Below, piece after piece: positions 1-64,000 of a stretch of DNA of 64,000 nucleotides. This stretch comes from Ascidiella aspersa (lineage: Eukaryota): NCBI GenBank assembly GCA_963924565.1, contig OZ004607.1:28334001-28398000 (forward strand), given 5' to 3'. A program made the translations under genes and the position numbers. Position 1 is the first letter of the stretch. Each line of letters begins with the position of its first letter. The notes beneath the pieces are model-generated. The model did not search any database. It worked only from the letters and a program-made list of their open reading frames with translations, and was not told the origin of the DNA.

Positions 1-556
1 GTATTCTACTTTGAATATCCCTAGTGATCAGTCAACCTCTAATGTTATATATTCTGAATCAAGAGCTTTTCCACAAATTTTTTATGACAATTCTCATTGA
101 TAACAGTACAGGGAGATACAACTGTTATTGTCAAGCTTTTTTTCACATGTGCTAGATACAAACTTAAAAGTTATAAATGGATGGTCAAATGTATTTTGAA
201 ACCACATGAAATTAAACTAGCAGTTCTACAGTGTCTGTTTTTAATGTTATTTGGTAAATGTATATATTATCTCTGAATGCTGTGACTTTATACATATCAT
301 CTAATCAAAGTTGAAAATATTTTATCCTTTCAGTTGTATATCTGCAAAAAGTATGATAAGTCTGCAGATTGCAGAATGTCAGGAATATCTTTACCTTCTT
401 AGAATGATTGAGATACAAAAAGTACTTTTGATTCACAGGGTTGTTTATTGTAACAAAAAATATGACACATTAATTGTTCATCTTCAACTCACAGTCCAAA
501 TTCATACAATATTTGTGTTTAGGCTATGGTCAAAGTTAAATAAGATAAAGATGAAT

Positions 557-3391
557 TTATTTGGAAGGGGGTAAAATTGAATATGCTAAAGAATCCAAAA
601 TTGGCACAGCCCCTCGTTCTGCTATAGTTTTAAGAATTCGTCCAAGAAACTCACTACATTCGTCAAAGTCCAATTCATGCTTCTTGATTAAATTCATGTT
701 TATTCTGGTTGCACCTCTTTTCCAAATTTGACAGAAATTTATTGCTTGGGTCATTAGCTTTTTCAGAGTTCCGCTAACAAGTTTCTCCGCCATTACTTTA
801 TTGTCCAATAAACACAATGTGCAAATTCGACTTAAAAAATGGTGATGGAAAAGCAAAATGTCATCCAATGACTTTGCCTCTTGCATTCTTAAGGTAAACG
901 AATGTCTCTCAGATTGAATGACACTTGTCATAACAAAACTATGCCAATGCTTCAGTACATGTAGTATTTTGGAACGTAAAACGGCAAGATGATGACACTT
1001 TTTTTTAACTAAAGCTTTTTCACTTGGTTCAGCTGTTTCATCACTAAATAGGGTAAGGGTGGACAGTTTAAGTAATTCAACACAAGTGACTGCTCTTTTA
1101 ATTTGCAACAAATAACTAAAAATCGCCTGATAGCGTTTAACAGTGTCTTTTGTGAGGACAAGAGTCAGTGGCCATTTTACTTCATACTCAATTTGCAAAT
1201 CATCTGTTACTTTGAGGACGTCTTGAACAGGCGATTCTTCCTTTGCTTTACTGGGAAACAATCCTTCCTTGTCAATTTTCTTCTCATTTGCACTCTTAAG
1301 GGTCATATAAATATCAACACTATCAGAGATTTTTTTGCCAATTGCCTCGTGCAGGAAAATGTTGAGGGTGACAATATCATAACTTATCTTGCCATTTTGG
1401 CTGATGTCCAAAAACAGGGTAGTGCAAAAATCGTGCATCACATCACCCCAGCCCATGAAATGGAAGTTGTGAAAAATATCTAGTGTTTCTTGCAGTCCAT
1501 AATTCTTTCTGAAGATTTCTAAAAGTCGCGTGCTGGCAAAATTGCATTTTAATTCAATGTATTGATGTAAAGAGCGGTGTACCGCAACAGTAAATGGAGT
1601 GGATATATTTACTATTTTATCTATTTTGGGTTCCTTTGGTTTAAATGGCAATGTTTCGGGGCACAGCAAATTGAAATTAGAACACAGTAAAATATCTCCA
1701 TCTTTGTTTTTGTTATGAACTTTCTTGGTTAAGGTGGCTTCTTCAACCTCATTAGTAACAGGTTGGTTGCACATTATACTAAGCATTTGTTTAAAGAAAC
1801 AGTTATAAATCCGTTCCTTATGAACAGATTCAGATAGCAAAGTCAGCTTTAATATTTTGACATCCAGCTTTTCTGTTAATAGCACCAGGGTTTTAACAAT
1901 TTCCATTGACTTTCCTCCAGTAATAATGAGTTCCCACATTGCATGTAGCCAAGGCAACTTTTCACAATCTTCAGTAACTAGTGAAACTCCATCTTTCCAG
2001 AAATCTTCCTCCTGACAGTTAACAAAGTTGGGTGAACGTCGGAGAACAAATTCCTGCCTCGGGTCATCTAACTCACCGCAACCAATCCACTTGTCAATAA
2101 TGTCAATATAAGGCTCAACAGCTCCAAGCCATAGAAATACTAAAACATCAACTGGCTGCTCAGAGCTTCTCGAGTCTAAATTGTGGCAGTTAATTTCATC
2201 CAATATCGAAGCGTAGAGTACATTCAGTAATCTACTTGCATGAAGAGCTGGGCTTTCAGCATTATTGTCCATGCTAATGGAGCAATCGTAGATTCTGCTC
2301 AGAGTATCAATAATTGCAATGTGTCCAGCAACAGATTCTTTAAGGTCATCAAGCAACAAAGTATCTTCCAAACCTACAACTGAGCTTTCCAATTTAAGCA
2401 GTTTTGAGCTCATAACTTTAAAATACTTAAGTAATGATGCTGCATATGCTTCATACGTCAGTGTTTCTCTGGATTTGGAGGAAAATATGAATGCTTTAAG
2501 TTTAGTGATTTGATTTCCTGCTGTGTTAAAAACCTGCAACATCTGTTGGACACTTTCTTTTGTTTGATGTGACAGCAAGAGATCACTGGAAACACAGTGC
2601 TTGTTATTATCTTCAGGAAACACAAAAAGGCTCTTTCGACCTGACAGCAGCCATATCACTTCCCTCATGATGTTCCATTCGGTCAGTTGAACATCACTTT
2701 TGCCACTTGTGGGACTGCACAGTGAGCAAATGTTTTTTAAAACGCTTTGCTCTGTCAACAGTATAGTGTTAGCTTTCCAGTAGGCAGTGACTAGATTAAC
2801 CTCTTTTCCATGTTTGTCGGTAACAGAAACCTGCAGTTTGTCAGGTGATTTTTGCTCAGTTTGAGGATCTACCTGTTGTTTAGTGTCTATGAAGTCTTCA
2901 TCTTCGTCTTCAGAATGCATGGGTGATTCATCCCAGGTAAAAAGACTAGGTTTATCCTCTCCAGATAACAGATAAGCGCCCCAGTCAAAATTCCTTCTTT
3001 TGTATTGAATTGCTTTTGGCATGGGCCTCGAGTATGTTGCGTTTACCGGGCTAACAGACATTTGTAGCAGAATTTCTAGCAAACTATAGTGGACCTGGCT
3101 GTTTGAATAACTGATTTTGCTCAAATCATTTTCAAGAAATTTCTTTAACAGTTGTTGTAGTTCTGTTGATTTAATTGGTTGAGCATGAACATTGAACTTT
3201 TCACACATTCCGCTTAGTTGTTTGGTGATCTTGTGGCTGTCAGCCTCTAGAAAGCGATGGTGAAGGAAGTTTGAAAGCGAAAACTCCATACATGATTCAT
3301 GGTTTTCACTCCCTTCCTTGAAGTTGGTCAAAGAGGATATCAATAGTGCAGTAAGTTTCTTAAGATTCTTGTTAAATTTCTGGTTATGCAT
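557..3391 (-). CDS. TUBGCP5: Gamma-tubulin complex component 5, single coding exon (~944 aa)
   Basis: 966-aa ORF; likely true start MHNQK at 3391, 8 nt after a pyrimidine tract/AG (3400-3401). GCP5-type motifs: FLHHRFLEADSH, FDWGAYLLSGE, EWNIMREVIWLLSG, PYIDIIDKWIGCGELDDPRQEF, FHFMGWGDVMHDFC, YEVKWPLTLVL...YQAIFSYLLQIKRA (GRIP1/GRIP2 domains). Confidence 0.93.
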   Translation of the reverse strand: MHNQKFNKNLKKLTALLISSLTNFKEGSENHESCMEFSLSNFLHHRFLEADSHKITKQLSGMCEKFNVHAQPIKSTELQQLLKKFLENDLSKISYSNSQVHYSLLEILLQMSVSPVNATYSRPMPKAIQYKRRNFDWGAYLLSGEDKPSLFTWDESPMHSEDEDEDFIDTKQQVDPQTEQKSPDKLQVSVTDKHGKEVNLVTAYWKANTILLTEQSVLKNICSLCSPTSGKSDVQLTEWNIMREVIWLLSGRKSLFVFPEDNNKHCVSSDLLLSHQTKESVQQMLQVFNTAGNQITKLKAFIFSSKSRETLTYEAYAASLLKYFKVMSSKLLKLESSVVGLEDTLLLDDLKESVAGHIAIIDTLSRIYDCSISMDNNAESPALHASRLLNVLYASILDEINCHNLDSRSSEQPVDVLVFLWLGAVEPYIDIIDKWIGCGELDDPRQEFVLRRSPNFVNCQEEDFWKDGVSLVTEDCEKLPWLHAMWELIITGGKSMEIVKTLVLLTEKLDVKILKLTLLSESVHKERIYNCFFKQMLSIMCNQPVTNEVEEATLTKKVHNKNKDGDILLCSNFNLLCPETLPFKPKEPKIDKIVNISTPFTVAVHRSLHQYIELKCNFASTRLLEIFRKNYGLQETLDIFHNFHFMGWGDVMHDFCTTLFLDISQNGKISYDIVTLNIFLHEAIGKKISDSVDIYMTLKSANEKKIDKEGLFPSKAKEESPVQDVLKVTDDLQIEYEVKWPLTLVLTKDTVKRYQAIFSYLLQIKRAVTCVELLKLSTLTLFSDETAEPSEKALVKKKCHHLAVLRSKILHVLKHWHSFVMTSVIQSERHSFTLRMQEAKSLDDILLFHHHFLSRICTLCLLDNKVMAEKLVSGTLKKLMTQAINFCQIWKRGATRINMNLIKKHELDFDECSEFLGRILKTIAERGAVPILDSLAYSILPPSK

Positions 3392-4622
3392 TTTGAAAAC
3401 TGTAAATACAAAAAACTGTCTTTTAATGTAATGCATACATATACAAAAAAAATACATTTAATGGGAAAATATGAATTAAGGTCATTTTATTAAATAAACA
3501 TTTTTACGCCAAATATGACAGTGGTTAACAAACTTGAGTCTGTTAAATTAGTCTAAATCACCAATGTACAATACAAAGATGCATTTTAACATTTAATCAA
3601 TGTTTTAATTACTTTTGACCCAAAAAGCTAGTTTTTTCACTAAGGTTATAACCTAAGGCCACTAAGGTTAAAACTTATATTTTAAAGCCCTACTAACACT
3701 TTGTTCTCCTAATGTACATCCAAACAATACAACTTAAATTGAAACACCAAACCTGTAGAATAATGAATTTAGGAATAAGAAAAATAATAGAATAACTTTG
3801 TAATAATTACTACTTTGGAAAAGATACTATATTAGTTATGAAATTAAAAGTAGAAATATTGCTGAAGTTCCAAATGGAATCAGACCAGTACATTTATTAT
3901 TACAAGCATAAACTGTGGGCCCTCAAAACTGAAACAAGACCTATAATCCTTAGGATCCTGATTGAATTCCACTGCCTTTCCGCCAGAGATCTTTTGCGTG
4001 GAATGCTAGCCAAAAACCACGCCAGGGACGTCATTTGGCGTGGAATAACTAGTGAATTTACCAAAACTAATAGTCGTGTTTTTTTTGGCGTATATATTGT
4101 CCTATTTTGGCGTAGGATATTAACCGAAAAAAAAATTGGCCTAAATCTTTGACCGCCACAAATTATAGAATGCAGTCAGGCTTAGGATTACAACCCAAAC
4201 AAGAGTAAAACTGCTAAAATGAGTTTTAAATCAAGCCAACCACTATCTTATTCTGTTGTGGATATAACGCAATTTAATTTTATTATCACACAAGTTTTAT
4301 TACACTGAAGCTGAGTACTCCCCAATATTCTACTGTAAATATTGTTGCGCTATGAGTCATATAAAATATTAGTGCAACAAATATTTATTGACAGAATGTG
4401 CACTAAACTGAGGTATTTATTAATAATGACAACCTACATAATCACGATTCACTGTCTGCCAGAACCCGGCCAGTGACTTTTTATTCTTTAATTTGATGTG
4501 AAATTTACCCGGCTATAAAGGTAAGGTAGCTATTTTTAGAGTATGTGACAGACTTTTGCCGTAGGTTTTGGGGAAAAATGTTAGCGTGAATCTTTAGTGT
4601 CCACAAATTATGGAATGCAGTT

Positions 4623-5116
4623 TAGGGTTCCTCTCCAGAAATGTTTTGATAAAAAATACCCGGGGTTTCCCACGAATTAACAATCCCGAATGTCGGGAAT
4701 ATTTTTATAATCCCAGTTATTCGGCAACATAGCAAAAAAACTTGTCGTTTTTGACAGATATAAAGAAAAAATATTACCAAACCTATATTGAAGTCATTGC
4801 CAGAGTTGCTTAAATTGCGCTTGCCAGCGGAGAAACTTAATTAAAGTTATTCTACCAATAAAAATGTGCCATACATGCACTTTTTTAAAATAAAAACAAA
4901 TAAGGGTGCAGCCTTTAATACGACAAGGTCTTGTAAGACTACATAAGAAATACAGAACATAAATGAGCTAAATTAAATGTTTGGAGCTAATATTTAATAA
5001 CTTTAAACATCATAATGACGTTATTCGGTATAATTTTTCGTCGGGATTCCCGGGAATTTTCATTTTTCAATCCCGTTTCCCAGGAGTGAAAAAAATTGGC
5101 AAAAAGACGAACCCTA
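4623..5116. mobile_element. hAT-type MITE (TAGGGTTC...GAACCCTA)
   Basis: 8-bp terminal inverted repeat; exact 8-bp TSD ATGCAGTT at 4615-4622 and 5117-5124; subterminal CCCGGG/TTCCC motifs. Confidence 0.8.
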
Positions 5117-6139
5117 ATGCAGTTGGGTCAAAATGTAGTTGTTAAGCAGTCTGCATTTTATTGCACTTTTCCCCGAGGTATTGGGTGCGCAGTTCCAAAT
5201 GATAAGATGCCTATTAACCGCCCTGAATAACACCTTTATGGGTCTTAATAACGAACTCAGTTAGCATCATCCAAAAATTTTATTTCGTAGAAGTTTAAAA
5301 TTACGGCAAACATTGTTGTTTTTGTGGTCACCACTCATGCGTGAACTTACGCTGATGTAAATCATAGAATAAAATTATTTGGTTTGTTTGACCAAAGAGA
5401 TTATAATCTCTTTGGTATGACTTACTGCCATAAAATGTCGTTAAACTACAATCTTTATGAAACCTACCTGCTAATGGTATCTACAGTCTATGTTATAATT
5501 ATATTTCTGAATTAACCCTTGTGTAATTTTTGCGAGTAATGTGTGATTTATTTTTAATCTCTAATCGATACCAACTTCACAAACACCAACTGTTACTAAA
5601 ATCTCCATCTTGTGTCATACGAAAGTTAAATAGTTCTCAAAATCACAATCATAACAACTGAGGGCATAATTATATGTATTATAGATCAACCCTATACTTT
5701 ATTTTCTAAAAAAAAAGTTTTTCAAACATTATAATTTAATATTAAATATATGAATAGGGAAGAAATGGCGCTTCAATGAAAGTCTCCACTCTCCATCAGG
5801 ACATAATCAGGATGGCTTATTTTTACACAGACTTGGATAGTAGAATGAGCAGCATTTCTAGTTTGTTGACAATAACACTGTACAGCATTAATGATTCCCC
5901 ACACATGCGAATGTTAAAACATATAAATATAAATTTTATTTTCAAGAGGCGTTTTTAAGCAAGGAGCGAAATATATTTATCATGTAACATCCAATTCCAA
6001 ACTGATTTTCGGTTTACTATAAATTCTGTACTTAAGTTTTTTATCGTTTATGTGCAACCAGAATCGTTTCTTTTCAGTTTCACCATCGAGTTCAGGCAAA
6101 AACTTATATTCTTCAGAAAATTCTGTATATTGCAATTTG

Positions 6140-6349
6140 GTCACTGGTTTAGAATCCTACCACATTTTCGGCTGGGGGTTATATTGCTAACATTATTTGG
6201 GTTAGGGTGAGAGTTAGCGTTTGTGTTTGGGTGAGTCAAGTATTATAGTTATATTTATTCTTACATATTTATGCCTTCCTTGCAATTTAAACTTTGACAA
6301 CTCGTTTTGTTACTGCTAAAGTAAATGTGTAAGATTCTAGACCAGCGCC
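6140..6349. mobile_element. GGCGCT-ended MITE (GGCGCTGGTCTAGAATCC subfamily), degenerate
   Basis: Imperfect TIRs gtcactggtttagaatcc / gattctagaccagcgcc; internal TTGGGTTAGGGT motifs; no clear TSD. Confidence 0.6.
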
Positions 6350-6373
6350 CCGTTTTGTAGTATCAAAATATTG

Positions 6374-6541
6374 AGCGCTGGTCTAGAATCCCAGCCACAC
6401 TGAACATTATTTGGGTTAGGGTTGGGTTAAGTTAGGCAATATTACTACTCTCACCCAAACACTAACCGACATCCTAACCCAAATGTTGTAAGCTATATTA
6501 GAAATTGTTTCAACGCTGTGGTAGGATTCTAGACCAGTGCC
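6374..6541. mobile_element. GGCGCT-ended MITE (GGCGCTGGTCTAGAATCC subfamily)
   Basis: TIRs agcgctggtctagaatcc / ggattctagaccagtgcc; 8-bp TSD AAATATTG (6366-6373, 6542-6549); internal TTAGGG/CCTAAC motifs. Confidence 0.75.
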
Positions 6542-6648
6542 AAATATTGTTGTAACTTTTAATCTTCTTTGTGCTTTTTTTTACTGAATTCCTTCAAATT
6601 TGTAACTGAAGAGCAATTTTACTGTAATTTGTAAAAAAATATGTTAAT

Positions 6649-9600
6649 ATGGACCCTGAAGATGCTCGTGAATTCAAACATGTTAGAAGTTGCCTGCCAC
6701 TCAAGAAACACAACTTTTTGGGGTTAGTATTGTTTTACTAAGGTTTTTCTTTTTTTCTTTTACGGCATATAGTTGCACTCTCAGGCGGTGGAAAAATCAT
6801 CAAAATTTAGTTTCATCTCAAACTCATTTAACTACGGCAAGCTGGTTTAAATCTGTGTTCATTGGCCAAATGTGGCATTCAGGACATTATTATTTGTGGA
6901 TCTCGGAACATCTTCATTGTTCATTGATTCCAACACTTTTTATATTTATACTCTGTGCCAGGATGGAAAGTTTTGACCTGCAGTGTATATATCTGTTAGT
7001 ATCAGGGTGAAATTTGTATATCCATGAAAAAATCGATTAAACGCATAACATTTCAGTTTTTATACTAATTTACAGTTACCCTAATTTTAGTCGTAATTTT
7101 ACAAGGGCTGTGCAAATTTAAGGGGTAAAGTTTCGCTGTTATGTCATTTGGGTCTTAAAGCAAATGGATTGCTTTTTGTTGCTTAGAAAAAACATTTGAA
7201 TGATAGTGTGGTCATTATAGCAGGTAACAGTAGAGTTAGACTACTCTGAACTATGATATGCGGTCATGGACTAATTATCTTGCAACCATGTATAAAAAAA
7301 GATATTTAATTTATACAACCATCACCAAGTAGTTTAAAAAATATATTATTCCACAATAATTTTTTTAAGGGAGGATGGACTGACTTCAGATCTGAACAAG
7401 CAATTAAAAACTGTCACTGACCTTGCTGAGCATGTAACTGATGAAGATAATGATGTTTTGAAAGCGGTGAAATACAAGAAAAATGCTAAAGTTGGCCCAA
7501 ATCCTATTGAAAAGGTAATGTAAAGTTGTTGTTTTAAAATATGCTTCAATAAGATTTATAACCCATATAAATGCATCAATTTGGACAAGAAACGTAGTTT
7601 AAAAGCTATTTCATAAAATTATAAATGCTATTTCCCACACTGTTTCTTCTTGTATCTATATAATTATATATTTACTAATTGGATTGTATATATAGAGAGA
7701 GTTTCTAACACTTATTTTATGCACAAATTAAAAATATTTAATTTAAAATTTAATTTTTTTTTTAAATTGTTTCAATTTTGGTCTCCTAAACTTCAGAAAT
7801 CAGTAGATGTTTATATATAAATATTTTTTTGATTGTGCTTGTTTTTTTCTTTGTAGTGGTTTTTATTAGAGAAAGATGCAAAGAGGTCAATCCAGGAATA
7901 TGAATCATCAACCCTATCTAGATTTACATGCACTCGCAATCAAGCCTATGGTGTGTAAACGAATTGTCCCTATTAACTTACTAATATTAAATAAAACGTC
8001 ATATGCAAAAACTTTTTTTTAAATTCTGTTAATGAGAGTATTAATTTTAACTGAAAGTAGATTTCTTCCCCTGTTTTATGTGTTAAGGACAAATCATGAA
8101 GTGCTGTGGTAGAATGTAACAAGCTCATGCTTGAATTTTGAGTATAGTTTTGTAATATTGTTAACTTGGTAAACCTATTGAAATTTTGTCCGGTAATGTT
8201 AAATGTTGATTGAAACCATCACATTGTTTCAGACATTTCAAAAGGCAGAGTAAAATGGATTGAGACTTCAAACACTCCATATGTCATTAATCGCAACATC
8301 TTTTTTCTTTGTAAATTTGGAAGAAAGAACAGAAAAATAATTTCCCAGGGCAAACAAAATGTAAGTATCAATATTGCAAGATTCTGCATCACTGTCCCTA
8401 AAACCTTTGATATGCTAATTATTCAGCATAGGACTTTTTAATAGTAAGCATGTTTTTCTGGCATGACAAAGCAAACTGAGGTTGTGTGAGGTAATAAAAC
8501 AGTTCTGTATTTTTATCAGCAACTCAATGAAACAACATCTATGGAGTGCAATGCTTCAATAACTTTGCTTGAAGTTTTTACTTTTCCACAGTATAAGGTA
8601 CCAAAGTTTTTCAATATATATTATAAATATATATATATAATCGTTTTTTGTGGTTGGTAATCCTGAAAAGTTTTGATTGTAATACTACATTTTACATTCA
8701 ACATGTTTTTTTCATGAATGTATGAACTTTGTTTAGTCAAATTTGTTTTTTGTTTTGCATTACATACATTGATTTATTGACCCTGTAACCCTATTCTTTG
8801 TTGTTTGTCATTCACTGTACCATGACATTGAACCATAAAAATCAATTAATTTTATATTTTCAATATTGCTTCAAATTTAATTCTAGTTGGACTCCAATAT
8901 GAAAAAAGGATTTTCTGATGCAAAGAAAAAAGCAAGTGAAACTATTCGCCATAACCTTCACATGGGTAGTAAAGATCTAGTGAAACTACTTTCTTACTGT
9001 GTAAAAATACCCGCAGAAAATTCACACACCTGTCATTTGGCTGGCTGTGAGGTAATTAGTATCTGTTGTTATTTATCGGTGTACTTTGGTTTAGTTTATT
9101 CAATTGTATGAATTTTATATTGTTTTGTTGGTTAGATAAGCCAGTTGAAGGTCGAAATGGAAAGATTATTAACTTTTTGATTCAATTTGTGTTACCTATA
9201 TATACTTATATAATTAACTTGTTACTTTCTGTTAAAATGAAGTACCATGGTTGGCACTTTGTACTTGCCCGCTCGCAAATGCGAGTACAATTCACTCCCG
9301 GCAAAGCTGGTTGACACCCACTCGCTCAACTGGCGAGTGCCCTTTAGCAAAGATTGGTTGTTGTTTCCAGACCCAACGACGGTCTTAATTTATTTTATCC
9401 GTAACAAATTCTGTTTAATTTCGACGACGACTAGATGCCAAAAAATTTGTTTAATCGCTTACGATATACTTTTGCCAAACTATAACAAGAAATTGACCAA
9501 ACACATCGCACATGGTAAAAAGTGCTACTCTTTCATTTGGATGGACAATCAAAACCATTTTGTGGAGTAGAAAACAGTTATTTCCTGAGCATCTTTTTGA

Positions 9601-12600
9601 GTATTTAGGCAGGTTAATTTTTGAAAAACTATTTGGTAGGACGGAAATACGCAACCGGCGTGCCAGCATTTTTGGCAGGGTTTATTTCTTCTGGGCAAAT
9701 GCTGAATGGTAGACACTCACCTAACTGGCGAGTGCAAATTTTAATTTACCCCAATTCTGAGTACCCTAATAAAAAATGGCATTGGCTGCACTCGCATTGT
9801 ATTGCTACTAATACTACCACCTGGTATTGAAGGCAACATGAGCATCCCTACCAAACATGCACATATTATACCTGTTTGTCCCTAAATTTAATTTATCGCT
9901 AGGCTGCAGAAATAGATCATTTTACAGGTCCAAACTAAATTATATTGTGTACTGTTTGTTTAAGAAACAAGTTTATCTTCCTTTCTAGATTCCAGAAAAC
10001 GGTGTGTCACATTCCTTTAAAACCGCTAATGGTGTTACTCAAGTCAATATAAATTGCACAAATGGTGAAATTCCTACAGATTCAAGTGTTATACTGGTTA
10101 GTTTTGTTATACCTAAAAAAATATTTTCTAAACTTAAATGTGTGTGTTTACCATAATGGTAGAACAAATTGTCTCTCACTAAATAAAATAGTTTACTTTT
10201 TTCATTGTTTTTCATGTATGTTGAAATCACATTTGTTCTTTCAGTGGACGAATACAGCTGAAGAAGCCTTCATGGCTGTTGAACAATTTGAGATAACCAC
10301 ACTAACCAAGTTTATCTTTAGGAGAAAACACACTTGCGGTAATTGTCATCATGGCGTCATTATTTATTTAAAGTAGGACTACAGAAAATATTGAATTGAT
10401 AGGTTTGTAAGTCTCCACCATCATAATTTAAAAACAATAACAATTAAAGCCAGTCTTCTTATATGAGTGTAGCAGTTCAAAAAGTGCACCAGTAATGTGG
10501 TACCTTAGTATTTAAATTGAAGGAAACTTGTTGACTTTAATGGGCAATTAATTGAAGTAGTAGCATCCCCAGTATTTTCCTGACCTTAAAGTTCCGCATT
10601 TTTTGCGTTCAGACGTGCGAAAAAGTCGTGTGCACTGGGATGAGATCACCCACACCCCCTACATTATCACCCAGAGCAAACAACTGGAATGTCAGCACGG
10701 CAAAGACAGGAACAAGGCCAGCAACGAGAGACGAAGGCAGTCTACGCTTGCACTTAAGGTAAGCAAAATATTACACTAGTTCCATACCGGGTCATTTACA
10801 CCACGCTAAAGGTTCAGTTTCAAACGGCCTATAATGCAATAGAGCAGATAATGCCCACTTTAAAACATTGTCTCCGAAAGTTTAAAGATTTAAAATGTAA
10901 TCTAAAATTTCCCTGAAAAGTCACTGTTCGTGGGTTTTGCAACGTCAACACCAAATTAAACAGCAATTTGCTAAAATTTTAATTCATTTGTGTTAACCTT
11001 CTGCAAAATGTAAGACAAAACCCAGTTGAATGTTACACTAAAGTGACTAACCTATTTTTTTTGCAGTACGGCGACTTTTCCGAACTGCCACAAAAGAAGA
11101 AGCAAATTTCGAAAAAAATGGACTGCAAAGCGTTCATAACCATTTTTCAAGTCTGGAAGTTTCCCCAGCATCGGGTAAGGCGATTTTCGAGATGCTACTT
11201 TATACACCTCTGTTTTGTGCGTCATTGTCATTGCTGACTTTACGTGGCACTGCACTTCCTAAGGTCTAAGCTATCGCCTTTGGGTCTGCACGATGTTGCA
11301 TATAGGGACGTTCGATAATATCGGTTTGAGGCCAATATCTGATTCTAGTTTGTAGCAGTCTTTAACCTACAAAATGATTTTTTGAGACGTTGTCACGCCA
11401 ATATTAAATTATCGCGTTAGTGAAGTCATTCCAGGTAGTTTTATTTGCCTTGTGCTATAATTCGCAAACATGGGTTCGAGGCTATTTATAAATTCATTAA
11501 TTTAACAAAGACCTTTTATCAAGTTACACGCCCTTTATGTGTGGGTTACATGTCCCGACTAGACCACTGGAGTGTCCCCCAACTTGACATTTACTTACAT
11601 GGTGTGCGGGGCTTAATTTAATCGCGGCCTAGCCTAAAAATTGGCATTCAAATACTTGTCCTGATGCTGGTTTGACTTCTGCTCGCAGATTTACACGATG
11701 AGCGACTACCTCAAGACCAAAGCCAGTCGCGCCATTCGCAAGGCGCTGTCTGAAGGCGGCATCGACCTCGTTAAGGAAGATTTCTGCCAGGTTCGATTTC
11801 CCGCCAACGTCGACCACACTGGTCACGTGATCGGAGAGGTAAAATCCTTGCTCTGCTAAGTGCCAATTTCTGGTCGAGTCCTGTTAATAACATCTGTTGT
11901 TTGACTCCCAAGCAGGAATGTTGTACTTCAGATTTTAGTCCCGTATTTCTCATCCGTTTTTTGTTTGTTTCTAAACTAGATTCTTATCGAAGTGCGTTAG
12001 CACGTAAACGAAAGGTTAAAATAAAGTCGAAGGTTAAAATAAAGCCACAAAACCAAGTAAAGTAGAACTTGGGGTAAGGTACCGAAAATCCATCGCAGAC
12101 TCGCCGAATCTGTCGATCTATGATGCAAGCAGAGCAAGCCAGAAAAACAACTGGCCAGTGTGAAAAAAACTCCCCAGTGTGAAGTTGCTTGTACTAACAA
12201 AATGTGCAAGTATTGGCGCATGGTTGTTTCTCGACTCGCTCCTCTCTGAGCCTGCATAGCTCAGTTGGTAGAGCGACGGTCCCGGTTTGACCGGAGGTCG
12301 TGAGTTCGAACCTCACTGCAGGCCAGTTGTTTTTCTGGCTTGCTCTGCTTGCATCATAGATCGACAGATTCGGCGAGTCTGCGATGGCTTTTCGGTGTAC
12401 TATTGATACGGAAGCCGTAATCGTTGGTCATAAAGCAACTTCCGAGGGGCTAGATCACAGATGTTATTAAACACATATGTTTGTGTGTGTCTTTCATTGG
12501 GGTAAGGTGTAATACTTTGTATAAAAGAAACGCCGACACCGCATTCCTTTTGTATTTTCCGCATTCCTTTTTTTCTTTTTTTAGCTTATATTGTCCGAAC

Positions 12601-14731
12601 TTGTGGTAACGTTTAGATGTGGTCGGCAACCGCCGGTCCGCAACCGCCGGTCCGCGAGGAGTTTGTTACCGGTCCGTAGCAGGGTTGCCAGAATAAAATT
12701 TTGATTTAAACCCAAACCGTTCGTAAAAAGCCACAAAAAGTCAAAAACAATTAAATGTATTTTTATAGTGAAAACACAGTAACTCCCGTTTAAATATACT
12801 ACATGGTTGATTTGTATGATAAAAACAATCACAATTAGTATCAAGCACCCGTGAGGGTCAAAACAAACCGGCGTGTGTATAGCCATGTGAGTTACAGCAT
12901 GTTCACAACATCAAAAAATGCATTTTTTACTGTAAATTCAACTTATAGTAAGTACAATATCGAAAAAAGGCCATATGTAATGTTATCCTTTACTGAACAT
13001 TTGTTGTTTTTATGGACGGTCCGCGACAAAATTTTAGTTTTCAACCGATCCGCAAAGCAAAAAAGGTTGCCGACCCCTGGTTTAGATTATTCGGCCTTTT
13101 GTATTTTGGTATATAGTTTTTTAGGAAAGTCAACCATAAAAAGTTAAAGAATGCACTTTCCTAAAAAGTTCTAAATTATTGCGATACCACTATAACCAGG
13201 CGGCCGGCGTTTTACAAGCTGTCGATCCTCGAATTATCTCAAAAATCTACGAGATGGTGGGCAATGGAGTGGACAAACTTGAAGGCATCCAGACCGGTCT
13301 GCGCCAATTTGTCGTTCACGAGCTCTTCGAGGGACAGGCGCCACCCAGCGACACGAATCGTAGGTTTTTCCCGAACGCCAAAGACATCAGGAACCACTTG
13401 TACAAGGCCATTATGCGACTTGGAAAAAACCTACAGCATCGAATTGAATACGCCGAAGGTGGGACCACGAGCTATTTTTAGGGCGTGGTACGCTTTTTGT
13501 TATGTCCCAATTGTAGTTGGCCTGAATTTTATCTTTACACTGGTCGATAAATTTATTACCTTTAAAACTAAAATACAGAGCCCAAAGTAAAGATATCTAC
13601 ATTTGTATTTCACTATGAGAGCTTGTAAGCTGCTCCAAACCCGTGCTGTATACAAACCGGTTTATTTGCACAATCAGACCTTTTGCATTTTTTGTAGACA
13701 TAAGGATCAAGTTAAAAAAAGTTTTTTATTGTCATCTTTAAACTGATACACTTATTTTCATTTTTCGTTTATGTATGTCTGTAAGTCGCGTTTTTTAAAC
13801 CAAGTAATCTCCGGCGTAGTTCACACGCTCACTTTCTGGTAATGTCCGGCCTAAATATTTGTAAATCTAGTCCTAGTTTTTCTGTCAGTCATGTAAACAA
13901 GTAATTTTGTCCAAGTCAAGTCTTTAACAAATAGTAAAACGTTAACTATTAAAATTGTTCAAGTCGCCCGACTATGAGCAATAAATCATTTAAAAAATAA
14001 CCCAAAACGCAACATATAGCGTGCAAATTATTAATTAACAAGAAAAAAAGAGATAAATCACCCAATTTAAAAAAAAATGTTGAATGTAAACACTAAATTT
14101 CAATCCAATTCACTTAACTCGAGGATTAAAGTCCAAGTCAAGTCATTAGTTCAAACTACTTGAATGAGGCCAGAAAAGTCATTTAAAAACAGTGACTTCG
14201 TCATTACAACACTGTTAATCTCCCAAGTACACCTTTTTCTCATGGCTCTATGATTTTTTTCACGGGTTCTTCCTTTTTTCCATCGTTTGCACGTTCCGTT
14301 CACGCCAGGCAGTTCATTTTATAAAAAACAAAACACTCCGACATTTGTTCGAAGGCGTCGTTACCAAGATTCGTCACCAAGAGGAAGAAAGCGATGACGT
14401 CGTACAAGAGAACCTCGAAGAACAGGTGGAAGTTGTGGTGGTGGAGGGGACCGACTTCGACATCGGAGTAACGCTAGAGCACGACGGCGAGGAGCAGCCA
14501 GGGGATGAGGAAGGGGACATACACAAGATCGGAGACCTTCTTAACACGGTGCGCCACATATCCTACGGCGTTCAATCGCAACCCGCCCTGGCCCAGACCG
14601 AACGCGATCTGGCGAACATCATCGCCAATCTGTCCAACGCATCGTCCTACCAGAACGTGGAGTGCATTGATCACGGCAAACGTCTTGCTGCCATTTGCCA
14701 AGACCAACCCCCGCCCAAGCGTCCGAAGTGA
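6649..14731 (+). CDS. CARF: Calcium-responsive transcription factor (CaRF/ALS2CR8)-like protein with tandemly duplicated DNA-binding module, 13 exons, ~641 aa
   Basis: Phase-consistent GT-AG exons: 6649-6722, 7370-7514, 7857-7950, 8233-8360, 8520-8597, 8887-9051, 9989-10096, 10245-10338, 10613-10758, 11067-11174, 11689-11838, 13200-13458, 14355-14731. CaRF-like motifs: TPYIITQSKQLECQHG, KKMDCKAFITIFQVWKFPQHR, HTGH, DPRIISKIYEMVGNGV...LRQFVVHELF...RRFFPNAKDIRNHL. Exon 1 is the least certain; symbol denotes family, not proven orthology. Confidence 0.8.
9246..9823. mobile_element. Possible degenerate MITE in CaRF-like intron 6
   Basis: Weak terminal inverted similarity (CATGGTTGG / CCACCTG); repeated ACTCGC/GCGAGT motifs near both ends; CpG-richer than the surrounding intron; no TSD found. 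Confidence 0.35.
12081..12496 (+). mobile_element. tRNA-carrying insertion with 76-bp inverted repeats
   Basis: Inverted repeats 12081-12156 and 12321-12396 (1 mismatch); 12-bp direct repeat TTGGGGTAAGGT at 12069-12080 and 12497-12508 (candidate TSD). Confidence 0.75.
12250..12324 (+). ncRNA. tRNA-like Pol III unit with non-canonical anticodon arm
   Basis: Acceptor stem GCCTGCA/TGCAGGC; D arm GCTC-AGTTGGTA-GAGC (A box); T arm GTGAG-TTCGAAC-CTCAC (B box); T5 terminator at 12330-12334; anticodon arm CGGTC-CCGGTTT-GACCG lacks U33 and is shifted by one base on each side. Confidence 0.7.
12619..13079. mobile_element. hAT (Charlie/Buster-like) MITE
   Basis: Ends (ca)GTGGTCGGCAACC / GGTTGCCGACCCCTG; TSD GTTTAGAT (12611-12618, 13080-13087); related fragment in inverted orientation at ~40541-40603. 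Confidence 0.75.
13886..14214 (+). mobile_element. MITE with CAAGT/CAAGTCAAGT subterminal repeats
   Basis: CAG...CTG ends; repeated CAAGTC motifs; related copy in reverse orientation at ~23730-24152. Confidence 0.55.
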
Positions 14732-17617
14732 ATTCGCCCCTAGGTCGATGTACGGCTGTGTGTGGGCATCAACCCGTCGCGTAAGAGCGGGCCGTGGAGG
14801 TTGTTTGTGGCAGGTTCTGGAAATGCATACGGTGTCTATTGTTTAAGAACGCTCGCTTCGAACGCCGAGCGAACGTCGCATTTCGATGCCAAGTGGAAAT
14901 GACGAAAAACAAAGCGTTCACAACTTCTGCGTAAGTTTGCGGTTATCGCCATCGCGCCGAAGTTGGGAGTGCAAAATTGGTGACATCGCATCAAGCTTAA
15001 ATAATAATTGATAAACAAAATGTGAAGTTTATTTGGCTTTAAAAAGACTAAAAAAGCAATATTCGAAGTTGGAACGACACCAAAGCCGCCCTTGCTAATA
15101 AATCAAAGTTTATGTTTCTGCCGTTTGTGAAATTGGTATTCGTTTACTTCCATGCAGTGTGTCCAAAATTTGCATGACTGTAGTTGGCGACCCCAAACTA
15201 TCACCGTTGCTAATATTCCCTTATCTTTTGTAGCAGAATTAAAAGCTGTAAAACTAACACCGAGGTAATTTTGTTTGTTATGTGGCCAAACTTCGGCGTG
15301 ACATAAATTTACAGTACGTGTGGAATTTCGCAACAGCAGACCTGGGGCAAATTTGCTTTAACAATAAACTTTTCAGTTGAACGTATAGACTTTTTACGGT
15401 TTTTACTTTCCATGCGGAAATGTGCATACAAACTCGTTGAACGTTCCTTCAATGAAAAATCTCGGTACTTTATTTCTATCTCTTTACTCCTGTGTTAAAC
15501 ACGCCTATCGTTAGACCAGTGTTTTTGTTTCCTAAACTTTTTCCAGCTTGCCGCATGTCAAGAAAATTATAAACTTTCCGATACACTTCTGCGAAACAAT
15601 GTTTTTCGCCCAGGTCACGGCCATAATATTAGTTTCCAAAAGATGATGTGCATTTAAATCTCGCATACTAGTCTGCATGTCTATTTTAAACACAAATAGA
15701 TTGTTTCCCAATATTACAACAAGTTTCGCGGACAGTCGATACTTGAACATAGTTTGAGATTCACTTCGTTAGACTTTAACATTTGCATAAAACCATCTAG
15801 GAAGCACAGTAGGAAACGATTGTATTATACGAACAAAAATCATTAACGTATCAAGTTACATGACGCAGCAGAAGCAACAAGACCAAAGCTACAATCTGTT
15901 GTGAAATATGTCAGCGCATTGCATATATGCAAATTATCGTAAGTCTAGATAACTAAATGGAACGTCTACATTTTAAATACACTCATGTGGCGGCCTTGAA
16001 CAAATTGTTAAAGTAGATTAAACTGGCTGATGCAAAATGCATACATTAATAACGGATAGATGTGGCCACACAAACTTAAAACATATTAGAAAAATGAATA
16101 GCAATACAGTAGTAGAAGTTATCAGTTACGAACCTAAACCATAAAAGCGCGATTAAAACGAGTTTTGTCTGTCATAACAAGTTAAATGCGCCCAAACTCA
16201 CAGAATCATAGGTATATTTAGACAAGTGTGTTCGGGAACTGTAACTGATTCTACGTTATCCACTTTTTGCAGTGCATTGAACACGCGACTGTTAGAGAAA
16301 CAACAAAATTAGTTTTGCTGTATGTCAGATTGGTTCAAGCCAAATATACGCGTCATTCGATGAAATACGCGACATTTTAACGTTCACAGCACCAAGTTGA
16401 ACAAATCAGCAAAATACGTTAGTTAATATCAATAAAACGAAAATATGCGAGAAGGCTAACAATTGTAAACACAAACCCGACACTGATGTTTAACGCAAAA
16501 CCAAAGGTTACTAGACCTATTTTAGCCTTGGACGGTCTACTTTTGTCAGGGTAGTTTAATTTAAGAAAGTTGACGATTAGAAAATTTTCCATGCAGTATA
16601 TAGACTAGTAGAAAGTTGGAAGCACCAGCAATAAATTATGACGGTTACCTGGATTTTATATATATGTTGTTATGCAATCAAAGGAATAACAACTTAATTC
16701 ATTATTTTAGTCTTCTTGGGCTTTTTAATTATGCCATACTAAAATTTTAAAACGTTTGTACCAATGATATTTATGCGCATATAAACTTAACAAAAGTTTG
16801 AAAATGTATAAACTGTTTGAAAGAAAACTATGTGTAATGTTTTCCGTAAGTTACCAATGAGCTTAGAGTAACCCTATATGAAAAATGCCTTGTGATCTTT
16901 CTCCTTTGCCCATCTGCATTTCAATTGCGCTTCGGGCGCAGTGGTAATCAGTTATTGACGACAAGTGCTGTAAAAGCGCGTCCATTCTGACCAACGAATG
17001 ACCTGAACGGGAAATTAAACAGAAAGCACAAAATAAATGAAACTAACTACAACTTGAAACCTAATCGCGATTGCCTGAATTGACGCAACTTGGTGCACCT
17101 GGTGCTGGTAGACTGTACTGTAGACTTTAATGCAAACAAATAAAAGAAACTTAAATAAAAGGTTTTTGTTTTGAGGATGTTGCATGGAAAAGTGCTAAAT
17201 TGTGAACAAAAAAAAAAACGGAAATAATATTTCTTCGCAATCAGTTTTCCACAACACAAATGCGCTATGTCCATCTAATTACCTAACATAATGTTTTCTT
17301 AACACCCTAAGAAGAACAAAATATCAAGAAAACGAATAGGTAATAAAGTCCTTTAAAATTAAATAAAACAAGTTGAGATTCAAATCAAAAAGAAAGAGTA
17401 GTACCAACTTAACAGAAAGACAATCCTCAGAACGTTATAATTTCGCCTCGGAGCACGACACCCAAGGGAATTAAGCAGATGTTACTAATGCGTTGTAACG
17501 GTTTTTAAAATTACTTTTACCCATCCATGTTGTAATTTTCTACTCGTCGAAAAGCGCCCTTTATACCGCTGGCGACCTATAGTCTAAAGCTCCTGCATCC
17601 AGCTACAAATCTATCTA

Positions 17618-20600
17618 TCACTGATCGTGGGGAAGCACCGTTGGCAAGAGTGGGGCTGGTAGCATCTCATTAGGTGAAAGGTCATCGTCCAACGCCGACT
17701 GTCCATTGCTGTCCGCGCGTTTTCTCGGGCTTTCGCGCTTTACGGACTGGTTGCTATGGTGTTTGGAGGAAGGAGCAAAGTCCTCCATCTCTCGTTGTTC
17801 CAACGAGGAGGAGGAGGATTGTGACGTCACAGACCCACCGTCGCTGAGGAGCGGGTACTCGAAGTCGGGTATCTTTCGGCTGAGCACTTTGTCGACTTGG
17901 TTTTTGATGTGATCCGAGTGGCGTTCGATCCCTTGTCGCATCTCCATTGCCTCTTTGTAAAGACGATCCGTTCTTGGACAAGATATGTAGATTAGGCGTC
18001 TGGTTTACCAAGACGAGGGCTAACAGCTTTATGGTAAATATAAGCGACGCATTAGCGGTGCTATTTCGCATCGTTTCCATCCAATTAAAAATAAAACCAA
18101 GAAGTAGTAAATATATTTTTGTAAAAAAAAACAATAAATAGTACATTTACAGAACTTTATTTTGCTATTTTTCGACAAACGTTTACACCCTAGCACGTGT
18201 GGTCGACCTGTGTCTTGCGTTAATCTTGTATTTACGTTTTTAAAATGCACGTGTACACTGTACACTACAGTGTCTATTTCGTTTGCCTAAGCCCTAAGTT
18301 ATGAACTAATTTTTACTATCGGTTTCAAGTGAGATCGTAAAACTGTTTGTAAAATCAAGGCTACATTTTAGAAAGTTATGTGCATTGTGGAATAAATATT
18401 TTTACTACGTAAATGAAAACTATTAGCGCCTCATTTGCCTTTAAAGGATCTTAAACACATTTTATAATAATTCTATTGAAAATACTGTGGTATCGATAAG
18501 CCAAGCCCGAAAGGAAAAAAAATGTTTAAATTTTTTATGTGGCCATATAGCGCAGTATGAAACTATGTACAGTATTTGTAACTAATACGGCCCAACGTCT
18601 GTATGCTATCTTGCGCTTCGCGATTCTTTTACGTTATTGCTGTGCTGAGTTTAGTCATGCGGCAAATCAAACATTTATATGCCACTATTTTGGGAATGTT
18701 AATTCTAAAAAAAGTTTTGTAAATCTAATTCGCATTGACCCATCTACTTGAATGTATTTCGACCTAATATCAGTTCCACATTCGCCCACCAGTTAAATCG
18801 GGATCAGAAAGCATGACACATTGTGACGTGTTTTCAGAAAATTGAAATCTAGATCCACCTCTGTGTGTGAGTAAGAAACGGAGTCATTTTGTGGTGAACA
18901 AAGTAAAAAATGCGGCTCCTGGTCTGCCTGGTTGGCACCCCTTCGCTAGCCCTAGTTCTATATAAGTTATAAATGAAATACCTTAAGAGTATACATTTGC
19001 AGTAAACAAACAAAGCCGAAACGCTATAATCCGTCCTTCTAGCAATTGTGGATTACCGAAATGTTAGCAAAAAATCACCCACCATGAGTAACTAATTATT
19101 GCGTTTCGGCTATGTGACATAAGTAACTGTTTATAACTAATTAAATTTTCGCTTTTCCTATTAATATCTTAGGCAGATTGTTTATTCGAAAGGTAATTTT
19201 GGTTCTTATTCTTTTTTAAAAACATTGTTATTCACTGAAGCGTGTTATCTTTTTCAATACGATATTTAATTTTGGTTATTACACTGTATCTTATCTACCC
19301 GTAAATGCAAAAAGTCTTAACAGCACAGCTGCCTTGAAGGGCCCCCCGCTATGCCAGACAAGTTGGGGCTGCAAGTTGTTTTGCGTTCGACAGTTTGTTT
19401 ATTTGTGCTAATCCGTGTGCGTGGCAAATAACACCTAACGCAAGGTAAGTAATTTTATACATAATATATAATTTAATTGCCTGTAAGGCCTGTTTTACAC
19501 CGTGTCATCGGTTACCTTTCGTGCAGCGAAGCCAGGTCATTAAGGTTCTGGTACATCAGTTTCAAGCCGGGGCACATCTTCTTTTCCATGGGTTCGGGGT
19601 CCGCGCTCCCAGCCGGGACTTCCCCGTTCATGTAGGCGTCGAACTGGGTTTGGGTGAGCGAAAGACTCGAGGCGTTCAGACCGTTTTCGCTGTTCTCGAT
19701 GAACGAAACCGCGCAACACTGGAAACAATGCGAAAATATGTTTGTGTTCACCGTACTTGTATGGTCAAAGAAGATTTGTTTATGTTTATAAATTATCTCT
19801 GCTGGCGTTTGATGTAAAAAGCTGGATTTTCAAATTAATTGGAAACGAATTTGGATTGACGTTTTTTTACAACCATTTATTCTGACAGTCATTGCAGATT
19901 TTCATTGGCGTACCTTAAGGTATCTTTCGTGGCTTTTCAGTTACTTTTGCAAAATATATGTCAAGGAAAGGAGTGTTGTAACATATAGAGCGTACCGTTT
20001 TGAATATTATTTCAATCATAAATATGGTATATTTTGGCAAGAAATAGGCTTTTAAGTTCTCCATCCGAATGTTTTGTTGATTCAGGTAATTAAACACAGT
20101 AGCCGAAAAGAATAACTATTTAGTTTAGAAGCTAGTTCAAGTATTCCTTATGTGAACGCAAATCTTAACAAAAAAGATAAAGGTAAGTTGTACATTTCCT
20201 GGGGCAAGCAAACAACTTACAAGGTTGGTGAAATAGTATGCGTCCTCGCCGGACATAATCCGGGTCGGATTCGAAAACCTGGTGATGTAACGAATGTTGG
20301 ACTTGAGTAGAGGTGGATTTGCTTTCAGGGTGATGTATATAAGAGCAGGCAGGAAGTCATCGGCACTCGCGGCCGACCCATCACCCTTAAACAATTGGAA
20401 GCCATCTTGAATAGCGCACAGCGAATAGCATGGCTAGCAATTGGTTAAACTTTTACGCCAAAACATCAACCATAGGTCAGTTAACATGAGAAACCCCAAC
20501 GGCTAAGATCTTAAGGTTAAATATCACGAAGACTAGATCAGGGACTGTATATCACAATATATTTGAATTTGTTGGTTTTGGTAATCAATCATACAAAATT

Positions 20601-23600
20601 ATAGCGAATGTGCTTTCCGCAGCAGAAATCACCAAGGTATAAGCGATTGGTACACAGCTTGAGATTCATTGTTTAAACAAACATTGTAAGTTTGGACTCT
20701 GTATATTAGTTTCACTTTTGTGAACTGAGATTCCCCTCAGTTAGCAAGACATGCCTTAATTTTTTTTTATAGAAAAATATTAAAAATGCTGATGGAAGAA
20801 CGTTGAAAGTCTCACAAATGATTTACAGTCGGTATCCAATAAAAAACAAGCTGTTTGAAGTATATGTATTAACTTCTTAGTATTCAGGGTGTGTATAATA
20901 TTTAGTACAATAAAACCATACATACACATCAGTAATAAATGTTTTGTGCAAATGTGAGTTCATAAAATCCATGGGAACATACCTGAGTGTGTTTAATTGC
21001 CTCAAATATACTTTTACTGCAGCGTGTAATACAGGCCAATTTGTCCTGCGGTGCACGCTTGGAATCCATTTCAATTATAGCTGAAAAATAAAAGCATATT
21101 CTCGCCTGTGTTTAGAATGACAGAAATTTGGTTAACAGTTAACACCACCTAAATTATATATATATTTATTCCAGACAGCTGGCACGGCAAAAACGTACAT
21201 ATTAGTAAGTTGAGATTTGTATTCGTTTATATTTTGTTACTTTAAAAAACTTATTTCTATCATAATAAACAAGTTTAGCATACTATTACAAGCTATGAGA
21301 TTTCAATCACAATTGGCTTTCATGTTATAATTATTATAGTGGATACAAATTACACATTTTAAGCAGCAAAGGCATTACTACATTAACTAAGTGCACGTCA
21401 CAACTTCCCACAATTGTCAAAAGGATGCGACAATTAATTATGATGTTGTACGAACCTGTTATGGCCACATCGGTGCATTCAGTAACCATGGGCTTGTCTT
21501 CATTTATATTTGCATCTAGCATTGCAGCAGTGATCCAGTGCAAGTTTCGAATTCGAGTCTACAAAAAAACAATGTTGTAATACAAAAGCATTGAATTCAG
21601 ATCCACCAATTTGACCTAAAGAAATAAGGTATTTATTTAACTAAATGTGGTATGTACTCTGTGAACCCAAATTGCTTACTATGTTTAAAGCAGACATCAC
21701 CAATGTAATGGCCATATTAATTATCATACAATGATTTTTGTAAAGTCAGTTTTATAAATAGGCAGAATTTTGTTTAATCTTTAATTTTTTCATAAAATCA
21801 ATGTGTTTTTGGTCGCAGTTGAAATCTAACATCAGCATAATATCCTATGTACCAATGCTAATATTTATAAATGTATTCAGGTGGTAAACGCAACTAGTTT
21901 CACTCTGACTACAAATAACACAGACAGATGTGCATCAACATAAAACTATTTTAGTAGGCAGATAACGACCATGGCAATAGGTAATTTTGTGCCAAGTGGC
22001 CTTATGGGGTTAGTCACAGGTTGCCACAAATTGATTACCAACACCAAACAGAACTTAAACTGATAAACACCAGCTTTGCTAAGTAACTTTACCACAACAT
22101 TACAGAAAAAAAAAGTAGGGCTTTATTTATTCCAAGTACGGTTTTTGTTGTGTATAGTATTTATAAATTTGAAGTCTATAACCATTTTTTCAAGAATTTT
22201 AAATGTTAACAAAACTCTAATTGTCATTATATTAATGGATCATAATCCTTCGCTTAAAAAATCTAAACATAAGATTCTACCTGAACTTTGAGATCTTCAG
22301 TCTCATCGTCTGTCTGATCGCTGCAAAACACTTTGCGGTAGAGCCTAGTCATGAGAAACTTTTCGATGTTGTCCATGATCCTCTCTTGGTCCACCTCTGA
22401 AGTGTAGGATTTAAAAACTGGGTGGGATATTAGTCGGTCGCTCATTGCCTGGTAGAAGTCTTGCACCATCACTGATTGATCATCAATTGAACCGTTCTAA
22501 ACAGAAGGTACAAGCATTTTACTATGAAACCAAGCTGTGACAATTTCGGCTAAAACTATCAAACAATTTTTTAAATTTGCTTGAGCTTGAGGATAAACTT
22601 AGATACATGCTCAAGTACAATTTATTGTCACAGAGGTATAAAGGTGCATAATAAAATTTTCAGGGAAAAGTAAAAAAGTCTAGGTCTATATAACAGCAAC
22701 AGTTCGCATCTATTGCTGTTCCGTAGCACCTAAAAACAAAGTTAAGTTGCCATACTAAAACATAAAATACAGTACATTTATGAGCAAAAGAAGGTTAAAA
22801 AAGGGAAAAAAATAGCGATTGCAAAAAAAAGGATAATTTTGTATATAAAATTTCATTATTAAAATTATATCTTGTTATGGCACAATGACAAAGTATATAT
22901 ATAAGTTTAAAAATATGACAAATATTAAGTGTTGTGATTAATTTAATGCCGCCACATTACTTAAACTCCCGGGTCAAACATATTTCTTGTATGCAAAAAA
23001 TACAAACCAATTTGCATAAAGTGTGTAGCGAGGCGTAAAACATACCTCACTGTCTGAAATTTTTTCAATAAAATTCTTGCATTGCTTCCACACATCCTTT
23101 GCAGCCGGTTCTTTGAATGCTCTGATGAATTCCAGGAAATCTGTATGAGCTCTTTTACTTTCGTAGCTTTGCTGCCGATATGCCACTTGGGGCTCTGTCA
23201 ATGTGTGTGAAAAAGATAGTAGACAATCAAGCAATATATACCAAATTCAATTTTATAAATGGTAGCAGCGCAGGTGTGAAAGCAATTGAGGGAAAACCAC
23301 TTCTTAAGTTTAGTTTTAATATTCTAAAACCCTTGGATTAATCTAAATGTTTTAGTAGGGGACATAGATAAAGTAGGTTTGTTTGTCAAAATTATACAAC
23401 AATACTAACACTATCAAACTCAAAATAACCAGAACTCTTCTACTTCAAACCACTGCATGAACAAGTAAAAAAACCTCACTTCACCTCACATATTACAGCA
23501 AACCTGCAATTTTTTAAAAATAACATTTTACTTTAAGAAGAGAATTAAATATGGCTTACTTAAGTCATTGCTTGATTTGGAAGAAATTGGTGACTTTGTG

Positions 23601-25588
23601 GGCTGTGATGCAGTGGGTGAGGAATTGGAGTCTTGTGTGGGTGAAAAAAAATTCTTTAAAGTCCGACTGCGAAATCCCTTTGTTACCCCGCGTTTCTCCT
23701 CAAATCTGGTAAATGAGCTGAAAACAGAAAGTCAATACTTGACTTAAGTGCCATTAAGTTACTGTTTTCAAATAACTTGACTTGACTTAGGTCTTTTGGA
23801 TAAATGACTTGACTTGGACTGGAGTCATTTTGTCAAATAACTTTGGATTAAATAAGATTTTTCATTAAAATTTATCTCAGGTTTTGTACATTAAACACTT
23901 TTATTGCTGTATATTGCAGTTGTGTCATTTTTTAGTTAAATTGTTGCTTATAATTGAACAAGTTTACCAATTTTAATAGTTTAACAGTTAACTTTTATGT
24001 CAATGACATGACTTGAAATTGAGTTGTACTTATAATGACTTGACTGGGACTTAACTTGTTATTTTTGCCAAATACTTGACTTGGACTAAAGTTATTTCTC
24101 AAACGACTTGACTGGGACTTAAGTTATTCAAAACGACTTGTTTACAGAACTGCAGATTTTTCGGTCGTCGCAAAGAGGAACTGTAAGCACCATTAAAAAA
24201 TTTCCACACTATTAAATACACCGAAGTAAGCTAATTAAAGGAACAGGCAAAAATAAAAAAATATTGTTTGTAAATTTAAATGCATGTTGTTTTGTTTTAC
24301 CCAGCACTGGATAATGTGAATCCTGTAGGATTTTTGTCAACTCATGCATACACATATCTTGCTTTGCAATTAGTGCATAACATATTTCTACCGTGAAAGT
24401 CCAGATGAACTAGCAACTGGTGGTGTCGATTCAACATTGTGTTGAGGGCGAGGGTGTTGAGGTGTTTGTGGGTGATGTTGTACAGTGGGTGATGATAGGC
24501 TGGGAGTTACATGGGCCGCTTTGTTTTCCTGTTCCTGAAGCTTTTTGGCATACTCGTGATCCAAGTCGATTTGCTGCTGCAGCTCTTGCTGATAGACATC
24601 CCGCCAACATTTAGAACAGTAGCCCTACAAAATTTAAATCATTAATTATCACCAGTTCAATAGATACTACCTGACATAAGCCAGTCTGTCAAACTCATAT
24701 GTCCAAATAACCTTGATTGTTTAATTGCACACCTAAAAAAATAAGGCTTTACACCCATAATATCTGCCAAAAAGTTTCCATGAAATGCAGACTAGGGTAT
24801 TATGGCAAAATTGAAAATATTGGCTTAAATATCCAATATATTATAAAGTAAGGGGCTATTTACCTTGATCAAGAAGTTCAAATGGACATATAATCAATGA
24901 CATGGTGCAAGTCTAAAACAATGATCCAGAAAAAGCCAAATAGGTAAAGGCTATTTAAAGGATAAAGTGATTTAAGTCGGTTTTGGAATAATGCATGGAA
25001 ATTATGCAAATCTCAGGAAATTAAATTTAAAACTAAAACCACCCGAACCCAAGGCTAACCCTAACTCTTAAGTATTAAAGAGCAATCCGGACAAATATAG
25101 GCGCTCTTTCACTATTGTACGTAAAAATTAATAAAATTTTTTTTTTCTTCAAATGCCGCATACCACAACACATATTGTTTGGGTTAGGGTGCGGGTTGGC
25201 GTTTGGTTGAGGGTGGGTCAAGTTATTATTAATAATAAACATAATATTACTTGACCCACCCTCACCCAAACGCTAACGCGCACCCTAACCCAAACAATAT
25301 GCGTTGTGGTATGCGGTATTATTATTTTTTTTGCATAGCTTTTCGAAAAGTTTTGCATAACTTTTCACGTACAATAGTGAAAGAGCGCCCAAATATATCC
25401 ACATGAAACAAAACTCGTTTATTATTTGATAAGTAAAAACCAAACACAACATCCCTGCATTGTCCTGCTGGGTTTTAAGACATTACCTTCCACTGTGAGT
25501 TTCCATAAAATCCACAACCATTTTTGCACAGCAAATCTGAGGCAGTGACGTGAATTCCGCGGCGCGGGTTTCCAGCCGCATTTTCCAT
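17618..25588 (-). CDS. RABGEF1: Rab5 GDP/GTP exchange factor Rabex-5, 10 exons, ~593 aa
   Basis: Exons 25588-25487, 24624-24392, 23717-23560, 23194-23046, 22496-22281, 21558-21456, 21080-20983, 20385-20221, 19718-19516, 17972-17618 (phases consistent). A20 zinc finger RRGIHV...[24 protein letters not shown]; MIU-like [12 protein letters not shown]; VPS9 domain APQDKLACI...[20 protein letters not shown]...[18 protein letters not shown]; C-terminal LPAPLLP. Confidence 0.95.
23730..24152 (-). mobile_element. MITE with ACTTG/TGACTTGAC repeats in RABGEF1 intron 2
   Basis: Dense TGACTTGACT motifs; one end CAGTTCTGTAAACAAGT (minus strand) resembles the end of the 13886 element. Confidence 0.55.
25100..25389. 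mobile_element. GGCGCT-ended MITE (GGCGCTCTTTCACTATTGTACGT TIR)
   Basis: 23-bp TIRs; 8-bp TSD CAAATATA (25092-25099, 25390-25397); internal inverted TTGGGTTAGGGT/ACCCTAACCCAA blocks; near-identical copies at 33378 and 35149. Confidence 0.9.
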
Positions 25589-27181
25589 GGCATGCAAACG
25601 TAAAATCTTCTAGGCAAACTAATTATTACCAATTTAACATTAGGTCAAGATAACCCATAATTATATTATGAAAACATTGATTTGTTGTTCATAACTAGCG
25701 TAAAAAAATATAAACACATTAGTGTCAGTTACACCAAGTAAGCGTATCTGAAAACCTTCTCAACTGTCAAGTCATCATTTCAGCGACTGGTTTGTTTTGT
25801 TAGTAAAGCAAAGTCACAAGGCCGAAAGAGGTTGAACGGAATCACTCATCCATGTCCATAATGAATACGCAACTAACGGCATATGACAATTTAAAACGCC
25901 CATTGTGTTAAAGGCGACGTTATTGCCAATATTTAATTGTCTTTCTAATAAATAAACAGGTTTGTCTATGTTAGATCAGTGCATCTTCTTTTTAAGTTCT
26001 GTTCACCAATACCATTGTAGAAAGCTAGCTCAATTTCCCCAAGTGATCAACCAACATAAGCGCAAAAAACATAGGTCTTGTACGAAGAGGGCATGATCGC
26101 TAATGTTCACTGCAGGCCGACTGCATTCTATATACATCCCGAAAGAATCCCGCCAAACGCTTTGTGTTGACGAAAATTCTGCGATATATATGCCAAAAAG
26201 GCGCTGGTCTATAATCCTACTGTATCGACTCTTTGCCTCTACCTTGCGGTAACTTTATCTGCCAAACGATATTCCTGTGGTATTCTATATATCGCCGTCT
26301 TTTTGTGTCTGCTTATATGCTCTGTATCTACTGTCTTCAAATGAGACCGCTTTGACTAGACCTAATTTTCACTGGTCTTACTTGCGTCCCCTCTACTCTA
26401 CCTTCTGCGATAAAATAAACAATAAAAGCTATAATAGCACTTCGTATTCTGCTATCTACATTTATGATATGCCTTGCTGTTTATGTACATTATCGAAACC
26501 AGTCGTTTTTTTTCATTGTAACACGGCGATATATCGAAAGCCAAGTGTCACTGGCGTCGTTTTGGGTAAGTAAGCTATTACACGCTAAAGAACTTTGGCG
26601 GGAAGAAGCTGGAATGCAATACAGGGCTTCCAGTGCTATAGGTTTATTCTCCTAGATCTATTTTTTTGAAATTTATCTAATTCTAGGTTTCCGTGCTCTC
26701 AGTTAGGTTTAATAACAGGCGCTCACGAAAACGTTCATGCACGTATATAGGGTATATACTAAAAATAGAAAGTTTAGTAAATAGAAATTCAAGATAATTT
26801 CAGAGTAGTTTGCTAGCCGCAAGTATGCAGCATTTCAGCGTAAAAAATATTCTTTTTTCTAAAGTAATCCGAAAATATTGTCATCACTGTTTGATAATTC
26901 AACGTTTTTAAAAAAATATGCATACAAGTCTTGACTTCGCGACCATTTGATTAAGGTCAAGCAAAACTATGTCCAACGTAAAAAAACGTAATCCGTTTAA
27001 AAACTGCTTTATGTTAAAACCGCTGCAATAAACGCGATCATCGCCGAAATAAATTGATTTTTACGGCCACGCGGATAATTGTGCTAACTATGTTTGGAAA
27101 TTTTTTGCGCAATAAGACCAAAATAGGAATAATACCTAATAATCGTAATAACGTCTAATTAGGAGTAGGCTAAGTCTTGAA

Positions 27182-27763
27182 CAGGCAGTCGAACCGGAAC
27201 CGAACCGGAACTTTATGAACCGGTTTTGGGTCAATTTTTTCCGAACCGTAACCAAACCTGAACCGGTTTTTGTAAGATCATAAGGAGCCGAACCGGAACT
27301 GAACCGAATATTTTAAAAGTCCCTGAACCTTAACCCGAACATGTAAATATAACGGTTCGCTCCAGCATGACGTCACAACTTTATATTTTACATTAACTTA
27401 CGCCATGTTTGAAATTTTATGAAAAAAATGTAAATATTGAATAAATAAAACGTTGATTTTTTTATTTTCAAGTTATTTCTATAATAAGTTGCTGTTTATT
27501 TAATACGACACGTAACTTAGATTAAATTACTTACAATTAAAAGATTATTCTCTACATTTGTCGACCTACGTTTTAAGATTTAACGCAAATTATATTGTAT
27601 CCGAACCGGAACTTTATGAACCGGTTTTGAAATAACGATGGTTGAACCGGAGCTGAACCGGAACTTTTAAAATGCTCGAAACCGAAACCGAAACCGGATT
27701 CCGAAAAAATCCTTAAACCCGAAGCGAACCTGAACCGGAAAAGTCAAACGGATCGACTCCCTG
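27182..27763. mobile_element. hAT-type MITE with GAACCG(G) subterminal arrays
   Basis: TIR CAGGCAGTCGAACCG / CGGATCGACTCCCTG; exact 8-bp TSD GTCTTGAA (27174-27181, 27764-27771); many GAACCGGAAC motifs. Confidence 0.85.
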
Positions 27764-27994
27764 GTCTTGAACCCGTCGAAAAAAATACCTAAATTGACAA
27801 AAAAGGGCTTATACAATCGAAGCTTATAATTCCACACCAACTCTTCGTATAATTCTTATCCTAACCCCACCCATTATCCAAGGTAAGGTCAGCGCGGGGG
27901 ATTTATTGGAGTATCACGCTCGGCCGCGCATTTTATGTAAAATCAGCGCAAAATGCGGCCAGCCGCAAAAAATCGCTCAAACGCGCAAAACCTA

Positions 27995-28161
27995 AGGTTT
28001 TTCAGCATAGTACGATAGCCTACTCCATTTTCAGCTATACAGATTTTACAAATACTGTTATTACAGCTGCGCAAATTTGGGTGGAAAGGTTATTACAGCC
28101 GCGCAATTTCAAGCTGCAAAATCGTTTCACCCGCGTAAATTCCAAAATTTCCAATCTGGCC
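27995..28161 (-). repeat. Dispersed repeat (GGCCAGATTGGAAA end), inverted partner of 33082-33232
   Basis: About 150 bp align in reverse complement with 33082-33232 (TACTCCATTTTCAGC...GCGCAAATTTGGG...TTTCAAGCTGCAAA...TTTCCAATCTGGCC). Confidence 0.75.
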
Positions 28162-28989
28162 TTTTAATCCAAACAGGGTCAAATAATTCTTTTTTAAAAC
28201 AGCAGTGCCCCAGCGGCTCTCCTTTTCGTTGATGGCGTTGTTTTGTCCATTTAGGCCGTTTTCCGAAGAAGTTAGAACTTCCTGACAGTTTTATTCATAC
28301 GATTTTATGTCTTATCGTAAATATTACTACTACGTGTGTGGCTTCGTTGCGTGGTTGGTCTTACTGTTATGTTAATACAGATTATATTCTGCATTAAATA
28401 TTGCTTTGTAGGTCTGACTGTGTGTTCATTTTTGGTGCTGTTTAAGATCCAACGCTTACAGACAGGGAAGTCGCTGAAGTCTCGCGCGCTCGTGGAAAAA
28501 AGGGCGTAAAACAGATGTTGCCTCCTTTTGTTCGGTAAGCGATTGACTCCAAGTCACAGGCAAGTTCATTGAAGCACTCCAGAAGCAAAAACCTGGACTG
28601 AACGACTAAGTTAGCTCCTCATTTATATATAGATTACAGACAGTTGTATTAAAATAAATCTAAAACAGTGTGCTATGTGTAGTTATTACAACGGCAATAA
28701 GTGCAAGAAAATAAGCTGTGATTATGCACAATAATAATAATACAACATTTGCAGTATAAATACAAAATATAAATGAAACCCAAATCTATAAATATGAACT
28801 GTAAAGTATAAAAAATAAAAATTATAAACATAAAAAAATACATATAAAACAGTTACAAGTAAATCCATTTGCTGAAAATACAGACATAATTGAATGGAAA
28901 AAATACACATAAACAGTGTTTACTCTAAACAAAACCAGTTTAAAGATTAACTTACAAAAAAGCACTGAAGTAAAATCTAAAGTTTTGTT

Positions 28990-31900
28990 TCAGATTTTCT
29001 GAAAATTTGAGGCAATAAAATCAACCCAATCTTTTTCTTCATCATTTAGGTGGGCATTTTCCTGCATATCACATCGGTTTTTTATGAAGCACCTTATGGT
29101 CTGTCTATTCAAAGTCATGAAACAGTGCATTAAAAGACCTTCCCAGTCAACTTTCAAATTTGCAATTGCAGAATGATTAAATTGAATAGACAGTTCCAGA
29201 CCGGGACCCTGAGAACTGGAACAACTTTCTAGAAAACAAATAAATATAAAAACATTTTTAGTTTTGTCCAACTCGATTATCATAGACTTTTAATTACTTA
29301 GCATAGTACTACAATATAATGGGAAAATTCCACTAACCTTTAGGCATGTTTAAATTGATATTCCATTGGTGAGCAATGTGTTCATAGTTTAGAGACAGCA
29401 ATTCACCCAGGCCACTGACAGAATCCTTGCTGATGTCATAGAAGCTAAAATCAAAATCTGGTTTAAGTTTTTCAAAAGAGTCTTGAACTAAGTTCTTTGA
29501 TGCAGAAATGTCAAGTAAGGTTTGCTTAAATGAAGTTATTGCGTCTGATATACAGATTCCAGCTATAGTGTATTCATCATTGATCATTCTTTCAAATTGG
29601 TTGATATTGATCAGTAAGTTTGCTAGGTGAGTGAGTTCATCTCCAATATTATCAGCAATTTCAACATTCATCTGGTCTGACCAATACTTAAAATCTAACA
29701 TAGCTGACCTGGCAAAATGAAGAAGAAAATGTGCAAAATATGAATTGCACTGCAGTGCCTGGCTTTCCTCAGAAGACGCAATTAACTCCTTTGCACTAAT
29801 AAAGAACTGAATCAGATTCATTGGTATAATGTATGCCATTGCTTGAAGAGACTTCAAAACCATACATAACCCAATATGCTGAAGAGCCCCTTTGTCATCA
29901 ACCTGGCTGTTGGGAATCATTGATCTAAACTCCGGTGGCAATTCAAGAATAATAGCATGTCCCAAACTGGTCCATGCATGAGAAGTCAAGAACTCAAAAA
30001 AAGATTTTAATGCATAGATGATAGGAGACTGCAATTCCTGTTTAAGGTAACTTTGCCAAGGCAGCAAATCCTGATTGTAATCATGATTTAAAAAAGACAG
30101 GTCACTAAAGGATGAAACTGTGTATGAATGGCTGGATTTCACACATTCAAGTAGAACAGTGGGAAGAATAGGCGTGTGCGATATAATTTCTAATAATTTC
30201 TTTTGGAGAAAACAAATGTTCTCAGTTTTCAATTTAATTTTTCCAGATACTAACTGCTGAATAAAGAAACCTCCTCTATTTAAGAGGACATGCATTGTTG
30301 TAGACGGTAAATCATCTTTGTGATACTTCATGCTTTTTATACACATTAGAGTTTCAATTTTGTCTGAAAGTGAGTTTATTGTTCCATCCCACTCATAGGG
30401 AAAGAAACTGGGGTTTAACTGAGACATCCACTGTATACCTTTCATTCTTCCTAAGTCATCCACGTCATATTGCTCTACTGTATTGTAAAGTTCCTCAAGA
30501 GGTGCAGATAAAAACAGACCACTTAAGAACAAATCTCTTAAAGCAGCATGTATCTTCATAAACTTTTTATTTGGTTTAATGTAGAAGTCACTACTTGAAA
30601 TAGGACATAGCTCAGCTGGTTTGGAAGTGAGCAGCCACATGATGTTGTAATAAGAGAGTAACAAACAATACACATCCTGCCAAATTTGCTTGCTGCGGTT
30701 GTATGATGGCTTACAATTGCAATATCGATCAGAAAGAACACTGACTGAATCACAAACAACTTGAAGCATGATATCCCTTACAAGGTGAGATTGTAGTTTT
30801 AAGCACAGATCATCAGCTAAACCCACAAGGTAGTTGTTCCACAGTTCAATGGAAAATGAACAGCGCTCACCCTCTGAAAAGGCTCGCAGATCAGCCCAAT
30901 GATGGCTGTCAGCATCATGGAGCACTTGGGTACATATTTTTGATTTGTGGTATTGTATTACAGTTTCAAGCACCTGGTTATAAAGAGAACTGTAAAGCTG
31001 CAAAACTCCATGAAAGGGAAGGCGGTTGTCTCGTTGCATCTGCGTTGCACAGTAGCTGAGAACATTTACTATGTCACTTACCGAAGCAAGAACGGAGACA
31101 AGGCCGTCTGGAGGAACTCTTTCCGGCACATCCTCAATAACAGTGGTTAAAAATAGTTTAAATTTTTTTAAACTTTGGTTTACTGAATCCAAGAAGTCAG
31201 ACTGAAGCTTCACCATATGTTTATTTTGTGCACCCAAAACTGCAAAGGGAAGTAAGTTTATGATTTGACTTAAAGTAACATTAATGCATTTTATAGACAT
31301 CAATGGATTACAGAACAGTGAAAGTGTACTTGAAGCAGAAGCAGTCATTTTAAAGTCATGTGAGGTCTTATACAGTTCTCTAGCCTCCTCTAATTCTGCC
31401 TGGGTGACTTCCTGCAAAAAATGGCCACAGCTTGCTGACAAAAAAGGAACAATATCTCTTAAAGCTTCATACCAACTCCATTGCCTAATAGAGGAAGGTG
31501 ATCGCTGTACTGATGAGTGCTGACTTGATTGTATAAGATCAGGGAGGTTGAATGGTGGGCGTTTTAAAACACTTTTCTTGTGCTTTCCGCCACTTCCGTA
31601 TTCAAGAATACAGAGGGTTTCTGAGTTGCTGAGATGGTTTTCAATATTTAAGAAGCAACCAATGATTTCAGAAAAATCTGCAAGCTGAGAACTGGCCAAG
31701 AACGTATCATCGTGACTTATTGCAGAGGAAAAATGCTCCACCTTTTTATCAGTTAAGTGAGATGATTTGGCTTTAATATATTGGTTGCGAAGGTGTGCAA
31801 TAGAGTCACAAACAGAGAGCAAGCCAATCGACATTTTCTCCAGCATTGTGTCCAAAATGAACTCTCTCATAAGGGAAAGTTCTTTGAACACTTTTGCTGA

Positions 31901-32488
31901 TGATAAGATCAGGACAACGTCCTCTATAAGAATTTTTACTTCAAGTGACAGTTGGATGAAGTCTTTTTTAGTTTGTGGAAAGTCAGAAATGAGATTGGCG
32001 TCATAGGTCAGACGTAGTTGTCGGATGTAATCCATGTGTCTGGACACAACACTCCTAAACCGTTCCTCAGCATGCTTTTCACCGACAAGAACCTGAATTC
32101 TTTGTATGCAGTTACTAACTAAATGAAGCATTTTATTACCCAGGCTTAATGGTGTTCCAAGACCTGTAACATCATCATTTCGGACAGCCACACTTTTCGA
32201 GAAAATGTCGGTGATGGTCCCAACATAATGATTTGCTAAAATCCAAGTTATTGATTTCATAAAGTTTATTGTCTGTTGGTGTTCCTGGCCATCGCCACTA
32301 CCATTGTTAAATTGAACTTGACTGTCTGCATGTGAAAATTCATGATCAAAGGGCAGATATTTTCCAATATATGGAGAAAGGTGCATCAGAATACAGAAAA
32401 CTTCATCATGGACATTTGCATGCTCGTTTAGGGCCTGAAGAAGGATTTTGGTCGTCGCCAAAATATTATTGTCTATTTCATTATCCAT
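28990..32488 (-). CDS. KIAA0825: KIAA0825 (DUF4495) homologue, 2 exons, ~1129 aa
   Basis: Exon 32488-29338, 109-nt GT-AG intron, exon 29228-28990 (phase 1). Motif HDADSHHWADLRAFSEGERCSFSIELW...SVSVLSDRYCNCKPSYNRSKQIWQDV matches the KIAA0825 conserved block as recalled; C-terminal FIKNRCDM. Confidence 0.85.
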
Positions 32489-33081
32489 ACTTTTCTATTT
32501 TCCGTACAGAAAAAGTTCTGTGAAAAAAGAAAAATCAAGGATTTAAACTTTTAAATTTTAAAGTAGGCATAAAGTGATAGTTAAATTAAGTTTGCAAAGC
32601 AGGTCTATTGAAAACTTTTCCTGTTTAACAGCAGCATGCCTTTTGCTTTTTTATACAGATTACCAATTAAAAAAGGGCAAAAAACGAATTGTAATTTAAC
32701 ATCTTGTACAGCCAAACCCAAACTTTCTTGTTTAAAAATGCCCAGTCATCATACAGGAAAACAATTCAGACTTTAAAAAATATTGTACAATTGAAAAGAC
32801 CAAAATCGGATCACTCGCAATCGCTTCTTAAAGTCGGATCGCTGGCGATCGCTTTTTTTTTTTTAATAATTTGAAAACAACACAATACAACAAATAACGG
32901 CACTTTCAAATCACATAACTTCAGTTGGACATGATATAATTTAAAGACTTGAAAAAACATTTTTTCGTTATAATAAGTAAATCGATTCAAAGACTTAGTG
33001 GCAACCATGTCATAATGTGATATAACTGTATAACATTTAAGTATATACATTTGAAAAAAATGGGTCATACACTTGTAGGCT

Positions 33082-33232
33082 GGCCAGATTGGAAACTTTA
33101 GATTTTGCGCGGGGGAAACAAATTTGCAGCTTGAAATTACGCAGCTGTAATGACATTTCCGCCCAAATTTGCGCTGCTGTAATGTTATTTGCAAATTTTG
33201 CACGGCTGAAAATGGAGTACTATACTGAAAAC
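33082..33232 (+). repeat. Dispersed repeat (GGCCAGATTGGAAA end)
   Basis: Reverse-complement match to 27995-28161. Confidence 0.75.
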
Positions 33233-33377
33233 CAGTAGCTTTTAATTTACAATACAAGCAAAGTAAACAATCGAGTCTTATAAGCGGCAGCAAAAAAAGC
33301 TTTAGCGTTTGGTGCATTTTAGGTTATGAGAATCCGGGGGTTAAGCATTTATTATAAAGTAATATATATAATAATAC

Positions 33378-33618
33378 GGCGCTCTTTCACTATTGTATGT
33401 GAAAAGTTATGCAAAAAAAAATTAATAATACCGCATACCACAACACATATTGTTTGGGTTAGGGTGCAGGTTAGCGTTTGGTTGAGGGTGGGTCATTATT
33501 AATAATAAACATAATATTACTTGACCCACCCTCACCCAAACAATATGCGTTGTGGTATGCGGTATTATTTAGTTTCGTTTTTTGCATAACTTTTCACGTA
33601 CATAAGTGAAAGAGCGCC
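33378..33618. mobile_element. GGCGCT-ended MITE (GGCGCTCTTTCAC TIR)
   Basis: Same TIRs and internal TTAGGG-like blocks as the 25100 copy; TSD not preserved. Confidence 0.85.
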
Positions 33619-34408
33619 CAAAATTTTGACGTGTGCCGGTGTGCAATTGTGTTTTTTGCACATCTGAGTCTAATAATCCTACCACAATTTAACATTTTTG
33701 AAATTTTCAAGTGTAATATAGTAATTGACGTGTGCACACTATTTGCTTTGACAATATCTTGATTGTGCACATTTCACTACAAAGTGCAAACTGGTATACT
33801 GGCAGATGTTCAAAATAAAGTAAAGGTAAAACAATATGCGAAGTGCGAGAGGTGTTTTAGTTATGGCATTTTTCAAACAAGAGTTGTATTTCGATTTTTA
33901 TACTGTCATAATGAGTCTTACAAATAAGTAATCAGTGCCATTAAAATATTTTTGGTAAGTTGTTTGAAATTGAAACGTCTACTAGTTTTTGGAATGTTAT
34001 TTCTAAACTACGATTATATCATTCTACACTTACCATATTATTACGTTTTAATATAAGCTCAAAATCCCCTAAACAAAGACAAGTAGATAAACTATTGGAT
34101 TATTTATCTTTGAATCAATTATATTGTAATAAAGTTATATTCTAAATAAAAAAATGAATGTGATACCATATATAGACAAAGGTGTTAATTAAAAAGGCAT
34201 ATTAACGCAAATGAAGGTTAGACCTAAAATAAAAAACGTTAATTTAAAAAAAAATGCATTTTCGAGTAAACCATATTTTGCGCTATTTTTTGGTAGTTTG
34301 TATCACGGAAAAATGGTGGCGGTAGTACACCAACTTGAAAGTTCAGTAGTTACCTTGCCATCGTTACTACATATAAGACTGATCATAAAGATTGCATCAT
34401 TGCTCGCG

Positions 34409-34416
34409 TGACGTCA
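34409..34416. promoter_or_regulatory. Palindromic CRE (TGACGTCA) ~200 bp upstream of the CREB3-like ATG
   Basis: Perfect TGACGTCA in a CpG-containing promoter-like patch, plus a CGTCA half-site at ~34447. Confidence 0.45.
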
Positions 34417-34612
34417 AAAGTGCTTCGCTGGAGCTTCAACGCAACTCGTCACATGATTATTGCCTTTTTTCTTTTTCAAATACAGTACTTTGGGCAACGT
34501 CAGCATTAGAAAATTTTGCACTCCTAAAATTTGAGTTACAATTTCTAGGATTTTATTTGGACACAAAGAATATTTTCAGGGTATTGTTTTACAACCAAGT
34601 TAGCATTTTAAA

Positions 34613-37600
34613 ATGGCTAACGTAGAAGATATTAACTCCTACCTGGGAATTTTTGACTGCGATACGAGCATGAACGATTTCATGGACGACACAGTGGACT
34701 TATTTTCACGGCTTCCGAACGATCCAATTGCCGGAAAAACAACATCTGGGGAATACGATTTCATTGACGAATTTCTTAACATGGATGCAGACTCAAATGG
34801 AGGCATTTTTGTTGACCCAGTTATTGCTGTAGAGGTAAGACTTAAAACAAAATATTGTTGTTTAAACGGATAACACAATTATGAGCGTGGTCTACAATCC
34901 CACCACCTTTTTTACAGTAACGAAGCGAGCGGTCAAAATTGAAATTCCAAGGTAGAATAAATAAATGAGAATAAGTATAATAATAATACTTGACCCATCC
35001 GAATTCAAACTGTATTATATTTCATATCTCAACCCAAATAATGTTAGCAATATAAACCCCGGATGACTGTGTAGGATTCTTTTCATCGGCTAAATTGTTT
35101 AGTTAGCAATGCAATTTAGTTTGTTTTAGAGTTCCTTATACAAACTTCGGCGCTCTTTCACTATTGTACGTGAAAAGTTATACCGCATACCACAACGCAT
35201 ATTGTTTGGGTGAGGGTGGGTCAAGTAATATTATGTTCATTATTAATAATAACTTGACCCACCCTCAACCAAACTCTAATCCACACCCTAACCCAAACAA
35301 TATATATGTGTTGTGGTATGCTGCATTTAAAGAAAAAAAATTTTTTATTAATTTTTACGTACAATAGTGAAAGAGCGCCCAAACTTCTCAGAAGATAAAC
35401 TGGTTTAAAAATTTAAATAAGCAACAAATTTTATTATTATAATTATGACATGAGTTTTGACTATTCTTTATACATTTTTATTTTCCAGAACTTTAATCCA
35501 GCACCAAACAAGAGTCAAAAAGTACAGGCAATTAAGGCTGACCATGACTATGCCTGCAACACAGAAAATCACACTCAAGTTACTGAGAAACTTCCAGAGA
35601 CAAATATCTATGAAAGCGAATTAACTGGGCAATCACCCTGTGACCTCAGCGATAGTGGAATCTCTTCTGTTTCTGGGTAAGCATATTGCCATTTTGTAAA
35701 CCAAAGAATAAATATGACTTCAATTGTTGTTTACACTATAAACATCTGCCTTCAAAGTCCTTCGATAAACGTGTATTGAGCTTAAACTTTACGATCTGTA
35801 CATTTTTTGTTGACCAATGTATTGTGTTGTAGATAATAAGAGTGTTTTACCCTTAGGTCACCACAATCAGACAGATTTGACCTGCAATCGCCCCCTAATT
35901 TCCAAGTGCAACCGTCGGCTTTCGATACACCCAGTCCGCAGAACAACGCCTCCCAAATCCGCCAAAAAGACATGGTGTTTGATTTCTCCGATGTGGATTT
36001 CAGCAACATTCTGAGCAGTCCACTGCCAGAGCAACAGCAAGAACCACAACAGTACGACCAAAAGCAGCAAGTGGCCTTTGACATTGACAGTGTTCTCGAT
36101 GATGACACCTTATTCCAGATCAAATCCTTTGATTGCGACACACATTCCACTTCTTCTTCAGGCGAGGAGAGCATCAGAGACACTAAAAGACACAAATCTC
36201 ATTCAACTATCATTTCCGGATTGCCCAATTTTACTCCACTTATTCTCAATGGTAAGCATAACATTTTCTACAATCAAACTTCTTTTGATAGATTATATTG
36301 GAGTTTTCACTACCTTATTTCAGAACTACATTTTGATCAATTGATTGTTAATAACTGTTAAAACTGTGTTATTGCAAGCTGTTTATATAAATATGTGTTT
36401 TTATTAGATGAAGAAAAGCGCTTACTTTCGGAGGAAGGAGTTAACCTTCCAACTGATCTTCCACTTACAAAGTATGAAGAGAGAGTGCTAAAGAAAGTCC
36501 GGAGGAAAATCAGAAATAAAGTAATTTTACTAATGATGAAAAAAAATCTTATTGCTTGGCAATAAAAACTTTTTTATTGTGAAATTAACTTGTATATAAA
36601 TATATGTTTGAAAACACCTTAAAATTTTATAACAGTTTTAGGCTGGTTAAAAATTAAATTATATTTGTTTATAAAATTTATTTGTTTGTGTTTCCTCCCA
36701 ATATGAGTTTTTAAATATGCTATTACATCTTCAGTGGGTAGATAAAGCTGGTACACAACCATATGGCATTAAAAAGTATATACCTCTCAGGAAGCATTTT
36801 ATATTGCTTCCTGATTGGATAATAAACTTCCTCATCACATAGTGACTCTTCATTCTCATACTATCAAAACTAACATGTAATATTTTATTTTAGAAATCCG
36901 CGCTGGCAAGCAGACAAAAAAAGAAGACCTACATTGATGGGTTGGAAGCCAGGGTGAAGCAATGCACAAACCTTAATGAAACCCTGGCCAAAAAAGTCAA
37001 GCAACTGGAGAACCAAAACCTCACCTTGATGGAACAACTAAAGAGGGTCCACGACATGGTGAAGCACACCAGCAGTAAAACCACACAGGCCACAACTTGT
37101 GTCATGGTAAGTTGTTGTACAGCACGTAAAACCACCTCTAAAGAGAACCGTTGTTTTTAACTTGATCTCTCCTTGATAACTGAAACAGACACACTTCTAT
37201 ATGTATCTAACATGTCATTCAGACTACAAATGCTTATTTTGGACCAAATTGTAACTTTGACCCTTCTTTCAGGTCCTTCTCCTTTCCATCGGGCTGTTTG
37301 TTGCTCCCAATTACGGCCCATTCAGTATCGACTCGAAAGAGAAGAAGTTAATTACAGAGCGCACCGCCATACTGGACAACCCAGCCGACAATGTTGGTCA
37401 CGTAAATCGCAAAGTACTTGGCCACCAGGTTGCCAGCATTGGGCCAGTCGACGAGAACAACGCCGTTAACGACTTCAAGTCACTTCCCAAGCTTGGACGC
37501 ACTTTCACAACCAGAGATGACCGGACGCTAACGACCATCGACGTAAGTGTTTTTGTTGATTTTTTATAGAGTAAAATACAGTCGGTCTTATTTGCAAGAA

Positions 37601-38308
37601 TGCAATGTGCGGACTGCCTATACGTACTTACTGGTGACTTTTAAGTTGTTGATGCGAGGTTATCTCTCTTATCATTAAAACTATTCAGTCTGCCACCAGT
37701 ACCACCCCTTGAATTATTTAAAACGTTTGCGAACCTTTACATTTTAACAAAGAACACTTCGTTGTCTGCATCTCAACGCATTTCCTAAACAGCAGTTGCT
37801 TTTTACATTAGTTTTGACATTTACATTTTGAAATGCTGAAATGGAACAATTTCTGAAAATGGAACCCTTTTGTAGTCTTTGCTGTTCGTTAAATGTCTTG
37901 TCACTTGTGTTTCCCGACAATCCGTGCGGTTACCACTTTAAAGCAGATCTCTTATAACTTCGTCTAACTAACGATCTCTTCCTTGCCCAGGATTTCAGCA
38001 ACCTGCCCCCGAACGCCGTGAAACTGAACGGCGAAAAGGTCGCCAGCAACGACAGTGTCAAGTCGGTAGAGGACGGCGACCTGAGAGCTGCCCCGCCGGC
38101 CACGCAAGAAGATCTGAACAGCAGTGTCCAGCACGACCACACGTACGGCTCGCGGAAGCGCGGCTTTCCTGCGGACGTTGTTCCCCAGGACGAAAACCGC
38201 GCCCCTTCTCCGCCCACTCAAAGGAACCCGGTTATCGTTCACGTGCCGTTAAGGCCGGATGTGACGCCGCCTCCGCCTCGGAAGATGCTGCGCCAAGATG
38301 ACCTGTAA
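34613..38308 (+). CDS. CREB3: CREB3/OASIS-family ER-membrane bZIP transcription factor (Luman/CREB-H/CREB3L4-like), 7 exons, ~572 aa
   Basis: Exons 34613-34834, 35489-35676, 35857-36251, 36408-36520, 36894-37106, 37273-37542, 37991-38308. Acidic N-terminus, DHDY, DSGISS, ATB domain [42 protein letters not shown], bZIP ...[28 protein letters not shown]1P-like RKVL, C-terminal QDDL. Paralogue assignment uncertain. Confidence 0.9.
34883..35090. mobile_element. Degenerate GGCGCT-family MITE in CREB3-like intron 1
   Basis: gagcgtggtctacaatcccacca ... tgtgtaggattct ends; internal 'aacccaaataatgttagcaatataa' is the reverse complement of sequence in the 6140 element. Confidence 0.5.
35149..35379. 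mobile_element. GGCGCT-ended MITE (GGCGCTCTTTCACTATTGTACGT TIR)
   Basis: TIRs as at 25100; exact 8-bp TSD CAAACTTC (35141-35148, 35380-35387). Confidence 0.9.
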
Positions 38309-38681
38309 AGGATTTTTTTCGATGCCTTTCCAGGCGAAACTTTGCAGTTGACGTTGACTTTCTCGTTCTCTTCTCTTTTTAATCGTTGTTGAAGCATCGT
38401 CGCGCCATTGCAGTTTGCCACTTTCAGTTTCTTCTCTTCTCTGAACCTAACTCGTCTGTAGAACTGCTGCCATCGGCATTTGATTAAAAGCATGATTTTG
38501 GCAAAATGAAAAAGTTTTACAGTAATTAGGCTCGTGCTACTGACTATGTCGGTTGCAATCAGAGCCACGCTTTGCTTTTTTTCCGAATTTATATTTTTGC
38601 ACTGTACACATTTCCGTCAAACCCCTTTTTCTTTCTTATTGTGTTGCGCGAAGTTTCCTCGGATGTTGAGGAGCAATGACC

Positions 38682-38687
38682 AATAAA
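38682..38687 (+). terminator. Candidate poly(A) signal of CREB3-like gene
   Basis: AATAAA ~370 nt after the stop codon, followed by GT/T-rich sequence. Confidence 0.5.
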
Positions 38688-40025
38688 ATTTATACGAGGT
38701 GTTATTTCTTAGTTTCGACTAAACAAATGCCAATTTTACAGTCACGGGGGAATTGCTGGTGTGCGGAAAAATAAAGTTACTGCTATTATTCTTAAAGATT
38801 TGCCAAAAAATCTTGACAAATTGAATGTGTGATTAACATGTCTCAGGCGCGGACCACATATTTTTCTGGGTTGCACACCCCTGATTTAGTGTTTGCCACA
38901 GCTACAGTCCCGACAATTTTACCAAAACTTAGCTGTATAAACCGTACAACCTCGTTTGTTTACGCCAAAGGAACTCGAGTTGCCAAACAAAGTTTAAAGT
39001 CCAGGCCGGGTAGGAGAACAGCAATCAAGCAGCGTGGGCTGAAGCCTAATTCTCGCCCCTTTTAAAAATGACGGCGAGTTGGGAAAAATACTTGTATAAT
39101 CTATTACGTAATTTTGTCGTGTTGGATTGAATGTACACTTGGGCTAAACTACAACTATGTTGTTAGGGGATCTTTCTATGGATTAGTTACCGTTAATGGG
39201 CCTTTTTAAAAAAAGGGATGAAGAAAAGAATAAGTTCAAATACAAATTTTCTAAACGCTGAATGCTTTTGCCGCGCATTTTATCTTTGAGCAAATATCTT
39301 GGAAATAGCCTAGTTATTGTAAACTGCATGTTTAAATCTCTTTGCATATTCAAGGATATAAGTTTATACGAAATACGCATAAAAAATGAAACATGTAGGC
39401 CATCAATAAAGGTAGGCCTGCACAAATCGCTTTTCAAGATGCAATCAATCGCGATATAGAAATATTGACTTGAACCATTTTTTCTGCAAGATCAACTATG
39501 TAATGTGTAGTGACAACAATTTTGGTGTTGAAAATTTTGTTTTAATTTCTTAAAGCCTTTTCAAATTTGGATTTGTGGAATGGCAAGTTTCTTTTGTGTT
39601 AAACAGAATATAAGAATCCCGTAAGGCGTAAAGCACAACAATAGTAACACGATAAAAATCAAGAATAAGCTTAGGCCTACCTTTTAAACATAATGAAAGT
39701 AAAGAACAAAATAATAAATTTAAACTAGGCCTTTTTGCGACTCGCTAGCGACATTTTGTAGATATTTTTCACAAGAATTAAGACTATTGGGGGTGTCTGC
39801 CATTTTCTTCTAATTTTGAGACGCATTGTTTTAAAAACGCTTGATAACTTCCTTATACGATATTAAAAATAATTACTATCTTAACTCCATGTACTTTTAC
39901 TGGTTTTACCCTTGTTTATTGCTTACACGTTATTATTTAACAGTTCAGTTAGTACAATAGTCCATAGTCAAATCATTTTTTAATGGTAATGGAAGCCTTA
40001 TTTTTATTAGCACAACGTTATAAAC

Positions 40026-40361
40026 CAGGGGTTCTTAACCTGTTTGTATGTTTTACTCGTTTAGCAAAGATAAAAATCAGATTTACCCCAATATATAAAA
40101 TGGTGCTTATACATGACGTATCAGTAAAGTAACTAAGAGATAAAAAGTATTAATTAGCGAAGCAAAACGTTACCGACAATTAGACGATAAAGAATCAATA
40201 GGCTCTTATCTGAACTAGGAAAGTAGGCCACCAATACCTAAAGCTGACAGAATTTTTCTGTCCGGCCAACTGATGTGGTTGTTTTAATTTATAGCTCATT
40301 TAGCCCCTAAAACAAATAAATTTACGCGAAATTTAAATTTACCCCTGGTTAAAAAAGGCTG
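40026..40361. mobile_element. hAT (Charlie/Buster-like) MITE
   Basis: CAGGGGTTCTTAACC ... GGTTAAAAAAGGCTG; TSD TTATAAAC on both sides. Confidence 0.7.
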
Positions 40362-40691
40362 TTATAAACGAACAAATGCCAATTTTGGGCCCATTTAGAG
40401 TTTATTCACAGAAATACTACGAGAGCCAATGGCAAAAGATAAATCTCACGATGGATTTAACATGAATTTAGCGTTCCAAGACGAAACAAAACCTTTGTAT
40501 CAGAAAATACCAAATGTTGTTGCTATGCACATGACCTTAATCTGGCAACCCTTGCTACGGACCGGTAACGAGCTACTCGCGGACCGGCGGTTGCCGACCA
40601 CTGATCTAATAGATGCACGACTACTTATCACTTGTTCCTCAAGCGAAAAGCGTATACGAGACATATGTAAGGTCAAGCTTTGCGACGTTTT

Positions 40692-43600
40692 CTATCTTAT
40701 ACAGAAGGGGCTTTTTAAAAGGTTCGCCTCCCACTGTTTCCAAGAACTGTGCACCATCGCCGGAATGTTTTTCGCCACCTTCCCGTAATCGCCCCACATA
40801 TGCACCCACAATATCTTCGCTCGGGGCACCGGCTGTGGCTGCACGACGTCGATGTTCGTGTCGCCCCTGCCCAGCTTCGATCGCAACAGCCCGGTGATCC
40901 ATACGTCATCCATGGGAATTGGGTGCGTCACGCGCGACAGCTCAAACAGTTCGCTGAGCAGCGCAACGGGCATGGTATAAAAACCGCCGCCGCAGTACAG
41001 TGGATACTTGCTTCCCGGGTACTCGTCCGCCGACACGTAGTACTTGTTGCGCGGGTTTCGTTGCGGCTTTCCTTTTCCCCCAAACTCGTAAATGCAAAAT
41101 ATCGGCGAGCTTATGAGCGTTCGGGTGAAGTTGCGGCCGTCCGATTTGTCCAGCGATCTCATCTTGGCCTCGATGAGCGCCAGCGCTTGTTCGTAGTTCA
41201 CCACGAAGTCGTCGTCTGTCGAAGCGTAGATGACGTCAGGCGGGAGGTTGCGCGACGCCCACTGCATGGCGCTCGTGGTCTTCACCGGTATATGTCTAAA
41301 GCACGAAAGGATAGCATAGAGCAGGGGTTCTTAATCTTTTTTAATGGAGACCCCTTAAAAGTATTTTTGCTTAGCGTGGACCAGTGTATATAAGCAAGGA
41401 ATTTCAGAGATAACGTCATGAACTGATTTGACAATACAAATAGACTTCTAAATTCTGCTGTTTTCCCTCCGAAAAATGTGAAAACACACTGGAGTCTGAA
41501 TATACATTTAATGTAATTTTTTTTTGTTCCAAATTGAACACTTTTAAAAAAAACATGATTACTTTTCAAATATACACTAATATTTTAATTAGGGCTTCAT
41601 GGATCCCCTAAAACGATAGTTGGCGTACCCCCAAGGGGTCCATGTACCCCAGTTTAAGAACCCTATAAATAGAGCGTTGGCTTCATGCAGCGGATAATAA
41701 CTAATGCAGCTGCGAACTCAGTGCTCAGCAACCGGCGGGCCTCGAGACTATGCTTGAGATGTGCCGCGGTGTAACCGTGTTATCTACACGTATTTTTTTA
41801 AGAAACTGTTAATATTAAAGAACTATCACAAAAATAACCAGTGGATACGGAACCAATAGAAGACAATGCATTATTAGTGTAAAATATAGGCATTTTATAT
41901 TTATAAGCATGCTTTGTTGATTCACTGTGTAAAACTGTCGTTCCAAAATAAAGTTAAGGCAGAAAAATAAAAAAACGTTTTTGGGTTTTTTTTTTTTTAG
42001 GGAGAAGCCTGTAGTGACATTTCATTCGCCATTGTAAAAGCGGAGGCTAACGAATGCAAGTTGTACAATTTAAGCTGCTAGTAACTTTCCATAAAGTCCA
42101 TAAAAGCGCACAGTTATAATATAAACGTACAAATCATTGAGCCTCCATTGCATTAAAATGCTGCTACGAAGTTTATTTGTCATTTTAGGTAAATTTGTAC
42201 GGTGTGCCACAAAAAAATAAAATAAATCAAGTTTAGTGTACCGCAGGTAAACAAATGCTGCCGAGCAATGTACAAAGATACAAGGTATGTCGGCTGAACG
42301 TTAATACAAGGCATTTAGGTACTGAGCGAAACAGCCTTAAATATGATGTTAATTAAACACTGTGCTTGAGTGAATCAATTGCCTTTACGCACAAGTTAAT
42401 AGTCGTTATTCGTCTGTGTTATGAACTGTTGAACAACAACTTAGTGGCAAACGCATTCAAATTAGGTTTAAAATAAAACGGTATAGCCAGAAAAATATAG
42501 TTGGACATTCCTGACGATCAGTTGGATCAATACGCACTCGTTTTTAAATATCAGTTCGATCAATACGCACTCGTTTTTAAATAAGTACAGCAGCCACTAT
42601 AGAGAAAACTCGCTTTAGCATCGGGTCTGTCATTTAACGACTTACTGCAAAACAACGGAAATTGACAATTCCAGCGAATTTCTGCCGTTTGCCAGCGTAT
42701 ACCGTCGTCCAAAAATCGATTGTTAATAAGGGGCTGTAACAATACCAACTCAAAACAAGTAGCGCGATTGTTTTATTCTGATGGTTTAAAGCTGTATGTA
42801 AGTTAAAGTGACGTGTTAGATGGCGTTAAGATGATAACTGAATAGTTTAGCTCATTTAAACACTATATAACAGGGGGTCGGCAACCCCTGACAAGATGAT
42901 TATTCAGGGCACTCCAAATGATTTAACACGCATGTTATATCACCTTAAGAAAGTACAACCATTACATCATCAATAACATTATTAATACACCACTAACACT
43001 ATAGCGCTAATTAAATGGTTGCAAACATTTCCAGTTCGTGTTATAACTTATAAGTTAGTTAGGGCTACCATATTTTCAGCACCCAAAAAGAGGACATTTT
43101 TTTGCCTGCAAGTAAAACGAAAGTAGAATTGTTACGTTTAAGAAGGACGTGCCATATCCACAAGTAATGCATTCAGCTTCGAAATTAATACGTCCCTTTC
43201 TGAAACAAGGATAGCCTACTTCTGGCGTAGCTCATCAGTAAATAGAGTTTTCCTCTTCGGCATTATAATTTATAGCTTATTTTGGCTTATGGGTGTCTAA
43301 ATTTAAAGATATAATAAAGAAAAATGAAAGCATCTGCTGAAAACCACCTGTATGCTATAACCTTTTATCAGCCGCGTCCCCCTTTGGTAATTTTCATATG
43401 CCCTGCGAACAGTAAAGTTTGTCGTCGGTCGCGCGAAGCGCGAAAAAAATAGAGTTTAATTGGTTGAATTGGCGCTAAACTATTTACTCCACAGTGACGA
43501 GTGACGACACACAACACAACGACAATATTGCAAAAACATTATCGATTCGCGCAAAAAGTTTAAGTCCCCCCGTTGCGAGCCTGTTAATAAAATGTGGATC

Positions 43601-46600
43601 AAATAGTTCGAACGGTGGATGAGATTTAGCGTTTATCTAAAAGTTAGCAAAATTGTAATTAAATATGGCCGTTATACACTTAAAGAGACGTTGTACTAAA
43701 TAAGTTAACAAACGTAGAAAACAACAAGATTCGCGCGGAGCGCGAAACTTTTTGCAGTTTCAATATTAAAGTTGGCAAAAAAAGGGCTTGCACAGCGCTC
43801 TAGGAGTGGTATACAATTCAAACGAAACCATTGGAATCATTGCAAAAAATTAAAATTAACTTAAAGCTCGCGTCCCCAGTTAAGAACTGCTGTTATAGAC
43901 TAACTAGACAAGCTTCTGTAATAAATAAGAACAGAGCCTACCATACAGTAACACTGATGGTATAGGCTAGGCCTACAAAACTCATACAGTACGGTAAATT
44001 TTCTTTATTCTTTTTAGGTGTGAGGTTCTGTTGCCTTTTTTCTGGCGCAATGTATGCAATGACAATTAAGAAGATAGGGCTGGTAGGGCAATTTGCTGGA
44101 AAACCTGTTTTAAACCAGCAATTCAGCATGTTTCATGGCTACAGTATACGTTAAATTAAATACAACGTCTCGCCTAAAAGTCTTGTTAAAAGTATAAGTA
44201 AGTAACTCGAAATGCGAAAAAAATAGGACATTTGGACCTTTTTGGGCATCCTCGGAGGACCATTCAGTTTTCTTGTAAAAAGAAGACAAATTCTCCGAAA
44301 AGATGACATATGGTATGCCTAAAGTTAGTGTCTTAACTGTTGAATTTAACATTATTTTTTGTGGGCGTCAAACTTGCTGTTTAAGACTAACCGTTGGTAT
44401 TACGTCACAATGCCCTAAAATTGGCGTGGTGTTTACTGCGTGAAAGCAGGGCATTCTACACTAAAAGTAAGCACATGTGTTTCTGTAAATTGTTAAGGTG
44501 GAATAGCATATTTCCCATGACCTCTATGAGTGGATTGCTGAATATCCATCTTATTTTAGTTACGTAAATTGGTTGCAGGCTGTAGAGTCTCAGCCGGACT
44601 CGGGACTCCATGAAATTGCACATGGAGCCGGAGTCGGTCTCGGGTTGTTTTTAACAGACTCCGCAGCCCTGGTTGCCAGTGCAAAACCAAACATAGAAAA
44701 ATTTTTGGCACGCGATTTGTTGATGTTTTGAAATTATTCATAAACTGGCACACTATATACGAAAGGTTGCTGATATAAAGGCTTATCATTAATGTACTCA
44801 ATTTTGTTCATTGTTTTCAGGTCGTTCTCACAGCCTTTACAAGGTTTTTAGTCTTACCGGAAGTATATTACGCATATTTCTCAGTGTTTACCGCTATTGC
44901 ACCAGCTTAGGTTGTGGGGATTTTACGGTTTGTCCATTTTTATTCTTTTATTTTTAATATTTATTCAAATTTAAATTGAACCACATATACGAGATAATCC
45001 TGCGCAAACGAATGATCTTGCTGATGGGAGAAGTATCATTTCAAGAACAACGAAAACCATAGATATAATCGAACCAGCATCACGATAAACTGATACAAGG
45101 GCAGGCGATGGACCAACTTCATTGAAGAAAATTCCTGAACACAAACAAAATACCGGGCCAAGGACCCCCCGAAAAACTGTAGTGCGGTATTCACCAGTAG
45201 TTCCCAAACTTTTTTGGCTCGCGGCACACTTAAAATATCCTTAATATTTCGCGGCACACTTTTAACAGAACAACCATAGAGCCATTTTACAATCGCCCTT
45301 AACACACGACAAACTATATTTAAATGTCTCAATATGAATAATTTGTAATGGGCCACACACAGTTTGGTAATCACTGGTATAGAAGTTCACCTGTAGTCGT
45401 CGGGCCCGTCGAACTGCAAAATGTCGCCGTATTTTGTGCTCTCCTCTGCAACCTTGCTCATTTGCTCCTGGTCGTCGGTCACACCCAACACGAAGATTTT
45501 TTCCATCCGGACTCCGTCGATGATAAGGTACTTGCCCCACGTGGTCCGGATCGTTTTCCTCCGATCACTGTAGGACGCCTTGGATTTTACGAAGATCACC
45601 AAACTCCAGCGAGTCTCTGTGCGTGGTAGAAGTGTAGGCCGTAAAAGCTAATTCAAACTGTTAGACCTGTGGTCGGCAATTTTTTTTACGCGGTCGATTT
45701 TTTATTATTTTAGTTTTACCGTGATAGCCGCACAGCACATTGATAGTAATTCGTTTCAAAAACGGTGAAAGCGTCTAAAAGTTTAATTCAGGCTCGTTTT
45801 TTATCATATGTCTACCAGAAACCCTTAGGTTCTCCTTTTAGCCAAGTTTAACACTGTAAAAACAAAACTTAATGTTTTTTCACGCTTTGCGCAAACTATT
45901 GTCAATTTTTTAATAAAATCTACTTAGCCCCACATCACTATACTTACAATGACAATGACATGATGCGTCGTGTGACTTATAAACGCTACAAAGTCCAATT
46001 TATTTTAAACTAGACTAAATGCCGGTATTTGGAGCAGCAGTCGAATGGCTTTTATGTGCACGCGTTACGCATCCTTTCAATTGGCGTTTTGCTGATTTAA
46101 AAAAATAAACGGTTTGTTTTTGGCGTTATCGCTCGATTAGACTGGATTTCAGCTACATTTTTGCACAAGTTCGCTCGAGAACAACAGGTTTTTTAGAAAT
46201 ATTTGTTTTATGATGTTAGTGACGTATTTCTAAACATTTCCTAGCTCCCCCTAACGCAAAATATTGGATCAGCCCCTGTTGGACGTAGAGGGGTTAAATC
46301 GCTCTTAAAAGATTATTTCGGGCAGCGACAAATAAAGTTGGCCGACCACAAGTGTTAGACCAGTGGTTTTCAAAATATTTTTTTAAGATTCCTTCCTATA
46401 CAAGTGCAAACCACTGCCAATTCCTCCCCAGAAAAAACACAATGTGTTCTTCCTTTTTTATTTATTTCTTCGATTTACGTCGGAACAGAAAAACAAACCT
46501 ATATGAAAGGAGACAACAAAATGTAAAACTGCACTAGACACATCTGCGCCAAAAAACAGATTTGTTCCATAATTGGAATGCGCTACTGCGCTAGTCTGAA

Positions 46601-49600
46601 AGTTGAGTTCGTTTGAACGTATTACGTATAGGTATTATATTTATACCTACGTAAAAATATTTACATTGGTGTATATTTCGTGACTGTGAAGAAACAAATC
46701 ATTTAAATTATGGGCCTAATAGACTCTGTTTTATAATACTAATGATTACAAATAAATAAGCTTTTATTGCAAATAATCAATTAAAAAGTTTTTTATCCAG
46801 TGTTCTCCCATTGAGAACCAGTGTGTTAAACAGCTCAAAAACGCCAATACAGTGAATTGCGTTTCTTGTTTGATCAACTTATACCGATTCAGTTCAACGA
46901 CTTATTAAATTTGTGTAAGTTTAACCTTTTTGTACAACTTCAGGTTGTACCAGTCGTTCACTTGAGTGCTGAGATTCCCCCCCCCCCCCCAAAGAATTTT
47001 TTATTAGTATAACATAAGTTATTATCATCGAGAAGGAATGATTAAAGGTATATTTTTTCGTTGCAATAGTCATTTGTTTGAAAGTATAAACAGGTCAGCT
47101 GTTCTGTTCAAAAGGCTGAAGTTAAGAAGTATAACAAAGTATAATTTGCTTCTTCGTTGATTCTAATTTAAGTCACAATGGCCAAGTCTGTGAATACGAG
47201 CAATGCAAAGTATAATTGCACAACAGCTGCTTGCTAACGCATGGTCACCAGAAAATTCATGATTTTTTATGCGGAAGAATAGAGCATAACGCAATTTGTC
47301 AGTCCAGTGGCCATAAGCGACCATGTATATAAAGATTTAATTATTGTTCAACTGTTTATGTATATCTTAAACCACATCCTGTCGTATAAAAGGCGCCCTA
47401 TCATTAGTGTGAAGCGTCAGAATATTTTTCGGCAAATTGTAGGATCTTTGTGTTTTCAAATTCGTCACGGCGGTTTTCTACAGTTTACCAACATGGAACA
47501 GTGAGTAAAACGTTTGACCAACCAGGTTTTACGTCGCTTTTTAGTACAGTAATAACCTATTTATCTCACAAATGTAAAAAACAGTGCAATTTTTGTTTGT
47601 GTTAGGCTTAACTTACATGAACACCATTATCTTGTCAAAGCGCAAATCATTATGTTAATGTCACAAGTTAGGGTTATAGCAAAATAAGCAGCCAACACAG
47701 AGCAGTTTTTTAACCTAAGCAACAATTTCACAAAACTCGTCTTCATAGACATAGCAAATCAAATGGCTTACACAGGGCTGCAATGCTATTGGTTGGTCAC
47801 GCTTAAACCATCTATTCAGTTTGTAAGAAAATACACCGCTCTACCCCTAATTTTACTCACAACTTTTGTTTGGTTTAGAACAGTGGTTCTTGATCTTTTT
47901 AATGTTACTCCTGAGAAATACATGATAAATTTAAATTACGCCCATTTTGAAAAATAGGTTAAAAACATTACAGCTTGCAATCAATTGATAATAAAAACCT
48001 ACACACGCGCAAAAATGATGTCATTTTTTACATCCGAATGTCCATTAATGGTATAATCAACGTAAAGCCTTTTCGAAAGCTCTGAATTTTTCCAACTAAT
48101 TCGATATGACAAGATTTTTACACATTGTGTTTTTTTAAATGGATCGGTCAGCAACACTTGGTAAACCAAGCTTCAGAAAAGTTTCTTTGTAGCTTTGTTT
48201 CTTACAATGATGTCACAAATAGCATGGTCTTAAGCGGAACAAAATACAAACGGCAAGCGCACACAAAATGTATCTATATTCTATACTAGTCTCTGTTTAA
48301 TTTATTATATGGTTAAAAATACTGTATTTTTTGGAATGTAACGGAATTTAATCCGAAAACAATAATCTACATTACCACCAAAAAATGTCAAATTACCCCT
48401 TTGGCGGTAATTACCCACATGTTAACAACCACTGGTTTAGAATAAAGCAAAACTTTATTTTGTTTTGGAAGAAATGATGAGATGAATAAAGTGAATTGAA
48501 CAAAGGCCAGTTTTTAAATATTTAGCTCGGTCTAGTTATCCTACGCATTTCCACTGTGTCGGTTTGTGACTGCATTACGGGTTAAACGGCCCACGTAATT
48601 TTTTTTCCTTCCCGCTGTACGAAATGCATGAAGATTGCGATCGATTGTCGACGCCAGCCTATAGGTGCTGTTACGCGCCCAAGACGGCTTTCAAGGGAGA
48701 ATAGCCAACGGCGAATGTTTAGTGCTCCTTGTAAAACCGGGAATATCCCAATGATTTTTTCACATTTAATTTTCCTAAATTAAAAAATTTAAAAACCATC
48801 TGGTCTCTGTCTCACTTAGAGCGTAATGAATATCGACAGGTTGACAAATGTATTCTACGTATAGAATGTCATTTTATGCAATAACGATTTTTTTATTTAA
48901 TATATCGTTTGCGGATTTAAATCCTTTTTGATGCATCATGGTGTCACCATCGTATTTGTTGCGTGCAACCGTGGGTATATAATTTCGCATATAGGTACGT
49001 TGGTTGGTTGGCATATATCAGCCGCAAAAAGGAAAACGTATAATGAGGTAAATCCGGAGTTGGCTTTTGATTACGGTATAGAATGGTAACCAACCGTTGA
49101 GCCGTTACCAGTGAAACAAAAGAAAACGCCTTATGAGATCCAATTACCACACAAAAACAGTGGGCGCTAGTTTCCTATAAATTCGGCATAAATTAACAAG
49201 TAACTTTTTACAACGGGGCTTACGTATCAACATGTTCTTTAAATGCCGAATACGGGAAATCACACATTTTAGTGGGAATTTTAAGAACCAAGACTTTTAT
49301 ACCGCAAACTAATTGTAATTGTAACGGTGTAATATTTTCATACACTTTACAGTTACACAAGCTATTCTCGAAAACAGCTTTGTCAAACTAGATGGGCATG
49401 AGCCATTTAAAACCAAAAAAAAAACATTTCCAATGTGAGCTGTTGTAAGCGGTTACCAGTGATTTTCAAAGGGAGCCACTTGTATTCCTTAGGGTGAAAT
49501 TTTTAAATTTGGGAGGGAAATTTGTTCCAGGGAGGAATTGGTGAACAAAAATGGATAAAAGAGTACTTATCGGTTATATACAAAAAAAAGCTTATTTAAC

Positions 49601-52600
49601 TGTGATGATTGGTATGGTAAAGAGTCTATTGGGCCCATAATCTAAGTCTATTGTTTCTTCACTGTTACAGTCATTTAAGAAATATACGCCAATCCAGGAA
49701 TGTTTTCGTAGGTATACAATTAATATGTACGTTATAGTATAAACCAGTAGTTCTCAAACTTTTAAAAAAAATTACGCAACGGTCCCCTAACAATTTTTAA
49801 ACTGCTCACGGTCCCCTTAAAATATACACAAATAACTACAAAATAACACGTTATTTTAATGGTATCAATAGGCTCGTTGATACCGTATTTAGTATTGTAA
49901 CGTTAACTCAATCACTTTATTTGAAAGAAGTAATCACGAACAGTTTTAAAACCGTAACCGTACAGCCCAGTGAGCCCAAAGTGGCAGCACAGCAAGCTGT
50001 AAAAACACAAATCTCATTATCACAACGCAACACTATGATGTCGCAATGCACAAACTGAAAGTATGCAATCACGTGAATGAACAACTAATCGTAGCTTGTG
50101 ATGACGAGTGGAATTACGTTAGCGTAATGTCACTTTGCGCGTATGGGTCGAGCCGAAGTTTGGCTTTCCTTCTTTTCTCCCACAAGTAGGCCTATGTACG
50201 GCATAGTTATTATTACTGTGTTTGTTAGGCTTGGTTTGGAAAAGTAAGTTGCCTGAAAATTTTATTGCACAAACATTTTTTTCGTGTTGATTTTTTGTTA
50301 CGTACTTCGCGGTCCCGAAAAATCGCGGACTCCAAAAGGACATCGGACCCCAGTTTGATAACCACATGGTATAAACAAACTCAACTTTCAGACAATTAGC
50401 TCATTAAAATTGTCTTGATGGGCCTATTGCAGTTTTCCATAGTGTTTTTTTAATTTTGTTTCTTTTCCTGTAGGTTTTCCCCGTTTAGATATCAGTCAAA
50501 TTCCAACATTCTAAAAAATGTTGTTGTTTTTTACCAAAAAATGACTTTTTTACCAACAAATGATCTTTACTATTAAACTAAGAAGTGGTAAACTCATAGC
50601 TATCAAACCTAGCATAAACGTTCGAAGAAAAGTCGCCGCTTACCGTGTTTGCCAGGCTGTATATTTCGGCAATTAAAGTCGGCGTCGGAGTAGATCAGCG
50701 CGCCTCCAGGACGATCCATTTGCGGCTCAATCAAGAATGTAACTTCCTTGCGCTTGAAGGTGGAGTTTTTTACGAAGGCGTTGTCGTCGCTGGTAACGGA
50801 GGACGAAGTTATCTTGCCTGCTTCGGGTTTCTCAGCGATACTGGAGATCTCAGAACTATTTCCAATTTGTTTTCCTGCGGTGCCGTTGCTGGTTCCGTTC
50901 GAGTTAGCTGTCGTTTTGGGCGAAGTTGCGTTCGGTTTAGCGAAATGGGAGTGTACCGCTTCACCCATAGAACTGCGAACAAATGCAAAACAAACGTTAT
51001 GTTTGTATTGAGAGTTTTTTAAATAAACCTTTCACTTTGATTTGTGGTCAAGTATAGAGACTATAGTGAATATAATCAGATCGTACCCTGTACCCAATAC
51101 CAGGTTGTTCTATCTACTTGTCTGACACATGTTAGGTATCGGTACCGATCTGATACGAATTTTATTTCAGTTTCAAAACTGTCTTGACTTTGAAAATGAA
51201 CCACACCAAGAAAATAGTGAACACTTTGACAAACGTATAAGTTGGATGAAACATATTAGACATTCCTTGCAGTAAGCGTCTTATATTGTTTACTTGAGGA
51301 GTACTTGTTTAACTATATTATGGCCCTTTAACCGACCGAGTAATGAAAATGTTGAAACGGGTGTTTGTGTTGTCTTTTTCAGACATTTACCGATTAAACT
51401 CTAACCATTTAGGTTTAGGCAGTTGTTTACAGTTAAATGAATCGACTTTTGGAATAAAATAAAATAAAATATCAAAAAATTTTTCCTAATCCGACTCATT
51501 AATTTTGTATGTTTTTATGTAGCTATTGAGTAAACGTATATTAACAGTCAGCATTTATTAAGCATTATTGTTTACTTGCAAAATGTTAAGTTTAATGATT
51601 GGAAATTGTGTAATCCAAAAAAGTGTGCCTGAATTCATAACATTTCCAAAATCACAGTGCGTCCCGTTGTATAATGCTGTTCGCCCAAAAGAAAAATGAA
51701 AACCAGGTTGGCTATTCAACAACCACAACACAGCGCGGTGCAAATCGTATTACACGTGTAGCGTAGTCAAAATACATCGGTCAAGAAACATGCGTCTGTG
51801 CTCTTTTTGGGTGTGCTGATTTCCCGCGTATGACAAAGCCGCAAAAACAGAGCAAATCGGAAAAGCAAGAGATTTGACGACAAATGTGGTTAAACGCGTT
51901 CTTGAACCAGTGGACCTTGAACGCTATTTGAAAAACGGGCTTGACCGCTGCAACATAGAATCCATGTACAAAATGAAGTTATTTAAAGAATAATGTTGCG
52001 GACTTTTATTTATATGAAACGCAAGCCTAGTATTAACATACACAGCATAAATATAAACTATCAATCCATCGTTGATAAGGCGCTGTTTGGTTTGCATCTG
52101 GAAGCCATGCGGTACGGGCGGTCAATGTTTGTCTTTAATGAATATAATAATTCGTTGCTTGTTGACAATCGGAAGAACAGGTCTCGTTGGAAATAGAAAA
52201 TAGCATGTTAACATGGACGACAGGACGTACACATATAGGCGTAATGGGCGCCAGACGATGAATCGATCTACAACAACGTGTGCCATTTTTGTCAAACAGA
52301 TTAAACACAAAATGTATTTCGCACCGTTCGCTAACGCGACGCCAACTTTAAAGCAACATTTGTTTCTCGTTTGATTTACACTTCAAAATAAATGAGCTTA
52401 ACACCAAAAAGTTTAAAAAACGGTAAAAAACAAGGTTCGTTCAGCGACGGAAGCGTAGGCGTTGTGGATAGGCCCTTAGGCTTATAGAACAGGCAAACAA
52501 CTTTTGAATGGGTTATTGAATTTACTTAATTGTGAGCAAATAATTACAAACATTTTGTTAATTTGGCTGCAAATCCCCTTCCCCCTCTCCATCCCGCAAA

Positions 52601-52959
52601 ACTTTAAACTTTGATACAGTTCGGTTACAATTAAATACTTAAACAAACACAAATGCATATTCAAAAAACAAAAAGTTCTTTATTTTTTTGGCCTGTTAAA
52701 AAATGTCGCCAAAACGAAAATTGTACTATCATTTTTCAATAAACAGAATATGCCATTCAGCCAAGGAGCCCACATTCAGGCCTTCGCATACAGGATACGA
52801 GAACAATAGTTTTGCAACACTGTTATAATATTGTACTAACCTTCTGCTGAAGCTGTTGTGGTATTTAGTGAGACTATATTGCCAGACCAGCATCGCTAGG
52901 CCGTGTCCAGCAAGTACCAGCACAATCACCCAAAACACCTTGCCTCGCTTGCAGCGCAT
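40692..52959 (-). CDS. GT31 beta-1,3-galactosyl/GlcNAc-transferase (B3GALT/B3GNT-like), type II Golgi protein, 4 coding exons, ~425 aa
   Basis: Exons 52959-52841 (TM: VFWVIVLVLAGHGLAMLVW), 50972-50644 (Ser/Thr/Asn-rich stem), 45616-45391 (RRKTIRTTWG...IFVLG...EESTKYGDILQ), 41295-40692 (KT, TDDD DxD motif, RNPRNKYYVS..EYP...YPLYCGGGFY, MDDVWITG); phases 2,1,2 consistent. Confidence 0.9.
41322..41666. mobile_element. hAT (Charlie/Buster-like) MITE just upstream of the last GT31 acceptor
   Basis: CAGGGGTTCTTAA ... TTTAAGAACCCTAT; imperfect TSD GCATAGAG/AAATAGAG; GGGGTCCATG-ACCCC subterminal motif shared with copies ending ~55538 and ~59630. Confidence 0.65.
42871..44775. mobile_element. Nested stack of hAT MITEs
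   Basis: Outer CAGGGGGTCGGCAACC...AAGGTTGCTGA element is interrupted by a TAGGGCTACCATA...TATGGTATGCCTA element (43060-44321, exact TSD AAGTTAGT), which contains another element ending GTTAAGAACTGCTG (~43891); a short GGAGTC-type MITE lies at ~44576-44671. Confidence 0.65.
45667..46352. mobile_element. hAT MITE, first of a tandem pair
   Basis: CTGTGGTCGGCAA ... TTGGCCGACCACAAG; TSD TGTTAGAC at 45659-45666 and 46353-46360. Confidence 0.7.
46361..46823. mobile_element. hAT MITE, second of a tandem pair
   Basis: CAGTGGTTTTCAA ... TTGAGAACCAGTG; flanked by TGTTAGAC and TGTTAAAC (46824-46831). Confidence 0.65.
47881..48434. mobile_element. hAT (Charlie/Buster-like) MITE
   Basis: CAGTGGTT...AACCACTG; exact TSD GTTTAGAA. 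Confidence 0.8.
49745..50368. mobile_element. hAT (Charlie/Buster-like) MITE
   Basis: CAGTAGTTCTCAAACT ... AGTTTGATAACCACATG; exact TSD GTATAAAC. Confidence 0.75.
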
Positions 52960-55900
52960 CAAACCGGCTTTAGTTTGACTTCAAATGCAAGTTTTCTATA
53001 AAACAAAAGCCAAGTCAGTTAGTGGGACGAATGTTCAGAAATTTTTTTACTAAAAGTTCAACAGCTTCCCTTAATCCTAAACCAGGGGGGTGTCAAAGAA
53101 AGTTTCATATTTTGCCCATTGGGGACAATTCTCTATGACAAAATTAAACATTGATAGTATTTTACGCCCTGGCGTGTATAGACAAACAAATTTATACCAA
53201 TTTTATTTACTGATACAATTATGTTTAGTCTTTTAGTTATTGTGTAACAGCCAAAAACTCAAATGTGCAGCGAACAAAGAATTGATCAGGTAAATTTCGG
53301 GCGAAACCAATCAAAACAGTAATAGTTTAACACATTTTGTGAAACAAAACAGGACGTTGCGTTTTGGTTGAGACCACTAATGGATGATGCCGTTTCTGGT
53401 TTGTCATTCGACATTACTCACTATACTGAAAATGCTGCGTTGAGTGAAAAAGTGGGCGGATATAGGCGATAGGACAAATCATTGATTAACTTTCCATAAC
53501 ATAGGAATAAAATTCGCGGTAAGATTTTGGTTTTGTGGCTTCAAATATTCGTAACATATTTATTTTTCAGTATATTTAAGTTAGTTTAATAAATCTCGCC
53601 TAAAGATCACAAGTGGTCTGCACAACCATTTCTCGTGCTTTTAAAAATATTGCAATGAAAAAAAACCGTTACCATGGAGTGCGTCGAATTCGGAAAATGC
53701 CAGTGTTTTAAACCGCAAGTTAGTCGTTGCAACAAATTTCAATAAGACCTGCAATTATAAACAAAAAAATATGTTACCTTTTTATACTCAGATCGACACA
53801 AGTATTACTGTTTTTTTTTCGAACTATTTAAAACATTTGGATTATTGAAAATGTTCAAACACCACTGCGTTTTACAATCCGTGTCAATGTCGGTAAGAAC
53901 AAAACAAGTCACTTGTACCCCTTACGTAGACAATGGCGCGCAGTCGTGATCTATCGAGGTAATTTAAGTTCATCTAATTGCTAAACTTACTTCTACCTGC
54001 ATAACTAATGTATGGTACCATTTAAACGCAAACGTCTGGACTAAAAAAATCTGAAACAGACGTCAGAGTTTCGACGCATCGACTGGAACGGAATTTAAAT
54101 ATTTGAACCTGAAGTTATTCTGTTCTCGTTTCTAGTTTCACTTAAATCGTTGTGAACTCTGTTTTACGCAAAAATGACAGCTGGTTTTATGTGCAGCTTT
54201 GGAAGATGTGAAAGACTGCTGCTAATTTGAAACAAGACAGACTGAACCAATGGCACACTATCATAATAAAACAGTATTTTGTTTTCATCATGCTTGGCAC
54301 ATCGAATGGAAATCATTTAGCCTTTTCCTCTTTGGTTCGCAATATTTATCCTATAGGCTTCATGTGCAGTATACGATAAGCCTATTGCGTAGTTCGATGT
54401 TTTGTCAAGCTGTACAGAACAATATATTCACGTGTGAATAAGAGCATGACATCTTCATGCTTAAATTAAGTGGTTTCTAATTGTAAATACGCAGAAAACG
54501 TCCCCTCAGGTAACCAAATGGCTCTAGTTTAGAACAAAAGAAAGAAAAAGATGGCCCCGTCAATAAAGCTCATAAAAGTGCTAAAAGCCAAGGTATACAT
54601 TTAACATTTTTGTCTGTCACAGTTCGGAATTGACTTTAATTTATGCTGACTACACTTGACTGATTAACGCTATATTGTATTATCTCGCCAAGTCAGAAAA
54701 AAAGAAACTGTCACCATTGCATCATGGACTAAATTTCTGTCAAAAGATCTCTTAGAACTAAGAACTGTTAATACTTCACAAGAATCATTTTATGTGATTA
54801 ATGATATCTATGACGCAACAATGTATATTGAAAAGTTCAAAGCAGCGGTTTTTACCTTTTGCTAACCTGTAAAAGCCCTTATGTTATTTTCAAGCTTTCT
54901 TAGAACCCTAACTTTTCGCTCAGTATCCGTTTCTTTCATTAATGCTCGCCTTTAAAACGGTACGGATACAGGATTTTTGTGTGTGGATCATAACAGCTTT
55001 TAGGGATTATCTCACAAGTTAGGTCAAAGGTGACGTCACAAAGCTATAGTTAAAGCACCTGTTGTTTTCTTTTCTGGCGAAAAAATGCATCTGAAACCGG
55101 TATAATGAATTAGTTAAATTTGCAAAACTTTCAATTCAAATGATACGTGACGCCTTACGCAGATTAAATAAATTCGTACTTTGTAGTGTTTGTGAGTCAC
55201 ACGGCGCAACATGCCATAATAGCGCTTATGGAATGAATAGATTTGTTTATGATGGATAAAAATAGTATAAAGGGAAAGTTCCTGCGGAAAACACATAGTT
55301 TGGGAAGAGTCATGGCCCATTTTCAAAAACTAATCGTTATAGTTAGGCTGCGTGGTAATGTTTCAGAGGACATTCGCGTTGAGCCTCGTCGAACCCCAGT
55401 GAACATATTTAGGTCTTGTTTTTTTAATTTGATTACTTCTTAAATATACACTAACATTTTAATTGGGCCTTCGGGGACCCCCTAAAATTAGTTCACAGAC
55501 CCACGAGGGGTCTATGGACCGCAGTTTGAGAACCCCTATTCTAGCATAATGGTACTAAACTAGATAATGCGCAAGCTAGCAACCTATAGCCACTGGATCA
55601 AATACGCGCTATATTGGCGTAACAAATACATTCACATTTGACGCAAGGAAATATAAAACGCATATCACTTAACACTCTTTAAAGTAAAAATTTATACTTG
55701 CATTCAGAAAGTGAAGTTTACAAAGACATTGCATAAGTTTCGAGCGAAGGTGTAGTGTCCCTGGTACACATGGACTATTCCATTGCGTTTGGTCAAAATA
55801 CCCGTGTATATTTGCCGTGGCAACTCTGATATCTATAGGATAATACCAAAAAAATCCAGAACAATAACCCCACGATACTCTGGTTCTGCTCTAAGGGCCA

Positions 55901-57002
55901 GAAAAAAAAATACCTTCACGCTTTCATTTTCATAGATCATTTTCTGACTTATAAAAAATCTTTTATTTATCACCAATTTGAAAAAACGGTTTGCTAAAAA
56001 TTCTTTTATAACGGCTTAGCAAGCGCTGCACACAGTCAGGAAGCAATTGTTCCTATCTATTCAGTAATACACTCTGAACTCTGGACTTCGGACAGATTAT
56101 TCAAAAATACCCTGCTTACCCTGGACAGCGGCCGTATATTATTAAAAATAGAATTGACAGAAGCAGTCCGTATATAAGTTCAAAAGTTCAGTGTTAAATA
56201 GAACTCAATTCACAGCAACAACAACGAGGCAACCTCTTTTAAGTAAAGCTGAAACTCAGTGTGGGTTTATCATAACTTGTGAATTCGGACGTGACGCAAC
56301 CTATAGTCGTCTGCAACTTAATGCATATAACAGGCAGTGATAACCCGGTTCGATGACTGTGGTCGCAATTTCGTCAGAGAATAAAATCATGCCTTGGAGC
56401 TTAAATCACTTCACTTGTCAACCGGCTGTATTAGATTAGCGACGTCGCTTCTCTTTGAAATTAAGGGGACTAAAGTTTAGGATCATATTGCGTTGCAATT
56501 TAAGATAGTGCACGACCGCAAAAATACTATCTTTTTCAAAAGCAAGCATTTTTGCGGTATAATAGCATTAAGGCCAGCGTTTCCCAAGCGGTTAGCCACA
56601 AGCAAACTGGTGAGTCGCGTATAGCTCTTTAAGGTGGGTCGTGAACTTTCAACAAAGCTGTTGAAAATATGCTTTAGGGCAGAGGTCACTAAACTACAAC
56701 CGCAAAGTAAATTCTAACGGCCCGCGACCTATAGGTCCTAAAAAAGGAAGTATAGTTGAAATGTTGGCGCATGCAATTCCAAGCTAAATTTCAATAAAAT
56801 TTAAAACTGAACGACAATTTAATAAAGTTTACTACAGTTTTTGTTGCATTTTCTTAGTAGGCCTATAACCATAATAATCAAGTTAATAGAGTTCAACACA
56901 ATTTTTTATATTCGGTCCGCAATCGCCGACCCTCACAGTTATCTGGCCCTTGTTGGTCACCCTTTCTTTAGGCCTAGGGTTTTAAGGCGCCCAATCTGTA
57001 TA

Positions 57003-58366
57003 AATTTGCGGCTTTTGATTTAAGGTAAGTGACTCAATGGTCATATAACAGCGATATAAATATTGCTCGATATAATGACATTTCTAGTCTAATTTGGAAG
57101 AAATAGTATTTTGTAGTGTTTAAATGAGTTCATATCCAACAATGTGTGCTACAATTATGCATGGTATACTTGAAATGATTTCCCTAACCAGGAAATAACA
57201 CTGAGCAAACAAATGCATATACACAATTAAATTTCGCAAAAGATATAGTTTAGTAGCGGTTGCAAAACAGCTTTATTCAATGCTTTTAGTTGCGATGTGG
57301 AAGGTACTAATACCATTATTTTGGCCTTTTTTCCAATTGTGTTTTATTCTGACGTTGGTCTTGTTCTTATCTCGGTCTTATGGCTGTAGTCCGCTTGTTT
57401 TTATTGTAGCATAACCTGCTTTATTAACGCAGTAAACATGAGCCAACTTTAGGGCATTATGACGTAGTATGAACGGTTAAATTTAACGCCACAAAAAATA
57501 ACGTGAAGTACAACAGTTAAGACACTAATTGTGAAACGAACTGAAAATGTGTGCAACTATTTAGTTAGAAACAACTCACTTAGACCAAACAAGATTATAT
57601 GGTAAACCTACAATAAAAACAACCTTTGGGTCAATCTAAGGCCTCTTTTGATGAACTGATATTTATTAGGTCTAAGCTGCGTAGGCCTACCACGTCGTTG
57701 GTGGTCACCTAGCTCATGTACAGAGAACAATAGAAAATACAAACGCAGGAAACGAAGTTTGCATTTCAGGCTGTCCTATTATTGGCACGAGCTATCTGAT
57801 ATATTGAATATAAAACGAGAAAGGTTCCCGACCACTGCATTAGGGAAAAGGCTCAAATTTGGGTTAAAAACCTTTTAGCGGACCATACTTTAGCAACATA
57901 CAGAGCCGGATCTGTAATTGTTTTGGGAGACGCTATGAATTTGTTTACGCATGACGTCTCAAATTTACGTCATAATGTTCAGTCGTAAAACAATTAGTAA
58001 TAAAAACGCATGCTGTTCTACAGGGAAGAAAATACGCAGATAAACGCGGTCTAATGGAAAAAAATGCCTACATTGGTTTAAATTTGCAGCTTTCAATTGC
58101 AAGTATAAGTGACCCAACGGTCATATAAAGGGGTATAAATATTGCTCGATATAATGGCATTTCTAGTCTATTTAAAAGATATGGTTATGTAGTGTTTCTA
58201 TGAGTTCATATCCAACAATGTGTGCTATAATTATGCACGGTATACTTGGGCTGAAATGATTTCCCTAACCACAAAAAAACACTGAGCAAACAAATGCATA
58301 TCCACAATTAAATTTCGCAAAAGATATAGTTTAGAAGCGGTGGCAAAACAGCTTTATTCAATGCTT
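57003..58366 (+). repeat. ~280-bp direct repeat (57003-57285 and 58081-58366)
   Basis: Long shared blocks, e.g. TATAAATATTGCTCGATATAATG, TGAGTTCATATCCAACAATGTGTGCTA, CACAATTAAATTTCGCAAAAGATATAGTTTAG, AAAACAGCTTTATTCAATGCTT. Confidence 0.9.
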
Positions 58367-60277
58367 CTATAGTTGTAGTTTTAAGGGGACCACCTGGCGA
58401 TGGCTAGTTCTTTAATAGTATTACCAATACACGCACAAAAATGTTTGTTCGTATACTATTATCAAAAGTGGATGAAGAAAATGTAAAGATTCCATCTTTT
58501 GAGCAAGGCCTTTTTTATTTGAAACCATTAATCCTTAGACGCGACGAACACTGCTTTGCAGAAAAAGAGTTTTTTTTTAAAACGTTACTTTTATTTTTGT
58601 TAATCTTTTTTCCTTGACTCATACTAAAGTAGCTTGCGTCTTTTTGCGATTAATGCTACCACAATATAACACATGTAGTTGCAACAACAGATTCTTGTTA
58701 AAAGAAAACTTTGTAAAAAATATTTGTTGTCAAACAAGTCCTCTTTTTCAGGCTAGTTTTTTCTTGTTTAACGTTGGTTCAGTACATAATAATGTTTAAT
58801 GTTAAACTTCTGCAACTCTGAAACTGCTTGATTGCACATAAACCTAAAAATAATTTGACTTTTTATTGACTCTTACTCGGCATACTCTTACTTTTTTCTG
58901 TTTTATTCAGTGAACCATTTGGTAGAAAAAACGTACGCCTTGCAGCACAACAAGTTAAAAGATGTGCATTTTTAATACCAGCCAATGTCTTAAACAGTTG
59001 AGTCGTATAAGTCAAAGGAAACAGGCGCCACATTCTTTTAGATGAGAATGCAAATGTGCGACAATCATGCAAAACAATGCATGCGCGCCAAAAATAATAA
59101 AAACAGTTCAAAGCAAGGACGTCGTGACCCACAAATAGTTCTTAAAGTTGCTGACTAGGAATATACGATGCTTAACGTTTTATTCCGATGTATCCGGCGC
59201 ACAAAAGAGATTCGCATATTGCTCGATATAAGGATTTTTAACTTTAAAATTAATTTCCACTATAGACTGTTGTTTTTCACGCGGTACAACAACATGTCGT
59301 ACTGTCGAAGTGTGCACGGCGCCTTTAGGCTGAAACGATTTCCTTAAGCGGGCTCAAAAACGTACTAAAATTTTGACAAAATTTTACATGGCCTGGTGCC
59401 ACTGTGCCCCCACCAAATACCGCCCCTGAATATAGACCCATCTGATAACACTAAATGAAATGGAGTCTTAGTATATTCAGCGCATAACGTTTTATTGTAT
59501 AGCCTACTATTTTCGTCAAAAAGTAGATTGTTTAAATATTCACTAATAGTTCAATTGGGCCTTTATGGACCCTCTAAGACTAGTTTACGTACCCCCAAGG
59601 GATTCATGGACCCCAGTTTAAGAACCCCTGATTTACAGTGTAGGCTATAGTTAACATCCTGCCACATCCAGTTACTGTAACTAAATGTAAGCACCAGGAT
59701 AAAAAAATCATATCACCAACAAAGTTATTTGGCATTAACTAATGTGTGTTAGTCAGGACAAAAAGTAGTTCTGAAAAGATATTTGTGTTGGAAAACGTGT
59801 TATTTAAAAATGTGTTATTTAAAAACATAAAGATCCCAGTATTGATCATACTTACATGTGTGCGCCACGTATTCCGGGCACGGCTCATGGCGTAACGCTG
59901 TACACCACATCGTTTTGTCTTCGTGCTTCGCAAACTCAAAAAACGCTTATGGTTTTAACCTCTCCCCTTCCCCTCAAACCAAATGAAAAAACAATTTATT
60001 TTCACCCTATTAATAAAAAAAAACTACCCAAACCACAAAATCTCCAAACATTTTGATCATTGTTTTTATCTAAATTCGAAGTACAACCAACAGTTTTCTT
60101 TTTAAATTGTGCCCGCATTACCTATCTCAAAATGTGCGCACATTTTGACATTTTTATTTCAAAAAATTTTAATTAAAAAATGTGCACACATTATAAAAAA
60201 AGTGCGCATTGTTTTGCAGATTTTCGCGTGCACTTTTTTGCGCACATTGTACAAAAAAACTTTTGTATCCCCGTCTC

Positions 60278-61650
60278 CTACATTCGGTATATTTAAATCG
60301 AGTTAACAGCAAATCGTAAATGCATTCCTGTCTGAGCTGAAATTACGGAACTAAATTTAACTTTCACAGAACATTTCCTCCTTTCATTCTCTGCCGTAGC
60401 GAAACAAAATATCACGAGGGTCGAGCGAGAGGAAAATATATCCCTCGACAAGCCCATAAAAAATAGCTTATTCTTCTTTGTTACGGTAAAGTTCACGTTT
60501 GGCTGTGCTCGGCTGCTGCACAACAACCTGATTTACACGTTACATGATGTTATAATAACGTCTGGCTGATTTAAGGTCACACATAAACCGCGCCCATTTA
60601 ATTATTGAGAAAACTGAACTGGTCGGATTATGGTTGACTGCCGGACTATAACCCATGGCAGAGGCGTAGCTACGGAGTCGGTTAGGTACATATATCCCCA
60701 AGCGCCACGGTATAGGGGCGCCAAAATAAGTCTTACCAATGCCAAAATAAGACTGCTCCTTCTTTAAAAACAATTGTTCGATTAAAATTTGATTTTTCCC
60801 CTATGAAGTAAGGTATATTATGTTAATGTAATAAAAAATGTGGTTAAACATGGAGGAGGGGCGAAAATTTAATAGTTTGCCCCCAAATACCTGGCTACGC
60901 CTCTGACCCAGGGTTAATATTACCTACTTATTTGCGTTCTCCAATCAGCACTAACCCAAACAAAATAACATTTGCCAAAGACATTGCACACCGTCTGCGA
61001 ATTTTCGTTCTATCATTTGTTTTTCGCCAAAGACTATAAACCTGCCTTTTTATGTCTAGCGTAGCGTTTACATAGTTATTGTATGAAACTCACAACGTTC
61101 TGACTTAACGTTTGCAAATAAAGTGTTTGCTGTTTAATTGTAACTAGAAAACATTTCGTACTAATTAAATTTAAGAACAGAAATTATTTCTGTTTAGTTT
61201 AGACAAACTTCGAATATAAATAATAAGAAGAAACAAAACGTATTCTACAGCAAACTACATTCGGTATATTTAAACTGAGTTGTTCATAAATCATAAATAT
61301 TTATTCTGCATAAGCTGCAAGTACGAAACACAATTAACCTAAATTGAGTCAGCACACAGGCGAGTTAGGGTTGACAAATATGAAGTTTGTCTTCCGCAGA
61401 ATAGCGTCTCATTTCATTCTCTGCCGAAGGGAACAAAATATCCCCCAAAAATATATCCCTTGACAAGCCCATACAAAATATATTATCCCTCTTTGTTATA
61501 GTAAGGTGCGGCTGCGCTTGCGGCTGCGCTTGGCTGCTACACAAGGCTCAGCAACTTAAATTGTAGCGTCGACTGAACAGGTCGGGTTGCGCTTGACTGT
61601 CGCACAATAACTCATGGATAAGATTAACTATTAACTTGCGCTCTCCTTTT
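60278..61650 (+). repeat. Diverged ~400-bp direct repeat (60278-60945 including MITE, and 61255-61650)
   Basis: Shared CTACATTCGGTATATTTAAA, TTTCATTCTCTGCCG, AAAATATATCCCT-GACAAGCCCATA-AAAATA, CTTTGTTA, GGCTGCT-CACAA. Confidence 0.8.
60659..60905. mobile_element. hAT MITE inserted in copy 1 of the 60278 repeat
   Basis: TIR CAGAGGCGTAGC / GCTACGCCTCTG; TSD ACCCATGG/ACCCAGGG; copy 2 shows the empty site (ATAACTCATGG, ~61607-61617). Confidence 0.8.
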
Positions 61651-61699
61651 CACATGAGCAAAAAACACTAAAAACCGGGAATGGAAGTTCTTCAGAATT

Positions 61700-64000
61700 T
61701 TGCCATACCCTGGTCCGTGTAATCACTGTTAAAGCACAATTTAAATCTGTAGTTTCGAGCAGCATGCAAAACACTTTCATGTGCCTTATGCGCAACCTAC
61801 TTAATTGAAAGTTTTGCTAGTTGTTTAGGCCTGGTGTTGATATGTTGGTTAAGGCAACATGCACGACAGGTGTTAACAAGAGGTCTACGTTACCACCATA
61901 TTTCGCATTTAAATTTACAGCGGTAAAATATGTCGTTTTGTAGCAGCAATAATTTATTTTCCAAATGTAGCCTCTTTATGAAAGCCAAGTCGCACGCGCG
62001 AGTTATTTCACCAGTGACAATAAGAGGTGCAGCATGGTGTCTGTCTTCGTGCTTCGCAAACTCAACAAAGCAAGCAAATATGAACGTATCCTGTCCTGAC
62101 GTTTTTCAACCGCAAGATGGGAGTCGATAACTACAGAGAGCTAAAACGATGACGTCACAATATTTTAGGTTTTTTGTCAATTTTACTCGATAATGTTTTA
62201 CCCTGGCTTGGTCCGCACAATTCTGTTGTTCGAGCAATATGCAAAACTCTTTTATGAGCCTAATACTCCACCTTTTAAATCGAAAATTTTGTCAATTTAA
62301 ATCAAATAAACGCAGTGTTCTTAAGATTTATTTTTGTAGGACGCATTGTTATAACGTAGCTTTGTAACGTCTTCCCTAATAATGTATTCAACTTTGTGGT
62401 TTGCTTGCTGCGGCCCTTATATAATTTTAATTTGTTTAGGCCTGGTGTTGATATGTTTGATTACAGTAACATGCGCAACAGGTGCAAATGGAGAGGTGTA
62501 CACTGCCACCAGATTTCGCATTTATATTTGCGGCAGTAAAATATGTTGTTTTGTAAGAGTAGCAAGTTATTTTACTAAGGAAAGCCTCTTTCTTAAATGT
62601 AAGTCGCACGCGCCCAGTTTTACTAACGCAGCCAGTTCGAACAATGAACGTTGGCATCCCTGCTGTACCTCATTGTCCTGCGCGTGCAACGTTTTTGTTC
62701 GAAGTGGCTTGCCTAGTAAAACTAGGCGCACGCGACTTGCCTTTCATAAAGAGGCCTATCTAAGTAAAAAAACCTATTGCTCTTACAACACAAAATATTT
62801 TACCACCGCAAATTTAAATGCGAATCCTGGAGGCAGTGGACACATTTCTGTTAGCACCTGTTGTAATTGTTGCACCATTTAAACATTTCAACACCAGGCC
62901 TAAACAAATATAATTATACAAGGGCCGCAACAACAAAAGCTTAAGTTTAACGCATTCTTAACGACGACGTTACAAAGCTACGTCATAACATGGCATCATA
63001 AATATATAAATATTGCGTTTATTGGATTTAAATTGGCAAAACTTTCAGTATAAAAGGTGGCTTTTTAGGCACATAAACGTGTTTGCATATTGCTCATAAT
63101 TACAGATTTAAACTCTGTTTCAACAGTGATTGCTCAGACCAAGGCATGGTAAAAATTTACCCAGTAAAAGTTGGAAAAAGTATAGCAAACCATAGACGTT
63201 AAATCATTTAGAGAGAATGAACAGATTTGCTTTTTAAACATGCTAGCTGACCAAAATGTAATAACATGTCCGTAAGCATTATCTACGTAAATTTTTATTT
63301 ATCAAATATATGTTTCGATCATTTCCCAAAATCTACGCCATATTCCCAAAATCTACGCCATATTTTTTCCCTTTCGCTTCAAAGCCGTAAGTTATATATT
63401 ATTATACACAACTTATAATTGTGTGTTGATATGTTGGATTGGAGTAACATACCAGAACAGGTGTAAATAGCAAATATTCTCCAAATACGATTTTTTCAAA
63501 TATTCTCCAAATTGCACTTCATCGTATTGTCGCGGTAATACACAAAGAGGTAAGGCTGTGAATAAAGTTTCACCCACCGTACAATTAACGGAGGGAAGCA
63601 TTGCGAGTAGAAATGTTCAAAGCAGAATATCGGCGACTCATTTATAATGCTTGCTTTCAATGCGGCGTCAGCTTTTTTTCGGGGGACCAATTACATCGCG
63701 ATAAGCTTCGCCTAATTATCAAGTGTCAATAGGGTGTATTTACTGCCTCAAATTTAAATGCGAAATTTTAAGGCAGTCTACGCCTCTCTGTTAGCACCTG
63801 TTGTAAAAGTTGCTCCAACCAACATACCAATATCAGGCCTAAACAACTAGCAGAACTTTCGATTTAATAGTTTGCGTATTAGGCACATAATAGTGTTTTT
63901 CATATTGTTTGAAACTACAGATTTAAAGCCTGTTTTAACAGTGATTGCTACAAAGCCATGGTAAAAATTTACCGAGTAAAAGTTTACAAAAGTATAGCAA
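61700..64000. repeat. Nested imperfect inverted repeat A-B-loop-B'-A'
   Basis: A ~61700-62005, B ~62175-62656, loop 62657-62684, B' 62685-63190, A' ~63735-64000 (runs off the window); core TTGTTTAGGCCTGGTGTTGATATGTT in A and B, with its reverse complement (minor variants) in B' and A'. Confidence 0.9.

Follow-up and report, generated by a model that had tools for sequence, protein, structure and literature searches.

An intron of a CaRF-like gene in Ascidiella aspersa (11839-13199 of the window, the whole stretch of 64,000 nucleotides analysed here) carries an insert that invites a simple question: what kind of mobile element is it, and how is it copied? The original prediction described a recent, mobile cassette in which a Pol III tRNA-like gene is wrapped in 76-bp inverted repeats, considered it neither an ordinary SINE nor an ordinary MITE, and saw a resemblance to twin-primed or Penelope-type retrotransposition.

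The insert and its repeat family

The landmarks named in that description are all present. Repeat comparison finds the 12-bp direct repeat TTGGGGTAAGGT at 12069-12080 and 12497-12508, and the inverted arms (12081-12156 and 12321-12396) are 76 nt each and 99% complementary, with one mismatch only, at 12089. A tRNA-like gene at 12250-12324 is called by ARAGORN and scores 54 bits against Rfam RF00005, while the 93-nt spacer, the 100-nt tail and the T5 at 12330-12334 are visible in the sequence. The assignment of the host gene is likewise borne out by PF15299, which is matched by a downstream exon (E 3.7e-15) and weakly by an upstream exon (E 0.055). The cassette itself, however, had to be given up: the supposed left inverted repeat is an A-primed arm whose length depends on the locus, and the real unit is a 348-bp tandem repeat. 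The window insert is a single copy, truncated and two-armed, of a non-coding repeat family with a 348-bp unit. It consists of an A arm of 76 nt and a B arm of 328 nt with 15 nt of filler between them, which makes its inverted repeat incidental. The filler at 12157-12171 joins two separately primed arms and is not an element spacer; we infer that it arose by end joining. At the other end, the element terminus (12499) overlaps the right target-site duplication (TSD) copy by 2-3 nt.

The 76-bp stem anticipated in the pre-mRNA is real as a predicted fold (z -18). Its supposed competition with the tRNA acceptor stem stands for the window copy, as a 4-nt overlap, but not as a family trait, the conserved anti-acceptor hairpin being a different, 9-bp element; a Pol III transcript begun at 12250 would exclude the left arm. 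As to empty alleles, one sequencing run covers the locus, its contigs break at the TSD, and the 15 joints listed of 47 include none that skips the insert. The same intron also holds, at 12620-12700 and 13000-13084, a second repeat of high copy number, whose inverted ends flank GGTTGCCGACC-type motifs.

Table 1. Features of the window copy; unit numbering starts at the 5' G of the tRNA-like domain
Feature	Position	Strand	Basis
Left TSD copy	12069..12080	+	Direct repeat; family TSD median 13 bp
A-primed arm, unit 147 to 72 inverted (the former left inverted repeat)	12081..12156	-	One difference from the family unit, at 12089
Filler at arm junction, short copies of adjacent element sequence	12157..12171	.	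Repeat comparison
B-primed arm, unit 271-348 then 1-250; 328 nt, short of a full unit	12172..12499	+	One difference (C37T), at 12286
Segment before the tRNA-like domain	12220..12249	+	3-4 differences between subfamilies; kept in the 140-bp family; fold predictions
tRNA-like domain with A and B boxes, 75 nt (standard tRNA + 2), non-coding loop	12250..12324	+	Identical over 1-74 in F1-F3; acceptor pairs 6 and 7 covary
Loop: palindromic CCGG (12282-12285) and three variable bases (12286-12288)	12282..12288	+	Predicted bulge-helix-bulge half; predicted cut 12287/12288
Anti-acceptor hairpin (unit 69-77 with 86-94), T5 (12330-12334) in its loop	12318..12343	+	Pairing probability about 1.0
Site A (unit 147-155), fixed priming site, then an 11-nt motif that recurs after site B	12396..12412	+	End mapping
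Segment resembling a Penelope-like 'tail', 5' side of conserved rod; likely RT-binding region	12398..12478	+	Profile and alignment; fold
Site B (unit 247-250), 3' end of the window copy	12496..12499	+	End mapping
Right TSD copy	12497..12508	+	Direct repeat

To place this copy within its family we searched the genome (308.6 Mb in 75 contigs). The insert gave at least 263 matches, many of them 348 bp apart, with 40 of 3129 candidates scored, and the unit length of 348 bp was taken from a 12-copy array. A 30-base junction string that is missing from the window copy has 301 exact matches, and a pattern for the tRNA-like head has 1293. The proposed check of copy number thus returned a dispersed family with at least 301 exact junction matches. 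Insertions consist of 1-12 head-to-tail units within target duplications of about 13 bp, and the long units, which span 346-355 bp, fall into subfamilies: F1 has a 348-bp unit; F2 has a 354-bp unit and is as young as F1, with arrays that are 99% alike; F3 has a unit of about 346 bp and is older. A fourth, also older subfamily, F4, has 139-141-bp units that often run into long-unit sequence, and its short spacer looks like a deletion derivative of the long unit. F4 arrays (L317, L327, L334, L335 and L342) close with a terminal tRNA-like domain followed by the T5 hairpin; in L327 and L342 the 3' acceptor strand of inner units mismatches its own 5' strand and that of the last unit matches, a pattern that a split pre-tRNA across several units would need.

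Insertion ends and Penelope-like elements

Thirty loci from the genome search and 60 stretches, out of 100 listed of the 301 junction matches, left 78 insertions of at least 300 nt after 13 overlapping or duplicated loci were removed, a sample biased toward long copies that span site B. In this set 117 of 127 outer ends lie at site A (144-160) or site B (243-258), windows that make up 9.5% of the unit. Moreover, the two sites are used together: the 49 two-armed F1 insertions comprise 39 with A and B, one with B and B, none with A and A, and nine with one unclassifiable end, so that 39 of the 40 classifiable ones are A+B, and F2 gave the same result in 5/5 classifiable two-armed copies (16 loci). 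Sorting assigned 29 of the 78 insertions to the one-armed class, among them L062, which is actually B+A. The inverted A arm has a locus-specific length, from 27 to >1000 nt. A direct repeat of at least 7 bp flanks 57 of the 78 insertions and is 13 bp long in 25 of these 57; the median duplication is 13 bp, and the targets are 76% AT. None of 110 inner ends falls at unit 348-3, the tRNA +1 position, where one further complex copy (L090) starts. Twelve of the 110 cluster at 145-156, where 3.8 would be expected (p 0.017 with 29 bins taken into account), an excess that includes A arms of one or two whole turns. Site B often bears an extra 4-base repeat of the end motif (L018, L047, L050, L052 and L065), and these additions resemble slippage or repeat addition by a telomerase-related RT.

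The claim that the insert is mobile, recent and neither an ordinary SINE nor an ordinary MITE is upheld by a dispersed young family with two fixed ends that are not A-rich and no fixed terminal inverted repeats, and the Penelope-type or twin-primed insertion gains support from the two fixed ends and the A+B arm pattern, which match the Penelope-like elements (PLEs) of the same genome. As alternative classes, a MITE or other terminal-inverted-repeat DNA transposon was rejected on the lack of fixed terminal inverted repeats abutting the TSD, and a tRNA-derived SINE was rejected because, for all its Pol III promoter boxes, the family neither starts at the tRNA 5' end nor ends in a single LINE-type or A-rich tail. 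What the genome holds is a tandem retroelement family of PLE type that is young, is primed at two sites and has kept its mock tRNA conserved.

Many GIY-YIG PLE families with minimal hammerheads are co-resident with this family. In all 22 distinct two-armed insertions of these PLEs one end is short and the other carries the tail, and their TSDs measure 12-16 bp in 18 of 20 rows. PLE-1 has a 37-nt tail; tails of the PLE-2 clade measure about 70-80 nt. PLE-2, as the candidate autonomous partner, encodes an 816-aa open frame with a GIY-YIG match and an RVT_1 match (below cut-off, E 3.4e-5); partner copies are 99-100% alike and hence young, and the PLE-2 TSD is 13 bp in all three insertions with a TSD call. 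At least six families of the PLE-2 clade (L109-L183) have tails of 70-80 nt, exceeding the described length of 30-40 bp, and their hammerheads carry an extra U after the core. Elsewhere in the assembly, two small contigs (C35 and C11) bear bacterial-looking genes that we take to be UvrC-like and Rho-like (L094 and L095), and these contigs are a probable contaminant or symbiont.

Sequence similarity between the family and these PLEs is weak. F2 positions 76-260 score against the PLE-2 end above 3000 of 3000 shuffles, in an alignment that starts directly behind the PLE-2 hammerhead and sets site A against the PLE-2 short end; scores as high occur in about 1% of 1114 genomic background windows. 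In the same comparison F3 is exceeded by 20 and F1 by 278 of the 3000 shuffles, and a second shuffle test of F1 against PLE-2 was not significant (93 of 2000 shuffles as high). F1 alone gave nothing above shuffles against the PLE-1 and PLE-2 ends, the part of the unit beyond site B has no significant similarity to PLE-2, and three matches, all of them family copies, were obtained when the genome was searched for PLEs in which the F1 motif precedes the CTGATGA string. A profile of six PLE tails, built with the element excluded, ranks F2, F3 and F1 as the top three of 148 targets, with weak E values of 0.11-0.78, on the correct strand and at unit 149-229. The segment between A and B thus appears to resemble PLE tails weakly.

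Mobilisation of the family by a PLE is likely, PLE-2 is the best partner family found, and the repeat family is classed as a non-autonomous derivative of PLEs with a new build. Work on an anole PLE in vitro describes two internal start sites, ATT cleavage and two-strand priming (PMC11167929), with which the ends of the family and of the PLEs agree, and the 'tail at one end' described for PLEs (PMC8557442) agrees with the PLEs of this genome. By such a mechanism a PLE dimer would nick both target strands about 13 bp apart, and a single RNA would be primed at both A and B. The arms would be truncated independently of each other, and their inner ends would then be joined; this part of the cycle is very probably correct. 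The A+B rule is valid for autonomous PLEs too, and so is no proof of a circular template.

Template, tRNA-like domain and a possible splicing route

Evidence on the template comes from sequence variants. Variants that are found, within one insertion, in every copy covering the position amount to 36 calls, and 11 of these are private to their locus. The 11 span 2-5 copies each, four extend across both arms, and one is present in 5/5 units. Similarly, 8 of 78 insertions carry a 2-nt deletion at 226-227, and in all four testable loci both arms have it. Another 206 variants are confined to some of the copies within their insertion, which we read as later mutation. Because private variants are common to all units of an insertion, these data point to a monomeric, likely circular, RNA template, and no recurring scar was found in the unit arrays. 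A unit-length ring read repeatedly is the simplest account, and a unit-length RNA circle read round up to 12 times is, on these genomic variants, the probable template.

How could such a ring be made? The tRNA-like domain is conserved: it shows no differences over positions 1-74 between F1, F2 and F3, against 33-38 in region 161-318. The A and B boxes of a Pol III promoter are in the sequence, with activity that is predicted only. Acceptor pairs 6 and 7 occur as C-G/T-A and as A-T/G-C, with compensation in F4, and the anticodon arm has an extra A27, joined in F1-F3 by G45. Counted over contexts, which are not independent events, loop positions 33-36 read CCGG in 218 of 260, with losses mostly of the CpG type, and positions 37-39 read CTT in 164, TAT in 76 and TTT in 10, a lineage-level change. 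One independent deep run lists differences at a level of 10% or more at loop positions 37 and 38 and none of that level at 33-36. A compensated loop, CTAG, was dropped as covariation evidence, as it occurs at a single locus only. The anti-acceptor hairpin is paired in 95.5% of cells over 20 copies, with one compensatory pair and covariation not above shuffles; for the rod, RNAalifold gives 49 pairs, 2 of them with double changes, and an unfavourable covariation term.

The search for a parent tRNA (63 of 43,783 genome candidates scored) led to Lys and Glu clusters with at most 47/75 identities. Contig C3 holds, at 31.37-31.62 Mb (L264-L293), a large tandem cluster of tRNA-Lys(TTT) and tRNA-Glu genes. 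A pattern scan of metagenomes returned a single, unrelated-looking tRNA-like match (L294, 790-870), which has D and T arms, is without an anticodon arm, and has 29 bases in common with the element head. In run X4, analysed over window positions 12257-12316, contigs with a summed depth of about 1400 link the T arm via a few letters back to the D arm; the joint amounts to a repeat of about 67 nt, which would arise by skipping across the paired acceptor strands of successive units.

Structure prediction suggests what the domain may do in tandem. A transcript from the tRNA-like domain to the next T5 is predicted to form one pre-tRNA whose intron is exactly one unit, framed by a perfect bulge-helix-bulge (BHB). 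Indeed, natural F1 and F2 dimers, taken from +1 to the second T5 and folded without constraints, already have in their minimum-energy structure a long-range acceptor stem, a D arm, both anticodon stems and the BHB, and the long-range acceptor has a probability of 0.97 in 13 of 16 natural dimers that end at the second T5. In dimers 16 nt longer this probability is at most 0.08 in 16 of 16: the acceptor between units n and n+1 forms only if the RNA ends at the second T5, because the 9-bp T5 hairpin takes the local acceptor strand. Since loop positions 1-4 are palindromic, a helix of 4 bp can form between the loop of one unit and that of the next, leaving a 3-nt bulge 3' of it on each strand. The predicted swapped-stem probability is 0.62 for CCGG and 0.01-0.24 for five other orders of the same bases, and a cut after the second bulge base in both units of the predicted fold yields exactly one unit. 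The split body beats two local cloverleaves by 19-21 kcal/mol, compared with 10.4 with shuffled spacers (0/40 each); half-swapping is possible in any tandem tRNA, as the bias of 10 kcal/mol in shuffles indicates. In the predicted ring the acceptor and D stems are absent (acceptor probability 0.0), and local acceptor stems in dimers are likewise at 0.0.

The predicted fold agrees with rules for the splicing endonuclease TSEN, having a 4-bp helix, 3-nt bulges 3' of the helix, a C-G proximal pair and 6 nt to the 5' cut. Rules described for Drosophila introns, namely a C-G proximal pair, 6 nt to the 5' cut and a 3-nt bulge (10.1101/497545), fit this geometry; according to the same source, strengthening the helix can impair splicing, and the helix here is all G-C. 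Eukaryotic TSEN can cut BHB motifs, according to reviews, and human cells are described as circularising long inserts from an engineered pre-tRNA with an archaeal BHB, a study in which most natural scaffolds worked poorly (10.64898/2026.10.12.758436). Several features fit less well. The splice sites are not at the canonical distance from the tRNA body: the extra A27, with G45 in F1-F3, puts the motif one step beyond the position set by the eukaryotic ruler. In the free fold, which lies 3.4 kcal/mol below the designed body, the T arm of unit n+1 pairs wrongly, and the F3 free fold departs from the F1/F2 pattern. The 4-bp helix has a probability of only 0.4-0.5 in consensus-like dimers and of at most 0.2 in 10 of 16. 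Finally, Pol III would have to pass a T5 and, in F1 and F2, a T4.

These elements can be assembled into a candidate cycle. Pol III would start at the tRNA-like domain of unit n, pass its own T5 and stop at the T5 of unit n+1. In unit n the 3' acceptor strand would be masked by the hairpin, and in unit n+1 the D arm by the leader, leaving the 5' half of n to pair with the 3' half of n+1; the two CCGG loops would form a 4-bp helix with 3-nt bulges. TSEN would then cut after nt 38, twice, and RtcB would close the 348-nt intron seamlessly. The circle would refold without a cloverleaf, shielding it from RNase P and Z, and would be read round up to 12 times as a unit-length template. The window copy, with its single tRNA-like domain, could not make a circle. 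The sequence of Pol III read-through, TSEN cutting and RtcB circularisation is, in this fold-based model, slightly favoured over its absence. Taken together, we propose, with a probability of roughly 55%, that the family is a self-perpetuating tRNA intron among animal retroelements: a mock tRNA would have replaced the Penelope hammerhead, host TSEN and RtcB would make the ring by treating the unit as a tRNA intron, and the RT/GIY-YIG protein of a PLE would copy this circular RNA monomer from two priming sites.

A ring could also be closed by another route, such as a nick by an anticodon nuclease in each local loop followed by RtcB, RNase Z/P with a ligase, or an undescribed ribozyme. Such a route would cover the monomer evidence and the conservation of the cloverleaf with no need for a shifted TSEN site, but it leaves unexplained both the palindromic CCGG with its variable 3-nt remainder and the predicted destruction of local cloverleaves by the flanks; in addition, Rfam contains no ribozyme match at E<=10 and an HDV-like match is at chance level. 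We regard it as unlikely. The HDV-like candidate, found with a descriptor, was rejected on that ground (one match, with matches in 19 of 60 shuffles), and the Rfam scans of the element returned only tRNA and a weak reverse-strand plastid model.

Alternatively, the same PLE-mobilised family might use a linear multimer made by read-through of arrays by Pol II or Pol III, in which the tRNA-like domain is a promoter only. It has been proposed that autonomous PLEs work from tandem transcripts left uncut (PMC11167929); possible sources are present in arrays of 7-12 units; and the two-arm rule needs no circle. The 11 insertion-private, all-unit variants, however, require a monomer read repeatedly at some step. 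Arrays copied in this way could only shorten, every unit has a T5, and a promoter would need neither a covarying acceptor stem nor a fixed anticodon arm, which makes this template unlikely.

An ordinary non-LTR retrozyme with a variant hammerhead (core 262-268 + 280-282, cut after 191) is very improbable. Such a hammerhead can be drawn for F1 with one core pair changed, and size and tandem layout agree with retrozymes (PMC7229834). Yet F2, which is young and active, and the older F3 differ at invariant core positions and lose stem I; stem II is absent; a match of this kind also arises in 5 of 60 shuffles; and the same descriptor locates both PLE hammerheads exactly. The hammerhead reading of F1 was therefore rejected on the subfamily comparison, and no canonical hammerhead was found on either strand of the unit. 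A cassette or MITE-like element with the 76-bp inverted repeats as structural ends around a tRNA gene, whose layout the window locus does have, is left with next to no chance by inverted arms of freely varying length, one-armed copies and units that continue as tandem arrays.

If correct, the self-perpetuating tRNA intron would mean that circular retro-templates can be made without a ribozyme, and engineered circRNA vectors based on tRNA splicing would have a counterpart in nature. It would be a selfish element that hijacks tRNA splicing, linking tRNA introns, tricRNAs and retrotransposons, and it would imply that a whole class has been missed by ribozyme-based retrozyme screens. Even without the TSEN step, the family would be a small, variant-marked reporter of the unresolved PLE cycle, with two fixed priming sites each used once, both arms from one template variant, and a monomer read repeatedly.

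Relation to known systems

Among the papers listed by a literature search, none describes a PLE-mobilised tRNA-like repeat or a TSEN-dependent retroelement. With tRNA-derived SINEs the family shares tRNA-derived internal A and B boxes, non-autonomous retrotransposition and TSDs; unlike them, it has a terminator right after the tRNA part, no preferential starts at +1, and two fixed 3' ends in place of an A-rich or LINE-derived tail. Schistosoma SM-alpha repeats are tandem, Pol III-transcribed and hammerhead-bearing, whereas this family is without a conserved hammerhead.

The likeness to non-LTR retrozymes is broader. These too are non-coding tandem units of a few hundred bases, related in sequence to PLE pseudo-LTRs, with a circular RNA closed by RtcB and mobilisation attributed to PLEs (PMC7229834; 10.64898/2026.07.22.740005); in the family the PLE similarity is weak, and closure and mobilisation are both predicted. 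Its units of 346-355 bp fall within the retrozyme size class of 150-450 bp tandem units. However, it lacks the conserved type I hammerhead of retrozymes, a tRNA-like module occupies the position that the hammerhead has in PLEs, and it has a predicted internal Pol III promoter where retrozymes are described as promoterless (PMC7761336).

Similarly, EN+ PLEs and derivatives such as MRC1 are described with two internal priming sites, a tail at one end, tandem and inverted arms, AT-rich targets and 12-15 bp duplications (PMC8557442; PMC11167929), all of which recur here. In contrast to them, the family has no ORF, a 98-nt tail and a tRNA-like cassette with a terminator, and its variants show both arms to come from one template variant.

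Finally, tricRNAs and BHB introns have the tRNA body with a bulge-helix-bulge at the anticodon loop and the release of a ring that are predicted for the family (10.1101/497545; HARBOR, 10.64898/2026.10.12.758436). On permuted and split tRNA genes, PMC3978253 cites in vitro work in which halves of tRNAs from tandem copies paired with each other. The spliced 'tRNA' of the family, however, would be non-coding, with its site one step off the canonical one, and its intron would hold a full permuted copy of the gene, regenerated by reverse transcription.
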